Source of the DNA: an uncultured Poribacteria bacterium
GTDB taxonomy: Bacteria; Poribacteria; WGA-4E; WGA-3G
Direction of reading: 5' to 3'
DNA length: 64,000 nt
NCBI GenBank assembly: GCA_951813565.1
Contig: OX638351.1
Coordinates: 4,717,506 to 4,781,505, forward strand
Shown here piece after piece: positions 1-64,000 of this stretch. The notes beneath the pieces are model-generated. The model was not told the DNA's origin. It searched no databases and saw only the letters and a program-made list of their open reading frames with translations. How positions within the stretch are numbered: the stretch's first letter is position 1; each line of letters begins with the position of its first letter. The position numbers were made by a program, and so were the translations under genes.

Positions 1-954
1 ATGTTCGGTATCTTCAGCCAGTTTTGAAAGCCCTTCGTCAGACAAAGAACGAATTCGGGTAAGTTGCGAAACCAACTCATTCCGAACATACCCTTGCATG
101 ATTTCTTGCGGTGCAGGTTGATTATTAACTAAAACATAATCTATCGGAATTTTGGCGTGGTTAAGAATAGCATTGACATGGTCAGTGACTGCGTAACCAT
201 CGGTCTCTCCGGGCTGCGTCATCACATTACAAACATAAATTTTCACAGCGTTCGAACGTTGAATTGCTTCAACAATGCCTTTTATTACAAGATTCGGCAT
301 GATACTGGTGTAAAGGCTCCCTGGACCGATGATAATTGCATCCGCATTAACGAGTGCTTCCATTGCTGCCTCGTGTGCTTGACATTCATAAACTTCGTCT
401 GGGGAATGATGTGTTTTGCCGTTCTCACGGGGTTCAAAAAACACGCGTTTAATCGGTTCCCGATTTTCGCGTGTCGGAATGGTTGATTCACCTCGGACGA
501 TCTCACCATTTGTGAGTTCGGCGCAAAGAACGGTATAATCTAAGGTAACAGGGATAATTTGTCCACGCACAGCGAGGAGCCGTGATGCAGCTTGAATCGC
601 TTTTGGAAAATTGCCCTGGAATTGTTCGGTCAAGGCAGTTAATAATAAATTTCCGATTGTATGTCCACCGAGGTCACCATTACTTGAAAAGCGGTATTCC
701 CAAAGTCCAGCAAGTTCGTCTGCATCGGACAGTGTCCATAATAGCCTGCGGATATCACCTGGCGGAAGCACATCAAATTCTTCAACGAGACGTCCTGAGC
801 TGCCACCGTCGTCAGAAACAGTAACAATCGCTGCCAAACTATCCAGATCAATAATTTTTTCGTTATCTGTTTCCAGATTAGCATAGTACTTAATCCCACT
901 GAGCAGTGCGGATAATCCACTTCCACCGCCAATGCAGGCAATTTTCAAAGACAT
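1..954 (-). CDS. YvcK/UPF0052 (CofD-like) gluconeogenesis-factor family protein, C-terminally truncated by window edge
   Basis: Manual translation of minus strand from ATG at 954-952 gives MSLKIACIGGGSGLSALLSGIKYYANLETDNEKIIDLDS...VSDDGGSSGRL, the glycine-rich N-terminus typical of YvcK/CofD. GGAG SD 6 nt upstream. Absent from ORF track because it lacks an in-window stop. Confidence 0.75.
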   Translation of the reverse strand, partial: MSLKIACIGGGSGLSALLSGIKYYANLETDNEKIIDLDSLAAIVTVSDDGGSSGRLVEEFDVLPPGDIRRLLWTLSDADELAGLWEYRFSSNGDLGGHTIGNLLLTALTEQFQGNFPKAIQAASRLLAVRGQIIPVTLDYTVLCAELTNGEIVRGESTIPTRENREPIKRVFFEPRENGKTHHSPDEVYECQAHEAAMEALVNADAIIIGPGSLYTSIMPNLVIKGIVEAIQRSNAVKIYVCNVMTQPGETDGYAVTDHVNAILNHAKIPIDYVLVNNQPAPQEIMQGYVRNELVSQLTRIRSLSDEGLSKLAEDTEH

Positions 955-1078
955 AATTTCTCCAAACTACCAAGATAGTGGTTAGTATTTCTTTATAGCA
1001 AACTTAACCACAAAATACGACTGTTGCACAGTCCTGAAAGACAAAAATATAGGACTCGTTTTGTCATAAATAACGCAT

Positions 1079-2485
1079 TTAAAGGTTTATCTGTTTCATT
1101 AACATCTTCAAGTTTTCAAGAGTCTCATCACAAAGTGCTTCTGCTTCTATTGTCGTAGGTGCTTCACTGAAAACACGAATTACCGGTTCCGTTCCCGATT
1201 TACGGATGTTTACCCATCTATCATCCCAAACGCGCTTGATACCGTCGGTTAATTCAAGAAATGGTCCGGATTGGGCAGTTGAGGTGCTCTCTTTCTCATA
1301 CATTTTCAGAGCGAGTTCAACGAGTTGCGTTGCGACCTCTTGTGATGGAATCTCCAATTTTTTTCGGCACATCTCGTAGTGTGGCATGGCTTCAACATGT
1401 GCTGACACTGTGGTATTAGATTCGGCAAGATGTTGAATAATTGCTGCGATAGAGGTAATACCATCTGTAGTATAGTTAATAGAGGGATAGATTACCCCTC
1501 CTGTGCCTTCACCTCCGATAACAGCATTGGTTTCGTGCATTGCCTCAACCACCCATCCTACACCAACTTTCGTTCGATGTAGTGTTACGCCGTGCTTTGC
1601 AGCAATATCATCCATCATTCGGCTTGTTGATACTGTGACGACTATGTCTCCCTTTGTTTTACTTAAAATAAAATCTGCTACGAAAGCAACGGTCCATTCG
1701 CCGCTCAATGCTATGCCGCCATCCGTAACAATTACAACCCTATCCGCATCACCATCATGGGCAAATCCTATATCTGCCCGTGTTTCACGTACCTTTTTAC
1801 ACAGTTCACCTAAAGCATCAGGTGTGGGTTCTGCGGGACGACGAAAATTACCATCAGGCACACAATTAATTTCAACTACCTCACAGCCCAGTTCATGCAA
1901 TAGGACTGGACTAATTACACATCCCGCACCGTTCCCACAATCAAGTGCTACCTTCAAATTGGTATTTCGGATTAAATCTACGTCAAGCCACGGTGAACTG
2001 AGAATTTGCTTAAGATGATGTTCGGTAGCATCTTTGAATACCTCAAGTGTTCCTTGCTTGTCCCATTGTGCTAAGGTAAAATCTTCAGTTTCATAGGTGT
2101 GTGTCAATTTGTCTCGTTCTGTTTGTGTCAGGAGCTTTCCAGACTCTGACGCAAATTCTATGCCATTCCACTCTACCGGGTTATGGCTCGCTGTGATAGT
2201 AATACAACCTTGCGCGCCGAGCGTTTTCGCCATCAAAAGAACAGTAGGCGTAGGACACAAACCGACATCAATAACGTGACACCCTGTGGCAAAAAGTCCA
2301 GCAAGCACCGCGTGCCGAATCATCGGACTTGAGGTGCGCGAATCTCGCCCCATTACCACAGTTTTACCACCAACAAATGTGCCAAATGCAAGCGCAAACC
2401 GCGTGATGATACGCGCATCAAGCGAAATGCCAACCTGCCCCCGAACCCCTGAAACGCTAATTATTGGGTCTTTTGTCTTAGTCAT
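1079..2485 (-). CDS. alpha-D-phosphohexomutase (phosphomannomutase/phosphoglucomutase/GlmM family)
   Basis: 468 aa; active-site TASHNP motif (ITITASHNPVEWNGIEF), Mg-binding DGDADR, N-terminal VSGVRG loop. Confidence 0.85.
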   Translation of the reverse strand: MTKTKDPIISVSGVRGQVGISLDARIITRFALAFGTFVGGKTVVMGRDSRTSSPMIRHAVLAGLFATGCHVIDVGLCPTPTVLLMAKTLGAQGCITITASHNPVEWNGIEFASESGKLLTQTERDKLTHTYETEDFTLAQWDKQGTLEVFKDATEHHLKQILSSPWLDVDLIRNTNLKVALDCGNGAGCVISPVLLHELGCEVVEINCVPDGNFRRPAEPTPDALGELCKKVRETRADIGFAHDGDADRVVIVTDGGIALSGEWTVAFVADFILSKTKGDIVVTVSTSRMMDDIAAKHGVTLHRTKVGVGWVVEAMHETNAVIGGEGTGGVIYPSINYTTDGITSIAAIIQHLAESNTTVSAHVEAMPHYEMCRKKLEIPSQEVATQLVELALKMYEKESTSTAQSGPFLELTDGIKRVWDDRWVNIRKSGTEPVIRVFSEAPTTIEAEALCDETLENLKMLMKQINL

Positions 2486-3324
2486 GAAGCATTAAGTCTC
2501 TTTACAGTAATAGTTGCAATCTTAAATATATAGATACAAACTTTGCGGATTCTACATATTAGCCATGAAACTAAAAAACAACATCCTGCTATCAAAAGTT
2601 GCCAGAAACAGATAATATACCAAGATGGGTATGAGAAATCATAAGACGTAATCGGTGTTCGTTCATAGAGCAAAGGTGTCCTAAAAATGTCCATCCCGTC
2701 AAAGATATTGCACACGGCAACAAGCGGATTTAGGTGAAGAACAGGCTGAATAATCGGTTGAAGATTGTTGATATATCGTCCTAAGGGCATGAAAAAAAAT
2801 GCACTGCCAATTAAAATGCATGACAAAAAATAGGCACACTCTGTTCCAAAGATAGCATCCTTGAAAACCTGTGTGCCCCACATGCCAATGGCACCCGTCG
2901 AAAAACTAAAAAGCCCCAAAACAACTAACATCTTCAACACTTTATCGATTGACATGCCGATAACAAAGACCGAAAAATTCGTTGATAAAAACACCCAACA
3001 TAACAGCGGAATCTGACTAATTGCAAACCGTATCAAGAGGGGCTTGCCAAAAGAGATAGGGCTAAGTGATAGTAAATGCGCGGAAGAACTACTTCCGCTT
3101 TCAGATCGCACACTTAAAGCTGCTAAATAGGGCGCTACTAAAAGTACAACGAATGTCTGTGCAAGCGCAAAACATTCCGCAGACGAACCGAGTTTCGCGT
3201 GTGTCAACAATTGGTATGTCAACCATTGAAGAAAGCTTGCAATACCGATACAAACGAGGAATGTTTTCTTACTGTAAGGCTTGGCTTCAATAACAGCATT
3301 CATTGTTGCTACCCATAACTGCAC
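2482..3324 (-). CDS. polytopic integral membrane protein (function unknown)
   Basis: 280 aa with ~6 hydrophobic helices; 4-bp overlap with upstream mutase gene suggests an operon. Confidence 0.5.
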   Translation of the reverse strand: MQLWVATMNAVIEAKPYSKKTFLVCIGIASFLQWLTYQLLTHAKLGSSAECFALAQTFVVLLVAPYLAALSVRSESGSSSSAHLLSLSPISFGKPLLIRFAISQIPLLCWVFLSTNFSVFVIGMSIDKVLKMLVVLGLFSFSTGAIGMWGTQVFKDAIFGTECAYFLSCILIGSAFFFMPLGRYINNLQPIIQPVLHLNPLVAVCNIFDGMDIFRTPLLYERTPITSYDFSYPSWYIICFWQLLIAGCCFLVSWLICRIRKVCIYIFKIATITVKRLNAS

Positions 3325-3978
3325 TTATTCTTCTTGGAGCTCACGTCGAAGCTGCATAAGCGACTCGGCAATAGAAACAAGATTCGGATTAATAATTAAT
3401 GCCTGTTTATAAGCGTCAACCGCTTCATCAATTTTACCTAATCTGAGATAAACATGCCCCATGCCTGCAAATGCACCAAAATGATGTGAATTGAGTTTAA
3501 TTGTCTGTTTACAATCTTTGAGTGCGTTTTCCCACGCTTCCAGCATAAAATAGGCGATCGCGCGTTGGTTATACCCCTCAGCAAAATTTGGTGATGTTTC
3601 AATTACCGCGGTAAATTGTTCTACTGCTTCTGTAAAGTTTTCATTCTTAAGGTGTCTTTTACCCGTTTTGAGCATTTTGTCAACGGATTCGTCCCCTGAG
3701 CGGGACCATACGTTCCACAACGCTATTTCAGTGTTAAGGCATGCGCGAAGATCGTCATTTTTGAGGTTTTCCACTAACGCCGGAACCACGTTCATACCGC
3801 CGACTAATCCGAGCGCAGTGGCTGCAGCGCGACCCACCAGTGGATCTTCGTTTTGAAGATAGTCTATTAGATCGCCTTCAGAGTATTTTGATGTGAGAAG
3901 TTCTTTAAGGCTTTCTTCATCTGCTGCGTTTTTGAACATCTGTACCGCTAATTCCGAAAATCCGTTGCGTGCTGGCAT
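3325..3978 (-). CDS. HEAT-repeat plus TPR-repeat protein
   Basis: N-terminal HEAT-like PLVGRAAATALGLVGG; C-terminal TPR-like AIAYFMLEAWENALKDC and AGMGHVYLRLGKIDEAVDAYKQAL. Confidence 0.6.
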   Translation of the reverse strand: MPARNGFSELAVQMFKNAADEESLKELLTSKYSEGDLIDYLQNEDPLVGRAAATALGLVGGMNVVPALVENLKNDDLRACLNTEIALWNVWSRSGDESVDKMLKTGKRHLKNENFTEAVEQFTAVIETSPNFAEGYNQRAIAYFMLEAWENALKDCKQTIKLNSHHFGAFAGMGHVYLRLGKIDEAVDAYKQALIINPNLVSIAESLMQLRRELQEE

Positions 3979-4122
3979 GGTTATTCCTCCTTATTTCATG
4001 TTGATTATAGCATATCTTTGTTGAAAATAACAATGCAAAAGTCTATGGCTATGGTAGATTTTACAATTAGCGATATCCCTTCTATCGGCGCGCTTACAAA
4101 GCGCGTCTACCAGTAGGCGTCT

Positions 4123-5271
4123 ACATTTTTATACGCAATAAGTCGTTTTGGACTTGGAAGTTTTTATTTTTCAGATTTCTCACGTTATACTTTCGGTGAG
4201 AAACTTTTCAAAGATGTTGGTTTCTCGGTAGTTATATTTATAGCATGCCTCTGCGAGATACAGGGGCGTGTATCTTGTTGAGTAGTGGTGGTGTTGTCCA
4301 TACCATGCCCTCTTGACGAAAGACCAAAAGCCTTCCATCGTATTGGTATGGATGTCGCCAGCCTCCCATTTCTCACTACGGTTAAGTGTCTCATGTTTCA
4401 TTTCCTTACCGATTTCGTTGTAGCCTCTATACTGATCAGTAATGAGTTCAGAATCTTCGGTATTGACGAATCTGTTGATGAAGTCGGAGATCGTCTCACC
4501 AGTGACGTTGGATACGAGTTGTGCGATGACGTGTCCACCACGTGCGACTGCGCCCAGCACGGCATCTTTAGCGGTGCCGCGTCCGCGTTTACGGGGTTCA
4601 CCATCCTCCCGGTCATAGTCTTTGCGACGCTTACCACCGATATAGGTTTCATCTGCTTCAATGACCCCTTGTAGTAAGACATTATCCTTTCCCATCTCTG
4701 TGCGTATAGCCATCATTAGACACCAAGCAGCTTTCTGTTTCATCCCTAAATCGCGTGCCAGTTGATAGGAGGACAAACTTTTCTTTGCGTTTGCCATGAG
4801 AGCGATAGCGAGAAACCACTTTTGGAGCGGTATTTTCGTGCCGTGAAATATTGTGCCGTGTGTCACCTTGAATGTAGCACGGCAATCGTGGCAGTTCCAG
4901 CGTTCGACACGCCCAACCTCGTGTTCGTTCCGCCTTCGGACGTTTAGACTTGGACAATGCGGGCATTCTGGGGATTCTTTTCATCGGAGCCGCTCCAGAT
5001 ATTCGATGCAATCCTCTTGCGTTGAGAACGTCTTCATCACCTTGATTAGATCCATCAGAAAACACTCCTGTTTTTTGGAGTTGCATTTTTCTGATAGTTT
5101 CTGATACAATATCAGATAAGTGTGAACCAGAAAAGCAACTCGCTTTTTTGAGTTTCAAATAGGGGGTTGATACCCCCTATTTTCTTACTGATATTATACT
5201 ATGAAAACCCTTTATTTACAAGGGTTTAGCGCACTTTTCCAACTTTTGTCAAGTCCAAAACGACTTATTCC
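4123..5271 (-). mobile_element. IS1595-family insertion sequence with 23-bp terminal inverted repeats and 8-bp target-site duplication
   Basis: Left end CGCAATAAGTCGTTTTGGACTTG (4123-4146) is the reverse complement of right end CAAGTCCAAAACGACTTATTCCG (5249-5271), 22/23 matches. Flanked by direct TTTTTATA at 4115-4122 and 5272-5279. An 8-bp TSD is characteristic of IS1595. Confidence 0.8.
4180..5158 (-). CDS. IS1595-family (ISXO2-like DDE) transposase, apparently frameshifted near 4985-4995
   Basis: C-terminal ORF (4180-4866) has the IS1595 hallmarks THGTIFHGTKIPLQKWFLAIALMANAKKSLSSYQLARDLG and ETYIGGKRR. The Zn-ribbon CPHC...CHDC is only readable in a frame shifted relative to the upstream ORF 4682-5158 (MKLKK...). 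This suggests a pseudogene or a sequencing error in an A-run. Confidence 0.7.
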
Positions 5272-5291
5272 GTTTTTATATTTAGGCATAA

Positions 5292-6359
5292 ATGCCTCTG
5301 ACACTTGTCAAAAAGTGTTTTTTCAACTACAATGTGTATGTGTACACCTTAGAACCTCTTACACCTCAAAATTGTAACGAATGGGATGCTGTTATCCAGC
5401 AATGTCCTAATAGCACTGCTTTTCAAGCCTCTGTATGGCGAGATGCACTTGCAAATTCCTTCAAGCAACTTGATCCTGTGCACATGCTTATTAAACAAAA
5501 CGGGACGGTAATCGGTGGAATCCCCGCATTTGTGTTTGAGCCGATACCGGGTATCCGATTGTGGCATTCAATGCCGTGGAACCTATTTGGTGGTCCACAA
5601 ATAATTGATGCCGCCAAAGTGGATACCGTATCGTTGATTTCAACCATTGAGACCTATCTTCAAACCGTATCATCTGAAAAAGGGTGGTGTGAACTGTGCT
5701 GGACACTTTTACCCGATGACACTTTAAAATATGGCGATTCGCTAACAGAAATGGGGTATGCACGGACAGAACGGTTTACACATATTTTAAAAACGAACGG
5801 AGATATTGACGCCCTTTGGCACGCCTACAATAAACGTGTCCGAGGTGCTGTTAGGAAAGCGCAAAAATCGGGTGTGGAGGTTACCGATACCGAAAGTGAG
5901 GCGGATTTATCCACATTTTACGACATGTATCTTACAACTGTAAAACGTTTAGGCGGGACACCGAAACCCCGCGCGCTCATGCAAATGCTTCTGCAGCACG
6001 GTATTGCCAAACTTGCTATCGCTACATATCAAGGCACTGTCATTGCAGGATTACTCTATCTCTATTTCAATCGCACTGTAACTTTGTGGTGTGAGGCTTC
6101 TGTACCTGCGTATCTACAATACCGTCCGAATAATGCAATTTTTCACCATATTATCACATGGGCATGCAAGGAAGGGTATGAATGGGTGGATTTCGGCGCC
6201 TCGCCACCGGAAAATGAAGGATTGATTGCACACAAGGAACAATATCGTGCTAAAAAAACTGATTTCTGTAGTTATACCAAGATAGTTTCGTCATTCAAAA
6301 GATCGTTGTGGACACAGAGTGAGAGTGTACTTAGGAAAATTTATACGTGGATGCAGTAG
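5292..6359 (+). CDS. FemAB/BioF2-like GNAT-fold acyl/aminoacyltransferase family protein
   Basis: 355 aa with Acetyltransf_6/FemAB-like architecture, read by eye as similar to peptidoglycan-bridge or CelD-like proteins. Starts 21 bp downstream of the IS1595 right end. Confidence 0.5.
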   Translation: MPLTLVKKCFFNYNVYVYTLEPLTPQNCNEWDAVIQQCPNSTAFQASVWRDALANSFKQLDPVHMLIKQNGTVIGGIPAFVFEPIPGIRLWHSMPWNLFGGPQIIDAAKVDTVSLISTIETYLQTVSSEKGWCELCWTLLPDDTLKYGDSLTEMGYARTERFTHILKTNGDIDALWHAYNKRVRGAVRKAQKSGVEVTDTESEADLSTFYDMYLTTVKRLGGTPKPRALMQMLLQHGIAKLAIATYQGTVIAGLLYLYFNRTVTLWCEASVPAYLQYRPNNAIFHHIITWACKEGYEWVDFGASPPENEGLIAHKEQYRAKKTDFCSYTKIVSSFKRSLWTQSESVLRKIYTWMQ

Positions 6360-6436
6360 TCCGTATGTCAGTAGAGTTTGTGAAATCTGACGGACAAAAT
6401 AATACAATATAATCACATAGAAATGGAATTATAATT

Positions 6437-8389
6437 ATGAGTCAAACAATCCCCTCCAAAAAGGAAAACTCTCTCATGCAAAAAATAGTAGTTTTAATTT
6501 TAACAATTACGTCGGCGATATGTATTATTCCTGAAAACACGACTGCACAAGACACACAAGATTGGCATTTGCGCCATCTACCCGAAGGCGTGAAAGCGCG
6601 ACTCGGTAGAGGCGGTATAACAGGAAACATCGCCTATTCGCCTGACGAAGAATATTTAGCGGCGGCGAGTAGCATCGGCATTTGGGTCTATAACGCGCAA
6701 ACAGACGCACCGCTCCAGTTACTCACAGGACATACGGGTAGAGTCACGAGCATTGCGTTTAGTCCAGACCGTTCTTTATTGGCAAGTGCAGGTGAGGACA
6801 AGACCGTCCGTTTGTGGGATGCGCGCACCGGCACTGAACTTCGGACAATGGTGGGACACAATTGGGGTGTTGCAGGTGTAGCGTTCAGTCCAGATGGCAC
6901 ACTGTTAGCAAGTGGGTCCCATGACTCGACCGTCAGCCTATGGGATGTGCACACCGGCGAAGAACTCAGGACAATGGACGGGCATACAAAGGATGTCTTA
7001 TGTGTTGCTTTTAGTCCGGATGGTGCTACACTGGCGAGTGCAAGTGATGACAGAACGTTGCGTCTGTGGGATGTGCAGACAGGCGCATTGGTGCGAACAA
7101 TGAAAGCGTATGAAACAGATGAAATAAAAACCGTTGCGTTTAGTCCGGATGGCAAGACAATTGCAAGTGCCAGTAATCATAACAGCGCACATCTGTGGGA
7201 CGCACAGACGGGCAAATTACGCAGCGTGTTGGAAGCACATAATGATAGTATTGGTTTGGAAGGACATAATAGTGATATTGATAGTATTATCTTCAGTCCA
7301 GACGGATCAAAACTGGCAACTGCAAGCCAGGACTACACCGCACGTCTATGGGACGCACAGACAGGAACACATCTCCGCGCGCTGAAAGGACACACGTCTA
7401 ATGTCTTGAGCATCACGTTTAGTCCTGACGGAAAGACGGTGCGGACCGGTAGTCGGGATGGCACCATCCGCTTGTGGGACCCAAACACCAGCGTGCAGTT
7501 GCGGACGATAAGCGGACATACGAATCGTGTCTATAGCGTTATGTTCAGCCCGGATGGGAAAGTGCTTGCCAGCGGAAGCATGGACAATACCATTCAATTA
7601 TGGGATACGCGGACAGGAGAATCGCTTCGTGTGCTGAAAGGACATACTCAGCCTGTCAGTAGCGTAGTGTTCAGTCCGGATGGGAAAACTATCGCGAGTG
7701 CTGGTGAGGACGGGACCATTCGTTTATGGGATGCGCAAACAGGGGAATCTCTTCGGACACTGAAGGAGCATCGATTTTGGATATCAAGTCTTGCTTTCAG
7801 TCCAGAAGGGGAGAAACTCGTAAGTACCGGTGATGGCAAAGCACTGCGTGTGTGGGATACGCAAACAGGTGAACAAAGACATATTCTGATGCATATCGAG
7901 GAGATCAATAGTGTTGCGTTTAGTCCGGATGGGTCTCTGGTGGTGTGCGGACTTGAAAACGGCAGCATCCGCTTGTGGAACTCGAATAAACCGGCCACCG
8001 ATAAATTTGGCTGGTCATTGAAAAAGCATACGGGTCCTGTAAATAGCGTTGCGTTCAGGCCGGATGGGTCTTTGTTAGCAAGCGCATCTGAGGATGGTTC
8101 TATTCGTTTGTGGAATCCACAGACGGGTGAATCTATCCGGACAGTGAAAACAGAAGGGAGTCCTTACCGTTGCGTTACGTTTAGTCCGGATGGGAAGATA
8201 TTGGTGAGTGGCGGTTGGGACGCGACCGTCAGTTTATGGGATGTACGCACTGGCGACCTCATTATCGAGTTGAAAGCACATACATCTCTTGTGAATAGCG
8301 TTACGTTTAGTCCGGATGGAAAAACACTGGCGAGTGGAAGTTCGGATGGCACTGTGTTGTTGTGGGATCTCGCGGTTGATGTGGATTAG
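6437..8389 (+). CDS. secreted WD40-repeat (beta-propeller) protein, ~14 repeats
   Basis: 650 aa; N-terminal signal-like hydrophobic segment; repeated GHTxxVxSVAFSPDGxxLASGSxDxTIRLWD units ending in LWD/WD. Confidence 0.9.
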   Translation: MSQTIPSKKENSLMQKIVVLILTITSAICIIPENTTAQDTQDWHLRHLPEGVKARLGRGGITGNIAYSPDEEYLAAASSIGIWVYNAQTDAPLQLLTGHTGRVTSIAFSPDRSLLASAGEDKTVRLWDARTGTELRTMVGHNWGVAGVAFSPDGTLLASGSHDSTVSLWDVHTGEELRTMDGHTKDVLCVAFSPDGATLASASDDRTLRLWDVQTGALVRTMKAYETDEIKTVAFSPDGKTIASASNHNSAHLWDAQTGKLRSVLEAHNDSIGLEGHNSDIDSIIFSPDGSKLATASQDYTARLWDAQTGTHLRALKGHTSNVLSITFSPDGKTVRTGSRDGTIRLWDPNTSVQLRTISGHTNRVYSVMFSPDGKVLASGSMDNTIQLWDTRTGESLRVLKGHTQPVSSVVFSPDGKTIASAGEDGTIRLWDAQTGESLRTLKEHRFWISSLAFSPEGEKLVSTGDGKALRVWDTQTGEQRHILMHIEEINSVAFSPDGSLVVCGLENGSIRLWNSNKPATDKFGWSLKKHTGPVNSVAFRPDGSLLASASEDGSIRLWNPQTGESIRTVKTEGSPYRCVTFSPDGKILVSGGWDATVSLWDVRTGDLIIELKAHTSLVNSVTFSPDGKTLASGSSDGTVLLWDLAVDVD

Positions 8390-9021
8390 ACTGCACACCT
8401 CAACGGTAGGAGCATTTTGTAAACGCGCTGGGCTCAGCTCAAAGACGACACACACGGAGCGTTTAGATGAAGTTTAAAAAATAAATCGGTCCTTTGGCGA
8501 GGTTAGGAAACCTCGCCAGCAGCGGGCACATCTGCCTCGTGCGGACAGAAAATTACCGAAAGAATAAGTTAATCTTCATTTACTATAGTTTGGACAATTT
8601 GATCCTGTCAGGACTTCCGAATAAGTGTAAAAACTGCAATATAAAGGCTCTTGTATCTCTGAGTTTTGTATGAAATCACTGTATTTTGCGATATTTTTTG
8701 CCAAGATCGTCAAAAATGTGTAAATCTGCTCAGTTTCACGTAGTGTCTTCATCTATTTTTAGATTTTTTTCTAAGTTTTGTTTCGGATCGTTACTCGCAG
8801 AAAAATGCGGAAAAGAGGATCCATTTTGATGTCCTTTCAAAATAGTGTTGTTATATGCTGAAAGGATAAACTCTTTTCTGCTTTTGTGTCAAAAAAACTT
8901 AAAACTGTCCAAAGTATAGTAATATTAGATGAATTCGGAAAATGCACTATTGAAAACACCGGAATTCCATTCTATCTAACTGATAACCTCAACCCACGTT
9001 CGTAAATACAGGAAACAATTC

Positions 9022-9852
9022 ATGGAATCTCCTCACCTAACAGAAACACAACGAAAACATTGGCAAGAACAGGGGTATCTTCTCATAAAACAAGTGCTTT
9101 CACCAACAGAAATTGAAGCACTTTTGACAGCAGTGGACTCGGTAATAGAAAGCTACGTCCAGCAGACACCAAATTTACAAGGAGCACGATTTGGAAAGGG
9201 CGCGTACACCATTATACGAGCAATTGAGCGAACCGATGCGCTTGATCCGCTCACCGACCACCCACGCACCTTCGGCACAATCTTATCATTGATGGGACCG
9301 TATCTACAAATAATGGGAACACAAATATATGTGCGTCATCCGGATGCGGAGGCGTTGATGGGGTTTCATACAGATGCTGGACCATCACTCCAACGGATTC
9401 ATCCGCACGCTGACAGTCTACCTTTGCAATTCAAAATCCAGTTTTTCTTGACTGATCTTTCTGAACCTGACCAAGCGAATTTTATGTGTGTGCCGAGGAG
9501 CCATAAAAAGCCGTTTCCAGAAAAACGATTTCAAAAAGGCAAGTATCCTGAAGGAGCAGTCCAAGTCCTCGCTGAGGCAGGAGATGCAGTTATTTTTCCG
9601 TGGGCATTGTGGCACGGCGTCGGTCCAAATCGGACTGACAGCATCCGAAAAAGTGTTACATTCCGTTATGGGCAGATGTGGTGCCGCCCTTACGATTACG
9701 ACAAACTTCCCGCAGATGTGTTAGAACGGATGACACCGCGTCGCCGTAGGTTATTCGGCGATATGGGAGAGGATTTTCATCCTACCGATTACTACAAACC
9801 GAAAGACCAAATTGATATTATTTGTAGCGATGAATGGCATTTATCTTTATAA
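9022..9852 (+). CDS. phytanoyl-CoA dioxygenase (PhyH) family Fe(II)/2-oxoglutarate oxygenase
   Basis: 276 aa; HTD...H facial triad context (GFHTDAG ... ALWHGVGPN), R-x-S near the C-terminus. Confidence 0.7.
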   Translation: MESPHLTETQRKHWQEQGYLLIKQVLSPTEIEALLTAVDSVIESYVQQTPNLQGARFGKGAYTIIRAIERTDALDPLTDHPRTFGTILSLMGPYLQIMGTQIYVRHPDAEALMGFHTDAGPSLQRIHPHADSLPLQFKIQFFLTDLSEPDQANFMCVPRSHKKPFPEKRFQKGKYPEGAVQVLAEAGDAVIFPWALWHGVGPNRTDSIRKSVTFRYGQMWCRPYDYDKLPADVLERMTPRRRRLFGDMGEDFHPTDYYKPKDQIDIICSDEWHLSL

Positions 9853-10079
9853 CGACTTGTGTTAGTTAACTATTTGTTTGTATTCTTTTCACACATATTG
9901 AACTCATGTTATACACATATCGTCCCTACCAAATCAACGTCAAATGCGCTTATGGCATTTGTCGGGACTGAAGAAGGAATCAACTAATGATAAAAACTAA
10001 CAAAACGTCATGTAATTGTGAAACAATATTTTACAAATAGTTATTTAGCACAACACGTCTTTATAATAAAGAAGTGATC

Positions 10080-11060
10080 CTAACTCGCTTGCTGCAATTT
10101 CAGAAACAGGTCTCGGAAAATTGCATCACGATTCACGCTTGTCGCAACACGCATCAGGTGCCGATTGTTATCAAAACTCCACGTTACAGCATCTGTCAGA
10201 ATAGGACTATGCACAATTTCTGTTGGCACCCAACTGCTATTGACAAGATACGCTGTCGCTGATATATCCCAGATAACTTTTGACCAACCGAAGTGGTCTT
10301 TGTGGTAGTCTTTGAAAATTTCAACGAGATAATCACCGATTTTTCCCTGTCCTTGAACGTAACGCTCCATCTCAGCGACTGTTGTGTGTAAATGTGAAAC
10401 CACGCCACGTGCGGGAAGATGGACAAACGGCACACCACAATCAAGAACCAATCGCGCAGCGTGGATATCTTGTGCCAAGTTGAATTCTCGTGTATGAGAC
10501 CAGTATAGCGGATTACCACCAAGCCAGACTACTACTATATTTTTGATAATTTCAGGTTCAAGCAGAATTGCAGAAGCAACATTCGTAATTGCCCCAACAG
10601 CGACAACGTAAAGAGGCTCATCGGTGTTTGCTATTGCGCGTTCAATCATATCGGTTGCTGCATCGCTCGGCACAGCAGCCTTTCCATCTGACAGGAAAGT
10701 CTTTGAACCGCGATAAACAAAACCATCGGAATCAACGCCAAGAAAGTCTAATAGCCGCAGAATTTCGTCGTAGCTTTTCTCCATGCCATCTTCAGCATTC
10801 GCAGAACGGTTGTTGTGAAAGGGGGCAGCGTATATCGCTTCAACATTGAGTTGATCGGGTGAGAGAAGCGCGTGAACAACTGCAAACTGGTCGTCAATTT
10901 CATTGTAGGTGTCCGTATCAAGCACCATTCGGACGCGTCCCTCTGGAAGTTGTAACATCTCTAAACATCTTGACTCAGACAGGTTTGGGAAGTTCATTTG
11001 TATTGCCTTTATTGCTTTGGATTTTCTATAGTGTATCACATTATCAGGGATGAAAGTCAA
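10080..11060 (-). CDS. inosine-uridine-preferring nucleoside hydrolase family protein
   Basis: 326 aa; N-terminal aspartate cluster VLDTDTYNEIDDQFAVVHAL matches the DXDXXXDD signature of IU-nucleoside hydrolases. Confidence 0.85.
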   Translation of the reverse strand: MTFIPDNVIHYRKSKAIKAIQMNFPNLSESRCLEMLQLPEGRVRMVLDTDTYNEIDDQFAVVHALLSPDQLNVEAIYAAPFHNNRSANAEDGMEKSYDEILRLLDFLGVDSDGFVYRGSKTFLSDGKAAVPSDAATDMIERAIANTDEPLYVVAVGAITNVASAILLEPEIIKNIVVVWLGGNPLYWSHTREFNLAQDIHAARLVLDCGVPFVHLPARGVVSHLHTTVAEMERYVQGQGKIGDYLVEIFKDYHKDHFGWSKVIWDISATAYLVNSSWVPTEIVHSPILTDAVTWSFDNNRHLMRVATSVNRDAIFRDLFLKLQQAS

Positions 11061-11283
11061 TTGATTTCTGAAATAGAGTATGACTATTTGGTATTAGGAT
11101 TTTTGCACAAATTTATTGATGAGTCGCGAGCTGGAGCTCGCTCCTACAGGAAGAGTCTTGAGCAGAAGATTGGAAAGGCATTGCCGCTTTAAACTTGTTT
11201 GAAAATTTCAGAGTTTCAGAGTAAAGTGCGAAATGCAGCCACGAAATTGGAATATAAATTTGACGTTAGTAACTTTGCTGCAA

Positions 11284-11400
11284 ATGATAATGAGACTCTT
11301 TATTATGAATTTTAAAAGAAAATGAGTTTCATTATCATTTAATTTTTATGATATTGAGACTCAGTATTACTTTAAATATACGATATTAAGTCTCATTATC
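11284..11400. repeat. four alternating-orientation copies of a 13-bp motif GATAATGAGACTC (iteron/operator-like array)
   Basis: 11284-11300 direct, 11322-11339 inverted, 11350-11364 direct, 11382-11400 inverted. Lies in a ~1 kb AT-rich divergent intergenic region. Confidence 0.7.
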
Positions 11401-11723
11401 AAGTTTATCGTTGTATTACTGAAACTTACTAATATACTTTTGCTTATTTTTATATATTCTATTTGTGAAACTTTGCAGGTCGTTTGTGAAATTCAATTGA
11501 TTGTTAGAAATATGATAAGGTTTGTTGGTTTTATATCGCTCAAATGCCTCAAATTTCGTTTTTATAGCCATAATTTGGTTTGGCGTAGGAAAATATAGTA
11601 GGTAAGTTCGAATTAATGCTAAGAGAGGCAATTTACAGGTAAATTTGCTTTATGTAATCATCTATACGGAACAATCCTTTATAGGGTGTGTAAAGTTTTT
11701 GTAGAAATCCGCACAACTCCTAT

Positions 11724-11799
11724 TGTAGGGGCGGGTCCCTGTGCCCACCCATTGTTCCATCTTCAAGACATGGCGAGGCACAGAGACCTCGCCCTACAA
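11724..11799. repeat. BIME-like pair of REP-type hairpins (TGTAGG-GGCGGG-tccctgtg-CCCACCC and inverted GGCGAGG-cacagagac-CCTCGCC-CTACAA)
   Basis: Two GC-rich stem-loops in opposite orientation. Same family recurs at 32646-32722, 33681-33709 and 42774-42800. Confidence 0.8.
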
Positions 11800-12074
11800 A
11801 TGATTTATGAGATAGGTTGTAGTAAGGTTACTCTGAAAACTCTAAATTTCTGACTGTTCATAGTCGTACCGTGCAGGATAATTGGAAGGAAGCATGCCGC
11901 TAAATGTGTTTTCACCTTTCATTGCTGATATAAACGGTTGACATAGTTTTGGTTTTATTGTATAATTCTTGATAATATTGTACAAGAATACTATTTCGCA
12001 GCTTATCGGAATGGAGATTGTACTGAGACAGAAGTTATAGCATTTAGAAATCACTGCTCTCAACGCACCTAAAT

Positions 12075-13073
12075 ATGAATGCACTCCGTCTATTCGTTAA
12101 CGGCTTTCTGATAGGCATCGCCAACATTATTCCGGGAATGAGTGGTGGCACGCTCGCTCTTGTTTTAGGAATTTATGAACGCTTAATCACAGCATTACGT
12201 AACATAGGTGCTTCTACTGTTAAGCGGTTGCTCAGCATTTTCACCTTTAGAAAGACTGCATTCTCAGACTTTCAAGATGAATTACGTCGTATTGATTTTA
12301 GTTTCCTGATGATATTAGGCATTGGTGCTGTTGCTGCAGTGTTGATGTCGTCAAAACTGATTGTATATCTATTAGACTCTCACCATGATGCGACTTACGG
12401 TTTCTTTTTCGGCTTGGTTCTGACATCTATTCTGATACCGTTGCGGATGCTAAAGGGATTTGGTTGGCGGGAATTTTTGGTCTTGCTCGTAGCGATTGCG
12501 CTGCTCGTTTTTGCTGAAGAACTCAAAAAATCTGCTGCGGGTTCAACATCAGTTTCAGGTGAAGGTTTAGAAGTATCAATTGGGACACTGGCCATATTTT
12601 TTGGATGTGGCGCACTGGCAATTTCAGCAATGATTCTTCCCGGTGTTAGTGGTTCGTTTCTATTACTTGCATTCGGTGTCTATTTTCCGCTCGTAACAGC
12701 GATTAAGAATTTCATGGAGGATGTTCCGACTTTATTTAAAGGAGACGTAAATCCCTCAATTCTTAGTAACCTGTTGATACTCGCTTTTTTTGCACTCGGT
12801 TGTTTGTTTGGTCTTTTAGCATTCACAAGGTTGCTAAACTTTTTACTGGAACGCTACCGTAATCTAACAATCGCCTTTTTAATAGGGTTAATGGCGGGTT
12901 CTTTATACGGCTTATGGCCATTTCGTGCATCTGTGGCGGTTGGCGAAAAAAGGTATGATACGGCGCACTTGCTTCCACAATTAGACATGAATTTGCTCAT
13001 CACAGTGAGTGTTTTTCTGGTTGGCTGTGTGATAATCTTAGGGTTTTCCCGATTAGAGAAGGAGACGGGATGA
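12075..13073 (+). CDS. DUF368-family membrane protein (putative polyprenyl-phosphate transporter, PopT-like)
   Basis: 332 aa. Internal duplication of the DUF368 signature: IIPGMSGGTLALVLGIYERLI and ILPGVSGSFLLLAFGVYFPLV. Multiple TM helices. Confidence 0.7.
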   Translation: MNALRLFVNGFLIGIANIIPGMSGGTLALVLGIYERLITALRNIGASTVKRLLSIFTFRKTAFSDFQDELRRIDFSFLMILGIGAVAAVLMSSKLIVYLLDSHHDATYGFFFGLVLTSILIPLRMLKGFGWREFLVLLVAIALLVFAEELKKSAAGSTSVSGEGLEVSIGTLAIFFGCGALAISAMILPGVSGSFLLLAFGVYFPLVTAIKNFMEDVPTLFKGDVNPSILSNLLILAFFALGCLFGLLAFTRLLNFLLERYRNLTIAFLIGLMAGSLYGLWPFRASVAVGEKRYDTAHLLPQLDMNLLITVSVFLVGCVIILGFSRLEKETG

Positions 13074-13933
13074 CGAAAAAGGTCGGTTTTTTTGTCAATA
13101 CCACAAAGGAGAAAGCACCCCAAATTGTGGCGGACGTCTCGGAGTTACTAAAGAAAGCAGGTGTCGTTCCATTAGTACCTGATGAACAAGCAAAAGCACT
13201 CGGACTGCCATTAACAGGAATCACCACAACTCAGATGGTAGAAGAGGCTAATGTGATACTCGTCCTTGGTGGGGATGGGACTCTTCTCAGTGCAGCGCAT
13301 ACACCACAGATTGAAAATGTACCGATCCTTGCTATCAATATTGGACACCTTGGGTTTTTGACAGATGCGTCACTGGATGAACTGAAACCGACTTTAAAGG
13401 CAACACTACAAGGGGATTATCGGATAGAGCATCGGATGATGTTAGAGGTTGTTGTGAATAGTCAAAGCCCGCAACCATTCCATGCTTTTGCGCTGAACGA
13501 TGTTGTCATCCGACACTATACACGGCTAATTGAGTTGAACGCTTATGTTGATGGTGAACTGTTTATTCCGTATAATGCAGATGGATTGATAATTGCGACG
13601 CCAAGTGGCTCAACAGGGTATTCGCTCGCGTGTGGTGGAACGATTGTGGCACCCCAATTGGAAGCGATTTTGCTGACACCCATCGCACCGCACAGTCTCA
13701 CCGTGCGCCCCTTTATCGCACACGGGGACGCTAAAATAAAAGTCGAGATGCATTCTACGTATGAACATCTGGATCTATTTATTGATGGACAACGTGAAAC
13801 GCATACCCTTGCAAGGGAAGCTGAGATAAAAGTACAGAAAGCAAAACGAACAATTCAGCTCATCCGATCTCGCAGTCATAGTTACTACAAAGCATTGCGT
13901 GAAAAGTTGATGTTAGGTGAAAGAATCAAATAA
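13070..13933 (+). CDS. nadK: NAD(+) kinase
   Basis: 287 aa; GGDGT motif (ILVLGGDGTLL), NIGHLGFLTD, and ATPSGSTGYSLACGG, all NAD kinase signatures. 4-bp overlap with upstream gene. Confidence 0.93.
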   Translation: MTKKVGFFVNTTKEKAPQIVADVSELLKKAGVVPLVPDEQAKALGLPLTGITTTQMVEEANVILVLGGDGTLLSAAHTPQIENVPILAINIGHLGFLTDASLDELKPTLKATLQGDYRIEHRMMLEVVVNSQSPQPFHAFALNDVVIRHYTRLIELNAYVDGELFIPYNADGLIIATPSGSTGYSLACGGTIVAPQLEAILLTPIAPHSLTVRPFIAHGDAKIKVEMHSTYEHLDLFIDGQRETHTLAREAEIKVQKAKRTIQLIRSRSHSYYKALREKLMLGERIK

Positions 13934-13963
13934 GATATTTTTAGGTTTTTAAAGGAAAAAACC

Positions 13964-15670
13964 GTGATAGAAGCGATCTCTATCCACAACATTGCCCTGA
14001 TAGACGAACTTGAATTGGAACTCTCACCGGGATTGAACATCTTCACAGGTGAGACAGGAGCAGGAAAATCGGTCATCCTCAAATCAATTGGCTTGGTTTT
14101 AGGAGAACGAACTTCTGCCGATATTGTGCGAGAAGGCACCAGCTCTGCGGCTGTGGAAGTCAGTGTTGTGCCGTCATCAGCGCTGCCGACAGATACGGAA
14201 TCGGGTGATACCTTAGTTCTCGCCAGACAAATAAGTGCAAACGGTAGAAGTCGATGTCGTATTAACGGAGAACTGGCAAACTTAAAACAGTTAGAGGAAT
14301 TGGGAACTCTATTGGTTGATATTCATGGGCAACACGAACATCAATCTTTGTTTAGAACCGAAATGCATCTTGAACTATTAGATGATTTTGGAGAGACCGA
14401 CACAGAGCGGCAAAAGGTTAGCGAAAAATATCATCACCTCCTTAATTTGCAACGGGAGATGGATTCACTGATACATACATTGCGAACATCTGAACGCGAA
14501 AAGGAACTGCTTGAATTTGAGGTCCAGGAACTTGCTGCTGCAAACCTGCAAGAAAGTGAAGAGGAAGCACTAACATCTGAAATGCAAGTGCTAAATAATG
14601 CGGAAGAATTGTACGAGTCCGCAAACCTTGTGTATGAACAACTTGACGGTCAAGCGCAAACGGAATTTGGAGGCACAAGTTCTGGCAGTAGCGTTTCAGT
14701 GTTACAAAATTTGAGAGATTCTGCTAAGACTTTTGCAAAGTTGTCTGAAATGGATACAAGTCTTTCGGAATTGAGCGAGCGGATAGATTCATCTTTATAC
14801 GAACTTGAGGATATTGCTTCACAAATTCGGCAGTACGCAGACACTGTGGAGTTTAATCCGGCACGCCTATCAGAAGTGACTGATCGGCTGGAGCTTATCT
14901 CTAAATTCAAAAGGCGATATGGCAACACAATTTCAGAGATGTTAGATTACCAAGTAGAAGCAGAACGTAAGTTAGAGGACTTAGAACTCGGCTCTGAAAA
15001 AATTGATTCACTCAAAGAGCAAATTCGTAAAATGAAACTGGAGGCACAGGAATTGTGTATTGCGTTGTCCGAAAAACGCAAAAAGGTTGCGCAAACGCTT
15101 TCAGCATTAGTTCAGAAGGAGCTTCAGGAACTTGGCATGGAAAAAGCGGAATTTCGGACATTGGTAGAACCTATTCAAGATGAAAATGGTTTTCTTTTGA
15201 TTGATGGAAACCGTTATGCGTGCCGTGAGCACGGTATGGATAAAGTTGAGTTCTTAATTGCGCCTAACGTCGGGTCTGAGTTGCGTCCGTTGGCAAGAAT
15301 CGCATCGGGTGGTGAGATATCGCGTGTCATGCTTGCCCTAAAGACAGTGTTAGTTCAAGTAGACAACATCCCGACTGTGCTTTTTGATGAAATTGACAGC
15401 GGAATAGGCGGTAAAATCGCTGATGTCGTTGGTATGAAATTAAAGGAGCTTTCCCAATCTGCTCAAGTTATCTGCATTACACATTTACCGCAGATTGCAC
15501 GTTTTGCGGATCGTCATTTTCTGGTTGAAAAAGAGGTTGTGAATGAACGAACACTGATTACTGCTAAACCGCTGACAGAAGCTGAACGGGTCACAGAGAT
15601 CGCACGTATGCACGGTGGAAAAGAGACGGAAGTTGGGCTTGCCCATGCGCGAGAATTATTGAGTGGATAA
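13964..15670 (+). CDS. recN: DNA repair protein RecN
   Basis: 568 aa SMC-like; N-terminal Walker A (FTGETGAGKS), long coiled-coil, C-terminal signature and Walker B (LLFDEIDSGIGG). Confidence 0.93.
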   Translation: MIEAISIHNIALIDELELELSPGLNIFTGETGAGKSVILKSIGLVLGERTSADIVREGTSSAAVEVSVVPSSALPTDTESGDTLVLARQISANGRSRCRINGELANLKQLEELGTLLVDIHGQHEHQSLFRTEMHLELLDDFGETDTERQKVSEKYHHLLNLQREMDSLIHTLRTSEREKELLEFEVQELAAANLQESEEEALTSEMQVLNNAEELYESANLVYEQLDGQAQTEFGGTSSGSSVSVLQNLRDSAKTFAKLSEMDTSLSELSERIDSSLYELEDIASQIRQYADTVEFNPARLSEVTDRLELISKFKRRYGNTISEMLDYQVEAERKLEDLELGSEKIDSLKEQIRKMKLEAQELCIALSEKRKKVAQTLSALVQKELQELGMEKAEFRTLVEPIQDENGFLLIDGNRYACREHGMDKVEFLIAPNVGSELRPLARIASGGEISRVMLALKTVLVQVDNIPTVLFDEIDSGIGGKIADVVGMKLKELSQSAQVICITHLPQIARFADRHFLVEKEVVNERTLITAKPLTEAERVTEIARMHGGKETEVGLAHARELLSG

Positions 15671-15696
15671 TACCATTCAAAGGATCATTATAAACT

Positions 15697-18600
15697 ATGG
15701 ATGAAAGGTTTACACAATCAACTGGCACAAACGTCTATACTGGCTGTGAGTTGCTTGTCAAAGGTTCATTAGAGAGCGGCGTTAGCCTGATGACAGGGTA
15801 TCCCGGTTCACCGCTTGCAGAAGTTTTTGACGTCCTGCAGCGAAATGCGGATCTCCTCAAATCAAATGGGATCGTAGCGCAGATAGCCAATAATGAGGCG
15901 TTGAGCATTGCCCGGTTGAACGGTTCGCAAATGGCGGACATGCGCGCAATCGCATTTATGAAAAGCGTTGGTTTGCACGTTGCGTCTGATGCACTTGCGA
16001 TAAGTAATATGGCGGGGACAACCGGTGGTGCTGTGGTTGTTGTGGGTGATGATACGTGGTCCTATAGCACACAAGTTCCTGCTGATTCTCGTGTTTTAGC
16101 ACGACATCTTTATATGCCCCTTTTAGAGCCATCAACTTGGCAAGAGATGAAAAATTGGATTGATTGTGCATTCGAAATTTCTGCGGATGCAAACCTCTAT
16201 ACCTGCTATTTAACAACTCAGAATCAAGCAGATGGTGGCGGAATTGTTGAACTACATCCCAATTGTAATCCGACTATTAGCCAGATAGCACAAACAGAGT
16301 TGAATACGGAATTAATTTCCATAGATGATCGCGTGGTTTTGCCTCCTGATACTGCTCGTATTGAAGTAGAAACACTCCGTGAAAGGTTTCCTACCGCGCT
16401 TGAAACAGCAAAGCGATTAGGACTCAACGAAATCCTTTATCCTGCAAACAGTAATGGAAATTCAGCGTCAGTTCAAGCGCAACATAGAATTGGATTTGTG
16501 ACATCTGGTTTCAGTTATGTTTATCTGGAACATGCCTTAACTGAACTAAATCTCAGCGGTTCAGTCCCTATCCTCAAACTCGGTCTGACGCACCCGCTTG
16601 ACGAAGATATCCTCTATGAATTTGCACAAGAAATAGATGAACTGTTTGTCATTGAAGAAAAACGCCCTATCCTTGAAAACGAAATCAAGGCATTTCTGAC
16701 GCAGATGTATCAAGAAGGCACTCTGGATAAGTTTATGAAGGTGTGGGGCAAACAGTTCCCTAATGGGTTGTCTGGTATCCCTATAGAGGCAGGATTAGAT
16801 GCATCTATTCTGATTCAACGCTTAATACCGCTCTTTTCAGAAAATGGGCGATTTGCGTCCACTGTTCCGGTAGATGTCCAACTCTTTGAACAAGAAGCAC
16901 AATTACAGCAACAAGTGTCTGAAATCAAGACTGATATTCCAGCACGCACCCCAACTTTCTGTCCCGGATGTCCACACCGAGATTCCTCAAGTGTCCTTCT
17001 CGAAATTACAAATCAATTTATGGATGCCACGTATATGCAAAAGCATCACGATTCACCGCCAGTTGATCTGGTTTTTCACGGAGATATCGGCTGCTATTCA
17101 ATGCTAAAATACGAACCGTTTCCGCGCTTGATGCACAATCTCTCTGCTATGACATTAGGTGGTGGCGCAGGCGCAGGTATTGATCCGTTTATTGTCAATA
17201 AGCAGGTCGTTTTTATGGGGGATTCAACCTTCTTTCACGGTGGTATGTCCGCAATTTCTGATTCCATCAAGAATAATCAAGATATTGCCTATATTATATT
17301 AGACAATCAAACAACGGCAATGACAGGCCACCAACCGACACCTGCAGGCGAAATGGATATCCTCGGCAATCCAACGTTTGCGCAAGACATTGAGACAGTT
17401 GTACAGGGCTTAGCTGGAAATTCTGAAATAACCATTGTACGTGTCAATCCGGAAGATCGGTTGAACTATAAAAAATATCTTGAGAAGGCAATTTTGAGAG
17501 ATGGAGTCAAGATTATCATCGCGGATAAAGAATGTGCGATTACCTTCCACAGACGCCTCCGACGTGAACAACAAACAATAAAAGAGAAAGACGGCTTTTT
17601 AAAGGTCGAAAAACATATTAACATTACATCTGAAGTCTGTGAATTTTGTTTAGAATGTACCAAATCTACGGGATGTCCTGCCCTAAAAATTGTTGATACC
17701 GATTATGGAGACAAAATAGCAATTGATCGTTCTAACTGTGTAACCGATGGTGCTTGTGCGCGGATTAAATGGGCGTGTCCGTCCTTTGAAGAAGTTATCG
17801 TAACACGCAAACGTCCCCCTCGTGCGCAACATATTCAGCAAATTGAGAAGCCAAAACATAAGGACGAAGACTCAGCGGATGTATGGGAAGATTCAGGGCT
17901 ATCTGAATTACTTTCACGACTGAGGATAAACGGAGCCGCCCCTTTACCACCACCACCTCCAAGAACTTTTGACAGAGCATGGAGTGCCTACGCAGCAGGT
18001 GTCGGTGGAATGGGTATCGGAACGATCTCTAAAATACTTGTTGTTGCGGGGTATCTCCAAGGGTATGATGTGCATTTCTGTGATAGAAAGGGGTTAGCGA
18101 TACGAAATGGGGGTGTCTATACACACGTTACTTATACGAATTCTGGTCATAAAATTTCACCGATTATCCCTTACGGCAAAGCGGATCTCGTCTTAGGGCT
18201 TGATATTTTAGAAACGGTTCGGGGCATTTCAGCGGAATCGGTTTTCCGTGTGGCATCAACTGAACGCACTGCTGCCGTTGTCAATACAGCCAAAACAGAG
18301 ACGATGACAACCCTCATTGGGAAAGATAGTTTTGAAACTGATGATTTAGAAGAAACTATTGAACACAATACGAATGCCTATGTTGGTATTAACCTATTTG
18401 ACATCTCGGAACAGTTGTTCGGCACAAAACTTTATGCAAATATCATGCTAATAGGTGTTGCGTTCCAACGAGGCTTGATGCCAATTGAGATGGAACCATT
18501 AAAACTTGCGTTAAAGCAGATGGTCAGGCGTTCCGATTTACAACAGAACCTTAATGCGTTTGAAGTTGGTAGATACCTTGCAGTAAATGAAAATGTTGAT

Positions 18601-19362
18601 AGTACTCTAATTCAACATATATCCGATGTTTCTAAACAGACTTATACTGAGACATTAGCGGAGAAAAGAGGTATTCTAACAGAGAAATTCCGTGGTAAAC
18701 GTCTTGCAGATTCATACCTCGGTTTAGTTGAAAGTATCGTCGAAAAAGTTCGTTTAGATGAGTCAACACATCGTAGTCTTGCACTCTATATCTATGATTT
18801 GATTCAGTTTGAAAATATAAATTATGCGCGGTTATATATTGAAAAAATAGAACAACTCTACGATAAAGACTTTGGCGACTACCGTGCCACAAAATCTGCT
18901 ATTAAATACTTACACAAAGTGATGCTGATTAAAGACGAAGTATATGTTTCACACTTGTTGACAAGTAAAGAAAAATTCGCTCACGATAAGGTCCGTTATA
19001 ATGTTGATGAGAAGAACGGTGATAAAATACGTTATCTTCATCTCAACCGCCCGCATTTCACTGTGATGGGTATTGACATTGAACATGATATTGATACTCG
19101 AAACTGGATGTTGCACTTGATGAAACGAATGAAGTTTCTAAGACGGTGGTTATCGCAGTGGCACGCAAAAGAGAAGGAATTTCGAGATTGGTATATCCAA
19201 GAAGTTATTGATACATTTTCACCAACTGATGAGAACTATGCTAAATATGTAGAAGCATTAGAATGCCCTGAAACCGTTCGGGGTTATAGGGAAATTCGTT
19301 ATCCGACGATGGAAGCGGCGAAACAGAAGGTTGAAAAACTACTTGGACCAGAGGCATCGTAA
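15697..19362 (+). CDS. fused indolepyruvate/2-oxoacid:ferredoxin oxidoreductase family protein (IorA-IorB-like, single polypeptide)
   Basis: 1221 aa; TPP-binding region (GDIGCYSM, CPGCPH), 4Fe-4S Cys motif (CEFCLECTKSTGCP), C-terminal IorB-like domain. Confidence 0.8.
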   Translation: MDERFTQSTGTNVYTGCELLVKGSLESGVSLMTGYPGSPLAEVFDVLQRNADLLKSNGIVAQIANNEALSIARLNGSQMADMRAIAFMKSVGLHVASDALAISNMAGTTGGAVVVVGDDTWSYSTQVPADSRVLARHLYMPLLEPSTWQEMKNWIDCAFEISADANLYTCYLTTQNQADGGGIVELHPNCNPTISQIAQTELNTELISIDDRVVLPPDTARIEVETLRERFPTALETAKRLGLNEILYPANSNGNSASVQAQHRIGFVTSGFSYVYLEHALTELNLSGSVPILKLGLTHPLDEDILYEFAQEIDELFVIEEKRPILENEIKAFLTQMYQEGTLDKFMKVWGKQFPNGLSGIPIEAGLDASILIQRLIPLFSENGRFASTVPVDVQLFEQEAQLQQQVSEIKTDIPARTPTFCPGCPHRDSSSVLLEITNQFMDATYMQKHHDSPPVDLVFHGDIGCYSMLKYEPFPRLMHNLSAMTLGGGAGAGIDPFIVNKQVVFMGDSTFFHGGMSAISDSIKNNQDIAYIILDNQTTAMTGHQPTPAGEMDILGNPTFAQDIETVVQGLAGNSEITIVRVNPEDRLNYKKYLEKAILRDGVKIIIADKECAITFHRRLRREQQTIKEKDGFLKVEKHINITSEVCEFCLECTKSTGCPALKIVDTDYGDKIAIDRSNCVTDGACARIKWACPSFEEVIVTRKRPPRAQHIQQIEKPKHKDEDSADVWEDSGLSELLSRLRINGAAPLPPPPPRTFDRAWSAYAAGVGGMGIGTISKILVVAGYLQGYDVHFCDRKGLAIRNGGVYTHVTYTNSGHKISPIIPYGKADLVLGLDILETVRGISAESVFRVASTERTAAVVNTAKTETMTTLIGKDSFETDDLEETIEHNTNAYVGINLFDISEQLFGTKLYANIMLIGVAFQRGLMPIEMEPLKLALKQMVRRSDLQQNLNAFEVGRYLAVNENVDSTLIQHISDVSKQTYTETLAEKRGILTEKFRGKRLADSYLGLVESIVEKVRLDESTHRSLALYIYDLIQFENINYARLYIEKIEQLYDKDFGDYRATKSAIKYLHKVMLIKDEVYVSHLLTSKEKFAHDKVRYNVDEKNGDKIRYLHLNRPHFTVMGIDIEHDIDTRNWMLHLMKRMKFLRRWLSQWHAKEKEFRDWYIQEVIDTFSPTDENYAKYVEALECPETVRGYREIRYPTMEAAKQKVEKLLGPEAS

Positions 19363-19472
19363 CATGTAGCATCTGTTTTCTGTATAATCGCCTATAGGCG
19401 TCAATTTAAGGATAGATTTTCTTGTAGGAGTGAATCAACGCAGCATGCGCGTGTGACATGCTGCGGGTTTGT

Positions 19473-19572
19473 AACCCCGATTTAATTAGTTTAGGTTCAC
19501 AAAATCGGGGTTATAAACCCCTCCCACAAGAGAATGGTCCGAGGCGCAATGAATTGCGCGACTACAAACGCG
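19473..19572. repeat. composite repeat: 40-nt hairpin (AACCCCGATTT...AAATCGGGGTT), CCCTCCCACAAGAG box, and GCGCAATGAATTGCGCGACTACAAACGC box
   Basis: CCCTCCCACAAGAG recurs at 35744-35757 and 57621-57634. GCGCAAT(G/A)AATTGCGCGACTAC recurs at 21420-21448 and 49100-49126. Confidence 0.75.
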
Positions 19573-19661
19573 TTATTTCTTAAATTGACAGTTATGGGTA
19601 AAGCGATGCGATACCCGACCTATGACTTAACTCTTGGTAAGAAAGTTAACATAATAGTTAG

Positions 19662-20540
19662 ATGGACAAGCTGCACACAATCACTGGTCATACAAAAATT
19701 GTTGGTGTAATAGGCGCACCGGTTGAACATAGTCGTTCCCCTCAGATGCATAACGCTGCCCTTGCTAAAGCGGGACTTGATTACATCTATGTTCCGTTTC
19801 ATGTGCCTACTGACGCAGTAGCTGAGGCAATGGGCGGATTTAAGGCACTCAGCGTGGTCGGAATCAATGTCACACTTCCACATAAACAAGCGGTGATTCC
19901 GTTTCTTACATCTATCTCGCGGGAAGCGGAACTCATTGGTGCTGTAAATACGCTTACTTTTACTGATGGAGAGATACACGGTGAGAATACAGACGCTCCG
20001 GGGTTCTTAAGAGCGTTGGAGGAAGCAGGCGCATCAGTACCTGTCGGAAAAGATGTTGTTGTGATCGGTGCAGGTGGATCAGCCCGGGCAGTTGTGGTCG
20101 CTTTGGCACTCGCAAATGCACGTTCTATCGTCATTGCCAACCGAACAGTATCAAAGGCAGTTGCTTTAGCAGAGGAACTTTCTGAAAAGATTAATGTGCA
20201 GGAAGAAACAGGACATAAAACCATATTCAAAGGCATAGGGCTGCAGGATTCACGACTGCCGGATGCAGTGAGTGGTTGTGCATTATTGGTCAATACCGCT
20301 TCATCAAGTATGGACACAACACACCCGCTTTTGATCAACCCGAATTGGCTCCAACCGAGCATAACTGTCTACGATATTGTATACACTCCGCCAATGACAA
20401 CGTTATTAACAGCAGCGGATGAGAAGGGATGTACAATAGTTGGTGGAATTGGTATGTTGGTACATCAGGGCGCAATCGCTTTTGAACGGTGGACAGGTGT
20501 TGAACCGTGTGTAAACACAATGCGAGAAGCCCTATCATAA
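19662..20540 (+). CDS. aroE: shikimate dehydrogenase
   Basis: 292 aa; VIGAPVEHSRSPQMHN, NVTLPHK, GAVNT, NTDAPGF, and Rossmann GAGGSARAV motifs. Confidence 0.92.
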   Translation: MDKLHTITGHTKIVGVIGAPVEHSRSPQMHNAALAKAGLDYIYVPFHVPTDAVAEAMGGFKALSVVGINVTLPHKQAVIPFLTSISREAELIGAVNTLTFTDGEIHGENTDAPGFLRALEEAGASVPVGKDVVVIGAGGSARAVVVALALANARSIVIANRTVSKAVALAEELSEKINVQEETGHKTIFKGIGLQDSRLPDAVSGCALLVNTASSSMDTTHPLLINPNWLQPSITVYDIVYTPPMTTLLTAADEKGCTIVGGIGMLVHQGAIAFERWTGVEPCVNTMREALS

Positions 20541-20642
20541 GGAAAAAGATAAGATTTAGCCCATTTCTCTTTTTTCACCAAAGTTATTTTGTAATCCCGA
20601 CGCAACGTCATTAATTTTGAACTCTTTCTGAAAGGAACAGAT

Positions 20643-21002
20643 ATGCAAGACGAACAGCGGACAGATATACAAGACGAAGAGCAGACAGATATACAAGACG
20701 AACAAGGCACAGAGGAAAGAAAAATAATCCCTCCAGAAAATAAAGCTATCCGATTTGTTATTTTGGGTATCCCTTATTCTATTAAGCCGACAGATGAATT
20801 AACCGGTGAGGACATCGACGTTTTGGTTAGTTATGTTAAGCAGCGGATAGAACGTTATATGCAAAAAGGTTACGATCAGACACGAATTCCGATTCTTGTA
20901 GCTTTTGATATAGCGAATGAGTTGCGGGAGTTGCAGAAGTTCTACGAATTACCGATTAACCGTGCTATTGACAAACTTAAGTTTGTCTTGGAACCGGAGT
21001 AG
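20643..21002 (+). CDS. zapA: cell division protein ZapA-like, with N-terminal acidic tandem repeat
   Basis: 119 aa; core IRFVILGIPYSIKPTDE...IPILVAFDIANELREL matches the ZapA fold pattern. N-terminus QDEQRTDI/QDEEQTDI/QDEQGTEE is encoded by 2.5 copies of a 24-bp tandem repeat (20646-20717). Confidence 0.7.
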   Translation: MQDEQRTDIQDEEQTDIQDEQGTEERKIIPPENKAIRFVILGIPYSIKPTDELTGEDIDVLVSYVKQRIERYMQKGYDQTRIPILVAFDIANELRELQKFYELPINRAIDKLKFVLEPE

Positions 21003-21718
21003 ATTTATTTTTTACAAAAACATTAGCAGGACGGCTGCACAAAATATCGGGAATAAAATGATGTAATATATTTGCTTCAACCAAGGTAGTTTTGGTGCTG
21101 TTTAATCCATACATTCCCTCATGAATTGACTCACAAATTCAACGCGCTGATGAATAGAAAGGAGTGTGTTGAAAAGTTCAAATAATTTCCGAACAGTAGC
21201 GGAATGTTGTTGAATAACGCCAATCCTCCAGTGCTGATATAAACGTTTCCTGTTTGTTGGTCAAGGAAACAGCATAAGGTTGGTTTGGTGTTCAAACCGT
21301 CGAGATACATAACGAAACTCAAAAATTAGATAAAGAAGAAAGAATAATACCAATTCTAAAATACAATGTCCCATTTAACATACTGCAATTTAATGGAATA
21401 TCTATGTAAGAGGCGCAATAAATTGCGCGACTACGAACAGATAATTTGAAAATGAGAAGTTATTTTTAGAAATGGTATAACATTGAACCGATTGAAGAAA
21501 GAATCGGAAAATTTTCATCTTTCGTAGCACGTGAAACCCAGATCTTAGATTTGGGATATAAGTGTTTTTCCCTACTTTAGCCCCGCATCGTCCTATCGAA
21601 AACTATCGTATATCAATTTTTATTGAATTAAACGCGAAATTGTGGTAAACTATTATGACACATATAATGTGGAATCAATATTTACTCAGTTTACGCATCA
21701 ATTTTTGGGAGGAATTCC

Positions 21719-22594
21719 ATGAAAACCAGAGGAACACTTTTTGTTGCTGCTCTTTTGGTCATAAGTATTGCCGTTATTGGTTGCGGCAAGTTAGACCAAG
21801 AAGAGTTTGAAATGTGGAAAAACGAACATGTCACGCAGGTCGACCAATCTACTACAGAAATAAAAGCACAGGTTACGAAACTTGAAGGTAAGGTTGACCA
21901 AAATAATAAGGATACAATGGAGGCAATCTCTAAGGCAAAGGACGAAGCTATTGCCGTTTCACAGCAAGGGGATGCTGACACTATCGCTGTTGGAGAGCAA
22001 AAAGCCAAAGAAAATGACGCTAAACTTCGTGCAGCCTTGTCAAAAGATATTGAGATGCAAGGTAAAAAATCGATGGATTTTGCCAAAGCTGAAGATGCTA
22101 AGGTCCAAAAACGAGTTATGGATCTTGCCAATAGTCTGAATGCACAGGGCATGGATTTGAAGAAAGTCATGTCTCAAATTGCTGCTATGTTAGAAGATAT
22201 TGCCGAGCTTAAAGCGGATGCAGCATCAAAACCGACGCTTTTAGTTACCGTCAATTTCGGCAGTGGACAGACAGGTTTGTCCAGCAAGGCGAAAGAGATG
22301 CTTGATGGCATCGTTGGTCAGATTATGGAAAACCCGGAAGCTGAAATACTTGTCTCGGGACATGCAGATGGCACACCGGTATTACGGGGCGGTCATCGAA
22401 GCAATTGGGATCTGTCTCAAGCGCGAGCAAATTCTGTCGTTAAGTATCTAAAAGGCAAAGGCATTGACGCTGCAAGGATCAAGTCTGTTGGAAAAGCACA
22501 TACTGATCCGGTAGCGCCGCAGAACACCTCTGCTGGTAGAGCGATGAATCGGCGGGTAGAAGTAATTCTTAACCCTTCTGGCTCTATGATGTAA
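21719..22594 (+). CDS. OmpA-family lipoprotein with coiled-coil region
   Basis: 291 aa; lipoprotein signal with lipobox (ISIAVIGC-GK); C-terminal OmpA domain (SGHADGTP...RANSVVKYL...NRRVEV). Confidence 0.85.
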   Translation: MKTRGTLFVAALLVISIAVIGCGKLDQEEFEMWKNEHVTQVDQSTTEIKAQVTKLEGKVDQNNKDTMEAISKAKDEAIAVSQQGDADTIAVGEQKAKENDAKLRAALSKDIEMQGKKSMDFAKAEDAKVQKRVMDLANSLNAQGMDLKKVMSQIAAMLEDIAELKADAASKPTLLVTVNFGSGQTGLSSKAKEMLDGIVGQIMENPEAEILVSGHADGTPVLRGGHRSNWDLSQARANSVVKYLKGKGIDAARIKSVGKAHTDPVAPQNTSAGRAMNRRVEVILNPSGSMM

Positions 22595-22640
22595 TTTTTT
22601 ATTCTTCGTATTCGCCCTCGATTTTCCATCCAGTGTCGTT

Positions 22641-22677
22641 AGGATGTCCTAATTTTGGGCATCCTACTCTTTTTTTA
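22641..22677 (+). terminator. Rho-independent terminator downstream of the OmpA-family gene
   Basis: Hairpin AGGATGTCCTAATTTTGGGCATCCT followed by ACTCTTTTTTT. Confidence 0.7.
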
Positions 22678-22764
22678 CGCTTTTGTACTTGTTTGTCTAT
22701 GTTTATCTATTTTGCTGAAAATTTAGATATTACCTCACCTTTTATAGCGTGGATGTCTTGAATA

Positions 22765-23481
22765 ATGCGTTATCTCGCCATAATCCTATTTTCCGTTTTC
22801 ATTATCTCAGGCATTTCACCTGCTGAGCCTTCCGTTGAGCAGGCATCACGACCACCTTCTATTTTAAACAGTTTTTTCAAACAACACCTACAAACTTCAT
22901 CACTGCAGTTTTCCGTCTTTTCTTACAAACCAGAATTAGGCGACCTGACTAATATTCTACAAAGTGTTGGAATACCCAAAACTCCGGTTGCTATGATGCC
23001 GACACTTTCAATTGTTCTACAGCACATGCCTGAATTGGACTCTCGGTTGGAAATTGGCTATTGGCGAACGCAACTTGACACTCCACCGCCTACTGCAACG
23101 TCCCTCACAGCCACGCTTATGCCTATCTCCTATCAGTTAATCTATCGTCCGGTACTTTTATACCGATATCTCCCAATTTATTTTGGTGGCGGTATCGGTT
23201 TTTTGAGGGCCAATTTTGATGGTAACATAGTTGATGTGCTTGCAGAACAAGGCATCTCACTTAATAATAGTGCTTCGGCGACAACAGGTTACGTTATTGC
23301 CGGTATTGAGTTGTTTCAATGGGAGTCGCAACCCGGCGCTCGTGCATCTATAGGAAATAACGCATCAATCAATTTTGAGTTAAAACGAATCCTCAAAACC
23401 ATTGAAACTACCGGCGATCAACCGTTTAATATTATTTTAGACGGAACTGCGATTGGAGTCGGAGTTAGAACGCAGTTTTAA
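22765..23481 (+). CDS. putative outer-membrane beta-barrel protein (hypothetical)
   Basis: 238 aa; signal peptide; alternating hydrophobic beta-strand pattern; C-terminal ...GVGVRTQF ending in Phe. Confidence 0.45.
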   Translation: MRYLAIILFSVFIISGISPAEPSVEQASRPPSILNSFFKQHLQTSSLQFSVFSYKPELGDLTNILQSVGIPKTPVAMMPTLSIVLQHMPELDSRLEIGYWRTQLDTPPPTATSLTATLMPISYQLIYRPVLLYRYLPIYFGGGIGFLRANFDGNIVDVLAEQGISLNNSASATTGYVIAGIELFQWESQPGARASIGNNASINFELKRILKTIETTGDQPFNIILDGTAIGVGVRTQF

Positions 23482-23484
23482 TCG

Positions 23485-24888
23485 TTGTTTCGGATGTTCC
23501 TGAAACCAGCAAAACACATCCTTCCGTTTCTAATCTGCATCGTGTTCGGGGTGATCCTCGGACGCCATTCAGAAACACCGCTTGCTGTTCTCTGCCTATT
23601 AGTTGCAACAGGATTATTTGTATTCTTCGGAATGGAATTAGCGGTGTATGTCCTGTTAATCTGCTTGCCTTTTTCCTTCCGTTATATTATTCCGCAACTC
23701 CTTGAAATTCAGACTCCAACCGAACCGCTGTTAGGCATGCTCAGTGCCGTTTATTTGTTAAAAAAGATTGTGGATTACGCGCTGGGAAAGCGGCAGCGCA
23801 CTCCTACCTTCCCATTTCTACTACCACTCTGTTCTTTTATATTCGTTACGTTCCTATCCGCGATCAATACCCCTGACCTATTTGGCACTCTAAAAGGTGC
23901 TTTTCGTGCTTCTACCTACATAATGTTCAGTTTGGTTGTGTATGATATAATCCAACATCGTCAGCGTTTGAATCGGTTATTTATAGCCTCCTTTCCGAGT
24001 GCAGCAATTGCTGTTATCTGGACGGTTATTGTGCTTCTGTATAATATTGATCAATGGCAGTGGACAAGTGCTTATCAGAGTTCCCCATTCACAAATTACT
24101 CAGTCTACGGTTCATTCACGGCGATCTTTTTCTTAATCTGTCTGAGTCGCTTGTTATTTGATAACCAACAATATGACCGTGTCATGTGGGTAGGGTGGTT
24201 TGTCTGTTTCGGATTGGGTCTAATTATGTGTTTTTCGAGGGGGGTATGGCTCTCTGTTATCGTTGCAGTTGGATTTATGTTAATACAATTGGGCAGAGGT
24301 GTTACGCACAAAAAGATTCTGTTTATTGGCGCTGCATGTCTTGTTTTATTAGTATGTTTAAGTCTGCCGGGGGTTTATAACTCGGTTATGGAACGAGTCT
24401 CATCAACAGTAGATTTAGACTATGCCTCCAACCGAGCACGTCTCTTGCGATGGGGACAAGCCATTACAATGTTCCTTGATAGCCCTATTTTGGGAAAAGG
24501 GTACGGCGCATTTGCCATGCTTTACGAGGAAGATGTTGCGCTTGTGGGTAGTTATGTAGCACAGTTTCAGTTGGGAGCACACAGTGAATACCTTCAGGTA
24601 ATGGCAGAATTAGGAATTGTCGGTTTAGGTGTGTGGATATGGCTGAATTTTGCTTTCTTACGCTACGGCTTCCGTGCCCTTACACGAATTGAGGATGGTT
24701 TTTACCGATCTGTTGTCATTGGATTGATGGCAGCTGAAATTTCGTTGATGGTGCATTTCATAGTAAATAACCTGCTGAACGGTGATGCTATCGGGGTGCC
24801 ATTTTGGGGCATTTACGGTTTGTTGCCGGCTGTTGTGCAAATAGCGGAACGGGTAAAGGAAAGTACACTACGAGAAAACGAAAATTGA
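23485..24888 (+). CDS. O-antigen ligase / Wzy-like polymerase family membrane protein
   Basis: 467 aa polytopic; Wzy_C-like segment (FSRGVWLSVIVAVGFMLIQ) followed by a periplasmic loop and further TM helices. Confidence 0.6.
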   Translation: MFRMFLKPAKHILPFLICIVFGVILGRHSETPLAVLCLLVATGLFVFFGMELAVYVLLICLPFSFRYIIPQLLEIQTPTEPLLGMLSAVYLLKKIVDYALGKRQRTPTFPFLLPLCSFIFVTFLSAINTPDLFGTLKGAFRASTYIMFSLVVYDIIQHRQRLNRLFIASFPSAAIAVIWTVIVLLYNIDQWQWTSAYQSSPFTNYSVYGSFTAIFFLICLSRLLFDNQQYDRVMWVGWFVCFGLGLIMCFSRGVWLSVIVAVGFMLIQLGRGVTHKKILFIGAACLVLLVCLSLPGVYNSVMERVSSTVDLDYASNRARLLRWGQAITMFLDSPILGKGYGAFAMLYEEDVALVGSYVAQFQLGAHSEYLQVMAELGIVGLGVWIWLNFAFLRYGFRALTRIEDGFYRSVVIGLMAAEISLMVHFIVNNLLNGDAIGVPFWGIYGLLPAVVQIAERVKESTLRENEN

Positions 24889-24949
24889 GTATAATCTATG
24901 AAGTCATATTGAGTAAAACCTATAAATATAGTAAAATAAAGGTATATAA

Positions 24950-25872
24950 GTTAATAATGTAAGTCCTATTTTTTTGAGAGGTTCTCTTATGGCTGACACA
25001 ACTGAAAAACAACTGAATTCCAATTGTCTTCCGAAACAGGTTTCGCTTAGGGATTTTAACCGGTATATTAAACCCTTTTTGTCTAAAAGGCATAAAGGAC
25101 CGAAACCTAAAATATCTTCGTATAAGATATTTAATTATATCCTTTATGTTTTGCATACTGGCATTCAATGGGAGCGGCTCCGCACCCGGCGGAATGAACT
25201 CCATTGGTCTAATGTCTATAAATGGCATAATAGATGGTCAAAAGATGGTTCTTATCAAAAACTTTTTGAAGCATCAGTGATACATCTGCTTGATACCGAT
25301 CAACTTGACACCTCTCAACTTCATGGAGATGGGTCAAATACCGTCGTAAAAAAAGGGGCGATGGCATCGGTTATTCGGGACACAAACATCAGAAAGGTGA
25401 AAAAGAGTTGACCATCACCGACAATCACGGGTTCATCGTTAGTCCGATAACCACCAAACCGGTTAACCAACATGAGACAACGATTTTGCCCGAGGCATTG
25501 ACTGAATTCATCTCCTTCAGCAATCGCATTGGACTGGAACTTGAGAGTTCCGCTCTAACGCTGGATTCTGGTTTTGATTCCAAGGTGAATCACAAGATTA
25601 TCAAAGAACAAGGTCTGATCCCAGTGATCTATCCGAACAAACGGAATACTAAAGAACCTATCGTTATTGCTCGCAAGTTCCGTTGGTTTAAGAAAGATAT
25701 CTACAAAGAGAGATTTAAAGTAGAACGCACATTCGGTTGGCAAGGGACTTATCGGAAACTCGCCCTTAGCTACGATAAACTTAAAGAAACCCGTTTAGGT
25801 TTTCGCTATTTAGCATATTCAATGATAAACTTTCGAGTGACTTTCAACGATTCTTAGCGCGTACTCGCTATG
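24950..25872 (+). mobile_element. IS5-family (IS427 group) insertion sequence; boundaries approximate
   Basis: ~900-bp unit carrying orfA/orfB transposase. Both flanks carry pieces of the same 170-bp genomic repeat (24912-24943 and 25878-26040). Exact IRs not resolved by eye. Confidence 0.6.
24974..25857 (+). CDS. IS5/IS427-group transposase OrfAB with programmed -1 ribosomal frameshift
   Basis: orfA (24974-25411) has YKIFNYILYVLHTGIQWERL. orfB (25408-25857) is in the -1 frame with a DDE domain. The slippery heptamer A AAA AAA G at 25348-25355 gives the fused junction ...VVKKRGDGIGYSGHKHQKGEKELTITDNHG, a typical IS5 family junction. Confidence 0.85.
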
Positions 25873-25877
25873 AGTTC

Positions 25878-26040
25878 TATAGTAAAACCTATAATTAATG
25901 GGATACTTCTGTAGCGCAAACTTTTAGTTTGCGTCTCATAAGGCACAAACTAAAAGTTTGTGCTACAGCTTCTATTGTCCATTATCTTTCCAAGATAAGT
26001 TTATCAAAGTGTCCCAATAATTTCAAAGTTCACTATAAAT
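25878..26040. repeat. ~165-bp interspersed repeat with 24-bp internal stem-loop; second copy at 53408-53843
   Basis: Near-identical to 53408-53454 plus 53733-53843. Contains hairpin TGTAGCGCAAACTTTTAGTTTGCG...CACAAACTAAAAGTTTGTGCTACA. Confidence 0.8.
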
Positions 26041-26347
26041 GGGATTAGTAGTTTATGACTTGTTAAACGCGTTGTGCCAGTTAACATTTGGTATATTTAT
26101 ATTTCACATGTTCCTTTTGTTTGGGTTTGCATTCCGCAACTTTTCCGATAGCTGCTGTCCTCAAGGTAGGAGGGAACTCCGATTCCCGACTGCAAACGTG
26201 TCGCGATTCGGAGATCGCTCCCGCCAAATGCCAAAAGCGTATTTGGCGTTGATTCCAAAATATGAACAATTGTGAAAAATAACAAAACTTTCACTTAACT
26301 GGCACAAGTCGTTTGTTAAATAAAAGTGCTGAAGTCAAATTTGTTTT

Positions 26348-26460
26348 ATAGTAAAATCCACAATTACCTGGACATTGGCGAGGTTAGGATACCTCGCCAG
26401 CGCAAGCGTGTGGAGATTGTTGTTGATTGAAATGTGAACATATTTTCGGATTTTACAATA
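26348..26460. repeat. ~115-bp MITE-like repeat containing the TGGCGAGGTTAGGAAACCTCGCCAGC hairpin
   Basis: ~93% identical to 48618-48733; hairpin core also at 8494-8520. Confidence 0.8.
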
Positions 26461-26492
26461 ACTTCAGAACTTTTTAGGTTTTGATACGGCAA

Positions 26493-27326
26493 TTAGTCGG
26501 TATTAATCGTTTCGTTTTTATTAACCTCGTTTTTATACGATGCCTCAATATCCCTGCTGACCTTTTCAAAATCTATGCTCGGATCTCTACGTGCCTCTTC
26601 CAGTATAAACTTTTCAAATTCAGCAGATCGTTTCGGGTCAAACTTTCTTAGGTTTCTGAATGCGTCCGCATGATTAGAATTACCCTCAAAAAATCTTTGC
26701 ACATCTAAAAATCTTGAATCTTCCTGTGTAGGCTCATAATATCTTTGCAATGTTTCCAAATCATTATTCACAATTGCATTCAGAATTTCCATAGACTTTT
26801 TAGTCGCGGGGTGAGGAAATATCGCATACACAGCTTTTGCGAACTCTGCCTTATACTCCACATTACCAGGATTTGAAACAACCTTTAACCACGTCTCCAT
26901 ATAGTTTTCAACTTCGGTTGTTTCTCCATATTGTTTCACCATTTCATTTCTAAGTGCATCATAAGACGCTGGGTCGGTTATATCCACCTGATTTGTCTCA
27001 ATTTCATCTCCTGGCAGGTCATCTGTGAATTCAAAATCTTTCCGTGGATCGCTAAATTGTTTGGCTAATTCCTCAAGTGTGGGTTCTTTCAGCCAATCTT
27101 GTTTTTCTGTATTCGATTTTTCTTGCGTAGTGTCAGCCAATTTTTCTTGTTGTGCAGTTTTATCGGGTAACTGATTATTGGGTTTATCGGTTTTCGCGGT
27201 TTCTTTTGAAACCTGTGCATTATCTGAAACAGTTTCAGGTTTAGGACTGGGTGACACAAGATAAATTATAAGACAAGCCGCAATAACAAGGCATATCATA
27301 CCTATCAGTAGTGTATTTCCTTTCAT
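26493..27326 (-). CDS. hypothetical membrane-anchored/secreted protein
   Basis: Start placed at internal Met (MKGNTLLIGMICLVIAACLIIYLV) preceded by a GGAGA SD. The ORF-track start at 27398 lacks an SD. No recognisable domains. Confidence 0.55.
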   Translation of the reverse strand: MKGNTLLIGMICLVIAACLIIYLVSPSPKPETVSDNAQVSKETAKTDKPNNQLPDKTAQQEKLADTTQEKSNTEKQDWLKEPTLEELAKQFSDPRKDFEFTDDLPGDEIETNQVDITDPASYDALRNEMVKQYGETTEVENYMETWLKVVSNPGNVEYKAEFAKAVYAIFPHPATKKSMEILNAIVNNDLETLQRYYEPTQEDSRFLDVQRFFEGNSNHADAFRNLRKFDPKRSAEFEKFILEEARRDPSIDFEKVSRDIEASYKNEVNKNETINTD

Positions 27327-28000
27327 TTTCTCAAATCTCCGTTTGTTTATGTGTCTGTTATTACACACCAGACGCATAAATTTGTTGCATCTATTCAAAA
27401 GCTGGATTACATTGTGAGCAGCTTAAAACCCATTCATGCACAGGGTCATGATACACATATACCCATTTAGCACGGTGAGGGTGTTTACCGAACTTTCTGT
27501 GCCACCACCCTTCAACATCTGTTCTCCTAGAGATAGGCTCCAGTGTATGCATACGATATTAGTTTCAAGCTCACTGCATTTATACCAGCCCCAGTCTATT
27601 ATAATCTTGGTAGGTCCCGCATCAGCATTATGCGCGATGAAAAAACAAAACCTACAGACACAAATAGAACTAATGCCATAAATGCGATGGCAGATTGATT
27701 TGACTTCCCTGCAACAACAAGTTAAGCTAATGAAATTCGTGAAACAAATTTATTCCCTCCTGCCTTGCCCAATGCGTAGGCAGGATAGGAATGCTGCGGT
27801 TACGACTTACACAAAATACTTGAAATGGACACTCCAAATTAGTGTAAATCGCTCCTTATACCAAATTAACAAGATTTATCTTGTTTTATTGGAGTCAGGT
27901 GCGGTTAGGAAACCGCATCTACCAGGGAGTGTGCACATATTTTTGGATTTAACTATAATTATACTTGCACGCTAATGTACTGAAGGGTTAGGTGGCAAAA

Positions 28001-29617
28001 CTACTTTTGGTCGTCTTCTGATGGTGGTTGTGGTGCATTAGTTGGAGGTTGACGACCATCTTTCGGAACAAAACGCCCATTTTTTGACGAAGGGACAGGT
28101 CGTTTACCGAAGATGTTTTCAAGCTGTTTGGCAAGTTCGGCGTCCTTCTCAGCAAGTCTGCGGAATCCTTCCTCGGGACCATATTCTTGTAAGAGTTTCT
28201 CGGCATTTTCAAAACGTGCTGGGCTAAACTGTTCTTGGATTGTTTTTTCAATGCTTTCATCCGTAAAGATTCCCGGTAGTGAAGACATAAACCTTTTCTG
28301 GAATTCTGTCTCTAATTCAGCATCACTCATGTTTGCCAATCTTTCAAAATCCCGGAGTGCTCTATCAAAATCTTCCCATTCAGCCTCGGCTGCTGCCCGT
28401 TCTGCTTCTACCGCCTCTCGTGCCAATGTCGCGCGGTCTGGTGGCAAGGGGCCTTCAATAGTATCGGGTTGTTGTGTCCATGTGCCTTTCCATCCACGTG
28501 AGCGGAGGTCTTCTTCAAAACCTTCTGGGAGTGTTACGCCCTCTGGCGGCATCCAATCTTTCGGTGGGAGTTCCCAGCTACGTACCATCTCGCGGGTAAC
28601 ATGTGGAGGCTTTTCAGAAAGTACGTTGTAATCCTCATCAAGATAGATGACTTCCCACCCTTCAGGGTGTTCGCCTCGATAGATGAGATCAAACCGTTGT
28701 TTTGTTGTCATCATCTCTCCCCACATGTCCACGCCGGGGATGCCATCCTCGAAACTTCTGTGCACGTACAAGCGGTTCCGCTTTCCTGGAAGAAACACAT
28801 CCGGGGCATCATCAAAAAATAACCCGCCACTTACATCAGGGTCCGCTGCCTCGGCATTATCTACCTGTTGACTTTCCCAGACCTTCCGCTCAATATACGC
28901 ACGCTTATAATCCTCAAAATTGTCTTGTGGTAGCACTCCCCGTCGCCCTGATGCCCACTCCTCGGGGTTGTCTTCCGCACGCACGAGGTGGTAGCGTATA
29001 TCCATCATACGCGGATAATGCGCTTCTGTTGTGATAGTAACACCCATATCCAGGAGTTCTTGTATCCATTCGGCGCGTGGATATTTTGCCTCCACGGTGG
29101 CATCACTCGGATAGAACCGGTTATACCATGTATCGTACGTCTCCATGATCGCCTCGGGTGTCTGTGGTCCTTTATGAGGTAGCGAACCTTTTCTGGTAGT
29201 CCACGGTCCATGCTTTATTTTTGACGGATCTGGAGGACCTCCAAGGTTATGCGGCATAATCCTTTCAGCAAGTGCCATCGTCTGTAAGTATAGTTGTTTA
29301 CGGATTGAGGCTATTTGTGCTTCGCTAACAGGTTTAAATTCAGTCTCTGTCAAATAATCTTTTAAGAGAAATTCAGTTTCTCTCTCAATCCACTTTTCCC
29401 ATCGGGAATCAAATTTCCCTTGAACTACCAGTTCTTTTTTGTCAACTTGTAATGTGCTTTCACTATCTTCACTGTAGTGCTCAGATTCGTTTACACGGTC
29501 AACAATATTTATACGATCAGACACTATTTCTCTATTAGTGCCTTTAAAGATAAACAGAACAACGATAATTAACAAAATTAAGAACGGAATTGAGACGTAT
29601 AATTTTTTAAGTGTCAT
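28001..29617 (-). CDS. hypothetical N-terminally membrane-anchored protein (538 aa)
   Basis: Single N-terminal TM (LYVSIPFLILLIIVVLFIF), large soluble domain with an acidic Ala/Glu-rich coiled segment. No recognisable family. Confidence 0.55.
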   Translation of the reverse strand: MTLKKLYVSIPFLILLIIVVLFIFKGTNREIVSDRINIVDRVNESEHYSEDSESTLQVDKKELVVQGKFDSRWEKWIERETEFLLKDYLTETEFKPVSEAQIASIRKQLYLQTMALAERIMPHNLGGPPDPSKIKHGPWTTRKGSLPHKGPQTPEAIMETYDTWYNRFYPSDATVEAKYPRAEWIQELLDMGVTITTEAHYPRMMDIRYHLVRAEDNPEEWASGRRGVLPQDNFEDYKRAYIERKVWESQQVDNAEAADPDVSGGLFFDDAPDVFLPGKRNRLYVHRSFEDGIPGVDMWGEMMTTKQRFDLIYRGEHPEGWEVIYLDEDYNVLSEKPPHVTREMVRSWELPPKDWMPPEGVTLPEGFEEDLRSRGWKGTWTQQPDTIEGPLPPDRATLAREAVEAERAAAEAEWEDFDRALRDFERLANMSDAELETEFQKRFMSSLPGIFTDESIEKTIQEQFSPARFENAEKLLQEYGPEEGFRRLAEKDAELAKQLENIFGKRPVPSSKNGRFVPKDGRQPPTNAPQPPSEDDQK

Positions 29618-29703
29618 TGTATATATCCTTGTATTTGAAAACGGAACGTGATATGTGAACTGCGTGGCAGTTTAGAACTTACCACGCAGTAATAGCACCT
29701 TGC

Positions 29704-30264
29704 TTACTGAGTATACCGATAACTTGCAGAATCAGTAAAAGATGACCAAGGCCCGAAGTTGCCGCAAACACCAGAGTCTTTTGCGTCATACATGCCGCCG
29801 CCCTTGTATTTACTTCTACCCTGTGTATCTGGTGTTCTCGTTTTCACTGTAGTCTCTTTGGTTGTAATTGTGCCATCTTCGTTTGTTATTTCTATCTCAA
29901 AAGTTTCTACTGTAACTGTAAGTTTTGCGTAAATTGCGCCTGCGTCAGTATCTGGTGATGCATCATTGCCGCTATAGATTGTAACATACGCAGAAGCTTC
30001 ACCACTTAAGTTCACTGGAATTCCACTTTCTGTGGCTGCTTCCATAATTGAAGCAGCATTGACAATACCGGGTGATGCCGAGGCGTTTGCCCCAGATTCA
30101 GTTGCATCAGCGGAAACGCTAAAACTCCAACCTTCGTCGTAGTTTGTATCAGAAAAAGAACCAATTGATATGTTGCCATCTTGACCATGTGTTTGCAAAA
30201 TAACGCCGCCAATGGCAAAAAGCGTGGTAAGGAACAGCGTGATTACAACAACTTTCTTATTCAT
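29704..30264 (-). CDS. hypothetical secreted protein (186 aa)
   Basis: Signal peptide MNKKVVVITLFLTTLFAIGGVIL; AAGGAG SD 9 nt upstream; Ser/Thr/Gly-rich. Confidence 0.6.
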   Translation of the reverse strand: MNKKVVVITLFLTTLFAIGGVILQTHGQDGNISIGSFSDTNYDEGWSFSVSADATESGANASASPGIVNAASIMEAATESGIPVNLSGEASAYVTIYSGNDASPDTDAGAIYAKLTVTVETFEIEITNEDGTITTKETTVKTRTPDTQGRSKYKGGGMYDAKDSGVCGNFGPWSSFTDSASYRYTQ

Positions 30265-30463
30265 CTGAAAATCTCCTTTAATTTTGACTTCCTTGCAATA
30301 GCAAGTGAACTATAGTAAATGGAGAAATCTAACCTGCAAACACCCATTGCTACAATCTGATGGTAGTGCAAGTTAGTATATATTCTCCTATTGTATTCGT
30401 CAAACAAAATTAATCTCCTCCTGCCTCCTACAGGCGGAGGCAGGAATGCTACAGTGTAAACAT

Positions 30464-30590
30464 AAAAAGCCCGCGACGAGATGTTCTGTCCGAAACAAAA
30501 CGCGCAGGCGCGAAAATATCGCAGATTTTAAATCCTGCGATACGACCTTGTGATATCCAATAATTAACGATTGTGAAATGGGGGGGGTAA
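30464..30590 (-). promoter_or_regulatory. conserved upstream cassette with palindrome and poly-G(8) tract; paralogous copy at 50810-50947 with poly-G(19)
   Basis: Shared core AAAATATCGCAG(A/C)(T/A)T(T/A)TAAATCCTGC(G/A)ATA(C/A)GACCTTGTGATAT, ...ATTAACGA..., and a G-run (30580-30587 vs 50929-50947). Both copies lie 160-330 bp upstream of minus-strand secreted-protein genes. Confidence 0.6.
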
Positions 30591-31237
30591 ACACTGTGAA
30601 CTGAGAATAAACACCGAACCAGAGCGCAGCATCAATAGCCAAACTTTGCTCAGGTCGCTGCATCTGGCACAACTGCTTTTTGAATTGTAGTGGTGTTCGC
30701 TGTCGGTTTCTCATTTCCAGTCCCTTTGTAGAAATGCAAAATAAACTAACGATGGTAGAATTTTCTCGGTTTAAGATTATGCTTACAAAAATCCAACTTG
30801 AATAACAAACAATCCCAACTTTTTGGAATTCGTAAAATTTTTAGGGATTTATACAATCTCCAATCAATATTGGACACACATATTTAATTCTTGTCAAATT
30901 ATTTTTATGATTATGCACGTAAAAACGAAATTTTTTTCAAGCTTTTCTTCAGATTTATCAGGGTTATTTAGTTTTCGGATTTTCTGGCATTTTTTTATCA
31001 CGAACGTTAATATGTTATAGTAGTATTATAGGTCGAGTTTCGCTTGCGAAACCCGACCTACGAAATAAACTTTTTGTGATATTGATCAACTGACATTTCT
31101 TAAAACTAAATAGCCCTGCAGATTTATTTTAAATTAACACAAAATTAAGGAACACAAGAGCCATGTGAGCAAAATTACGCCACACGAAAACGAAAATACG
31201 GTATAATCTAACCATTAGATATAGGTTTTATTATAGA

Positions 31238-32608
31238 TTGAGGAAGATTATGAATATCATTCATATTATTTCAGATACATTTAGACGAGATAACTTAGAA
31301 ATTTTTGGTGGCAAGGGTTATAGTCCCGCACTGAACGCCTTCGCTGAAAAATGCGTTGTTTTTGACAAAGCTTACGTTTGTAGCTACCCAACCGTGCCAA
31401 TCCGTGGTGATTTGGTAACTGGCGAGGTAGGTATTTGCCGCCGCGGATGGGAACCGCTTCAACGCAATGTGCCTGTTATCGCAAACGATCTCACAAAAGC
31501 TGGTGTTGTCAGCATGATGATTGCGGATACGCCGCATCATCTCAATAACGGCTTCCTTTACAACCGAGGATTTACAGGATGGAAATGGATTCGTGGGCAG
31601 GAAAGCGATCTTTTGGAAACCCATCCTTATGACTTTGACACAGAAGAAGGACTGCGCTATCGTGAACACACACGGCCACATCCGAACAAGTTGCCAGCGG
31701 GACTCTTCAACCACCTTAAAAATAGCGACTCTCGCCAGAATGAAGGAGGGACCTTTGTTGCACAAACGGTGCAAACTGCCTGTGACTGGCTGGAACGCAA
31801 CTATCAACACGAAAATTTTTATTTAATGGTAGATACCTTTGACCCGCATGAACCGTGGGATGTGCCTGATTGGTATATTAAAAGGTTTGACCCAGATGAT
31901 TACGACGGGCCTGAACCCATCTATCCAACCTATGGCCCAAATAATATGGACGAACGCACAACGCAACGCCTCAATGCATTATACCGTGCCGAAGCGTGTC
32001 TTGTAGACAATTGGATTGGACATCTGCTGCGAAAAATTGACTATATGGGGTTGATGGAAAGGACGATGATCATTTTCATGGCAGACCACGGCTTTCTGTT
32101 GGGTGAACATGGTCTCATTGCGAAAAACCTCGGTATGTATGAGGAAATTGTGCATATACCGCTGCTTATTTATCATCCTGAGGTTAAACCTCGCCGGACA
32201 GACGCGCTTGCCAGTATTATTGACATTCCCGCGACTGTGATTGATGCTTTCGGTGCAGAACGCAGCAAACAGGTTGAAGGTAAAAGCCTGCTGCCAATCG
32301 TCATGGGAGAAACCGACACGGGTAGAGATTATGCGGTTACACACGGCGCATGGGGTGGCGGCTGGAGTCCTGATGGTGGAAGCCCACATGGAAGTGTTAC
32401 GGATGGCACATGGTCACTGCTCTTAGAAAATAAGGGTGCGCCGCAACATCTGTTTCACCTTCCCTCCGATCCAGAACAGATGAAGAATCGGTTTGAATCG
32501 GATACAGACGAAGCACGCCGACTCTATCAAGCGTTTTTGGAATTTTTGGGACAACACGGTGGTCCAGAAGCGATGGTTGAACAGTTTCAGAATAGATGGC
32601 CTATTTGA
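31238..32608 (+). CDS. sulfatase-like hydrolase (alkaline-phosphatase superfamily)
   Basis: 456 aa; N-terminal metal-binding region (IIHIISDTFRRDNL) and C-terminal MADHGFLLGEHGLIAKN, the GDHG..GEHG..K sulfatase signature. The Cys/Ser-x-P-x-R motif is atypical (CSYPTVPIRGD). Confidence 0.7.
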   Translation: MRKIMNIIHIISDTFRRDNLEIFGGKGYSPALNAFAEKCVVFDKAYVCSYPTVPIRGDLVTGEVGICRRGWEPLQRNVPVIANDLTKAGVVSMMIADTPHHLNNGFLYNRGFTGWKWIRGQESDLLETHPYDFDTEEGLRYREHTRPHPNKLPAGLFNHLKNSDSRQNEGGTFVAQTVQTACDWLERNYQHENFYLMVDTFDPHEPWDVPDWYIKRFDPDDYDGPEPIYPTYGPNNMDERTTQRLNALYRAEACLVDNWIGHLLRKIDYMGLMERTMIIFMADHGFLLGEHGLIAKNLGMYEEIVHIPLLIYHPEVKPRRTDALASIIDIPATVIDAFGAERSKQVEGKSLLPIVMGETDTGRDYAVTHGAWGGGWSPDGGSPHGSVTDGTWSLLLENKGAPQHLFHLPSDPEQMKNRFESDTDEARRLYQAFLEFLGQHGGPEAMVEQFQNRWPI

Positions 32609-32645
32609 ATTTTTGATTTGACTTGAGGTTATCTCATAAATCATT

Positions 32646-32722
32646 TGTAGGGCGAGGTCCCCGTGCCTCGCCATCTCCCATAAACGCAAACAGCGGGCGG
32701 GCACAGGGACCCGCCCCTACGC
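32646..32722. repeat. BIME-like pair of REP-type hairpins downstream of the sulfatase-like gene
   Basis: TGTAGGGCGAGGtccccgtgCCTCGCC ... GGGCGGGcacagggaCCCGCCCCTACG. May double as a transcription terminator. Confidence 0.8.
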
Positions 32723-32825
32723 TGAAGGGAATTCTTTGTCAGGTAACCGTGTTTAACGATTTATGAGATAGACTGTAATTTCTTTACGCAAAAACAGGAT
32801 TCTGATGTAGCGTAGATAGGACCTA

Positions 32826-33491
32826 ATGAATACACGGAATTTAGTTGCTGAATTTATCGGCACGTTTGCGCTGATTTTTATCGGCGCAGGATCGGTGGTT
32901 ATCAATCCAGGTAATTTAGTTGCAGTTGCTCTTGCATTTGGTTCGGTCGTTGTGGGATTTATTTATGCGTATGGACATATTTCAGGGACGCATATCAATC
33001 CAGCTGTGACTCTGGGACTCCTGATAGCTGGAGAAATCGAATTTACTGCAGCAATCGGTTACTGGATTGTTCAATTTGCAGGTGGTATTTTGGGTGCGTA
33101 TGTTCTCAAAGGTGTGCTGCCGATAAACGGTGATTTGGGGGTAACTATTTTAGCTACCAATGTGACACCGATAAATGGACTGATAGTTGAAATTGTCCTA
33201 ACATTCTTCCTCGTTAATACGATTTTCAATACTGCTGTAAGTGGAAAGGCAGGAAACTTTGCTGGACTCGCCATTGGGTTAACTTTAGTGTTTTGCATCC
33301 TGATGGGCGGTCCGTTAACACGTGCGTCCCTCAATCCTGCACGGACGTTGGGACCTGCTATCGCAGCTGGTGCTGAGCATGCCCAGTGGGGTAACATCTG
33401 GCTTTATTTTGTCGGACCGTTTATAGGCGCAGTACTCGCAGCACTTCTGTATATTGGTGTTTTGAAAGATAAAGGAACTGGAACTGAGTAG
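32826..33491 (+). CDS. aqpZ: aquaporin / MIP-family channel
   Basis: 221 aa; two NPA motifs (SGTHINPAVT, SLNPARTLG), six TM helices. Confidence 0.93.
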   Translation: MNTRNLVAEFIGTFALIFIGAGSVVINPGNLVAVALAFGSVVVGFIYAYGHISGTHINPAVTLGLLIAGEIEFTAAIGYWIVQFAGGILGAYVLKGVLPINGDLGVTILATNVTPINGLIVEIVLTFFLVNTIFNTAVSGKAGNFAGLAIGLTLVFCILMGGPLTRASLNPARTLGPAIAAGAEHAQWGNIWLYFVGPFIGAVLAALLYIGVLKDKGTGTE

Positions 33492-33640
33492 TTGGTAATT
33501 TATAGTAGATTTTACAATTAACTTTTATGTTATTCAGCGCGCTGACAAAGCACCAATCCAATGCTGAATGTGCGGACGACACGCGGAGCGTGCCTACTAC
33601 CATGTGTAAATATATTTTTATATTTCACTATAAATAAAAA

Positions 33641-33680
33641 CAGGCTGATGCTTTTAAGCATTAGCCTTACTTTTTTACCA
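33641..33680. terminator. bidirectional Rho-independent terminator between convergent aqpZ and hsp20
   Basis: Hairpin AGGCTGATGCTTTTAAGCATTAGCCT flanked by T-runs on both strands (TACTTTTTTACC on +, GTTTTTATTTA on -). Confidence 0.7.
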
Positions 33681-33718
33681 TTGCGAGGCACAGGGACCTC
33701 GCACTACAATATGGCGGA

Positions 33719-34414
33719 TTAAGCCTCAACGTTGATCGGAATTTCCGTTGGTTTTGCCTCTTCCGTTTTCGGAATCTCAATTGTTAAAACACCATCCTTG
33801 AATTCGGCTTTTATACCATCAGCTTTCGCATTTGGTGGAAGTGGGAGAACACGTTTAAAACTCCCATATCGCAGTTCCGACCGGCGTGGGTGTTGCGTTT
33901 CGTCTGTCTGCTTCCGCTCCTTTTTTCCTTTTACCTTTAATAGATTGTCAGTTACAGAAACAGTGACATCGTTTTGTGAAACGCCAGGGAGTTCAACTAA
34001 CACTTCATACCTATCTTCAGAAACAGAAAACTCAATGGGTGGCCGCCAATTGGATTTTCCTCTTTTCGTTTTTCCCTCACGATACGCGAACCTTCTGTCA
34101 AAAACGTGCCTCATCCGATTGTGATGTAGGAAAATATCTCGCATTGGATGATGTGGTCTGAAGTTTGCTTGTGCTGAACGGCGAAGATTTCTCCTCCCTC
34201 TCGGGGGTTGATGTCCCCAATTTCCGCGTGCTACGGGTGGTCGGTGTCGTCGTGGACTTCTTGCTTGTGATGGTTCTTGCCTTCCTTCTTCAGGATGTGG
34301 CGAATGGTGGCGGCGTTGTCTCCTTCCCCGTCTGGGGCCTCTTCCTTGTGCGGACTGATGTTGACGTGGTCCTTTAGAACCACCTCTGGGACCATGTTGC
34401 GGTCTATTTCTCAT
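33719..34414 (-). CDS. Hsp20/alpha-crystallin family small heat-shock protein with 90-aa Arg/Pro/Gln-rich N-terminal extension
   Basis: C-terminal 140 aa align with the two paralogs downstream (ELPGV...DGVLT...P motifs). The long form starts at 34414 with strong SD AAGGAG 8 nt upstream. The extension is GC-rich and low-complexity (RRGRRQRRHHSPHPEEGRQ...). An alternative short start at 34144 has no SD. Confidence 0.65.
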   Translation of the reverse strand: MRNRPQHGPRGGSKGPRQHQSAQGRGPRRGRRQRRHHSPHPEEGRQEPSQARSPRRHRPPVARGNWGHQPPRGRRNLRRSAQANFRPHHPMRDIFLHHNRMRHVFDRRFAYREGKTKRGKSNWRPPIEFSVSEDRYEVLVELPGVSQNDVTVSVTDNLLKVKGKKERKQTDETQHPRRSELRYGSFKRVLPLPPNAKADGIKAEFKDGVLTIEIPKTEEAKPTEIPINVEA

Positions 34415-34565
34415 TTCAATTCTCCTTTTTCTGATCTTGTATTCTAATTATTTTCTTTTTCACTGTATTTGACCACTACACTTATGAAATTGTTCGGTAT
34501 AAGCGATGCAAGGTTAACAGGGCAGGCACAATTAATTGTACCTGCCCTGCTGTTTTGGAATTATT

Positions 34566-35021
34566 TTAACTCTCTTGCGGAGCATCCACAGTTGATTCAG
34601 CAACGATCGGAATTTCTTTTGGCTTTACCTCTTCCGGTTTTGGGATGGACAACGTCAGGACACCATCTTTGAATTCTGCTTTGATGCTGTCAGCCTCAAC
34701 TTTTGGTGGAAGTGTAAATCTCCGTTCGAAGCTTCCATAACACCGTTCGACTCGCCGGTAGTCTTTAGAATCGTCAGTTTTTTCCTGTCGTTTTTCTCCT
34801 TTTATTGTTAAGAGATCGTCTTTGACAGAAATATGGACATCGTCCTTTGTTACGCCAGGTAGTTCAGTCCGAACTTCAAAACTATCATCCGTTTCGGAAA
34901 TATCAGCAGATGGTCTCCACTTATATTCTTGTGTCCCAGGTCTTTCAAAAAACGGCGTGAACAGAGAGTTATAGAATTTGAACGGGTTTACTGCTGGTCT
35001 GTGTAAGGTCAAATAGGTCAT
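34566..35021 (-). CDS. Hsp20/alpha-crystallin family small heat-shock protein
   Basis: 151 aa; FEVRTELPGVTKDDVHISV...FKDGVLTLSIPKPEE. Confidence 0.9.
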   Translation of the reverse strand: MTYLTLHRPAVNPFKFYNSLFTPFFERPGTQEYKWRPSADISETDDSFEVRTELPGVTKDDVHISVKDDLLTIKGEKRQEKTDDSKDYRRVERCYGSFERRFTLPPKVEADSIKAEFKDGVLTLSIPKPEEVKPKEIPIVAESTVDAPQES

Positions 35022-35089
35022 TTTTATTCTCCTTATAGTGTAAGGTTTATCGCCTGTGTTATATAGTAGGCATGCGTAATTATGTTGTG

Positions 35090-35542
35090 TTAAGCATTTG
35101 CAGTAATCGGAATTTCAGTTGGTTTTGCCGCTTCCACCTTCGGTATGGTGAGGGTCAAAACCCCGTCTTTGTATCCTGCCTTTATATCAGCAGTTTCAAC
35201 ATTTCTCGGAAGTGTAAAACTTCTTTGGAAACTTCCGTACCGTCTTTCCACTCGGTGATAGTTTTTGTTATCTGTCTCCTTTTCCTGCCGTTTTTCACCT
35301 TTGATTGTGAGCAGGTTATCGGTTACTGAGACGTTGACATCGCTTTCCGTAACCCCAGGAAGTTCGGCACGAATTTCAAAGCCGTTTTCCATTTCAGAGA
35401 TGTCTACTGTGGGCATCCAGGAAGTGGGATCACCGTTGGTTTCACTTTCCTGAGAAGCGAATAGATCTCCAAAGATTTTTCCCATTTCGTTGTGAAGGTT
35501 GAATAGATTTCCTACCGGTCTGCGTGTTGCTAAATGTCTCAT
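35090..35542 (-). CDS. Hsp20/alpha-crystallin family small heat-shock protein
   Basis: 150 aa; FEIRAELPGVTESDVNVSV...YKDGVLTLTIPKVEA; GGAGAAG SD. Confidence 0.9.
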   Translation of the reverse strand: MRHLATRRPVGNLFNLHNEMGKIFGDLFASQESETNGDPTSWMPTVDISEMENGFEIRAELPGVTESDVNVSVTDNLLTIKGEKRQEKETDNKNYHRVERRYGSFQRSFTLPRNVETADIKAGYKDGVLTLTIPKVEAAKPTEIPITANA

Positions 35543-35583
35543 TTTTCTTCTCCTTTTGATTTATGTTTTCTGTAAGTATAATG

Positions 35584-35600
35584 AGCAAGTTCTGTGCCAA
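35584..35600 (-). promoter_or_regulatory. candidate sigma-54 (RpoN) -24/-12 promoter for the hsp20 cluster
   Basis: Minus-strand sequence TTGGCACAGAACTTGCT matches TGGCAC-N5-TTGC with exact GG/GC spacing. Lies 41 nt upstream of the ATG at 35542. Confidence 0.6.
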
Positions 35601-36084
35601 TTTTTTTAACACAAATTAATAAATATTTACCAACTATATTAACCTAAGTTCCTACGGACAAGATTTCAATCAGCCATACACTATTTTTACTGAAAAACAA
35701 GGATTTTTCGCTGATTCTGGGCGTTATAAATCGGGGTTAGAAACCCCTCCCACAAGAGCATTCGCCAAATAGGTGGCAACTTGGGTTATAATAGATATAA
35801 GCAATTAATTGCCAAACAACAATTTATCCCATCTATAATGAGCGATTATGCCCAAATATAGCTGAACTACTTACGTAGTCCAGTAAAATTCACTATCAAA
35901 ATTCTCTGTAGGAATTGAGATAAGATTCTTATTTTTTTAGGACAACTATGGAGGTAGCTATATGGAAATCTATCTGCCATATTGACATATCCGTGCCATT
36001 TTGAAACGGTGTATATGCCAAAAAGGCGGAGTTATGATAGTAGTAGAGTTGTGGGTAGATTAGGGTAGGCAGAGAAGATAGGTT

Positions 36085-36732
36085 CTATTTATTCTGATCA
36101 GAAAGTTGCGCGCGTATCCCTGCAGTGACGGTATGCAACGCGATAGGATTATCATTCAAAAACGGGACAATTAGATCTGCGTATTTTTTACAAGGTTCTG
36201 TGTAAATTGGGAAATTAGGGAGTACATCCCGTCGGTACCAACTGATTGCGCTTTCAAGGTTTCCGCTGCGTGTGCCGACATCGCGGAGCATTCGCCGCAT
36301 CACACGTTCATGTGCATCAACATCCAAGAAAAGTTTGACATCTATTAACTCACGGAGTTGCTGATTCCAATAGATAAGATGTCCCTCCACAATTACAACA
36401 TCGCTTGATTCTATAATTTTCTTTTTATCACCGCGTTGTGCTGCACGTGTTCCGGGGGCAGGCGTTTCTATAGGCTTTCGCAAGCGGAGTTTTTCAACAT
36501 CTGCAATAAGCACATCCCAACACACTGCATCAGGATGATTCGCGGTTACCACTTTTTCGCGCTCTTCAGGCGAATATTCTGACCAATCCCGAAAATAGGA
36601 GTCTTGGTGTAACGTGACAGGCGAAAATTCAGCGAGTTGGTCTGCTAAAGCAGTGGCGAACGTTGTTTTTCCAGAAGCTGAACCACCCATAATGCCAACG
36701 GTAATTGGTCTAAACATATTATTTTTTGCCAT
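36085..36732 (-). CDS. uridine kinase / phosphoribulokinase-family nucleoside kinase
   Basis: 215 aa; P-loop GIMGGSASGKTT, DSYF, VVIVEGHL, and LFLDVDAHERVMRRMLRDVGTRSG (udk-like lid). Confidence 0.75.
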   Translation of the reverse strand: MAKNNMFRPITVGIMGGSASGKTTFATALADQLAEFSPVTLHQDSYFRDWSEYSPEEREKVVTANHPDAVCWDVLIADVEKLRLRKPIETPAPGTRAAQRGDKKKIIESSDVVIVEGHLIYWNQQLRELIDVKLFLDVDAHERVMRRMLRDVGTRSGNLESAISWYRRDVLPNFPIYTEPCKKYADLIVPFLNDNPIALHTVTAGIRAQLSDQNK

Positions 36733-36774
36733 TATTCCATGCTATCATTAAGATTTGTTTTCACCAGAAACAAA

Positions 36775-36851
36775 AATAGGATAACATAAATCAGGGTTAT
36801 TGTCAAACTTTGAATCATTTGACTTCAGCAGGCTTTTTATGTTATCCTATT
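36775..36851. promoter_or_regulatory. 16-bp perfect inverted repeat (AATAGGATAACATAAA ... TTTATGTTATCCTATT) in divergent promoter region
   Basis: Arms at 36775-36790 and 36836-36851, 45-bp spacer, between the udk-like (-) and AAA-like (+) genes. Confidence 0.7.
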
Positions 36852-36932
36852 AATTAAACGAAGGATTTGTAAGGTCAGCTGAACTGTAACATGGGACCAT
36901 ACCCGATATCGTAGTTATCTTGGAGAAAAAGT

Positions 36933-38783
36933 ATGTTTTGGGAAAAGATTGAATCGCAATTTAAAGTCGCCGCTGCACACCAATTTTTACTACACTTTAA
37001 TGTTAATGATTTACTACACGACGAACTCTATGGCTATTTACCGGCCTTGGACTACCTGATGGAACAACTAAACGCACTCGGGTGCCGTCTGGTTATGGGG
37101 TACAACGCAACACGAGGAATTATGTGGGCCAATGCAGGCAAATGGTTGGAAACGCAGAAAATTTTAGGGCTTATTCCTAAAGATCAAGGACTTCCAGAAT
37201 ACACAGAGGTGCGAAAAAGGATTAATACCCAACTCTCTTACCATAAGCTTCATGAAGACCCATTTCTTAAGATTGATCCATTACCTACAAAAGATCTGGC
37301 AAATAAGTTACATAATCTGCTGAATCAAGACAGAGCCAGAGTGGGCTTGATTATCAGTAATCTTGAACAGATCGCCCCAAACGATCCTATGTTTGACACA
37401 GGGGCAAAAGACAACCTACAATTCTTCTTCCATCAACTCCAAAATTGGGCATCAGACTTGGAAATTCGTAGAAAAAAACATATTATCTTACTTCTCACAC
37501 AAAATACTTACGATATTCATCCGCATTTTCTTGTGAATCAAGAAATACCTATTGTGGAGGTGCCGTTTCCAGATTATGATGAGCGTTTGAAGTTTATTGA
37601 ACATTTAAGCACAATCCCGCAAGAAATTTTACAAGATGATTCTCCAGATGCAAGAGTGCAAGTGCAATTAAAGCTTGGTAATGACCGCGAAAAGCAGACC
37701 TTAGCAAGAGACACAGCTGGCTTAAATCTATTTGCTATTCACGATTTGGTGCGGCACGCAGCCTCTTTAAAACAGAAAATAGAAGGGCCAATGCTTGCAA
37801 ACTATCGGTATGAGAGCGTCAAAACATTTAGCCATGGAATTATTGAAGTAAATCAACCACTTACAAATCCGCAACAGCATTGGTCAAACCATGTAACAAG
37901 GGTCATCCAAGATATTGTAGGTGGTTTAAAAGAACAGGATATGAGACGAGTGCCACGGGGAGTTCTTTTGCTTGGTCCCACCGGCAATGGAAACATCTAT
38001 GCAGCGCGTATGTTAGCTGGACAGACAAATATGGCATTTGTGCGACTTCGTTATGCGAGTCAGATAAGCGAAGTAACAATAAACATTAATGATAACGGTA
38101 ATAGTTATGATAGAAACTTGAATTCTGCTATCAACTTTATTCGCGGGCTTGCGCCTGTCGTTGTGTTTATGGACGAAATTGAGCAGGCTTCCCCGCATAC
38201 AAGCATGAATATAGGAAACTTAGAACGCACCTTTCCTGCTCTTCTTACGAATGCTATTAGCGATGCTTCCTTGCATGGGAAGGTGATATGGGTTGGCACC
38301 TCAAACCGTCCCGATTTGATACCGCCTATTTTCCGCCGTCCTGAGATATTTAGTCATAAATTAGTGCTTCTGCCACCTATGCGGGAGAGCCGAGGGGGTA
38401 TTTTGCAGTTTTTCTGCCGACTCCACACACAGGAAAAAATTAATTTCCAAGAAATTGCGAGAGATGAAAAACTACGTGGTGTAAGTGTCAACGATCTAAA
38501 TATAATTGCACAACGTAGCCACAACGTTGCAAAACGCAAGAATCGCAATACTTTCACAGAAGAAGATTTACGCGAGGTGATATCAGATTTTATGCCGGAC
38601 TATTCTCCGGAGATGCGATTGTTTATGGTGTTGTTGGCGTTACAGGAGGCGAATTCCCGCGCAATGATACCAGATAGATTGCCGCCGCCATATCAAGAGT
38701 TTGTGAATGAAGATCGGATTGACAAGACAAAGATAAACGCACGTTTGATGGAACTTGGTAAAGAACTGGGATTGACTGCTTGA
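36933..38783 (+). CDS. hypothetical protein with C-terminal AAA+ ATPase domain carrying a degenerate Walker A (no lysine)
   Basis: 616 aa. AAA core has GVLLLGPTGNGNIYAAR (canonical GPPGxGKT replaced; Lys becomes Asn), an intact Walker B (VVVFMDEIE), sensor-1/arginine-finger region GTSNRPDLIPPIFRRPEIFSHKLVLLPP, and C-terminal helical lid. The ~330-aa N-terminal region has no recognisable family. Confidence 0.55.
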   Translation: MFWEKIESQFKVAAAHQFLLHFNVNDLLHDELYGYLPALDYLMEQLNALGCRLVMGYNATRGIMWANAGKWLETQKILGLIPKDQGLPEYTEVRKRINTQLSYHKLHEDPFLKIDPLPTKDLANKLHNLLNQDRARVGLIISNLEQIAPNDPMFDTGAKDNLQFFFHQLQNWASDLEIRRKKHIILLLTQNTYDIHPHFLVNQEIPIVEVPFPDYDERLKFIEHLSTIPQEILQDDSPDARVQVQLKLGNDREKQTLARDTAGLNLFAIHDLVRHAASLKQKIEGPMLANYRYESVKTFSHGIIEVNQPLTNPQQHWSNHVTRVIQDIVGGLKEQDMRRVPRGVLLLGPTGNGNIYAARMLAGQTNMAFVRLRYASQISEVTININDNGNSYDRNLNSAINFIRGLAPVVVFMDEIEQASPHTSMNIGNLERTFPALLTNAISDASLHGKVIWVGTSNRPDLIPPIFRRPEIFSHKLVLLPPMRESRGGILQFFCRLHTQEKINFQEIARDEKLRGVSVNDLNIIAQRSHNVAKRKNRNTFTEEDLREVISDFMPDYSPEMRLFMVLLALQEANSRAMIPDRLPPPYQEFVNEDRIDKTKINARLMELGKELGLTA

Positions 38784-38826
38784 AATTTAAGTAGGGTTCT
38801 GGAGAATTTAGTTCTGTTATAAACAT

Positions 38827-38857
38827 AACGCTCCTGTTGTAAATCAACAGGAGCGTT
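38827..38857 (+). terminator. stem-loop terminator downstream of the AAA-like gene
   Basis: AACGCTCCTGTTGTAAATCAACAGGAGCGTT, a perfect 11-bp stem with weak T-tail. Confidence 0.5.
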
Positions 38858-38935
38858 ATTCCACTTGCTTGAATAGCCCTTATTTAGTCAGATGACTAAA
38901 TTTTGTATAAATCGTAAGGCATATTCCTCACAGTG

Positions 38936-39241
38936 TTATTCTTCTTCGTAGCGGTTTTGATAGCGCTGTCCACCGCCGCCACCACCACCGGAACGTCGTT
39001 CACGTGGACGGGCGGGATTGACTTTCAACGGGCGTCCCTGGATCTCTTGACCATCAAGAGCTTCAATTGCTCGTTCACCATCTTCTTGATTTTCCATTTC
39101 AACGAATCCATAACCTTTGGAGCGGCCATCATAACGGTCGCGTATAATTGTTACCGAACTAAGTGGTCCATGCGGTTCAAATAGTTCTTCCAAGTCAGTT
39201 TCTGTCGCTGCATAGGGCACATTGCCAACGTAGATGTTCAT
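38936..39241 (-). CDS. RRM-domain RNA-binding protein with Gly-rich tail
   Basis: 101 aa; RNP2 NIYVGNV and RNP1 KGYGFVEM; C-terminal GGGGGGGQRYQNRY. Confidence 0.9.
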   Translation of the reverse strand: MNIYVGNVPYAATETDLEELFEPHGPLSSVTIIRDRYDGRSKGYGFVEMENQEDGERAIEALDGQEIQGRPLKVNPARPRERRSGGGGGGGQRYQNRYEEE

Positions 39242-39536
39242 CTCGTTTCTCCTTTTGAAATTGAAATAAACGGGAATGTGAGAAAACTGAGTACTGTCAG
39301 CATGTTGTTCTATAGGCAGGCATTTGGCAGTGCTAAGATTGGCAAAAATGAACTCGGATTCTCATCAATCTTCTTCGGAAGCCGCTTCACAATCTAACTG
39401 AATGCTCCTGGTTCCAAACTGTAAAACTGTCAAAATACTACACATAATCTGGTTCGCAGACACCATCACATTTCCCAAACGTTAATATGATACTACAAAT
39501 TATTAAATTTGTCAAATTTGATTTTACTATTTCTAA

Positions 39537-42362
39537 TTATTTCGCGTCCATCCAATTATCCCCGATACCTGTTTCCGTGCGAAGTGGCACACGCAGTGTC
39601 AATGCGTTTTCCATTTCTTCTGATACAATTGCAGCTTGTGCTTCTGCCAATTCATTCGGTACTTCAAGAATAAGTTCATCATGGATTTGCAATAACATCT
39701 TCAAAGGCAACTGATCTTTGTCAATTCTGTGTTGGACTTTGACCATAGCGGCTTTTATCAAATCTGCTGCAGTGCCTTGAATAACAGTGTTAATAGCTAA
39801 CCGTTCCCCCAAACTTTGCCTGCTCTGGGAATGTTCAAAGATTTCAGGGATAGCACGGCGCCGACCCGTTAATGTAGCGACATAACCTTGCTCTAATGCT
39901 TGTTGAACGCAGTTTTGGAAAAACACGTTGATACCCGGAAACCGTTCTTTGTAATTTGTAATCAATTCCCTCGCTTCATCTATATTCATCCCCTGAATTC
40001 TGCGTGCTAATCCTGAGGGTGAAACACCGTAGATGATACCAAAATTGACGATCTTTGCTTTGTCTCTGAGTTCGCGGGATACGTCTTCTGGCGGCACCTT
40101 AAATACTTCTGATGCAACCGATGTATGAATATCTAAATCTTGTGTGAATATCTCCGTCAGTTTCGGATCTTCACTGAAATGTGCTAATACACGAAGTTCA
40201 ATCTGCGAATAATCTGCACAGATTAACTTATGCCCATCCGGTGCTATAAATGCGCGTCGCAACTGACGTCCGATTTCTGATCGGACGGGAATATTCTGTA
40301 GATTTGGACTGTCAGATTTTAATCTGCCGGTGGCTGTCGTCAATTGATAGAGGTGTGTGTGTATCCGTTTTGTCTGTTCATCAACTGAATGGCGCAGCTG
40401 CCCAAGATAGGTGCTTTGTAGATTACGGCATTGACGATATTCAATAATTAGACGCGGTACACACGTTTTCGGATTATTTATGTCCTCTTGTGCAGCAAGT
40501 GCTTCAAGAACATTTACATCGGTTGAATTTTTCCCAGTTTTGGTGCGTCTGACGGGTTTGAAACCGATGTCATCAAACAATATTTCTGCCAACCTGCTTG
40601 GTGAATCTATATTAAAGGAATAACCGACTAACTCGTGTATCTCTTTTTCGCGTTCATTCACGAGTTTTTCCACCACGCTGGTCTGCCTTTTCAATTCCTC
40701 AGTATCACATACGATACCGTTAAACTCCATCAAGGCAAGCACTGGACCCAGCGGGGATTCTATTTCTCTAACCAATTCATCGGTTTCGGTTTCCTCAAGT
40801 TTCGGTTTGAAATAGTGGTAGAGTTGAAGGACAATATCAGTATCCTCTGAAGCGTATTTTGTTACCACCTCAAAGGGAATTTTATCTATTGATGTGGAAT
40901 CTTCATCACCAATCAAGTCTGAAATCGGAATCATCTTATGGTTTAAGTGCAGTAGTGCGAGATTATCCAGATTATGTGAGGGTTGCCTTGGATCTACAAG
41001 TTGGCTTGCCAACATTGTATCAAAAACAACGCCGTTCAGTTGAACACCGTGCCGAATAAAGATACTTGCATCAAATTTCAGGTTGTGCCCACATTTTGGC
41101 AATTCCGGGTTTTCCAAAATCGGTTTGAGTTTGGAAATGACCGTTTCCTGATCCAAATGTTTTTCAGGATTAGATGAGCGGATAGGCACATAGACCCCTT
41201 GCTTCGGTTCCCATGAAAAACTTATACCGCACAAGGCAGAATTACGATACAAGCCATCTGTTTCTGTATCTACAGCGATAATCGGTTGTGTTTCAAGCGT
41301 TTCAACAAGGGATGCCAATTGCGCTTCCGTAGTAATAGCAGTGTAGTCGCCAGATTCTGCAGTTGTGTAATTTCCTTCTTCCAAGATGGCTTCTTTTTCC
41401 TGCTCCATCGCCTCCAATCGTTCTTTTCTGGTGGTTTGAACATCAGTTTTGACTTGATCGGATGTCGTGTTTCCTGCAGCAAGATCAGCGACAGGTTTTT
41501 GATAACGTTTGAGTTCCAGTTGTTCAAACAAAGGATTGATTATGCTGAGATCGGGCGGTTTGATGCGTGCTTGTTCCAGCGAGAAATCCAGTTCTGCATC
41601 ACGCTTAAGTGTTACGAGTTGTTGGGAAAGTGAAATATATTCTTGTGCTTTCTCTAAATTCTCACGCCGCTTGCCCTTAATCTGGTCTATATTCGCGTAG
41701 ATATTCTCAAGTGAACCAAACTCTTGGATCAACTTAGCAGCAGTTTTCAAACCGATTCCTTCAACCCCGGGCACATTGTCGGATGTGTCTCCCATTAAGG
41801 CGAGCGTATCAATAACCTGATCAGGCGTAATTCCTTTATCTTCCATAAGCGACGCAACATCAATTGTTTTTTCCTTGCGGATGTCAAACATTGTAACTCG
41901 GTCGCAGAGCAATTGCTCAAGGTCTTTGTCTTTAGAGATAATGCGGACATGGACATCTTGTGTATCAGGTGAATCCAATATGAGTTGTACAACAGAGGCA
42001 ATAATATCGTCTGCTTCAAGTTCCGGTTTACCCATCACAGGAATTTGAAAAGTTTCAAGTATCTGTTGAATGCGGGGGATCTGTGTAACAAGGTCGTCTG
42101 GTGGCGTCCTACGATGCCCTTTGTATTCCTCGTACATTTCGTTTCGGAAGGTGTCGCCAGGCATATCAATAGCAGCGACAACATATTGGGCTTTGTAATC
42201 GGATAATAGCTTGATAAGCGTCCCAACAAAGCCGAATATAGCATTGGTAGGTTCGCCTGTAACAGAACTCACCAATCTGGTTTGAATAGCATAATAGGAT
42301 CGAAAAATCTCAGCAAGTGTATCAATAATATAGAGCGTTTTTGGATTCTCGTTTGGTGTCAT
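39537..42362 (-). CDS. polA: DNA polymerase I
   Basis: 941 aa; N-terminal 5-prime nuclease domain, central 3-prime-5-prime exonuclease-like domain, polymerase motifs A (LICADYSQIELR) and B (RDKAKIVNFGIIYG), and HDE motif C. Confidence 0.95.
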   Translation of the reverse strand: MTPNENPKTLYIIDTLAEIFRSYYAIQTRLVSSVTGEPTNAIFGFVGTLIKLLSDYKAQYVVAAIDMPGDTFRNEMYEEYKGHRRTPPDDLVTQIPRIQQILETFQIPVMGKPELEADDIIASVVQLILDSPDTQDVHVRIISKDKDLEQLLCDRVTMFDIRKEKTIDVASLMEDKGITPDQVIDTLALMGDTSDNVPGVEGIGLKTAAKLIQEFGSLENIYANIDQIKGKRRENLEKAQEYISLSQQLVTLKRDAELDFSLEQARIKPPDLSIINPLFEQLELKRYQKPVADLAAGNTTSDQVKTDVQTTRKERLEAMEQEKEAILEEGNYTTAESGDYTAITTEAQLASLVETLETQPIIAVDTETDGLYRNSALCGISFSWEPKQGVYVPIRSSNPEKHLDQETVISKLKPILENPELPKCGHNLKFDASIFIRHGVQLNGVVFDTMLASQLVDPRQPSHNLDNLALLHLNHKMIPISDLIGDEDSTSIDKIPFEVVTKYASEDTDIVLQLYHYFKPKLEETETDELVREIESPLGPVLALMEFNGIVCDTEELKRQTSVVEKLVNEREKEIHELVGYSFNIDSPSRLAEILFDDIGFKPVRRTKTGKNSTDVNVLEALAAQEDINNPKTCVPRLIIEYRQCRNLQSTYLGQLRHSVDEQTKRIHTHLYQLTTATGRLKSDSPNLQNIPVRSEIGRQLRRAFIAPDGHKLICADYSQIELRVLAHFSEDPKLTEIFTQDLDIHTSVASEVFKVPPEDVSRELRDKAKIVNFGIIYGVSPSGLARRIQGMNIDEARELITNYKERFPGINVFFQNCVQQALEQGYVATLTGRRRAIPEIFEHSQSRQSLGERLAINTVIQGTAADLIKAAMVKVQHRIDKDQLPLKMLLQIHDELILEVPNELAEAQAAIVSEEMENALTLRVPLRTETGIGDNWMDAK

Positions 42363-42599
42363 AAAATGTTTCCTTATGATTTATAGCAAAATTAAAACAA
42401 GTGGACTTCTACACTATAAATTAAAACGAAAAAACTTGTATTCTATTTCATTATAGTGGATTTTACAATTAACTGGACATTGTCACTTGGCACGGACAAA
42501 GTGTTCTACAGTTTTATGGTGAAACCCATAATTATTTTTATACTTTGGTTCATGTGTGAACTTCAAACACACCATGAATGTCCGAGGCGACAAGTCATG

Positions 42600-42900
42600 G
42601 TGAATACCATACGCGTATTCGCCCAAGTGCGCTTGGCGTTGATTTGGCAATGAATTGCGCTTGGTGAATGCGCCAAATCAAGAAATCAACGGTATGAATC
42701 ATGGCGAATCATGTAGAATACCAAAAGCGTATTCTACCAAGCGCATTCGTCTTTATACCAAATTACCCTAAATCGTAGGGGCGGGTCTCTGTGCCCGCCC
42801 TTACCATCGGCAGTGAAAACAATACAATTCTCGTTAATTTGGTATTAGTCATTCAGCGGGTATGAATGCCTTATGGCATTCCCCGTATGGCATTCACATT
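42600..42900 (-). repeat. inverted copy of a ~150-bp interspersed repeat (R-150 family), interrupted by a nested 89-bp MITE (42756-42844) that itself carries a REP hairpin
   Basis: Reverse-complement match to 57144-57300 and 48966-49126. The insertion has 10-bp TIRs TACCAAATTA/TAATTTGGTA, a TA/TTA target duplication, and encloses TGTAGGGGCGGGtctctgtgCCCGCCC. Confidence 0.75.
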
Positions 42901-43082
42901 AAACGCAGCAAACCTATAAAGAACTGTCCAAGTAATTTTAGATTTCACTATAATCAATAGAGCCATTCAGTTTTAGATTTTTCTTAACATTTTAGCATGG
43001 TCGCGAGCTGGAGCTCGTTCCTACAGGAAGAGGTTTTCGGTAGAAGAAAGAAATTACTGGAGAATTGAATGGCTCTGATGAG

Positions 43083-44177
43083 TCAAGATTTTGGATAATG
43101 CCATTTTCGTAGAGAATCAGATGCAGACAATCCTGCTTCTTGACCGAGGGCGAAGGCAGTCGCAATCAGGTTTCGCTCCCCAGAGATAATGTCTCCTGCA
43201 GCAAAAAGACCGGGAATCGGTTCACCGTTACTGTCTAACATCTGCATGTCCTCGTTGGCAATAATCAAACCCTCTTCATCTTTTTGGTAGTCCCATCCAT
43301 CCAAAAACTTAGTATTGGGAATTAAGCCTTCATCGACGAGGAAACCGTGAAAATATAACTCACTCCCATCAATCATCTCAAAACCGAGGAGATCAGTTTT
43401 TTCACCGATATGCCGCTTTATCTTTGTTTCAATAATATGGATGTTTCGCTCTTTAATCTGTTTGAGAATCGGAGGTGACATCCCGTGAGGTCGTCCATTT
43501 GTGAGGATAGTGATTTTATCAGTAAAATCTTGTGCCCCTATCGCTGCTTCATAGATATAGTCACCCACGCCGAGGAGGGCAAGATGTTCATTCACGTGCA
43601 AATGTCCATCGCAGCGGATGCAGACGTGCCAACCTTTCTTATTGCCAGCATAGCGAAACACGGTGGCGTACTGTTTATATAACCGTTCAGCATCGGGTTG
43701 AAACTCAATGTCGGGCCACTTATCGTCAAACCCCGAAGCAATAACGACGGTGCGAGATTTGAAATGTTCTATCTGCAGCGGGGAATCTTTCTTAAGAGTT
43801 GCTGTTGATGCCTCCAGTTCAAAAATACCTTTGTTTCGTGTTAGGCGGGTGAGGAGACCGTCCTTGATTTCAATGCCTGTTTTTCGGTGTTCTTCACCGA
43901 GCATGAACTGGACGACAGGGCGACTTTCCATCCACTTCATGAGTTCTTTGGCAAAGTGCGGTCCAATAATGCCGGGAAAAACCGGGGCATCCTCAATTTC
44001 AACCGACTTTGACCAATATGCTCTACCACGACTGAAACTTACCTTGCCGGAATGTAGCACCAACACATGCCGCATCTGGTGGCTTGCGGAAACCGCTGCT
44101 TGTGTGCCGGCAGGTCCGGCACCGATTACTGCCACATCGTAAATTGTTTCTACCATTTTTTGTTTCCCCTGAAACAT
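43083..44177 (-). CDS. FAD/NAD(P)-binding oxidoreductase (thioredoxin-reductase-like fold)
   Basis: 364 aa; N-terminal dinucleotide-binding YDVAVIGAGPAG; C-terminal GLFAAGD flavin-binding motif. Confidence 0.65.
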   Translation of the reverse strand: MFQGKQKMVETIYDVAVIGAGPAGTQAAVSASHQMRHVLVLHSGKVSFSRGRAYWSKSVEIEDAPVFPGIIGPHFAKELMKWMESRPVVQFMLGEEHRKTGIEIKDGLLTRLTRNKGIFELEASTATLKKDSPLQIEHFKSRTVVIASGFDDKWPDIEFQPDAERLYKQYATVFRYAGNKKGWHVCIRCDGHLHVNEHLALLGVGDYIYEAAIGAQDFTDKITILTNGRPHGMSPPILKQIKERNIHIIETKIKRHIGEKTDLLGFEMIDGSELYFHGFLVDEGLIPNTKFLDGWDYQKDEEGLIIANEDMQMLDSNGEPIPGLFAAGDIISGERNLIATAFALGQEAGLSASDSLRKWHYPKS

Positions 44178-44225
44178 TGCGTGTCAAAAATATGAATTGT
44201 CCAACTATAAAAACTACAATTTTGT

Positions 44226-45671
44226 TTACAATCCGTATTTTTTCCACCGTTCATTGACGAGTTCAATAATTTCGTCAGACATCTGAATTTCTGGGGGCCA
44301 TTCTCGGTGGTAACCTTCTTCTTCCCATTTCGTTGTGGCATCAATACCCATTTTTGATCCAGCACCGATAAGGGGTGCAGCGTGGTCAAGCACATCAACG
44401 GGACCCTCAACGATAGTAACATCACGTTTCGGGTCAACATTGCTTCCGACATAAAAAAGGACTTCCTCTACATTTTGAACATCAACGTCTTTGTCAACGA
44501 CAATAATAATTTTGCTGAACATCAGTTGCCCAAGTCCCCAAAAACTGTGCATAATCTTTTTAGCTTGGAAAGGATAACGTTTGTCTATTGAAATCAGGGC
44601 GAAGTTGTGAAATACACCAAATAGAGGCAGGTTCATATCAACAAGTTCAGGAAGTTGCGTTTTAATCAACGGCATAAAGATACGTTCGGTAGCCTTGCCC
44701 ATATAGCAATCTTCCATCGGCGGTTTGCCGACAATGATGGTTTGGTAGATCGGGTCTTTGCGGTGGGTAATAGCAGAGATACGGAAAACAGGATATTCCT
44801 CGGGCATGGAATAAAAGCCTGTATGGTCCCCAAACGGCCCTTCAATACAGGTTTCATCCGGTTCAATGAAACCTTCAATGATAATATCTGCATCGGCAGG
44901 CACCATCATATCAATCGTTTTTGCTGCCACCATCTCAACATTGGATTTTCGGAGGAATCCGGCAAACAGCAATTCATCAATCCCTGATGGAAGTGGTGCT
45001 GTGCCGATATAAGACATAATAGGGTCTCCGCCAATAGCAATTGCCACGGGCATCTGTTCCCCTGCTTGTTTATATTCCCGATGATGTGCTGCGCCATCGT
45101 GGTGAATCTGCCAATGCATGGCTAACGCATAAGGATTTAATTTCTGTAACCGATAGGTCCCAACGTTCCGTTGTCCAGTGTGTAAACTGTGCGTAAACAC
45201 TTGTGGTAATGTGATATATCTGTCGGCATCCATCGGCCAACATTTTATGAGTGGCAGCCTGTCCAATGAAGCGTCTTCGCCTGTTAGGACAACCTCTTGC
45301 GATGCGCCGCGTTTGACGGTTTTTGGTGGGAAGTTGGTGAGTTGTGATAGGATTCGGAGGATTTTGACTTTATCCAGAAGTGACTCAGGCGGACCTATTT
45401 TTATCATGCCTTCAATTTCGTAGGCAATGCGTGAAAGGTCATCTACACCGAGTGCCATTGCCATTCGCGTATAAGACCCGTAGGTATTGATGAGTAGTGG
45501 CATCTCACTACCTTCGACGTTTTCAAACAGCAGTGCTGGTCCACCTGCTTTGCTAATGCGGTCAGTGATTTCACTTATTTCAAGGTCGGGTGATACCTCT
45601 GTTTTAATACGTTTAAGTTCGCCTGCTCTATCAAGTGCCTTTACGAAATCTCTGAGACTGGAATATGCCAT
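44226..45671 (-). CDS. UbiD-family (prenylated-FMN-dependent) decarboxylase
   Basis: 481 aa; N-terminal LRDFVKALDRAGELKRIKTEVSPDLEISEI and overall UbiD architecture. Confidence 0.88.
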   Translation of the reverse strand: MAYSSLRDFVKALDRAGELKRIKTEVSPDLEISEITDRISKAGGPALLFENVEGSEMPLLINTYGSYTRMAMALGVDDLSRIAYEIEGMIKIGPPESLLDKVKILRILSQLTNFPPKTVKRGASQEVVLTGEDASLDRLPLIKCWPMDADRYITLPQVFTHSLHTGQRNVGTYRLQKLNPYALAMHWQIHHDGAAHHREYKQAGEQMPVAIAIGGDPIMSYIGTAPLPSGIDELLFAGFLRKSNVEMVAAKTIDMMVPADADIIIEGFIEPDETCIEGPFGDHTGFYSMPEEYPVFRISAITHRKDPIYQTIIVGKPPMEDCYMGKATERIFMPLIKTQLPELVDMNLPLFGVFHNFALISIDKRYPFQAKKIMHSFWGLGQLMFSKIIIVVDKDVDVQNVEEVLFYVGSNVDPKRDVTIVEGPVDVLDHAAPLIGAGSKMGIDATTKWEEEGYHREWPPEIQMSDEIIELVNERWKKYGL

Positions 45672-45817
45672 TTTTCAACCTTATGAAAGATATTTCACGG
45701 TCTATTTTATCACAAGGCTGGGTGAAATGCAACGACTTCTAACACCATCGTTGATGAATCGGTAGCTGGCATGGGGTAGTGAAGGAAGTGGAAAAGCCTT
45801 AAATTGCATCTGTAAGG

Positions 45818-47578
45818 TTATCTCTTTAAAATCTGTTTCAACCCTTCTTGATAGTTACGATTATTGGGTTCCAGTGCAATGGCTTTTCGGATAGCCACCT
45901 CGGCTGTGTGATAATCATCTTTCTGAAAGGCAATAAGGGCGAGCGTGTTATGATAACTTGCAACGTTCGGATTTAAGCGAATGGCAGTTTGAGCATACGA
46001 TGCAGCCGTTTTTAATTTTTCTCTACGTTTACTTTGTTTTTCATAAGTACTTGCGATCTTAGCATTGAGTTGAGCAAGGGCGTTATACGCTTTCGGCAAA
46101 CCCGATAAAAGATAGGCGGATTCGGCTTTATCAAAACTTTTCTGCTGTGCATGAAGTTCACCTATTAGATAGTACGTTTCGGGCAGAAACAAGGTTTTTG
46201 TAACCTGAGTCGGCCTGGAGACTTGGTAACTTTGTGCTATATCGACTGATTTTTGTAGTGTTGACAACGCATCTTCAGTTTTTTCTTGATGTGCATAGCA
46301 AACACCCAAATTGTGATATGCTTCTGCATTCTCTGGATTTAGTGTTATAGCTTTTTGATATGCTGAAGCTGCCTCTGCATACCGTTTTTGATTTAGCAAA
46401 ATTATGCCGATCTTTAGATGTGCCTCTAAAAACTGAGGATTCAACCTAACAGCCTGTCGGTAATTTTTAAGTGCGAGATCTACTCCGTTTTGCATAAGGT
46501 ATGCTAATCCGAGTCCAGCATAAGCTTCCGCGAAATCAGGTTGCAGTGCCAATGCTTTCTGTTGCGCCTCAATAGCATCTGAATACCTTTTAAGCATTGC
46601 ATAAGCAATTCCGATACCGTTATATGCCTCAATTCCTTGCAGATTGAGCGCGATTGCTTTTTCATATTCTTCAACCGCTTTTTTATACTGCTTATTTTTT
46701 AGATATAGCCTGCCGATGTTAGCGAGAATTCCGGCTCTTTGGGTTGGTTCAAGTGTGCGTTGCAATGCGCCGCGTAACTCCTGTATCGGTTTAACAACGA
46801 CTTTTTGTTTTTGGAACAGTTGCATCTTTTCGCGCGCAGCCTGTTTATTCCCATTTCGTCTATGGACTTGCGCAAGATTGTAGAGAGCTTCAATCAGTTC
46901 TGGGTCTTCCGAATAAGCGGTTTCATAGGCAGAGATAGCTTCTGTCAATCGATTCTCTTGTGTATAAAGTAAACCTAACTGATAGTGTGCTGATGCTAAG
47001 GTGGGGTCAATCGTGATTGCGTGCTGCTGATGTTTTATTGCTTCCGGGCGTTTTCCACGTTTGTTATAAATGTTCCCTAACCGGTGATGAATCATTGCAT
47101 CGTCAGGTTTTAGGTCATGTGCGGTTTTGTAGGCATTAAGTGCCTCATCGTAACGGTGCAGGCTTGCATACCCTGCACCTAAAGCTGCATGAATATGCGC
47201 CCACTCTGGCGCGTACTGAATAGCTTGCTGATATGCTTCAATTGCCTCATCAAACTTTTCCAATCCCGTATAAGCCAATCCTAATCCATAGTACGCTTCA
47301 GGGGACGCGGAATCCCGATTAGACATAGTGCTGACCGATGATATTACTTCACGATACTCGGCAACAGCTTGCATATAAGCCTCAACCTGAAGATAGACCT
47401 TCGCTAATTGCAACCGAATATCAACCCGTGTAGCATCTACAGCAAGTTGTTTCTGATAGGAATCAATCTGTGCTTTTAGCGTAGGGATTTCATCACTTTG
47501 AGACCGAACAGCAAGCAAGAGACAACATACTACGAAAATAAGCGCAATATGTTTCTGGAAGAAACTATACCGTTTCAT
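45818..47578 (-). CDS. secreted tetratricopeptide (TPR) repeat protein
   Basis: 586 aa; signal peptide; >12 TPR units (AEAYxxLGxxYxxxGxxxxAIxxYQKAL pattern). Confidence 0.85.
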   Translation of the reverse strand: MKRYSFFQKHIALIFVVCCLLLAVRSQSDEIPTLKAQIDSYQKQLAVDATRVDIRLQLAKVYLQVEAYMQAVAEYREVISSVSTMSNRDSASPEAYYGLGLAYTGLEKFDEAIEAYQQAIQYAPEWAHIHAALGAGYASLHRYDEALNAYKTAHDLKPDDAMIHHRLGNIYNKRGKRPEAIKHQQHAITIDPTLASAHYQLGLLYTQENRLTEAISAYETAYSEDPELIEALYNLAQVHRRNGNKQAAREKMQLFQKQKVVVKPIQELRGALQRTLEPTQRAGILANIGRLYLKNKQYKKAVEEYEKAIALNLQGIEAYNGIGIAYAMLKRYSDAIEAQQKALALQPDFAEAYAGLGLAYLMQNGVDLALKNYRQAVRLNPQFLEAHLKIGIILLNQKRYAEAASAYQKAITLNPENAEAYHNLGVCYAHQEKTEDALSTLQKSVDIAQSYQVSRPTQVTKTLFLPETYYLIGELHAQQKSFDKAESAYLLSGLPKAYNALAQLNAKIASTYEKQSKRREKLKTAASYAQTAIRLNPNVASYHNTLALIAFQKDDYHTAEVAIRKAIALEPNNRNYQEGLKQILKR

Positions 47579-47738
47579 AAGGCTTTCATTTGGACAATTT
47601 TAGTTAAAAGGGAGGCACTTCCTGATAGCTGAAAACGCCTCCCTTGGAATGAATATTTACAATGGCCGTTTATGGTGAACTTTGAAATTATTGGGACACA
47701 TTTTCTGTTCGAGCGATCTCCGAAGGCAGACTACGTGT

Positions 47739-48497
47739 TTAATTACTCTTAAGTGTTCCCCAGGTGACCGTGAGTTTTCCTTTGCTCTCAACAGGCAGTC
47801 CGTCAGCCGCAAGTTTTTTAATTTCGTCAGCACTTAGCGTCCGGTCATAAATCATGACTTCGTCAATTATACCTTTGAAATATCTGGCACCGCAGCATTC
47901 GTCCCATCCGAACTTTAAGTTCATCACTGTTTGCTCAATGTGGGGAATCTTATTTTCAGCGGAATCGAGTTTGCCATCTTCTCTGTGATAAATATAACTC
48001 GTCGCTTTATCGGGTTCAATTGCTATCGCGACTAATGCCCATTTATCTTGTGGAATATTAGGTGCCCCTTGCCAATTCCATGTCGTTGCGGCGTTATTAT
48101 TCCAAACATACGTCAAGGTGTTATTCGCAGCAACACCCAACCAGAAAGAAGCAGGATCACTTCGCCCCACAACAATACCAGACCAGTCGATCGTTTTCCA
48201 ACCATTGATTCGCGCAACCACCGTAATCGCGGTCGTAACCAACTTAAACTCGTTATCAACAACCGCATGAGCACCGGCGCCATCAAGTTCAAGAGCGCCA
48301 CCCATCCAACCGTCTTTGGTCCACTTTGCGCCTTGTTCCAAGGCAGCATCATGTCCATTGCCTGATTTATCTTTTCCATTACCATCCAGCGGCCAGTATC
48401 CAACAAGTCCATCACTCAGTCCCGCCGCAAAAGCAGCCACAGCCCAAAAACTAATGGTAACGACTAAAACCGTAATAACGCTCACTCTGTATTTCAC
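47739..48497 (-). CDS. secreted LamG-like / concanavalin-A-like lectin domain protein
   Basis: 252 aa; signal peptide; GYWPLDGNGKDKSGNGHDA..., typical of Laminin_G_3 jelly-roll proteins. Confidence 0.65.
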   Translation of the reverse strand: MKYRVSVITVLVVTISFWAVAAFAAGLSDGLVGYWPLDGNGKDKSGNGHDAALEQGAKWTKDGWMGGALELDGAGAHAVVDNEFKLVTTAITVVARINGWKTIDWSGIVVGRSDPASFWLGVAANNTLTYVWNNNAATTWNWQGAPNIPQDKWALVAIAIEPDKATSYIYHREDGKLDSAENKIPHIEQTVMNLKFGWDECCGARYFKGIIDEVMIYDRTLSADEIKKLAADGLPVESKGKLTVTWGTLKSN

Positions 48498-48617
48498 CTT
48501 TAACTCCTTTTATTGCTGATTGTATCAACCTCGATCTCCAGTGTGGATATATGAGATTTGATTTTGGTAGAGAAAACAGCGACAGATACTATCACACAAG
48601 CATCTCTATTAGCGCGT

Positions 48618-48733
48618 ATATGGTGAACTTTATAGTAAAACCCACAATTACCTGGACATTGGCGAGGTTAGGAAACCTCGCCAGCGCGAGCGTGTAGGGA
48701 TTGTTGTTGATTGAAATGTGAACATATTTTCGG
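48618..48733. repeat. second copy of the ~115-bp MITE-like repeat (see 26348-26460)
   Basis: TATAGTAAAACCCACAATTACCTGGACATTGGCGAGGTTAGGAAACCTCGCCAGCGCGAGCGTGTAGGGATTGTTGTTGATTGAAATGTGAACATATTTTCGGATTTTAC. Confidence 0.8.
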
Positions 48734-48965
48734 ATTTTACTATAAAATGGGACACATTTTCTGTCCGAGTGATCTCCGAATCGTGACCCAATCCACTGAT
48801 ACTTGGGAATCGGAGTTCCCTCGGACAACTGAAAATGTCGTGTTAATTCTAAAATTTACTATGCATGAATCAGTTAACTGAGGGGTGCGCATAAATAATT
48901 CCGATGTTAAATATGCGCTTAAAGGTAATAGGCACACGCCGTGGGTTTCCGTCCACAAGTTCAAA

Positions 48966-49126
48966 GAGGCGCAGCATGCCACACGGGGAATGCCATAAGG
49001 CATTCGGACCCGGTGAATGACTAAAGACGAATGCGCTTTTGGCATTCGCCATGATTCATACCGTTGATTTCTTGATTTGGCGCATGCTGCGTTGATTTGG
49101 CAATGAATTGCGCGACTACAAACGCA
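48966..49126 (+). repeat. R-150 family interspersed repeat (direct copy, with ~24-bp internal deletion)
   Basis: ATGCCACACGGGGAATGCCATAAGGCATTC...GATTTGGCAATGAATTGCGCGACTACAAACGC; matches 57144-57300. Confidence 0.75.
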
Positions 49127-49206
49127 TTTCTATAAATCAAGCGGTGCCTGGCGTCTGTCCCTGTCTGTGTTGATGCGCCAAATATTTATGCACACCCCTC
49201 AGGTAA

Positions 49207-49869
49207 CTAACGATCCCTTTTGATACCTCCCCAGGTTGTTGCTAATTTATTCAGCGGTTCTACTGGGGTGCCATCTCCTTCAATATCATCACCAGAAACC
49301 GTGAAGTCATCAAAACTTACCCCAGTTTCCCATCCCCAGACACCGACTTGGCCAGCACCATATACAGCATCAGCAAATTCACCTTGTTCTTCGCCATCAA
49401 TTGAGAGTGCCATGATATCACTCCCAACGCTAACTTTCATGTCATGCCATTTGCCTCTTTCAATTGTGATGTTTTTTCCTGGCAGTTGACCGATATTGTC
49501 GCGGGCGGTCCAACCACCTGTTTTGTGCCGCCAGAGTTCTGTTTTGTTATCCGGCACATTAAAATAAAAGACATAGTATTCCATTTCGCTTTTTGCGCGG
49601 AATGCAATGCCTGCCCAATTACCTTCATCAATGCGAACTTTCGCTTCAATTGTGTAGTCTGTCCAAGCGACATCACCAACGAGGGAATGTTCCGCTGCGG
49701 CACCCTTATTAAGCTTATAGATGCCGTCTTCTACGCTCCAGTTTCCATTAGCAACCTTCCAGTCGTCTGCACCAGAGTCAAAAGTCCATAATTGTGCACC
49801 TGCGAAACTGTTAGAGACAGACACTGCTATGAAGCAAAATCCGATCATAATCAAAAATAAACGTTTCAT
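49207..49869 (-). CDS. secreted DUF1080 (3-keto-disaccharide hydrolase-like, concanavalin-fold) protein
   Basis: 220 aa; signal peptide; WKVANGNWSVEDGIYKL...HSLVGD..WTDYTIEAKVRIDEGNWAGIAFRAK. Paralog of the next gene. AAAAGGAG SD. Confidence 0.8.
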   Translation of the reverse strand: MKRLFLIMIGFCFIAVSVSNSFAGAQLWTFDSGADDWKVANGNWSVEDGIYKLNKGAAAEHSLVGDVAWTDYTIEAKVRIDEGNWAGIAFRAKSEMEYYVFYFNVPDNKTELWRHKTGGWTARDNIGQLPGKNITIERGKWHDMKVSVGSDIMALSIDGEEQGEFADAVYGAGQVGVWGWETGVSFDDFTVSGDDIEGDGTPVEPLNKLATTWGGIKRDR

Positions 49870-49920
49870 TAATTCTCCTTTTTATCCATATAAACCCAGA
49901 CTCGCGTTGGGTTATTTCAA

Positions 49921-49950
49921 TGTGAAAAGCGCGCTGTCAAAGCGCGCCTC
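49921..49950 (-). terminator. Rho-independent terminator between the two DUF1080 paralogs
   Basis: Minus-strand GGAGGCGCGCTTTGACAGCGCGCTTTTCACA: GC stem plus T-run. Confidence 0.65.
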
Positions 49951-49967
49951 CAGTAATAAAGGGTTTC

Positions 49968-50651
49968 TCAACGAACCTGTTTGAGACGTCCCCATGTTGT
50001 TGTAAGTTTGTGGCTTGGGTCAACAGCGAGCGTATCCTCTATGTTATCACCGGAAACGGTGAAATCATCAAAACTTGCTCCAGTTTCCCATCCCCAAACC
50101 CCAACTTTGCCTTTATCATAAACATTATCCGTATCTTCGATCTGTTTTTCATCATTGATATACAGCGTAAATTTGTTGTCCTCAACGACTACCTTCACAT
50201 CAAGCCATTCATCGTTTGCAATTTTGACGCCTCCAATTGCAGGTGGCTGAGAAATGTTGTCACGTGCAGCCCAACCCCCGGCTTTGTGTCGCCACAGTTC
50301 AGATATATTGCTGGGAACATTCAAATAATAGACATAATATTCCATTTCGCTTTTGGCTCGGAATACAATACCTGCCCAATTTCCCTCATCAAGTCGGATT
50401 TTCGCCTGAATGGTATAGTCGTCCCAATCTTCTTCACCAATAAGCGAATGTTCAGCTTGACCACCCTTGCTAAGCTGGTAGACACCATCTTTGATTTGCC
50501 AATTGCCGTTAGCAACTTTCCAGTCCCCGTAATCTTTCTCAAAATCCCACAGTTGTGTCCCTGCGGATGCTGGAAAAGAAATCAGCACACTACAAAGAAT
50601 GAAAAGACCCAAAACGGCTAATTTCGTCAATACGCTATAATTTTTTAACAT
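49968..50651 (-). CDS. secreted DUF1080 (3-keto-disaccharide hydrolase-like) protein
   Basis: Start moved to internal Met (MLKNYSVLTKLAVLGLFILCSVLISFPASA) preceded by an AAAGGAG SD. The ORF-track start at 50735 lacks an SD. Confidence 0.8.
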   Translation of the reverse strand: MLKNYSVLTKLAVLGLFILCSVLISFPASAGTQLWDFEKDYGDWKVANGNWQIKDGVYQLSKGGQAEHSLIGEEDWDDYTIQAKIRLDEGNWAGIVFRAKSEMEYYVYYLNVPSNISELWRHKAGGWAARDNISQPPAIGGVKIANDEWLDVKVVVEDNKFTLYINDEKQIEDTDNVYDKGKVGVWGWETGASFDDFTVSGDNIEDTLAVDPSHKLTTTWGRLKQVR

Positions 50652-50809
50652 TTTAACTCCTTTCTTTTTGTCAAATTCTACGATCTTAATATACATAAGA
50701 TATGAATTGAGTTTCACTTGGTGCGTCCTGTTCAATTATATCCTGTTGTAGTGCATGGTCCGCTTGCACAACGAGGAGACAAACATTGAAGTATTCTCCA
50801 ATGCAACAA

Positions 50810-50947
50810 CAAAAACCCGCGACGATATGCCTCGTTTGATAACGAAGCACGTGCGGGCACAAAAATATCGCAGCATATAAATCCTGCAATAAGACCTTGT
50901 GATATATATGAAAAATTAACGAATTTTCGGGGGGGGGGGGGGGGGGG
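50810..50947 (-). promoter_or_regulatory. second copy of the conserved upstream cassette with poly-G(19) tract
   Basis: See 30464-30590. G-run 50929-50947; possible -35/-10 (TTGCAG-16-TATTTT) inside the conserved palindrome on the gene-sense strand. Confidence 0.6.
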
Positions 50948-51513
50948 TATAATGAAGCTCTGGTTAAAACAAATCCAGCGGGTATTGTGCAAAAACAATC
51001 CTGTTCAGAAAGTAGGAACCCTACGAACTTATTTCCGATTGACGATTTCGCATATCTATACTTCATTTTATCCTCAGGTATCCAGTACTAAACTGCGTGG
51101 CATTATAATATTCTATTCGCGTCATGCGATTTGTAAAATTCATTATACTTAACATCTTGTAGAATGTCAACTTTTCTTGAAAATGGGTGTGTAAATATTT
51201 TGGCATTAACCATGTCATTTTCTTGTTGGAGGGCTTCGTCCGCCCGATAAATCCAAATCAACGCCTCATGCGCGTATGGCATTCACATTAAACACCGCTA
51301 ACCTTAAGAAAATGTCCAGGTGTTTTTAGATTTTACTGTAATCTGAAAGTATAGAGCTGGACACCTGTTCTTACAGAAGATAGGCATTTAACAAACGATT
51401 GAAAATATGGAGAACTAAATGACCTGTGAAATTGAGTATGTAAAATTGCCATGAAGAATTACGGAGACTGTGTGTCGGACATGAATGTGCGGATTCGAGG
51501 TCATACTCATTAT

Positions 51514-53172
51514 TTATCTTCTTTCCTCTATGACAAGCACTTGATTCGGCTTAACGTTTTTAAAGGTTTCAATATGTCCACAAACCCAGTGAACTGTAAC
51601 TGAGCCAACCTGCTTGATATCTCCTAATCCGAAGTGTAGGCGTAAGTCGTTCTGACTAAGATAACCCGATCCGCTTTTGACCTCTCTTATTTGTGACGAT
51701 TTACCTGCCGTAACAGTCACACGTGCCCCAATCGCATCACGCGTACAATGTGTGCCAACCAACTTTAGACTTAACCAATTCCCAAAATTACCGCCATCAT
51801 TCCGTAAAACGGTAGGACTATCTTTCAAATTAGCGACAACTATATCTATGTCGCCATCATTATCAATATCTCCGAACGCTGCACCGCGACTTACCTTTGG
51901 TGGCACATTGACTTCAGCTATTTCAAAGATGGTACCCCGATTGTTCCAAAAAAGTTGATTTACTTGGGCATACTTGCCAACTGGATCAATCTCCGCGATA
52001 TTGTCATCAAGGTGACCGTTAGCGACGAACAGATCAAGCCAACCATCATTGTTAAAATCCACAAAATCGACACCCCATGCCAAATAGGGCAAACTCTTTT
52101 CACCTATTCCTGTGGCGAAGCTAAGATCGTTGAAAAACCCGTTTTGTGAGTTATGATACATGTTATTCACTTGGTCTTGAAAGTTAGTTATAACGATATC
52201 CAAAAAACCATCGTTGTCAAAATCACCGAGGTTAGCACCCATGCCGCTAAAGGCGCGTCCATCTTCACTCAAGGCAACCCCTGCGAAAAGTGCATCTTCA
52301 GTAAATGTTCCGTTGCCATTGTTTAGATAGAGAAGATTGGGAGTGGTATCATTTGCAACAAAGATGTCAATGGCACCATCATTATCAACGTCACCGCAAA
52401 CAACACCCAATCCTTTGCCAGGTAATGCAGTAATCCCTGCTTTTTTTGTCACATCAGTAAATGTTCCGTTGCCGTTGTTATGGTAAAGTCTATCTGATTC
52501 ACCTTCAAGGGCTTCAGGGGTACAATAAGTTCGAATACCATTTCGCGAGCATATCGGATTCGCATCCAGGTCAAATTTGACATAGTTGACAACATAGAGG
52601 TCCAAATGCCCATCTGCATCATAATCAAGAAACGCACACCCGCTGCTGAGTTGATTGCCGCCAATGCCTGTGTGACCAGTTACATTTGAGAACGTACCGT
52701 CTCCATTATTTTCATAAAGCACATTCGGGCCGTAGTTTGTTACATAGATATCCATGTAGCCATCGTTGTTGTAATCACCTACGCAACATCCTAAACCGTA
52801 ACCTGTGTCACCTACAGACGCTGCAGATGTCACATCAACATATTTACCATTATCATTGCGATAAAGCGTATTTTTAGAGGCAGTTGGAGAGGCTGTACTG
52901 GTTAAATCTCGCCCATTCACGAGATAAAGATCTAAATCGCCATCGTTATCAAAGTCGATGAGTGCGATTCCTCTTCCGAGTGGTTCAATGAAGTATTTTT
53001 TCCCACTTTCGCCATTTACATCATAAAATTGGATACCGATTTCTGTTGTAACATCAGTAAACCGTACTTTTTCATTTTTATAAGTAGCTTCCTGTGCCTT
53101 GCAACTGTTTCCTTCGGATATCAATAACGCGATAGACAATATCGTGAGAAATATTAAATGTTTATACTGCAT
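51514..53172 (-). CDS. secreted FG-GAP-repeat protein with C-terminal ASPIC/UnbV domain (CRTAC1-family-like)
   Basis: Repeated FxDxDxDGxxDL calcium-binding FG-GAP units (DFDNDGDLDLYLVNG, DYDADGHLDLYVVN, DIDNDGDIDIVVAN) and C-terminal GSGYLSQNDLRLHFGLGD. Start placed at MQYKHLIFLTILSIALLIS (signal peptide); the ORF-track start at 53325 is probably upstream read-through. Confidence 0.8.
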   Translation of the reverse strand: MQYKHLIFLTILSIALLISEGNSCKAQEATYKNEKVRFTDVTTEIGIQFYDVNGESGKKYFIEPLGRGIALIDFDNDGDLDLYLVNGRDLTSTASPTASKNTLYRNDNGKYVDVTSAASVGDTGYGLGCCVGDYNNDGYMDIYVTNYGPNVLYENNGDGTFSNVTGHTGIGGNQLSSGCAFLDYDADGHLDLYVVNYVKFDLDANPICSRNGIRTYCTPEALEGESDRLYHNNGNGTFTDVTKKAGITALPGKGLGVVCGDVDNDGAIDIFVANDTTPNLLYLNNGNGTFTEDALFAGVALSEDGRAFSGMGANLGDFDNDGFLDIVITNFQDQVNNMYHNSQNGFFNDLSFATGIGEKSLPYLAWGVDFVDFNNDGWLDLFVANGHLDDNIAEIDPVGKYAQVNQLFWNNRGTIFEIAEVNVPPKVSRGAAFGDIDNDGDIDIVVANLKDSPTVLRNDGGNFGNWLSLKLVGTHCTRDAIGARVTVTAGKSSQIREVKSGSGYLSQNDLRLHFGLGDIKQVGSVTVHWVCGHIETFKNVKPNQVLVIEERR

Positions 53173-53407
53173 AAGATGTATATGTGTAATGGAAAAAAGA
53201 GGATAATTGTATAAAGGAGATAGGACCCACTTTTTGTGAGACAACTTTTTGAATATAGAGGTACTTTGAAATTTGGGAAAATCCTGAAATTGATTAAAAA
53301 TTTTAATGTTCACGTTAGCGTACAACGCATTTTTTTATAGAATCTGATATAATATACAGAAAAATATTTTTATGGGCAAATTTGTATAGCGGTGTTCGGA
53401 TTGAATA

Positions 53408-53843
53408 TATAGTAAAACCTATAATTAATGGGACACTTCTGTAGTGCAAACTTTATGAAGATTAATTTATTAATTCGGTCCTTCTGATCTCTTTTCTGTC
53501 TGAATCACGGATTATCGCGGAGAACGCAGAGGACGCGGAATTAAGAGTTTCTTTGTTACCGACCCGTCTCTTGCGAAAGGAAATGTAGCAGACACAAAAG
53601 CATTTTCCGCGTCCTCTGTGTTCTCTGTGCCTTCCGCGATTCAGACAACCAGATAATGCACCTCATACAAGAAAAACATAAAACAAGATGTCTATCGTTA
53701 GAAAATTACCGAAATATATTCTTAATCTTCATTTAGTTTGCGTCTCATAAGGCACAAACTAAAAGTTTGTGCTACAACTTCTATTGTCCATTATCTTTCC
53801 AAGACAAGTTTATCAAAGTGTCCCAATAATTTCAAAGTTCACT
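53408..53843. repeat. second copy of the ~165-bp repeat, split by a nested 278-bp MITE (53455-53732) with 11-bp TIRs ATGAAGATTAA/TTAATCTTCAT
   Basis: 53408-53454 and 53733-53843 are collinear with 25878-26040. The insert lies exactly inside the repeat's 24-bp stem and itself contains a ~40-bp imperfect inverted repeat (53498-53538 vs 53611-53651). Confidence 0.8.
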
Positions 53844-53848
53844 ATAAT

Positions 53849-54472
53849 TTAGTCTTGTGCATCCCTACTGAACGCAGTTTCAAAGCGTTGCCGCAATATA
53901 TCTGGGCTGGTATGCATATAGATAAGCGTTGCGTCTAAACTTGTGTGTCCTAATGCAATGCGTACCGATTCTAAATCGTGCGTAGCGCGATAGAGTTCTG
54001 TGCCGAAGGTATGGCGTAAATCGTGGGGGGTGAATCTTAGCCCTAACATTGCTGATGCTGCTTCCATGATTCGCTGAAAGTCTCGGGGTGCGAGGCGGTT
54101 TTTTGTGCGGAGCGTGCAAAACAGGGGACTGTCCACATCGTCTTTTTCGCCTTGTTCAGTTTTCCACATTAAGAAATCGTGGAGTGCGTCTCGGACATCG
54201 TTGACGAGAGGAAGTCTCCTTGAAACCTTATTTTTTGCGATTTCTGACCGGACTTCTAACGTAGTAACAATGTTTCCAAATTTGAGCACATCCCCGATAT
54301 TCATGCCGCATGCCTCAGCGTTTCGGAGTCCTGTTCGGAGGCAAAAGAGTACGAGCATTCTATCGCGTTCTCTATTTTTGAGTGTTTCTAAAAGGATTCT
54401 CTGTTGTAATTCGTCGAGTACTCGGGGTTGTTGTACTTTTTTTCTTTTTGATTTCGCCATTTGGCTCTCCAT
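53849..54472 (-). CDS. small tyrosine site-specific recombinase (catalytic domain only; FimB/FimE- or shufflon-type size)
   Basis: 207 aa; box I Arg (LRTGLRNAE), HDLRHTF (H-x-x-R), nucleophile Tyr in LIYMH. No N-terminal core-binding domain. Confidence 0.85.
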   Translation of the reverse strand: MESQMAKSKRKKVQQPRVLDELQQRILLETLKNRERDRMLVLFCLRTGLRNAEACGMNIGDVLKFGNIVTTLEVRSEIAKNKVSRRLPLVNDVRDALHDFLMWKTEQGEKDDVDSPLFCTLRTKNRLAPRDFQRIMEAASAMLGLRFTPHDLRHTFGTELYRATHDLESVRIALGHTSLDATLIYMHTSPDILRQRFETAFSRDAQD

Positions 54473-54605
54473 AAAAATTTGACGATTTTGATTGTATCAT
54501 TTTTCGTTTTCAGGGTCAACATTTTAATGACGTTTTGCACGTACAATACGTCATTAAATGCCTGTACAGTTACATTTCGTATTCTGTTATTTCTATTTTC
54601 CAACC

Positions 54606-54801
54606 GTTACCTGTTACAAATTTTTTTGATCTAACCCGCCGACAAAAATGTTGCATTTGCACTCGCAATGGTGTATGCTAATTAAAAATAATTTTTTCAC
54701 CCGTTTGTTCCATTTTTTAATTTCATATAACCTCGTCAAAAATTTGGTGTGTTTTCTTATCCCGCACATTTTCATGTCTATCTTATTTCTGTACAGGTAA
54801 C
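54606..54801. promoter_or_regulatory. candidate invertible promoter element: 13-bp inverted repeats flanking a sigma-70-like promoter
   Basis: IRL GTTACCTGTTACA (54606-54618) and IRR TGTACAGGTAAC (54790-54801), 12/13 complementary. Inside: -35 TTGCAT (54651-54656), 17-bp spacer, -10 TATGCT (54674-54679), oriented toward the + strand BMP gene at 54984. Confidence 0.45.
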
Positions 54802-54983
54802 ACCTTAAATATATTTGTGCCAATTCGTTCCATTTAACAGTTTATGTTTCCCATGTGGGATATACGTTTAATTAAGGTCCGTCTGTCAATGTTAATTTTT
54901 CAGATTGTATTTCACAAACCATTTATACTTTATAAATCTAATTCACTTCTTCAATCCAATATTTTCGAACAGGAGGAATCGTC

Positions 54984-55997
54984 TTGAAAAAAAAGTGGCG
55001 TCTTCTTATCCCTATTTTTCTTACATGCCTAATAATTATAGAAACCACCCCCGCAGCAATTAAGGTCGGTTTAATTTACGATGTGCGCGGTCGAGGTGAT
55101 CTCTCTTTTTGTGACGCTGCATACACAGGTGCTAAAAAAGCTGCTGATAAATGGGATATTAAACTTACCGAGGTTAATCCCGGACAAAGCACCGATACGG
55201 AAATAACATTGCGCCGTCTCGCAAAATTGAAATACGATCTCATCATCGGTGTCGGTTTCCTTTTTAGAGAACCGATGAACCGTGTTGCAGTTGATTATCC
55301 AAATGTCAACTTCGCACTGATTGATGCTGAAGCTGAACCTGACAATGTGGCATCACTTATTTATAAGGCGCATGAGGGGACGTTCCTCGCTGGTGTCATC
55401 GCAGCATTAAAAACAGATACAAAAAAGGTGGGGTTTGTCGGCGGTATGAAGATTCCACTCGTTGAAGCATTTGAAATCGGATTTGCGGCTGGCATAAAAG
55501 CAACTAACCCAGAGATTGAACTTCTTGTCAATTATGTTGGCGTTACCCCGCAAGCTTTTGATGACCCGGCAAAAGGAAAAGAATTAGCACTCGCACAATA
55601 TAATAAAGGGGTAGATATTATTATTGCAGCTGCTGGGGCAAGCGGATTAGGTGCGCTTGAAGCAGCGAAACAGACAAACAAATATATTATTTGGGTGGAT
55701 TCAAATGGGAACGGTTTAATTCCGGGTCAGGTACTCACAAGTATTATTAAAGGTGTAGAATTGTCTGTTTATCAGATGATAGAAAATGTTGTGTCCGGAA
55801 CTTTCACAGGTGGGCTAAAGAATTATGGTTTAAAAGAGGGTGGTATAGAATATATTGTTGATGAAGACAACAAAACGTTGTTATCTGAAGATATTTTGAA
55901 AAAGGTTGAGGAATTTAAGGCAAAGATTATTGCAGAAGAAATTGTGGTGCCGCATCTGCGTTCGCAAACCAAGTCAACCGAGAAAAAGAGGAAATAA
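54984..55997 (+). CDS. BMP-family (PnrA/Med-like) substrate-binding lipoprotein
   Basis: 337 aa; signal peptide; KVGLIYDVRGRGDLSFCDAAYTGAKKA and GVGFLF... match basic-membrane-protein family nucleoside-binding proteins. Confidence 0.8.
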   Translation: MKKKWRLLIPIFLTCLIIIETTPAAIKVGLIYDVRGRGDLSFCDAAYTGAKKAADKWDIKLTEVNPGQSTDTEITLRRLAKLKYDLIIGVGFLFREPMNRVAVDYPNVNFALIDAEAEPDNVASLIYKAHEGTFLAGVIAALKTDTKKVGFVGGMKIPLVEAFEIGFAAGIKATNPEIELLVNYVGVTPQAFDDPAKGKELALAQYNKGVDIIIAAAGASGLGALEAAKQTNKYIIWVDSNGNGLIPGQVLTSIIKGVELSVYQMIENVVSGTFTGGLKNYGLKEGGIEYIVDEDNKTLLSEDILKKVEEFKAKIIAEEIVVPHLRSQTKSTEKKRK

Positions 55998-56000
55998 TTT

Positions 56001-56960
56001 GTGGATCGACTCAAAATTGTTGTTCCCGGTGACGCACCGCCCCAAATTCAAGGATCGCCGCATCTGGAACGTTTAAAACCTTATGGCGACGTTGAAGTAT
56101 ATACGGATCGTCCAGAAACTGCAGAAGAAAAAGTCCGCCGTGCTGAAGATGCGGATATTCTCATTAATTCACGCGGAATGGTAAAATGGCACGCAGATGT
56201 ATTACCATATCTGCCAAAACTAAAACTCATCTCACTCTGCTCAATTGGCACTGATATGATTGCACTTGATGCGGCAAAAAAGAGAGGGATCGTTGTTTGT
56301 AATCAGCCCGGCAGAACTGCCCCTATTGTTGCAGAACACAGCTTCGGTTTAATGTTTGCGCTCGCGAAACGTGCCGCTTTTATGACTACATCTATGCAAG
56401 TGGGGAAATGGCCGCGTATGGATAACGTTTATTTGCAAGGTAAAACGCTTGGGATTGTCGGCACAGGACACATCGGTTCGGAGATGGCACGCCTCGCTAA
56501 ATCAATCGGGATGAACGTTATCGCATGGACATATCATCCGTCTGCTAAACGTGCGAAACAACTCGGCATCCGATATGTTTCTTTTGAGGATCTGCTGCGG
56601 ATGTCTGATGTTGTAAGTCTACACGTTAAATTGACAGATGATAGTTTTCATCTTATCGGGGAACGCGAACTTGCATTGATGAAACCGAATGCGCTTTTAA
56701 TTAATGTAGCACGTGGACAAATAATTGACACAGACGCACTTGTTCATGCACTAAACAGCGGACACCTTGGCGGCGCTGCGATTGATGTTTATGAACAGGA
56801 ACCGCCTCCCGCAGATCACCCGCTTTTAACATGTGAACAGGTAATTTTAACGCCGCATTGCGCTGATATGACGCCCGAAGGTGTTGACCTGCTTAATGAA
56901 GGCGCGGTTGACAATATCATCTCTTTTTTAGAAGGCAACCCGAAAAACGTGGTTGTGTGA
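56001..56960 (+). CDS. D-isomer-specific 2-hydroxyacid dehydrogenase (NAD-binding)
   Basis: 319 aa; GKTLGIVGTGHIGSEMARLAKSIGMNVIAW Rossmann motif; catalytic R/E/H region (NVARGQIID...TPHCA). 3-bp gap from the BMP gene suggests an operon. Confidence 0.88.
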   Translation: MDRLKIVVPGDAPPQIQGSPHLERLKPYGDVEVYTDRPETAEEKVRRAEDADILINSRGMVKWHADVLPYLPKLKLISLCSIGTDMIALDAAKKRGIVVCNQPGRTAPIVAEHSFGLMFALAKRAAFMTTSMQVGKWPRMDNVYLQGKTLGIVGTGHIGSEMARLAKSIGMNVIAWTYHPSAKRAKQLGIRYVSFEDLLRMSDVVSLHVKLTDDSFHLIGERELALMKPNALLINVARGQIIDTDALVHALNSGHLGGAAIDVYEQEPPPADHPLLTCEQVILTPHCADMTPEGVDLLNEGAVDNIISFLEGNPKNVVV

Positions 56961-57143
56961 CGATAAATCGGATAAACAGACTGTTACCTTAATATACTAT
57001 AGTTTGGACAATTTTTAGAGTTCTTAGGTAATAGTCTGCCTTAAAAGAACAACTCTTGACATCAATATCGGTTTATTGATACACCTTTCGCCCCGCTGGG
57101 GCTAAAGAGGGTTTGTTCACGATGTTTCTATAAACATTCCGCC

Positions 57144-57300
57144 CCGACAAATGCCATACGGGGAATGCCAAAAGGCATTCATACCCGGTGAATGACTAAA
57201 GACGAATGCGCTTGGTAGAATACGCTTTTGGTATTCTACATGATTCGCCATGATTCATACCGTTGATTTCTTGATTTGGCGCATTTGGCGTTGATTTGGC
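57144..57300 (+). repeat. R-150 family interspersed repeat (full-length direct copy)
   Basis: GCCATACGGGGAATGCCAAAAGGCATTCATACCCGGTGAATGACTAAAGACGAATGCGCTTGGTAGAATACGCTTTTGGTATTCTAC...GATTTGGC. Confidence 0.75.
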
Positions 57301-57412
57301 TGGGGCTGCTCTTATTTGCCATGAGGATCTTTTTCTGTGAGTTACGTCCCCGTGAAAAACTCAACGAAAAATGAGAAATACTTGAAAACAGACCATGAAA
57401 TAGTAGTTCGTC

Positions 57413-57735
57413 CGTCGGGTAGAGCGAATGCGAAACCCATAGGTGTCAACTTAAAGAAATTTACGCGTGCTAAATACCCAACTTATGAGATGACGATAGG
57501 TGCGCGTTGTAAGTGCGCTGTTTTATCTTCCTGTAGGAGCGACCTCCTGGTCGCGACATATTACGAACGGTCGCGAGCTGGAGATCGCTCCTACAAGAAG
57601 AAAATCGAGCGGACAAGGTTTCCCTCCCACAAGAGAAAATCCAGCATTTTTTCTTAAGTTTACACCTATGGGTAGAGCGACTGCGAAACCCGACACGTTT
57701 ACTCCATGTCGGATTTCGCATTCGCTCTACCCGAC
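57413..57735. repeat. dense nest of palindromic repeats upstream of the hydantoinase gene
   Basis: GGGTAGAGCGAATGCGAAACCC occurs three times (57419-57440 direct, 57670-57691 direct, 57711-57733 inverted). TGTAGGAGCGA...TCGCGAC occurs in two inverted copies (57521-57557, 57569-57600). CCCTCCCACAAGAG box at 57621-57634. Confidence 0.75.
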
Positions 57736-57811
57736 CTACACCCCACCCACAGACAAAACAGATGAAACTCAATTTCACCAAGACAAAAATTGTCCAAACT
57801 ATAGTTAATAT

Positions 57812-59839
57812 ATGCAGAAACAGAAAGTTATAAGAAAAATTGGCGTTGACACGGGCGGCACTTTCACCGACATCATCATGTCTGTGGAAGATTCTATTTG
57901 GACACATAAAGTGCTTTCCACACCACGCAATCCTGCTCACGCTGTTATAAAAGGTGTGAGTGAAATATTGAATACTCACAACATAGATTCTTATGACAAT
58001 GTAGATATTGTTCACGGTTCTACTGTTGCTACAAACGCCCTACTTGAACGTAGAGGCGCACGTATTGCCCTTGTTACCACAAAGGGTTTTGAAGATGTTT
58101 TAGAAATCGGAAGGCAGGCGCGCCCCAATCTCTACGATATATTTGTCGAACGCCCCGCACCACTTGTGTCTGCAGAACGCCGATTCGGTGTCCGAGAACG
58201 AACATTGCATACGGGTGAAATTCAAACTGAAATTTCTTCCTCCGATCTTGAGACACTCGCAACACGTCTCGCAACGTTAAATTTAGATGCGATTGCGATA
58301 TGTTTCCTTTTCTCTTATGTCAATCCGAAAAATGAACAGATTGTCGCAGATTATCTCGCAAGTCTCAATATACCGATTTCATGTTCTTACGAAATCCTGC
58401 CCGAATACCGTGAGTATGCGCGTTTTAGTACCACTGTTGCGAATGCATATATCCGTCCCACGTTGGAAAGGCATCTATCTACGCTTACCGAATCGGAGCG
58501 TTTTCCCAAGTCCTTTCGTTTGATGCTCTCAAACGGTGGTTGTATCTCTACAAGGAATTTTAAATCTGCGGGTATCCAAACGGTGCTTTCTGGACCCGCT
58601 GGTGGCGTTATCGGTGCGTACCACGTCGCCAAAACTGCAGGATATGAAAAGATTATCACTTTTGATATGGGTGGAACTTCTACGGATGTCAGTCTGTGTG
58701 ATGACGGCATCTCTATGACAACTGAAAGCACAATCAGCGGTTTGCCGATTAAAGTGCCGTTAATTGACATCCATACTGTCGGTGCTGGCGGCGGTTCTAT
58801 CGCCACTGTGGATTCGGGGGGTGCGTTACGCGTCGGTCCTGAAAGTGCAGGGGCTGACCCCGGACCGATATGTTACGGTAACAACGGAAAAGAAATTACT
58901 GTGACTGATGCTAATCTATTTTTAGGACGTATTTCACCAACGCAGTTTTTAGGCGGACAGATGTCGCTTGCTTATGATGCTACGCAACAATATATTGAAA
59001 AGTTTGCTGATCGTATCGGACTGTCGGCACTTGAAACTGCAGATGGTATTTTAAAGATTGCCAACGCAGCAATGGAACGTGCTATCAAAGTAATATCTGT
59101 TGAACGCGGGTTTGATACACGTGATTTTACGCTCGTGTCATTCGGTGGGGCAGGCGGGTTGCACGCCGCATTTCTTGCTGAAAACCTCGGAATAGGTACT
59201 GTACTTATTCCACCAAACGGGGGTTTGCTCTCTGCTTACGGTATGCTATTTGCCGATGTTGTCAAGGATTACTCACAGACGGTGTTATGGAAAACTGAAG
59301 GTAGTGGCATGGATTTACACAAACAATTAGAGAACGGTTTTGACGCGCTGCTCATCCGCGCAAAGAGCGATATGGAATCGGAAGGGTTTGATTTATCACA
59401 ACTCAATATCAAACGTTCACTGGATATGCGGTATGAGGGGCAATCTTATGAGTTGAATGTGTCTTATATAGATGTGGATACGGATTTTGTGCGTCAATTT
59501 CATGCCATGCACGAACAGCGATTTAGTTATGCACGTCCTGAGGCAACGGTTGAGGTGGTAACCCTACGCCTCTCTGCCATCGGTGAAACTGAAAAACCAG
59601 CTCGGACTTCTGAACCGCTGACAGATGCTGACCCTTCCGATGCTCGAATATCGCAAAACAGTGTTATCTTTGATGGTGATGTTTATCCAACTGACTTTTA
59701 TCAACGGGAGTCGCTGCGTCCCGGTAATCGGATACAGGGTCCGGCAATTATAACAGAATTCAGCGCGACGACTGTTGTCCCACCCAATTTTTTTGGTGCT
59801 GTTGATGTGTATGGGAATCTGATTTTGGAGCAGAGGTAG
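57812..59839 (+). CDS. hydantoinase/oxoprolinase family protein (HyuA-like, ATP-dependent)
   Basis: 675 aa; N-terminal IGVDTGGTFTD sugar-kinase/Hsp70-fold ATPase motif and Hydantoinase_A core (DMGGTSTD). No adjacent HyuB partner. Confidence 0.88.
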   Translation: MQKQKVIRKIGVDTGGTFTDIIMSVEDSIWTHKVLSTPRNPAHAVIKGVSEILNTHNIDSYDNVDIVHGSTVATNALLERRGARIALVTTKGFEDVLEIGRQARPNLYDIFVERPAPLVSAERRFGVRERTLHTGEIQTEISSSDLETLATRLATLNLDAIAICFLFSYVNPKNEQIVADYLASLNIPISCSYEILPEYREYARFSTTVANAYIRPTLERHLSTLTESERFPKSFRLMLSNGGCISTRNFKSAGIQTVLSGPAGGVIGAYHVAKTAGYEKIITFDMGGTSTDVSLCDDGISMTTESTISGLPIKVPLIDIHTVGAGGGSIATVDSGGALRVGPESAGADPGPICYGNNGKEITVTDANLFLGRISPTQFLGGQMSLAYDATQQYIEKFADRIGLSALETADGILKIANAAMERAIKVISVERGFDTRDFTLVSFGGAGGLHAAFLAENLGIGTVLIPPNGGLLSAYGMLFADVVKDYSQTVLWKTEGSGMDLHKQLENGFDALLIRAKSDMESEGFDLSQLNIKRSLDMRYEGQSYELNVSYIDVDTDFVRQFHAMHEQRFSYARPEATVEVVTLRLSAIGETEKPARTSEPLTDADPSDARISQNSVIFDGDVYPTDFYQRESLRPGNRIQGPAIITEFSATTVVPPNFFGAVDVYGNLILEQR

Positions 59840-59923
59840 TTTTGTCCAAATTGATTGACTTCTAATGTAGTATTGTGGTAAACTTCAACTTGTGAATCAC
59901 AATCCTTTTAGCGGAGTTAACCT

Positions 59924-61540
59924 ATGCCTACACTTGAATTCAACGGAAAACACCATATTTATACCTACCACCTCACTGTTCCCTACCGCCCACTTGAAAA
60001 AGACGAAAGCCGCTCCTGCAACGCGACCAGTGAAAACGATAACCTAATTATTCACGGTGACAACCTGCATGCCTTAAAAGCATTGTTGCCTCGCTATGTG
60101 AACCGAATCAAGTGTATTTATATTGATCCACCCTACAACACGGGCAACGAAGGATGGGTTTACAACGACAACGTAAACAGTCCGTTGATGCAGGAATGGC
60201 TAAAAGAAAATGGACCAGTTGATGAAGAAGACCTTGAGAAACATGAAAAGTGGCTCTGTATGATGTGGCCAAGGTTGCACCTGCTCAAAGAACTCCTTGC
60301 CGAAGATGGCGTAATTTTTATTTCTATTGATGATAACGAACAACACCGCTTGCGGATGTTGATGGATGATATTTTCGGAGGACAAAACTTCGTCACAAAC
60401 ATAATTTGGCAGAAAAAATTTAGTCCGCAAAATGACGCAAAATATTTTTCGGATAATCACGATTTTGTGGTATGTTACGCAAAGAATAAAGAGACATGGA
60501 GGCCGGTTTTACTGCCGCGAACCGAAAAACATAACAAGCGATATTCTAATCCCGACAATGATCCCCGAGGACCTTGGAGTTCAAGCGGATTAGATGTTAA
60601 AACCTATCAAGAAGAATACGACTACCCAATCACTACTCCATCAGGACGAATTGTTAATCCTCCGACAAGTAGATGTTGGAGGTGTAGTAAAGAGAAATTT
60701 GATGAACTAATTAATGACAATCGGATATGGTTTGGTGAAGAAGGCAATAATGTTCCTCGCGTAAAGCGGTTTCTATCAGAAGTTAAGCAAGGTATCACAC
60801 CTCTAACTGTATGGCTACATGAAGATGTTGGACATACTCAGAGTGCAACGCAGGGACTTAACAAGATCGGTGTTGCATTTTCAAACCCTAAACCGCATAC
60901 ACTGATAAAACGCATCTTACAAATCGGTACTGATCCCGATTCTATTATCCTTGACTCTTTTGCAGGCAGCGGTACTACCGCCCACGCTGTACTTGCCTTA
61001 AATAAGGAAGATGGTGGCAACCGCAAATTTATCCTCATTGAGTGTGAAGATTATGCCGACACTACCACTGCAGAACGGATTCGGCGCGTTATTAAGGGTG
61101 TTCCCGATGCAAGTGATGATGGACTGCGTGAAGGTTTAGGAGGATCTTTTACCTACTGTACCTTGGGTGAATCGCTTGAAATTGAGGCGATGCTTACCGG
61201 AAAGAAGTTACCAACATACACAACACTTGCTACTAATCTGTTGTTTACTTCTGCAGGTATTTCTATTGAGGATAATACGTTGGATCAGAAAAATGATGAC
61301 GGACTTTTTTACAGTGATGACAAAAACGATTACTATCTGATTTACAAACAAGACTTTGATTATTTACGTAGCAACGAAGCAATCCTAAATCTGGAGCATG
61401 CCAAACGTATCCAAGATTCCAGTACCGAAAACGGCAAAAAAGCGATTGTCTACGCGGCAGGAAATTATATCGGACAGCGCGAACTTACAAAGATGGGAAT
61501 TGCATTTTGCCAACTACCATATTGCATACATGAAAGATAA
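59924..61540 (+). CDS. mod: Type III restriction-modification system methyltransferase (Mod; beta-class N6-adenine/N4-cytosine MTase)
   Basis: 538 aa; motif IV DPPYN (IYIDPPYNTGNEGW) precedes motif I FAGSGTT (beta-class order); target-recognition region between. Confidence 0.88.
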   Translation: MPTLEFNGKHHIYTYHLTVPYRPLEKDESRSCNATSENDNLIIHGDNLHALKALLPRYVNRIKCIYIDPPYNTGNEGWVYNDNVNSPLMQEWLKENGPVDEEDLEKHEKWLCMMWPRLHLLKELLAEDGVIFISIDDNEQHRLRMLMDDIFGGQNFVTNIIWQKKFSPQNDAKYFSDNHDFVVCYAKNKETWRPVLLPRTEKHNKRYSNPDNDPRGPWSSSGLDVKTYQEEYDYPITTPSGRIVNPPTSRCWRCSKEKFDELINDNRIWFGEEGNNVPRVKRFLSEVKQGITPLTVWLHEDVGHTQSATQGLNKIGVAFSNPKPHTLIKRILQIGTDPDSIILDSFAGSGTTAHAVLALNKEDGGNRKFILIECEDYADTTTAERIRRVIKGVPDASDDGLREGLGGSFTYCTLGESLEIEAMLTGKKLPTYTTLATNLLFTSAGISIEDNTLDQKNDDGLFYSDDKNDYYLIYKQDFDYLRSNEAILNLEHAKRIQDSSTENGKKAIVYAAGNYIGQRELTKMGIAFCQLPYCIHER

Positions 61541-61549
61541 GGGGGAAAG

Positions 61550-64000
61550 ATGCTGGAATTAAAAACATATCAGCGCGATACACTCGACGCATTTAGCAAC
61601 TGGTTAGAGGTGCTTAATGAGGAGCGGCAAGCTTCAAAAACTACAATTGAACATTTGGAACAAGCGGGGAGTAGTATTAGTGACGATGTTCTCAATGAAA
61701 TAGGTAATTATCCCAAAACTGCGTGGCGGAAATTGAAAGAAAACGATGGCGTTGCAGCAACTGCAGGTGAATACGTTGATCGTAAGGATGGCGCAAACCG
61801 ACCAATTCCGCACATCTGTTTTAAAGTGCCGACAGGTGGCGGTAAAACGTTGCTTGCTGCATCTGCATTAGAACAACTGCATCGGCAGCGAGGACTGACA
61901 TTATGGGTTGTGCCAACAAAGGCTATCTTTGATCAAACAAAAGCTGCATTGTGGAACAAAGAACACCCCTATCGTAAAGTTTTGGAACGTGCAAGTGCTG
62001 GGCGCGTCAAGATGCTGGAAAGAGAACATCCATTTAACAGAGATGACATTACTAATTACCTTTGTGTCATGCTACTCATGTTGCCAGCAGCGAATAAATC
62101 GCCTGATAAAAAACTGAAAGACAAAGCGTACTACCGCATGTATAGAAATTCGGGGCGTTACGCGAGTTTTTTCCCTGACCATGACGACAAAGAAGGCAAT
62201 GCACTTATGCGAAAGAAATACTGCGATCTTGATTATAACGCTGAAAATGACTTTCCTATGCAAAGTCTCTTTAACGTAATCAAGTTACTGCGTCCTGTAG
62301 TTGTTCTTGACGAGGCACATAAGGCTTATGGCACTAAAAATGGACAGGAATTTGCAAGTTCTATTAACCGCCTTGACCCGCAAATGGTTATTGAACTCTC
62401 TGCTACACCGAACAGCGGCATTAGCAATTTGCTTGTTGATATTGCAGGCCCCGATCTCAAAAAAGAGGAAATGATTAAGTCGCCTGTACAAGTATCCTCA
62501 TTTTCAGGTATGACGTGGCAAAATACGTTGAGCGAGGCTTCCAAGGAACTTGAAAGGCTTGATGAGGAGGCAAGTTTGCTTGAAAGCAGTACGGATCGAT
62601 ATATCCGTCCGATCGCTGTTGTGCGCGTTGAGGTAACGGGTGCGAATCTGCAAGATGGCAAGCGAATCCATGCCGAAGATGTTCGAGATTACCTTACACA
62701 AAACTTAAATGTGCAACCAGAGGCTGTCCGCGTTAAATCTGCTTATAATGATCAACTCCGTGGGGAAAACTTACTATCCAAGGAATCACAGGTAAAATGG
62801 ATAATTACAAAATCTGCTTTGATGGAAGGATGGGACTGTTCGTTTGCATATCTGTTAGTGATGTTAGACAATACACGGTCGCAAAATGCAATTACGCAAC
62901 TCATAGGAAGAGTAATGCGGCAACCACATGCGCAACTTACGGGTAGAGAATCACTTGATCAATGTTATGTTTTTTGCAATGAGACCGATGTTGATGACGC
63001 TGTCAAGCAAGTTAAGAGAGGGTTAGAATCACAAGGACTTACTGGCATGGAAGATAAAATATTTGCTAAGGGTAATACCCAGGATCAAGCAGATTTCAAA
63101 ATAGAAAAGATACGCCGTCGCGAGCAATTTCGTGGGCAAGAGATTTATTTGCCAGTGGTACGCCATAAGGACGGTGACGAATGGATTCAACTCAATTATC
63201 AGGCACATATTTTGCCACATATAGATTGGCTTAGTATTAAACCACCCGATCTGAATGCGTCATCACCCGACGGACCAAGATTGCGAACAGCAACAGTTCC
63301 TATTGACGATGTGCCGCCTGTTTTCCATGAAGATCAAGAGCCTTATGTTGAAAAACAGGTTAGTGTTGCCGATTTTGCTCTCAGTTTGATTGACATTGTA
63401 TCAAATCCATGGCAAGCTGGTCGCATTGCAGAAGAATTGGTAGAAGGTCTAAAAAGAAGTGGAGATACTGATGAAAAAATCTACGACAGACGTTCATATC
63501 TCATTCCTATGTTACATGAACACGTGGCAAATGAATTAGAAAATCAAGCTGAGCAAATTTTCCAAAAAAAGTTGGATACTGGCGAAATTCAATTTGACTT
63601 AGCGGTAGGTGAACCGAATTATAAACTGCGTCAAAATTACAAAATTGAGGTACACGCCAATCAGAATTTACTTACAAAATATGGTAAACCTGTTCAACTC
63701 AGTCTGTTTGAACCTATGTATGAATATCCTTCAGATAACGAATTAGAAAAGAAATTTGCACATTTTCTTGATGGTGAGAAAGCACTGCAATGGTGGCATC
63801 GGGTAATAGCACGTCAACAAGGTGAATATTACGTGCAAGGTTGGAAAGATAGACGCATTTACCCAGACTTCGTTGCGATGGCGAAGGAAGTTGATGACAT
63901 GACGCGTGTTCTGATTTTTGAGACAAAAGGAACACATTTGGAAGGTAACCGTGACACAGAGTACAAGGAAAAGGTATTGAAAGTCCTTGAAGAAGTGTTT
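61550..64000 (+). CDS. res: Type III restriction enzyme Res subunit (SF2 helicase-like), C-terminally truncated by window edge
   Basis: Starts at ATG 61550 (GGGGGAAAG SD); Walker A-like KVPTGGGKT and DEAH-box VVVLDEAH. Runs off the window end, hence absent from the ORF track. 9 bp downstream of mod. Confidence 0.85.
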   Translation, partial: MLELKTYQRDTLDAFSNWLEVLNEERQASKTTIEHLEQAGSSISDDVLNEIGNYPKTAWRKLKENDGVAATAGEYVDRKDGANRPIPHICFKVPTGGGKTLLAASALEQLHRQRGLTLWVVPTKAIFDQTKAALWNKEHPYRKVLERASAGRVKMLEREHPFNRDDITNYLCVMLLMLPAANKSPDKKLKDKAYYRMYRNSGRYASFFPDHDDKEGNALMRKKYCDLDYNAENDFPMQSLFNVIKLLRPVVVLDEAHKAYGTKNGQEFASSINRLDPQMVIELSATPNSGISNLLVDIAGPDLKKEEMIKSPVQVSSFSGMTWQNTLSEASKELERLDEEASLLESSTDRYIRPIAVVRVEVTGANLQDGKRIHAEDVRDYLTQNLNVQPEAVRVKSAYNDQLRGENLLSKESQVKWIITKSALMEGWDCSFAYLLVMLDNTRSQNAITQLIGRVMRQPHAQLTGRESLDQCYVFCNETDVDDAVKQVKRGLESQGLTGMEDKIFAKGNTQDQADFKIEKIRRREQFRGQEIYLPVVRHKDGDEWIQLNYQAHILPHIDWLSIKPPDLNASSPDGPRLRTATVPIDDVPPVFHEDQEPYVEKQVSVADFALSLIDIVSNPWQAGRIAEELVEGLKRSGDTDEKIYDRRSYLIPMLHEHVANELENQAEQIFQKKLDTGEIQFDLAVGEPNYKLRQNYKIEVHANQNLLTKYGKPVQLSLFEPMYEYPSDNELEKKFAHFLDGEKALQWWHRVIARQQGEYYVQGWKDRRIYPDFVAMAKEVDDMTRVLIFETKGTHLEGNRDTEYKEKVLKVLEEVF

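Follow-up and report, generated by a model that had tools for sequence, protein, structure and literature searches.

A candidate contingency switch in Poribacteria: a repeat tract within a small leader ORF that may gate readthrough of an intrinsic terminator

Introduction

Why should two unrelated genes for secreted proteins in an uncultured member of the Poribacteria share an upstream element that contains a run of G residues, and why should this run be so different in length at the two sites? The genes lie on the minus strand of the window (by which we mean the whole stretch of 64,000 nucleotides that was analyzed here). A preliminary description of the sequence took the shared element of about 130 nt to be a transposable regulatory cassette, with a promoter embedded in its palindrome, an attenuator in its leader, and a homopolymeric contingency tract. 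We asked what this element is part of, where else it occurs, and which of these attributes it possesses.

Results and Discussion

Two copies of a longer unit in the window

The element is indeed common to two loci, at 30464-30590 (copy A) and 50805-50950 (copy B), which are ~80% identical when aligned. All of the boxes named in the preliminary description were found (AAAAGCCCGCGACGA / AAAACCCGCGACGA, the palindrome, and ATTAACGA), and the lengths and positions of the G-runs, 8 nt at 30580-30587 and 19 nt at 50929-50947, were verified. These two runs are the sole G/C homopolymers of at least 7 nt within the 64-kb window. The 27-nt core AAATCCTGCNATANGACCTTGTGATAT has two exact matches in the window (30530-30556 and 50879-50905) and none in 100 shuffles. 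A covariance model built from 21 copies scores 128 and 131 bits at the two sites, and a search with it found no copy in the window beyond these. The position of the element 5' of secreted-protein genes and in the same orientation, as first reported, is borne out for both genes (29704-30264 and 49968-50651, minus strand). With Rfam 15, there was no match at the gathering threshold in the whole window, and the matches around copy A at E<=10 were chance hits to miRNA and snoRNA families; a tRNA and tmRNA search of the window found none.

The alignment was stretched 330 nt upstream of the cassette to define the full unit. Conservation extends ~250 nt further upstream on the gene-sense strand than the 130-nt cassette, which is only the 3' third of a minus-strand unit of ~400 to 450 nt. 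The cassette is the tail of a small leader gene that is predicted to be translated.

On the gene-sense strand, the unit consists in order of a promoter, a 5' untranslated region (UTR), a Shine-Dalgarno (SD) sequence, an ATG or GTG start codon, an open reading frame (ORF), a poly-C tract, a box, a spacer, a hairpin (P1), an intrinsic terminator (T1), and often a second hairpin or terminator (T2). The promoter is aaaaaGTTGACA-17-TATAAT, and a TTGACA-17-TAtAAT box aligns in at least 12 copies other than copy B. The 5' UTR measures 60 to 90 nt. The SD sequence occurs as GGGGAT, AGGGA, or GAGGAT, the start codon (ATG/GTG) is conserved, and the two together form the most conserved block of columns 5' of the tract. 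The leader ORF, of 35 to 45 codons, reads the poly-C tract as proline codons and continues to a conserved TAA in the TTCGTTAATT box, which is nearly invariant (21 copies). An AT-rich spacer of variable length (9 to 22 nt, with all three phases represented) separates the box from P1 (UAUCGCAG/CUGCGAUA), and T1 is formed by GCCCGC...GCGGGC and then UUUUGUUGUU. T2 is frequent, and its stem differs in sequence among copies with pairing kept; in other copies it is a second terminator, GUUGCAU..AUGCAAC plus U6. The full anatomy (promoter, SD, ATG/GTG, ORF, tract, box, P1, and T1) is conserved in 26 copies. Leader-peptide attenuation is recognized by a short ORF with a ribosome-binding site between a promoter and a co-oriented gene, and by an intrinsic terminator between this ORF and the gene; the unit has both, and translation of its ORF is predicted.

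Copy B is, to judge from its sequence, a complete unit, with a consensus promoter, an SD sequence, an ATG at 51066, and 19 C. All of its parts lie on the minus strand. The promoter (51142-51170) matches the consensus at 12 of 12 positions, with TTGACA at 51170-51165, a 17-nt spacer, and TATAAT at 51147-51142. The SD sequence GAGGAT (51075-51070) and the ATG (51066-51064) together occupy 51064-51075 and were verified in the sequence. With the 19 C of the sense-strand tract (50929-50947, the G-run first noted), the leader is out of frame with the conserved TAA (50918-50916) of the ATTCGTTAATTTT box (50912-50924) and passes the hairpin and terminator, in a read-through ORF of 126 codons as assembled (50686-51066). 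With 18 or 21 C the leader would end at 50916, and the orthologous copy L017, which has 21 C, ends in ...PPPPPPPAKIR-TAA. P1, as folded with RNAfold (50859-50899), has the core stem UAUUGCAG/CUGCGAUA at 50866-50891 and a possible extension, ACAAGG/UUUUGU; this hairpin is a candidate pause hairpin for RNA polymerase (RNAP). T1 (50805-50859) has the stem GCCCGCACG...CGUCGCGGG around an inner hairpin, followed by UUUUUGUUGUU, and a second hairpin, GCAUUGGAG-AAUA-CUUCAAUGU, lies at 50783-50804. Folding of the whole element gives a z score of -4.6 (RNAfold). The downstream gene (49968-50651) encodes a signal-peptide protein with a hydrophobic N-terminus that belongs to the 3-keto-disaccharide hydrolases (formerly DUF1080; Pfam PF06439, 5.7e-14).

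Copy A, also on the minus strand, looks like a decaying copy, because its promoter is degenerate, its gene has a promoter-like site of its own, and the tract is interrupted in its relatives. The sequence aligned to the TTGACA-17-TATAAT of other copies is TTGGGA ... TGGATT (30790-30818), a degenerate homologue that a promoter scan does not detect. The leader ORF, with the SD sequence AAGGGA and an ATG at 30714-30712, has 104 codons as assembled (30400-30714). Its tract of 8 C (30580-30587) places it out of frame with the TAA (30566-30564) of the AATCGTTAATTAT box (30560-30572), and it passes P1 (UAUCGCAGG..UCUGCGAUA, 30517-30542) and T1 (30460-30510, with the stem at 30469-30509 and the T-run at 30464-30468). 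In a related strain (contig L001, 97% identical), the tract is interrupted (CCCACCCC). Between the terminator and the downstream gene is a promoter-like site, TTGACG-17-TATACT (30375-30403, a 10/12 match), which may free the gene from this decaying leader; the product of this gene (29704-30264), 186 aa long, has an N-terminus that resembles a signal peptide and matches no Pfam family. Both window copies are assembled in a read-through frame.

Distribution and downstream genes

We found 26 copies of the unit, all in sponge-symbiont Candidatus Poribacteria, in at least 14 metagenome-assembled genomes (MAGs) and in sponge metagenome contigs. An exact-pattern scan of 185,579 species genomes yielded 17 loci, all of them in Candidatus Poribacteria MAGs. 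A metagenome scan provided only 3 extra loci, look-ups of a few predicted peptides gave 4 additional loci, and 2 more assemblies of the window's own strain were recovered. The copies appear to have spread by duplication together with their genes (e.g., L013).

The preliminary description had proposed that what lies downstream of further copies be tabulated. In each of the 19 copies for which downstream sequence is available, the closest downstream ORF has the same orientation as the unit and starts 190 to 350 nt past the core. A hydrophobic, signal-like N-terminus is present in 17 of these 19 ORFs, compared to 47% of background ORFs in the same loci; the remaining two correspond to a transposase insertion and a methyltransferase gene. 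The proteins encoded downstream bear no relation to one another, and most are without a Pfam family. In some copies, a promoter-like site intervenes between terminator and gene (TTGAAA-17-TATTGT in L007-type copies), and the downstream gene there may therefore not depend on readthrough.

A stop-free path through the terminator

Of the ~23 copies that could be scored, 14 have an ORF that extends from the conserved start across a tract of 9 to 21 C to the same TAA, where the chance expectation is one third. The C-termini of these frame-0 leaders are PPPLHIR* and PPPAKIR*, as in ...INYKLITPPPLHIR and ...YPPPPPPPAKIR. Nine copies are genomically fixed in read-through frames. One copy (L023) has lost the stop in the box (TAA to GAA).

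The sequence beyond the TAA is nearly devoid of stop codons. From the TAA to the end of the T1 T-run (80 to 108 nt in 20 copies, three sense frames), 4 stop triplets were observed, where shuffles expect 86±7 and the antisense strand has 93, and three of the four fall in a frame that is already terminated. Per 100 nt, there are 4.98 stops in the 110 nt that precede the tract, 0.27 within the element, and 3.94 in the 110 nt that follow T1. Since homologous copies are not independent samples, the variable segments were tested separately and with unique sequences only, which lessens the homology problem of this statistic without removing it. In the spacer segment, there were 0 stops (13.2 expected, 41 antisense); in the P1 loop, 3 (12.9 expected, 13 antisense); and in the terminator loop, 1 (14.6 expected, 13 antisense), with P < 0.0002 in each case. 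In nearly every copy, both alternative frames stop only past the T1 T-run, whereas frame 0 does not. A leader ORF that extends through the terminator, which is the mark of pyrBI-type attenuation, is found for the two alternative frames in nearly all copies.

Given the near absence of stops between the TAA and the T-run, any change of ±1 in the tract would send ribosomes through the terminator. Since the spacer occurs in all three phases, there is no frame of the core that is not an alternative frame in one copy or another, and therefore no shifted-frame protein is conserved, only the open frames. A conserved extended protein in the shifted frame, of the kind made by programmed recoding (dnaX- or IS-type frameshifting, or transcriptional slippage), was considered and rejected, as the spacer phase varies and the shifted peptides differ among copies. 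Frame 0 past the TAA is also stop-free, which the model proposed below covers only indirectly, via the changing spacer phase.

A proposed mechanism

We propose that every copy works as an attenuator with a leader ORF and that a hypermutable simple-sequence repeat sets its output, a reading that we are modestly inclined to accept. Its starting points can be read from the sequences themselves: the ORF, the conserved stop, the terminator, the stop-free window, the variability of the tract, the co-orientation with the downstream gene, and the restriction to Poribacteria. We infer translation of the leader, suppression of termination by ribosomes that translate through T1, the direction of the effect as described here, and tract changes at a useful frequency in vivo.

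A strong sigma-70-type promoter would drive the leader transcript, and ribosomes would start at the conserved SD/ATG and translate ~35 to 40 codons into the poly-C tract. In frame 0, they would reach the conserved TAA 12 nt past the tract and be released there, ~25 to 35 nt before P1 and ~65 to 75 nt before T1; P1 and T1 would then fold, transcription would stop, and the downstream gene would be OFF or low. If the tract were changed by ±1 base, the TAA would be missed, and ribosomes would cross the stop-free 80 to 110 nt, translating P1 and T1. This would block the terminator hairpin, and RNA polymerase would enter the secreted-protein gene (ON). Such a contingency switch would be OFF in one frame and ON in two (1-OFF : 2-ON). 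P1 and the AUAUUUUU that follows it may form a pause site, which would synchronize ribosome and polymerase. Experiments on other systems offer precedents for this logic. Terminators near or inside a translated region are repressed, and termination becomes more efficient the farther the stop codon lies from the terminator (PMC4824070); the rph-pyrE, ermC, and cwpV cases are described below.

Variability of the repeat tract

The earlier view of the G-run as a contingency tract gains support from the finding that tract length alone differs between assemblies of the same strain and from the occurrence of a pentanucleotide repeat in one copy. In three assemblies of the window's strain, the copy B tract reads 19 C (window), 16 C (L026), and 9 C, a G, and 17 C (L027), with at most 4 mismatches in ~2 kb of flanking sequence. 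Similarly, two copies that are otherwise identical over ~400 nt have 10 C (L009, frame 0) and 11 C (L022, read-through). These lengths come from consensus assemblies (a 1x contig for L022, short-read SPAdes contigs for L026 and L027), and the differences could be errors of homopolymer assembly or sequencing. Across copies, the tracts range from 8 to 21 C, as expected of the hypermutable repeats of slipped-strand phase variation, and in silico the tract sets the frame relative to the conserved TAA, as phase variation through the reading frame entails, with the alternative frames running through the terminator. All 19 G/C runs of at least 8 nt in ~200 kb of fetched loci belong to this element. 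Interrupted tracts occur in L001/L021, L011, L024, and L010. The tract is not located in a promoter spacer: it lies inside the small ORF and encodes prolines. In one copy (L019), (CACCA)~10 stands in place of poly-C and the ORF still ends in HIR-TAA, which argues that frame mutability is the selected property, not polyproline or poly-C as such.

In the chief rival to this reading, the same architecture would operate with a change of frame at the level of the RNA or the ribosome, by a +1 shift on CCC-C or by RNA polymerase slippage on the long C/G run. The leader would then sense physiological status (tRNA-Pro, EF-P, or proline) or be a fixed-ratio leak, and would not be a heritable phase switch; in a related version, similar to the mgtP leader, ribosome stalling at the Pro codons would alter transcription-translation coupling. 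The tract encodes at least 3 prolines in most copies (L019, L011, and L024 being the exceptions), loss of EF-P uncouples translation and raises intrinsic termination on polyproline mRNAs (PMC5021804), and +1 shifts are known at sites that contain CCC (PMC5009743). This explanation accounts equally well for the stop-free window, and most assemblies are in frame 0, as would be expected if frame 0 were the genomic ground state. However, the (CACCA)n of L019 encodes no PPP and is a classic DNA-slippage unit, the interrupted tracts of L011 and L024 encode fewer than 3 Pro, the genomic tract length as assembled differs between otherwise identical assemblies, and the nine copies in read-through frames are fixed as such in the genome. 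We consider a purely RNA- or ribosome-level shift unlikely.

The leader peptide

The dN/dS of the leader is 0.47 to 0.99, and the leader ORF diverges far more than the 3' element. This suggests that translation of the leader matters more than the sequence of its peptide, and such values appear typical of a regulatory leader ORF and not of a functional small protein. The peptide belongs to no Pfam family, and a profile search of protein databases returned only 6 matches; an exhaustive HMMER search with P0002 returned 1. The copy B read-through ORF matches only its own variant in protein databases. On the plus strand, an antisense small ORF ending in ...NIAAYKSCNKTL* seemed to be conserved in three copies; it was rejected, as indels break the frame and several copies are without the stop.

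It is conceivable that the ORF is an independent gene for a small protein (~45 aa, with C-terminal PPPLHIR) that has its own 3' UTR and terminator, in which case the link to the downstream gene would be mere synteny and the tract variation noise. The ORF does have its own consensus promoter, SD sequence, and terminator, the 14 frame-0 copies end at the same stop, and some replacements are conservative, such as AAG to CGG (K to R) in L007. The predominance of frame 0 among consensus assemblies is likewise something that a functional small protein would predict. Set against this are the dN/dS values, a noncoding 3' part that is far more conserved than the ORF, and a peptide that has no Pfam family and is nearly absent from protein databases. 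In addition, a window that is stop-free in all frames and bounded exactly by the stop codon and the T-run would be pointless in a 3' UTR, and the downstream gene is co-oriented in 19 of 19 copies. In our estimation, an independent small-protein gene is improbable.

RNA structure and the placement of the promoter

The GC-rich segment and T-run that were first read as an attenuator are supported as a predicted intrinsic terminator. Folding of single sequences (z = -2.1 to -4.6) and of the consensus predicts both P1 and T1. Of the P1/T1 cells, 98 to 99% are paired, and 17 G-U cells pair on the sense strand only; the changes in the L001 palindrome keep pairing solely via G-U on the minus strand. 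A covariation test of P1 and T1 was not significant, because their sequence is too conserved, and the helices therefore rest on thermodynamics and strand asymmetry. An antiterminator of the trp/his type was sought and rejected, as the minimum-free-energy, centroid, and consensus folds contain no alternative pairing and inspection by hand gave only a weak 6-bp possibility.

The degree of sequence conservation in P1 and T1 hints at an extra sequence-specific partner outside the proposed model. In a rival reading, P1 and its flanks would be bound by an antiterminator protein or small RNA acting in trans, or would sense a ligand, and T1 would be controlled in this way, with the ORF and the tract being secondary. 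The conservation of ACAAGGTCTTATCGCAGG..CTGCGATATTTTTGTGCCCGCAC across species, which is very high in sequence and not just in structure, favors such a reading. We give it little credence, since it leaves the SD/start, the conserved stop, the tract, and the stop-free window unexplained, there is no Rfam match even at E<=10, and no alternative antiterminator pairing is evident in the folds.

The palindrome had also been read as a promoter, and this is not borne out. It is predicted to form a hairpin within a transcribed, translatable leader, its substitutions yield G-U pairs on the sense strand only, and the real promoter, in place of the -35/-10 hexamers proposed earlier, is the 12/12 consensus ~230 nt upstream. 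The notion of a transposable cassette fares no better, as neither copy is surrounded by terminal inverted repeats and conservation fades gradually at the ends. A mobile promoter module with -35/-10 hexamers in the palindrome and a G-tract whose length modulates promoter activity would agree with the multicopy nature of the element and with a weak 9/12 promoter-like match that overlaps the copy A palindrome, but it is very improbable, given that the copy B palindrome has no such match, that the tract lies upstream of the proposed hexamers and not between them, that the 12/12 promoter and conserved ORF upstream read through the region, that the G-U substitutions point to an RNA hairpin, and that terminal inverted repeats are lacking.

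Relation to known systems

Several known systems overlap in part with the leader-ORF attenuator that we propose. In pyrBI of Escherichia coli, ribosomes on an upstream ORF translate as far as an intrinsic terminator or beyond it, and where the ribosome stands sets termination; the signal is UTP-dependent polymerase pausing. In mgtP/mgtL of Salmonella, a short leader ORF with consecutive Pro codons precedes a structure that decides transcription elongation. The classic simple-sequence repeat (SSR) contingency loci of Neisseria, Haemophilus, Campylobacter, and Helicobacter have poly-G/C or 4- to 5-nt repeats and surface or secreted targets.

The Poribacteria unit resembles the SSR loci in that a change in the length of a long homopolymer or pentanucleotide repeat would shift the frame, the targets are surface or secreted proteins, and some tracts are interrupted, or "locked." A classic repeat is part of the structural gene (1 ON : 2 OFF) or of a promoter spacer, whereas the Poribacteria repeat lies in an upstream leader ORF and would act via the terminator (1 OFF : 2 ON), so that one module could serve unrelated genes. 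With pyrBI and rph-pyrE, the unit shares the principle that the position of the ribosome or stop codon relative to a hairpin sets termination; frameshifts in rph-pyrE move the stop codon relative to the pyrE attenuator and alter attenuation (PMC2784333). In those cases, the signal is UTP-dependent pausing and the frameshift is an accidental laboratory mutation, whereas the built-in repeat and the stop-free terminator of the Poribacteria unit appear designed to make the frame itself the signal.

The cwpV locus of Clostridioides difficile is likewise phase variable downstream of its promoter, with an intrinsic terminator in the leader of the OFF transcript and a surface protein as target (PMC2784873). 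Unlike the Poribacteria unit, it switches by recombinase-mediated DNA inversion and has no translated leader and no repeat tract. In the ermC leader, a ketolide-induced frameshift bypasses the leader stop and lets ribosomes unfold the downstream mRNA structure, which turns the main gene on (PMC5009743). There, however, the shift is drug induced and ribosomal, the structure sequesters a ribosome-binding site and acts on translation, not as an intrinsic terminator, and there is no repeat tract. The mgtP/mgtL leader and EF-P-dependent coupling are similar in that a Pro-codon leader lies upstream of a structure that decides elongation and in that EF-P affects intrinsic terminators (PMC5021804). 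The mgtP/mgtL leader, however, depends on physiological stalling and on alternative stem-loops. In the Poribacteria unit, the folds gave no alternative pairing, the Pro run is replaceable by (CACCA)n, and the alternative frames are kept open.

In a search of the literature, we came across neither an account of a terminator gated by a repeat tract within a leader ORF nor a report of phase variation in Poribacteria. We advance only tentatively, being slightly more disposed to doubt than to accept it, the broader claim that this is a portable Poribacteria leader module in which a hypermutable repeat in a small upstream ORF toggles ribosome readthrough of a stop-free intrinsic terminator, that it confers heritable, stochastic ON/OFF expression on unrelated secreted or surface proteins, and that it represents a previously undescribed class of contingency switch. 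If this claim is correct, slipped-strand phase variation and translation-coupled attenuation would be merged in one compact module that can be placed before any gene, and the usual ratio would be inverted, to 1 OFF : 2 ON. An obligate, uncultivated lineage of sponge symbionts would diversify its secreted and surface proteins stochastically, and there would for the first time be evidence that an uncultivated sponge symbiont has a phase-variable surface architecture. Such diversification would bear on how symbionts avoid host phagocytosis, or phage, inside sponges.

A window that lacks stop codons and extends from the stop of a leader to the T-run of a terminator would also serve as a simple sequence signature in searches for translated attenuators. 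Annotations of such loci should be treated with caution, as the leader ORFs almost always go uncalled and those that read through are annotated as hypothetical proteins.

Leader-unit variants and their surroundings in other loci

The leader unit varies among the Poribacteria and sponge metagenome loci that we retrieved. In locus L019 (9915-9965), the poly-C tract is replaced by a pentanucleotide repeat (CACCA) of ~10 units, and the rest of the unit is typical. Some leader copies have lost the stop codon of the conserved box, with GAA or a Tyr codon in place of TAA (locus L023, 3125-3135, and the protein P0003), so that all reading frames run through the terminator. These stop-loss copies would be naturally "locked" variants.

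Insertions of transposase genes, DDE_Tnp_1 among others, lie immediately beside leader units in several genomes, either downstream (L009 and L015) or upstream (L022, 1953-2834). In one case, a transposase insertion has replaced the promoter region of the unit. Beyond the second terminator, about 50-110 nt past the first (T1), loci L005, L007, L010, L014, L015, L016, L018, and L022 share a long conserved hairpin, AATAACAcGAGAACATG...CATGTCTCCTGTTATT. It is overlapped by a promoter-like site, TTGAAA-17-TATTGT.

Genes and other repeats in the window

The gene downstream of leader copy B (49968-50651, minus strand) stands in tandem with a paralogous PF06439 (DUF1080) gene (49207-49869; DNA identity, ~75%), and the leader unit precedes only the transcriptionally first gene of the pair. 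Directly past the terminator of leader copy A is a hairpin belonging to a GC-rich, REP-like family with CCTAC/GTAGG ends (for example, GTCGCGAGCTGGAGCTCGCTCCTACAGGAAGA), whose members occur at window positions 11123, 11725, 30420-30445, 32689, 42766, 43000, 57526, and 57570.

Several longer repeats were also found. A perfect inverted repeat of 89 nt has its arms at 42667-42755 and 57197-57285, separated by 14.4 kb, and more blocks of 50-60 nt are shared near it (I2, D14, and D17). The two arms may bound a segment capable of inversion or be the paired ends of mobile elements. A 116-nt repeat with an internal palindrome is present at 25923-26038 and 53732-53847 (98% identical), and its second copy lies directly against a small tyrosine recombinase gene (53849-54472, minus strand; Pfam Phage_integrase, 2.7e-29), at the gene's 3' end. 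The palindromic repeat may serve as a site of recombination or as a further switch.

A MITE-like element of ~118 nt occurs at 26345-26461 and 48629-48745, in copies that are 95% identical. Its ends are terminal inverted repeats of ~32 nt (TTTATAGTAAAAyCCACAATTACCTGGACATT) with a GC hairpin between them, and the terminal-repeat box (33 nt) is also dispersed as solo copies across intergenic regions of the window (26007, 27927, 33602, 42922, 47670 [reverse complement], 51310, and 53816). Unrelated features are an array of WD40-type coding repeats in 126-nt units (6740-8382), three tandem copies of a 24-nt repeat (20637-20713), and three HSP20 genes in tandem (33719-35400).
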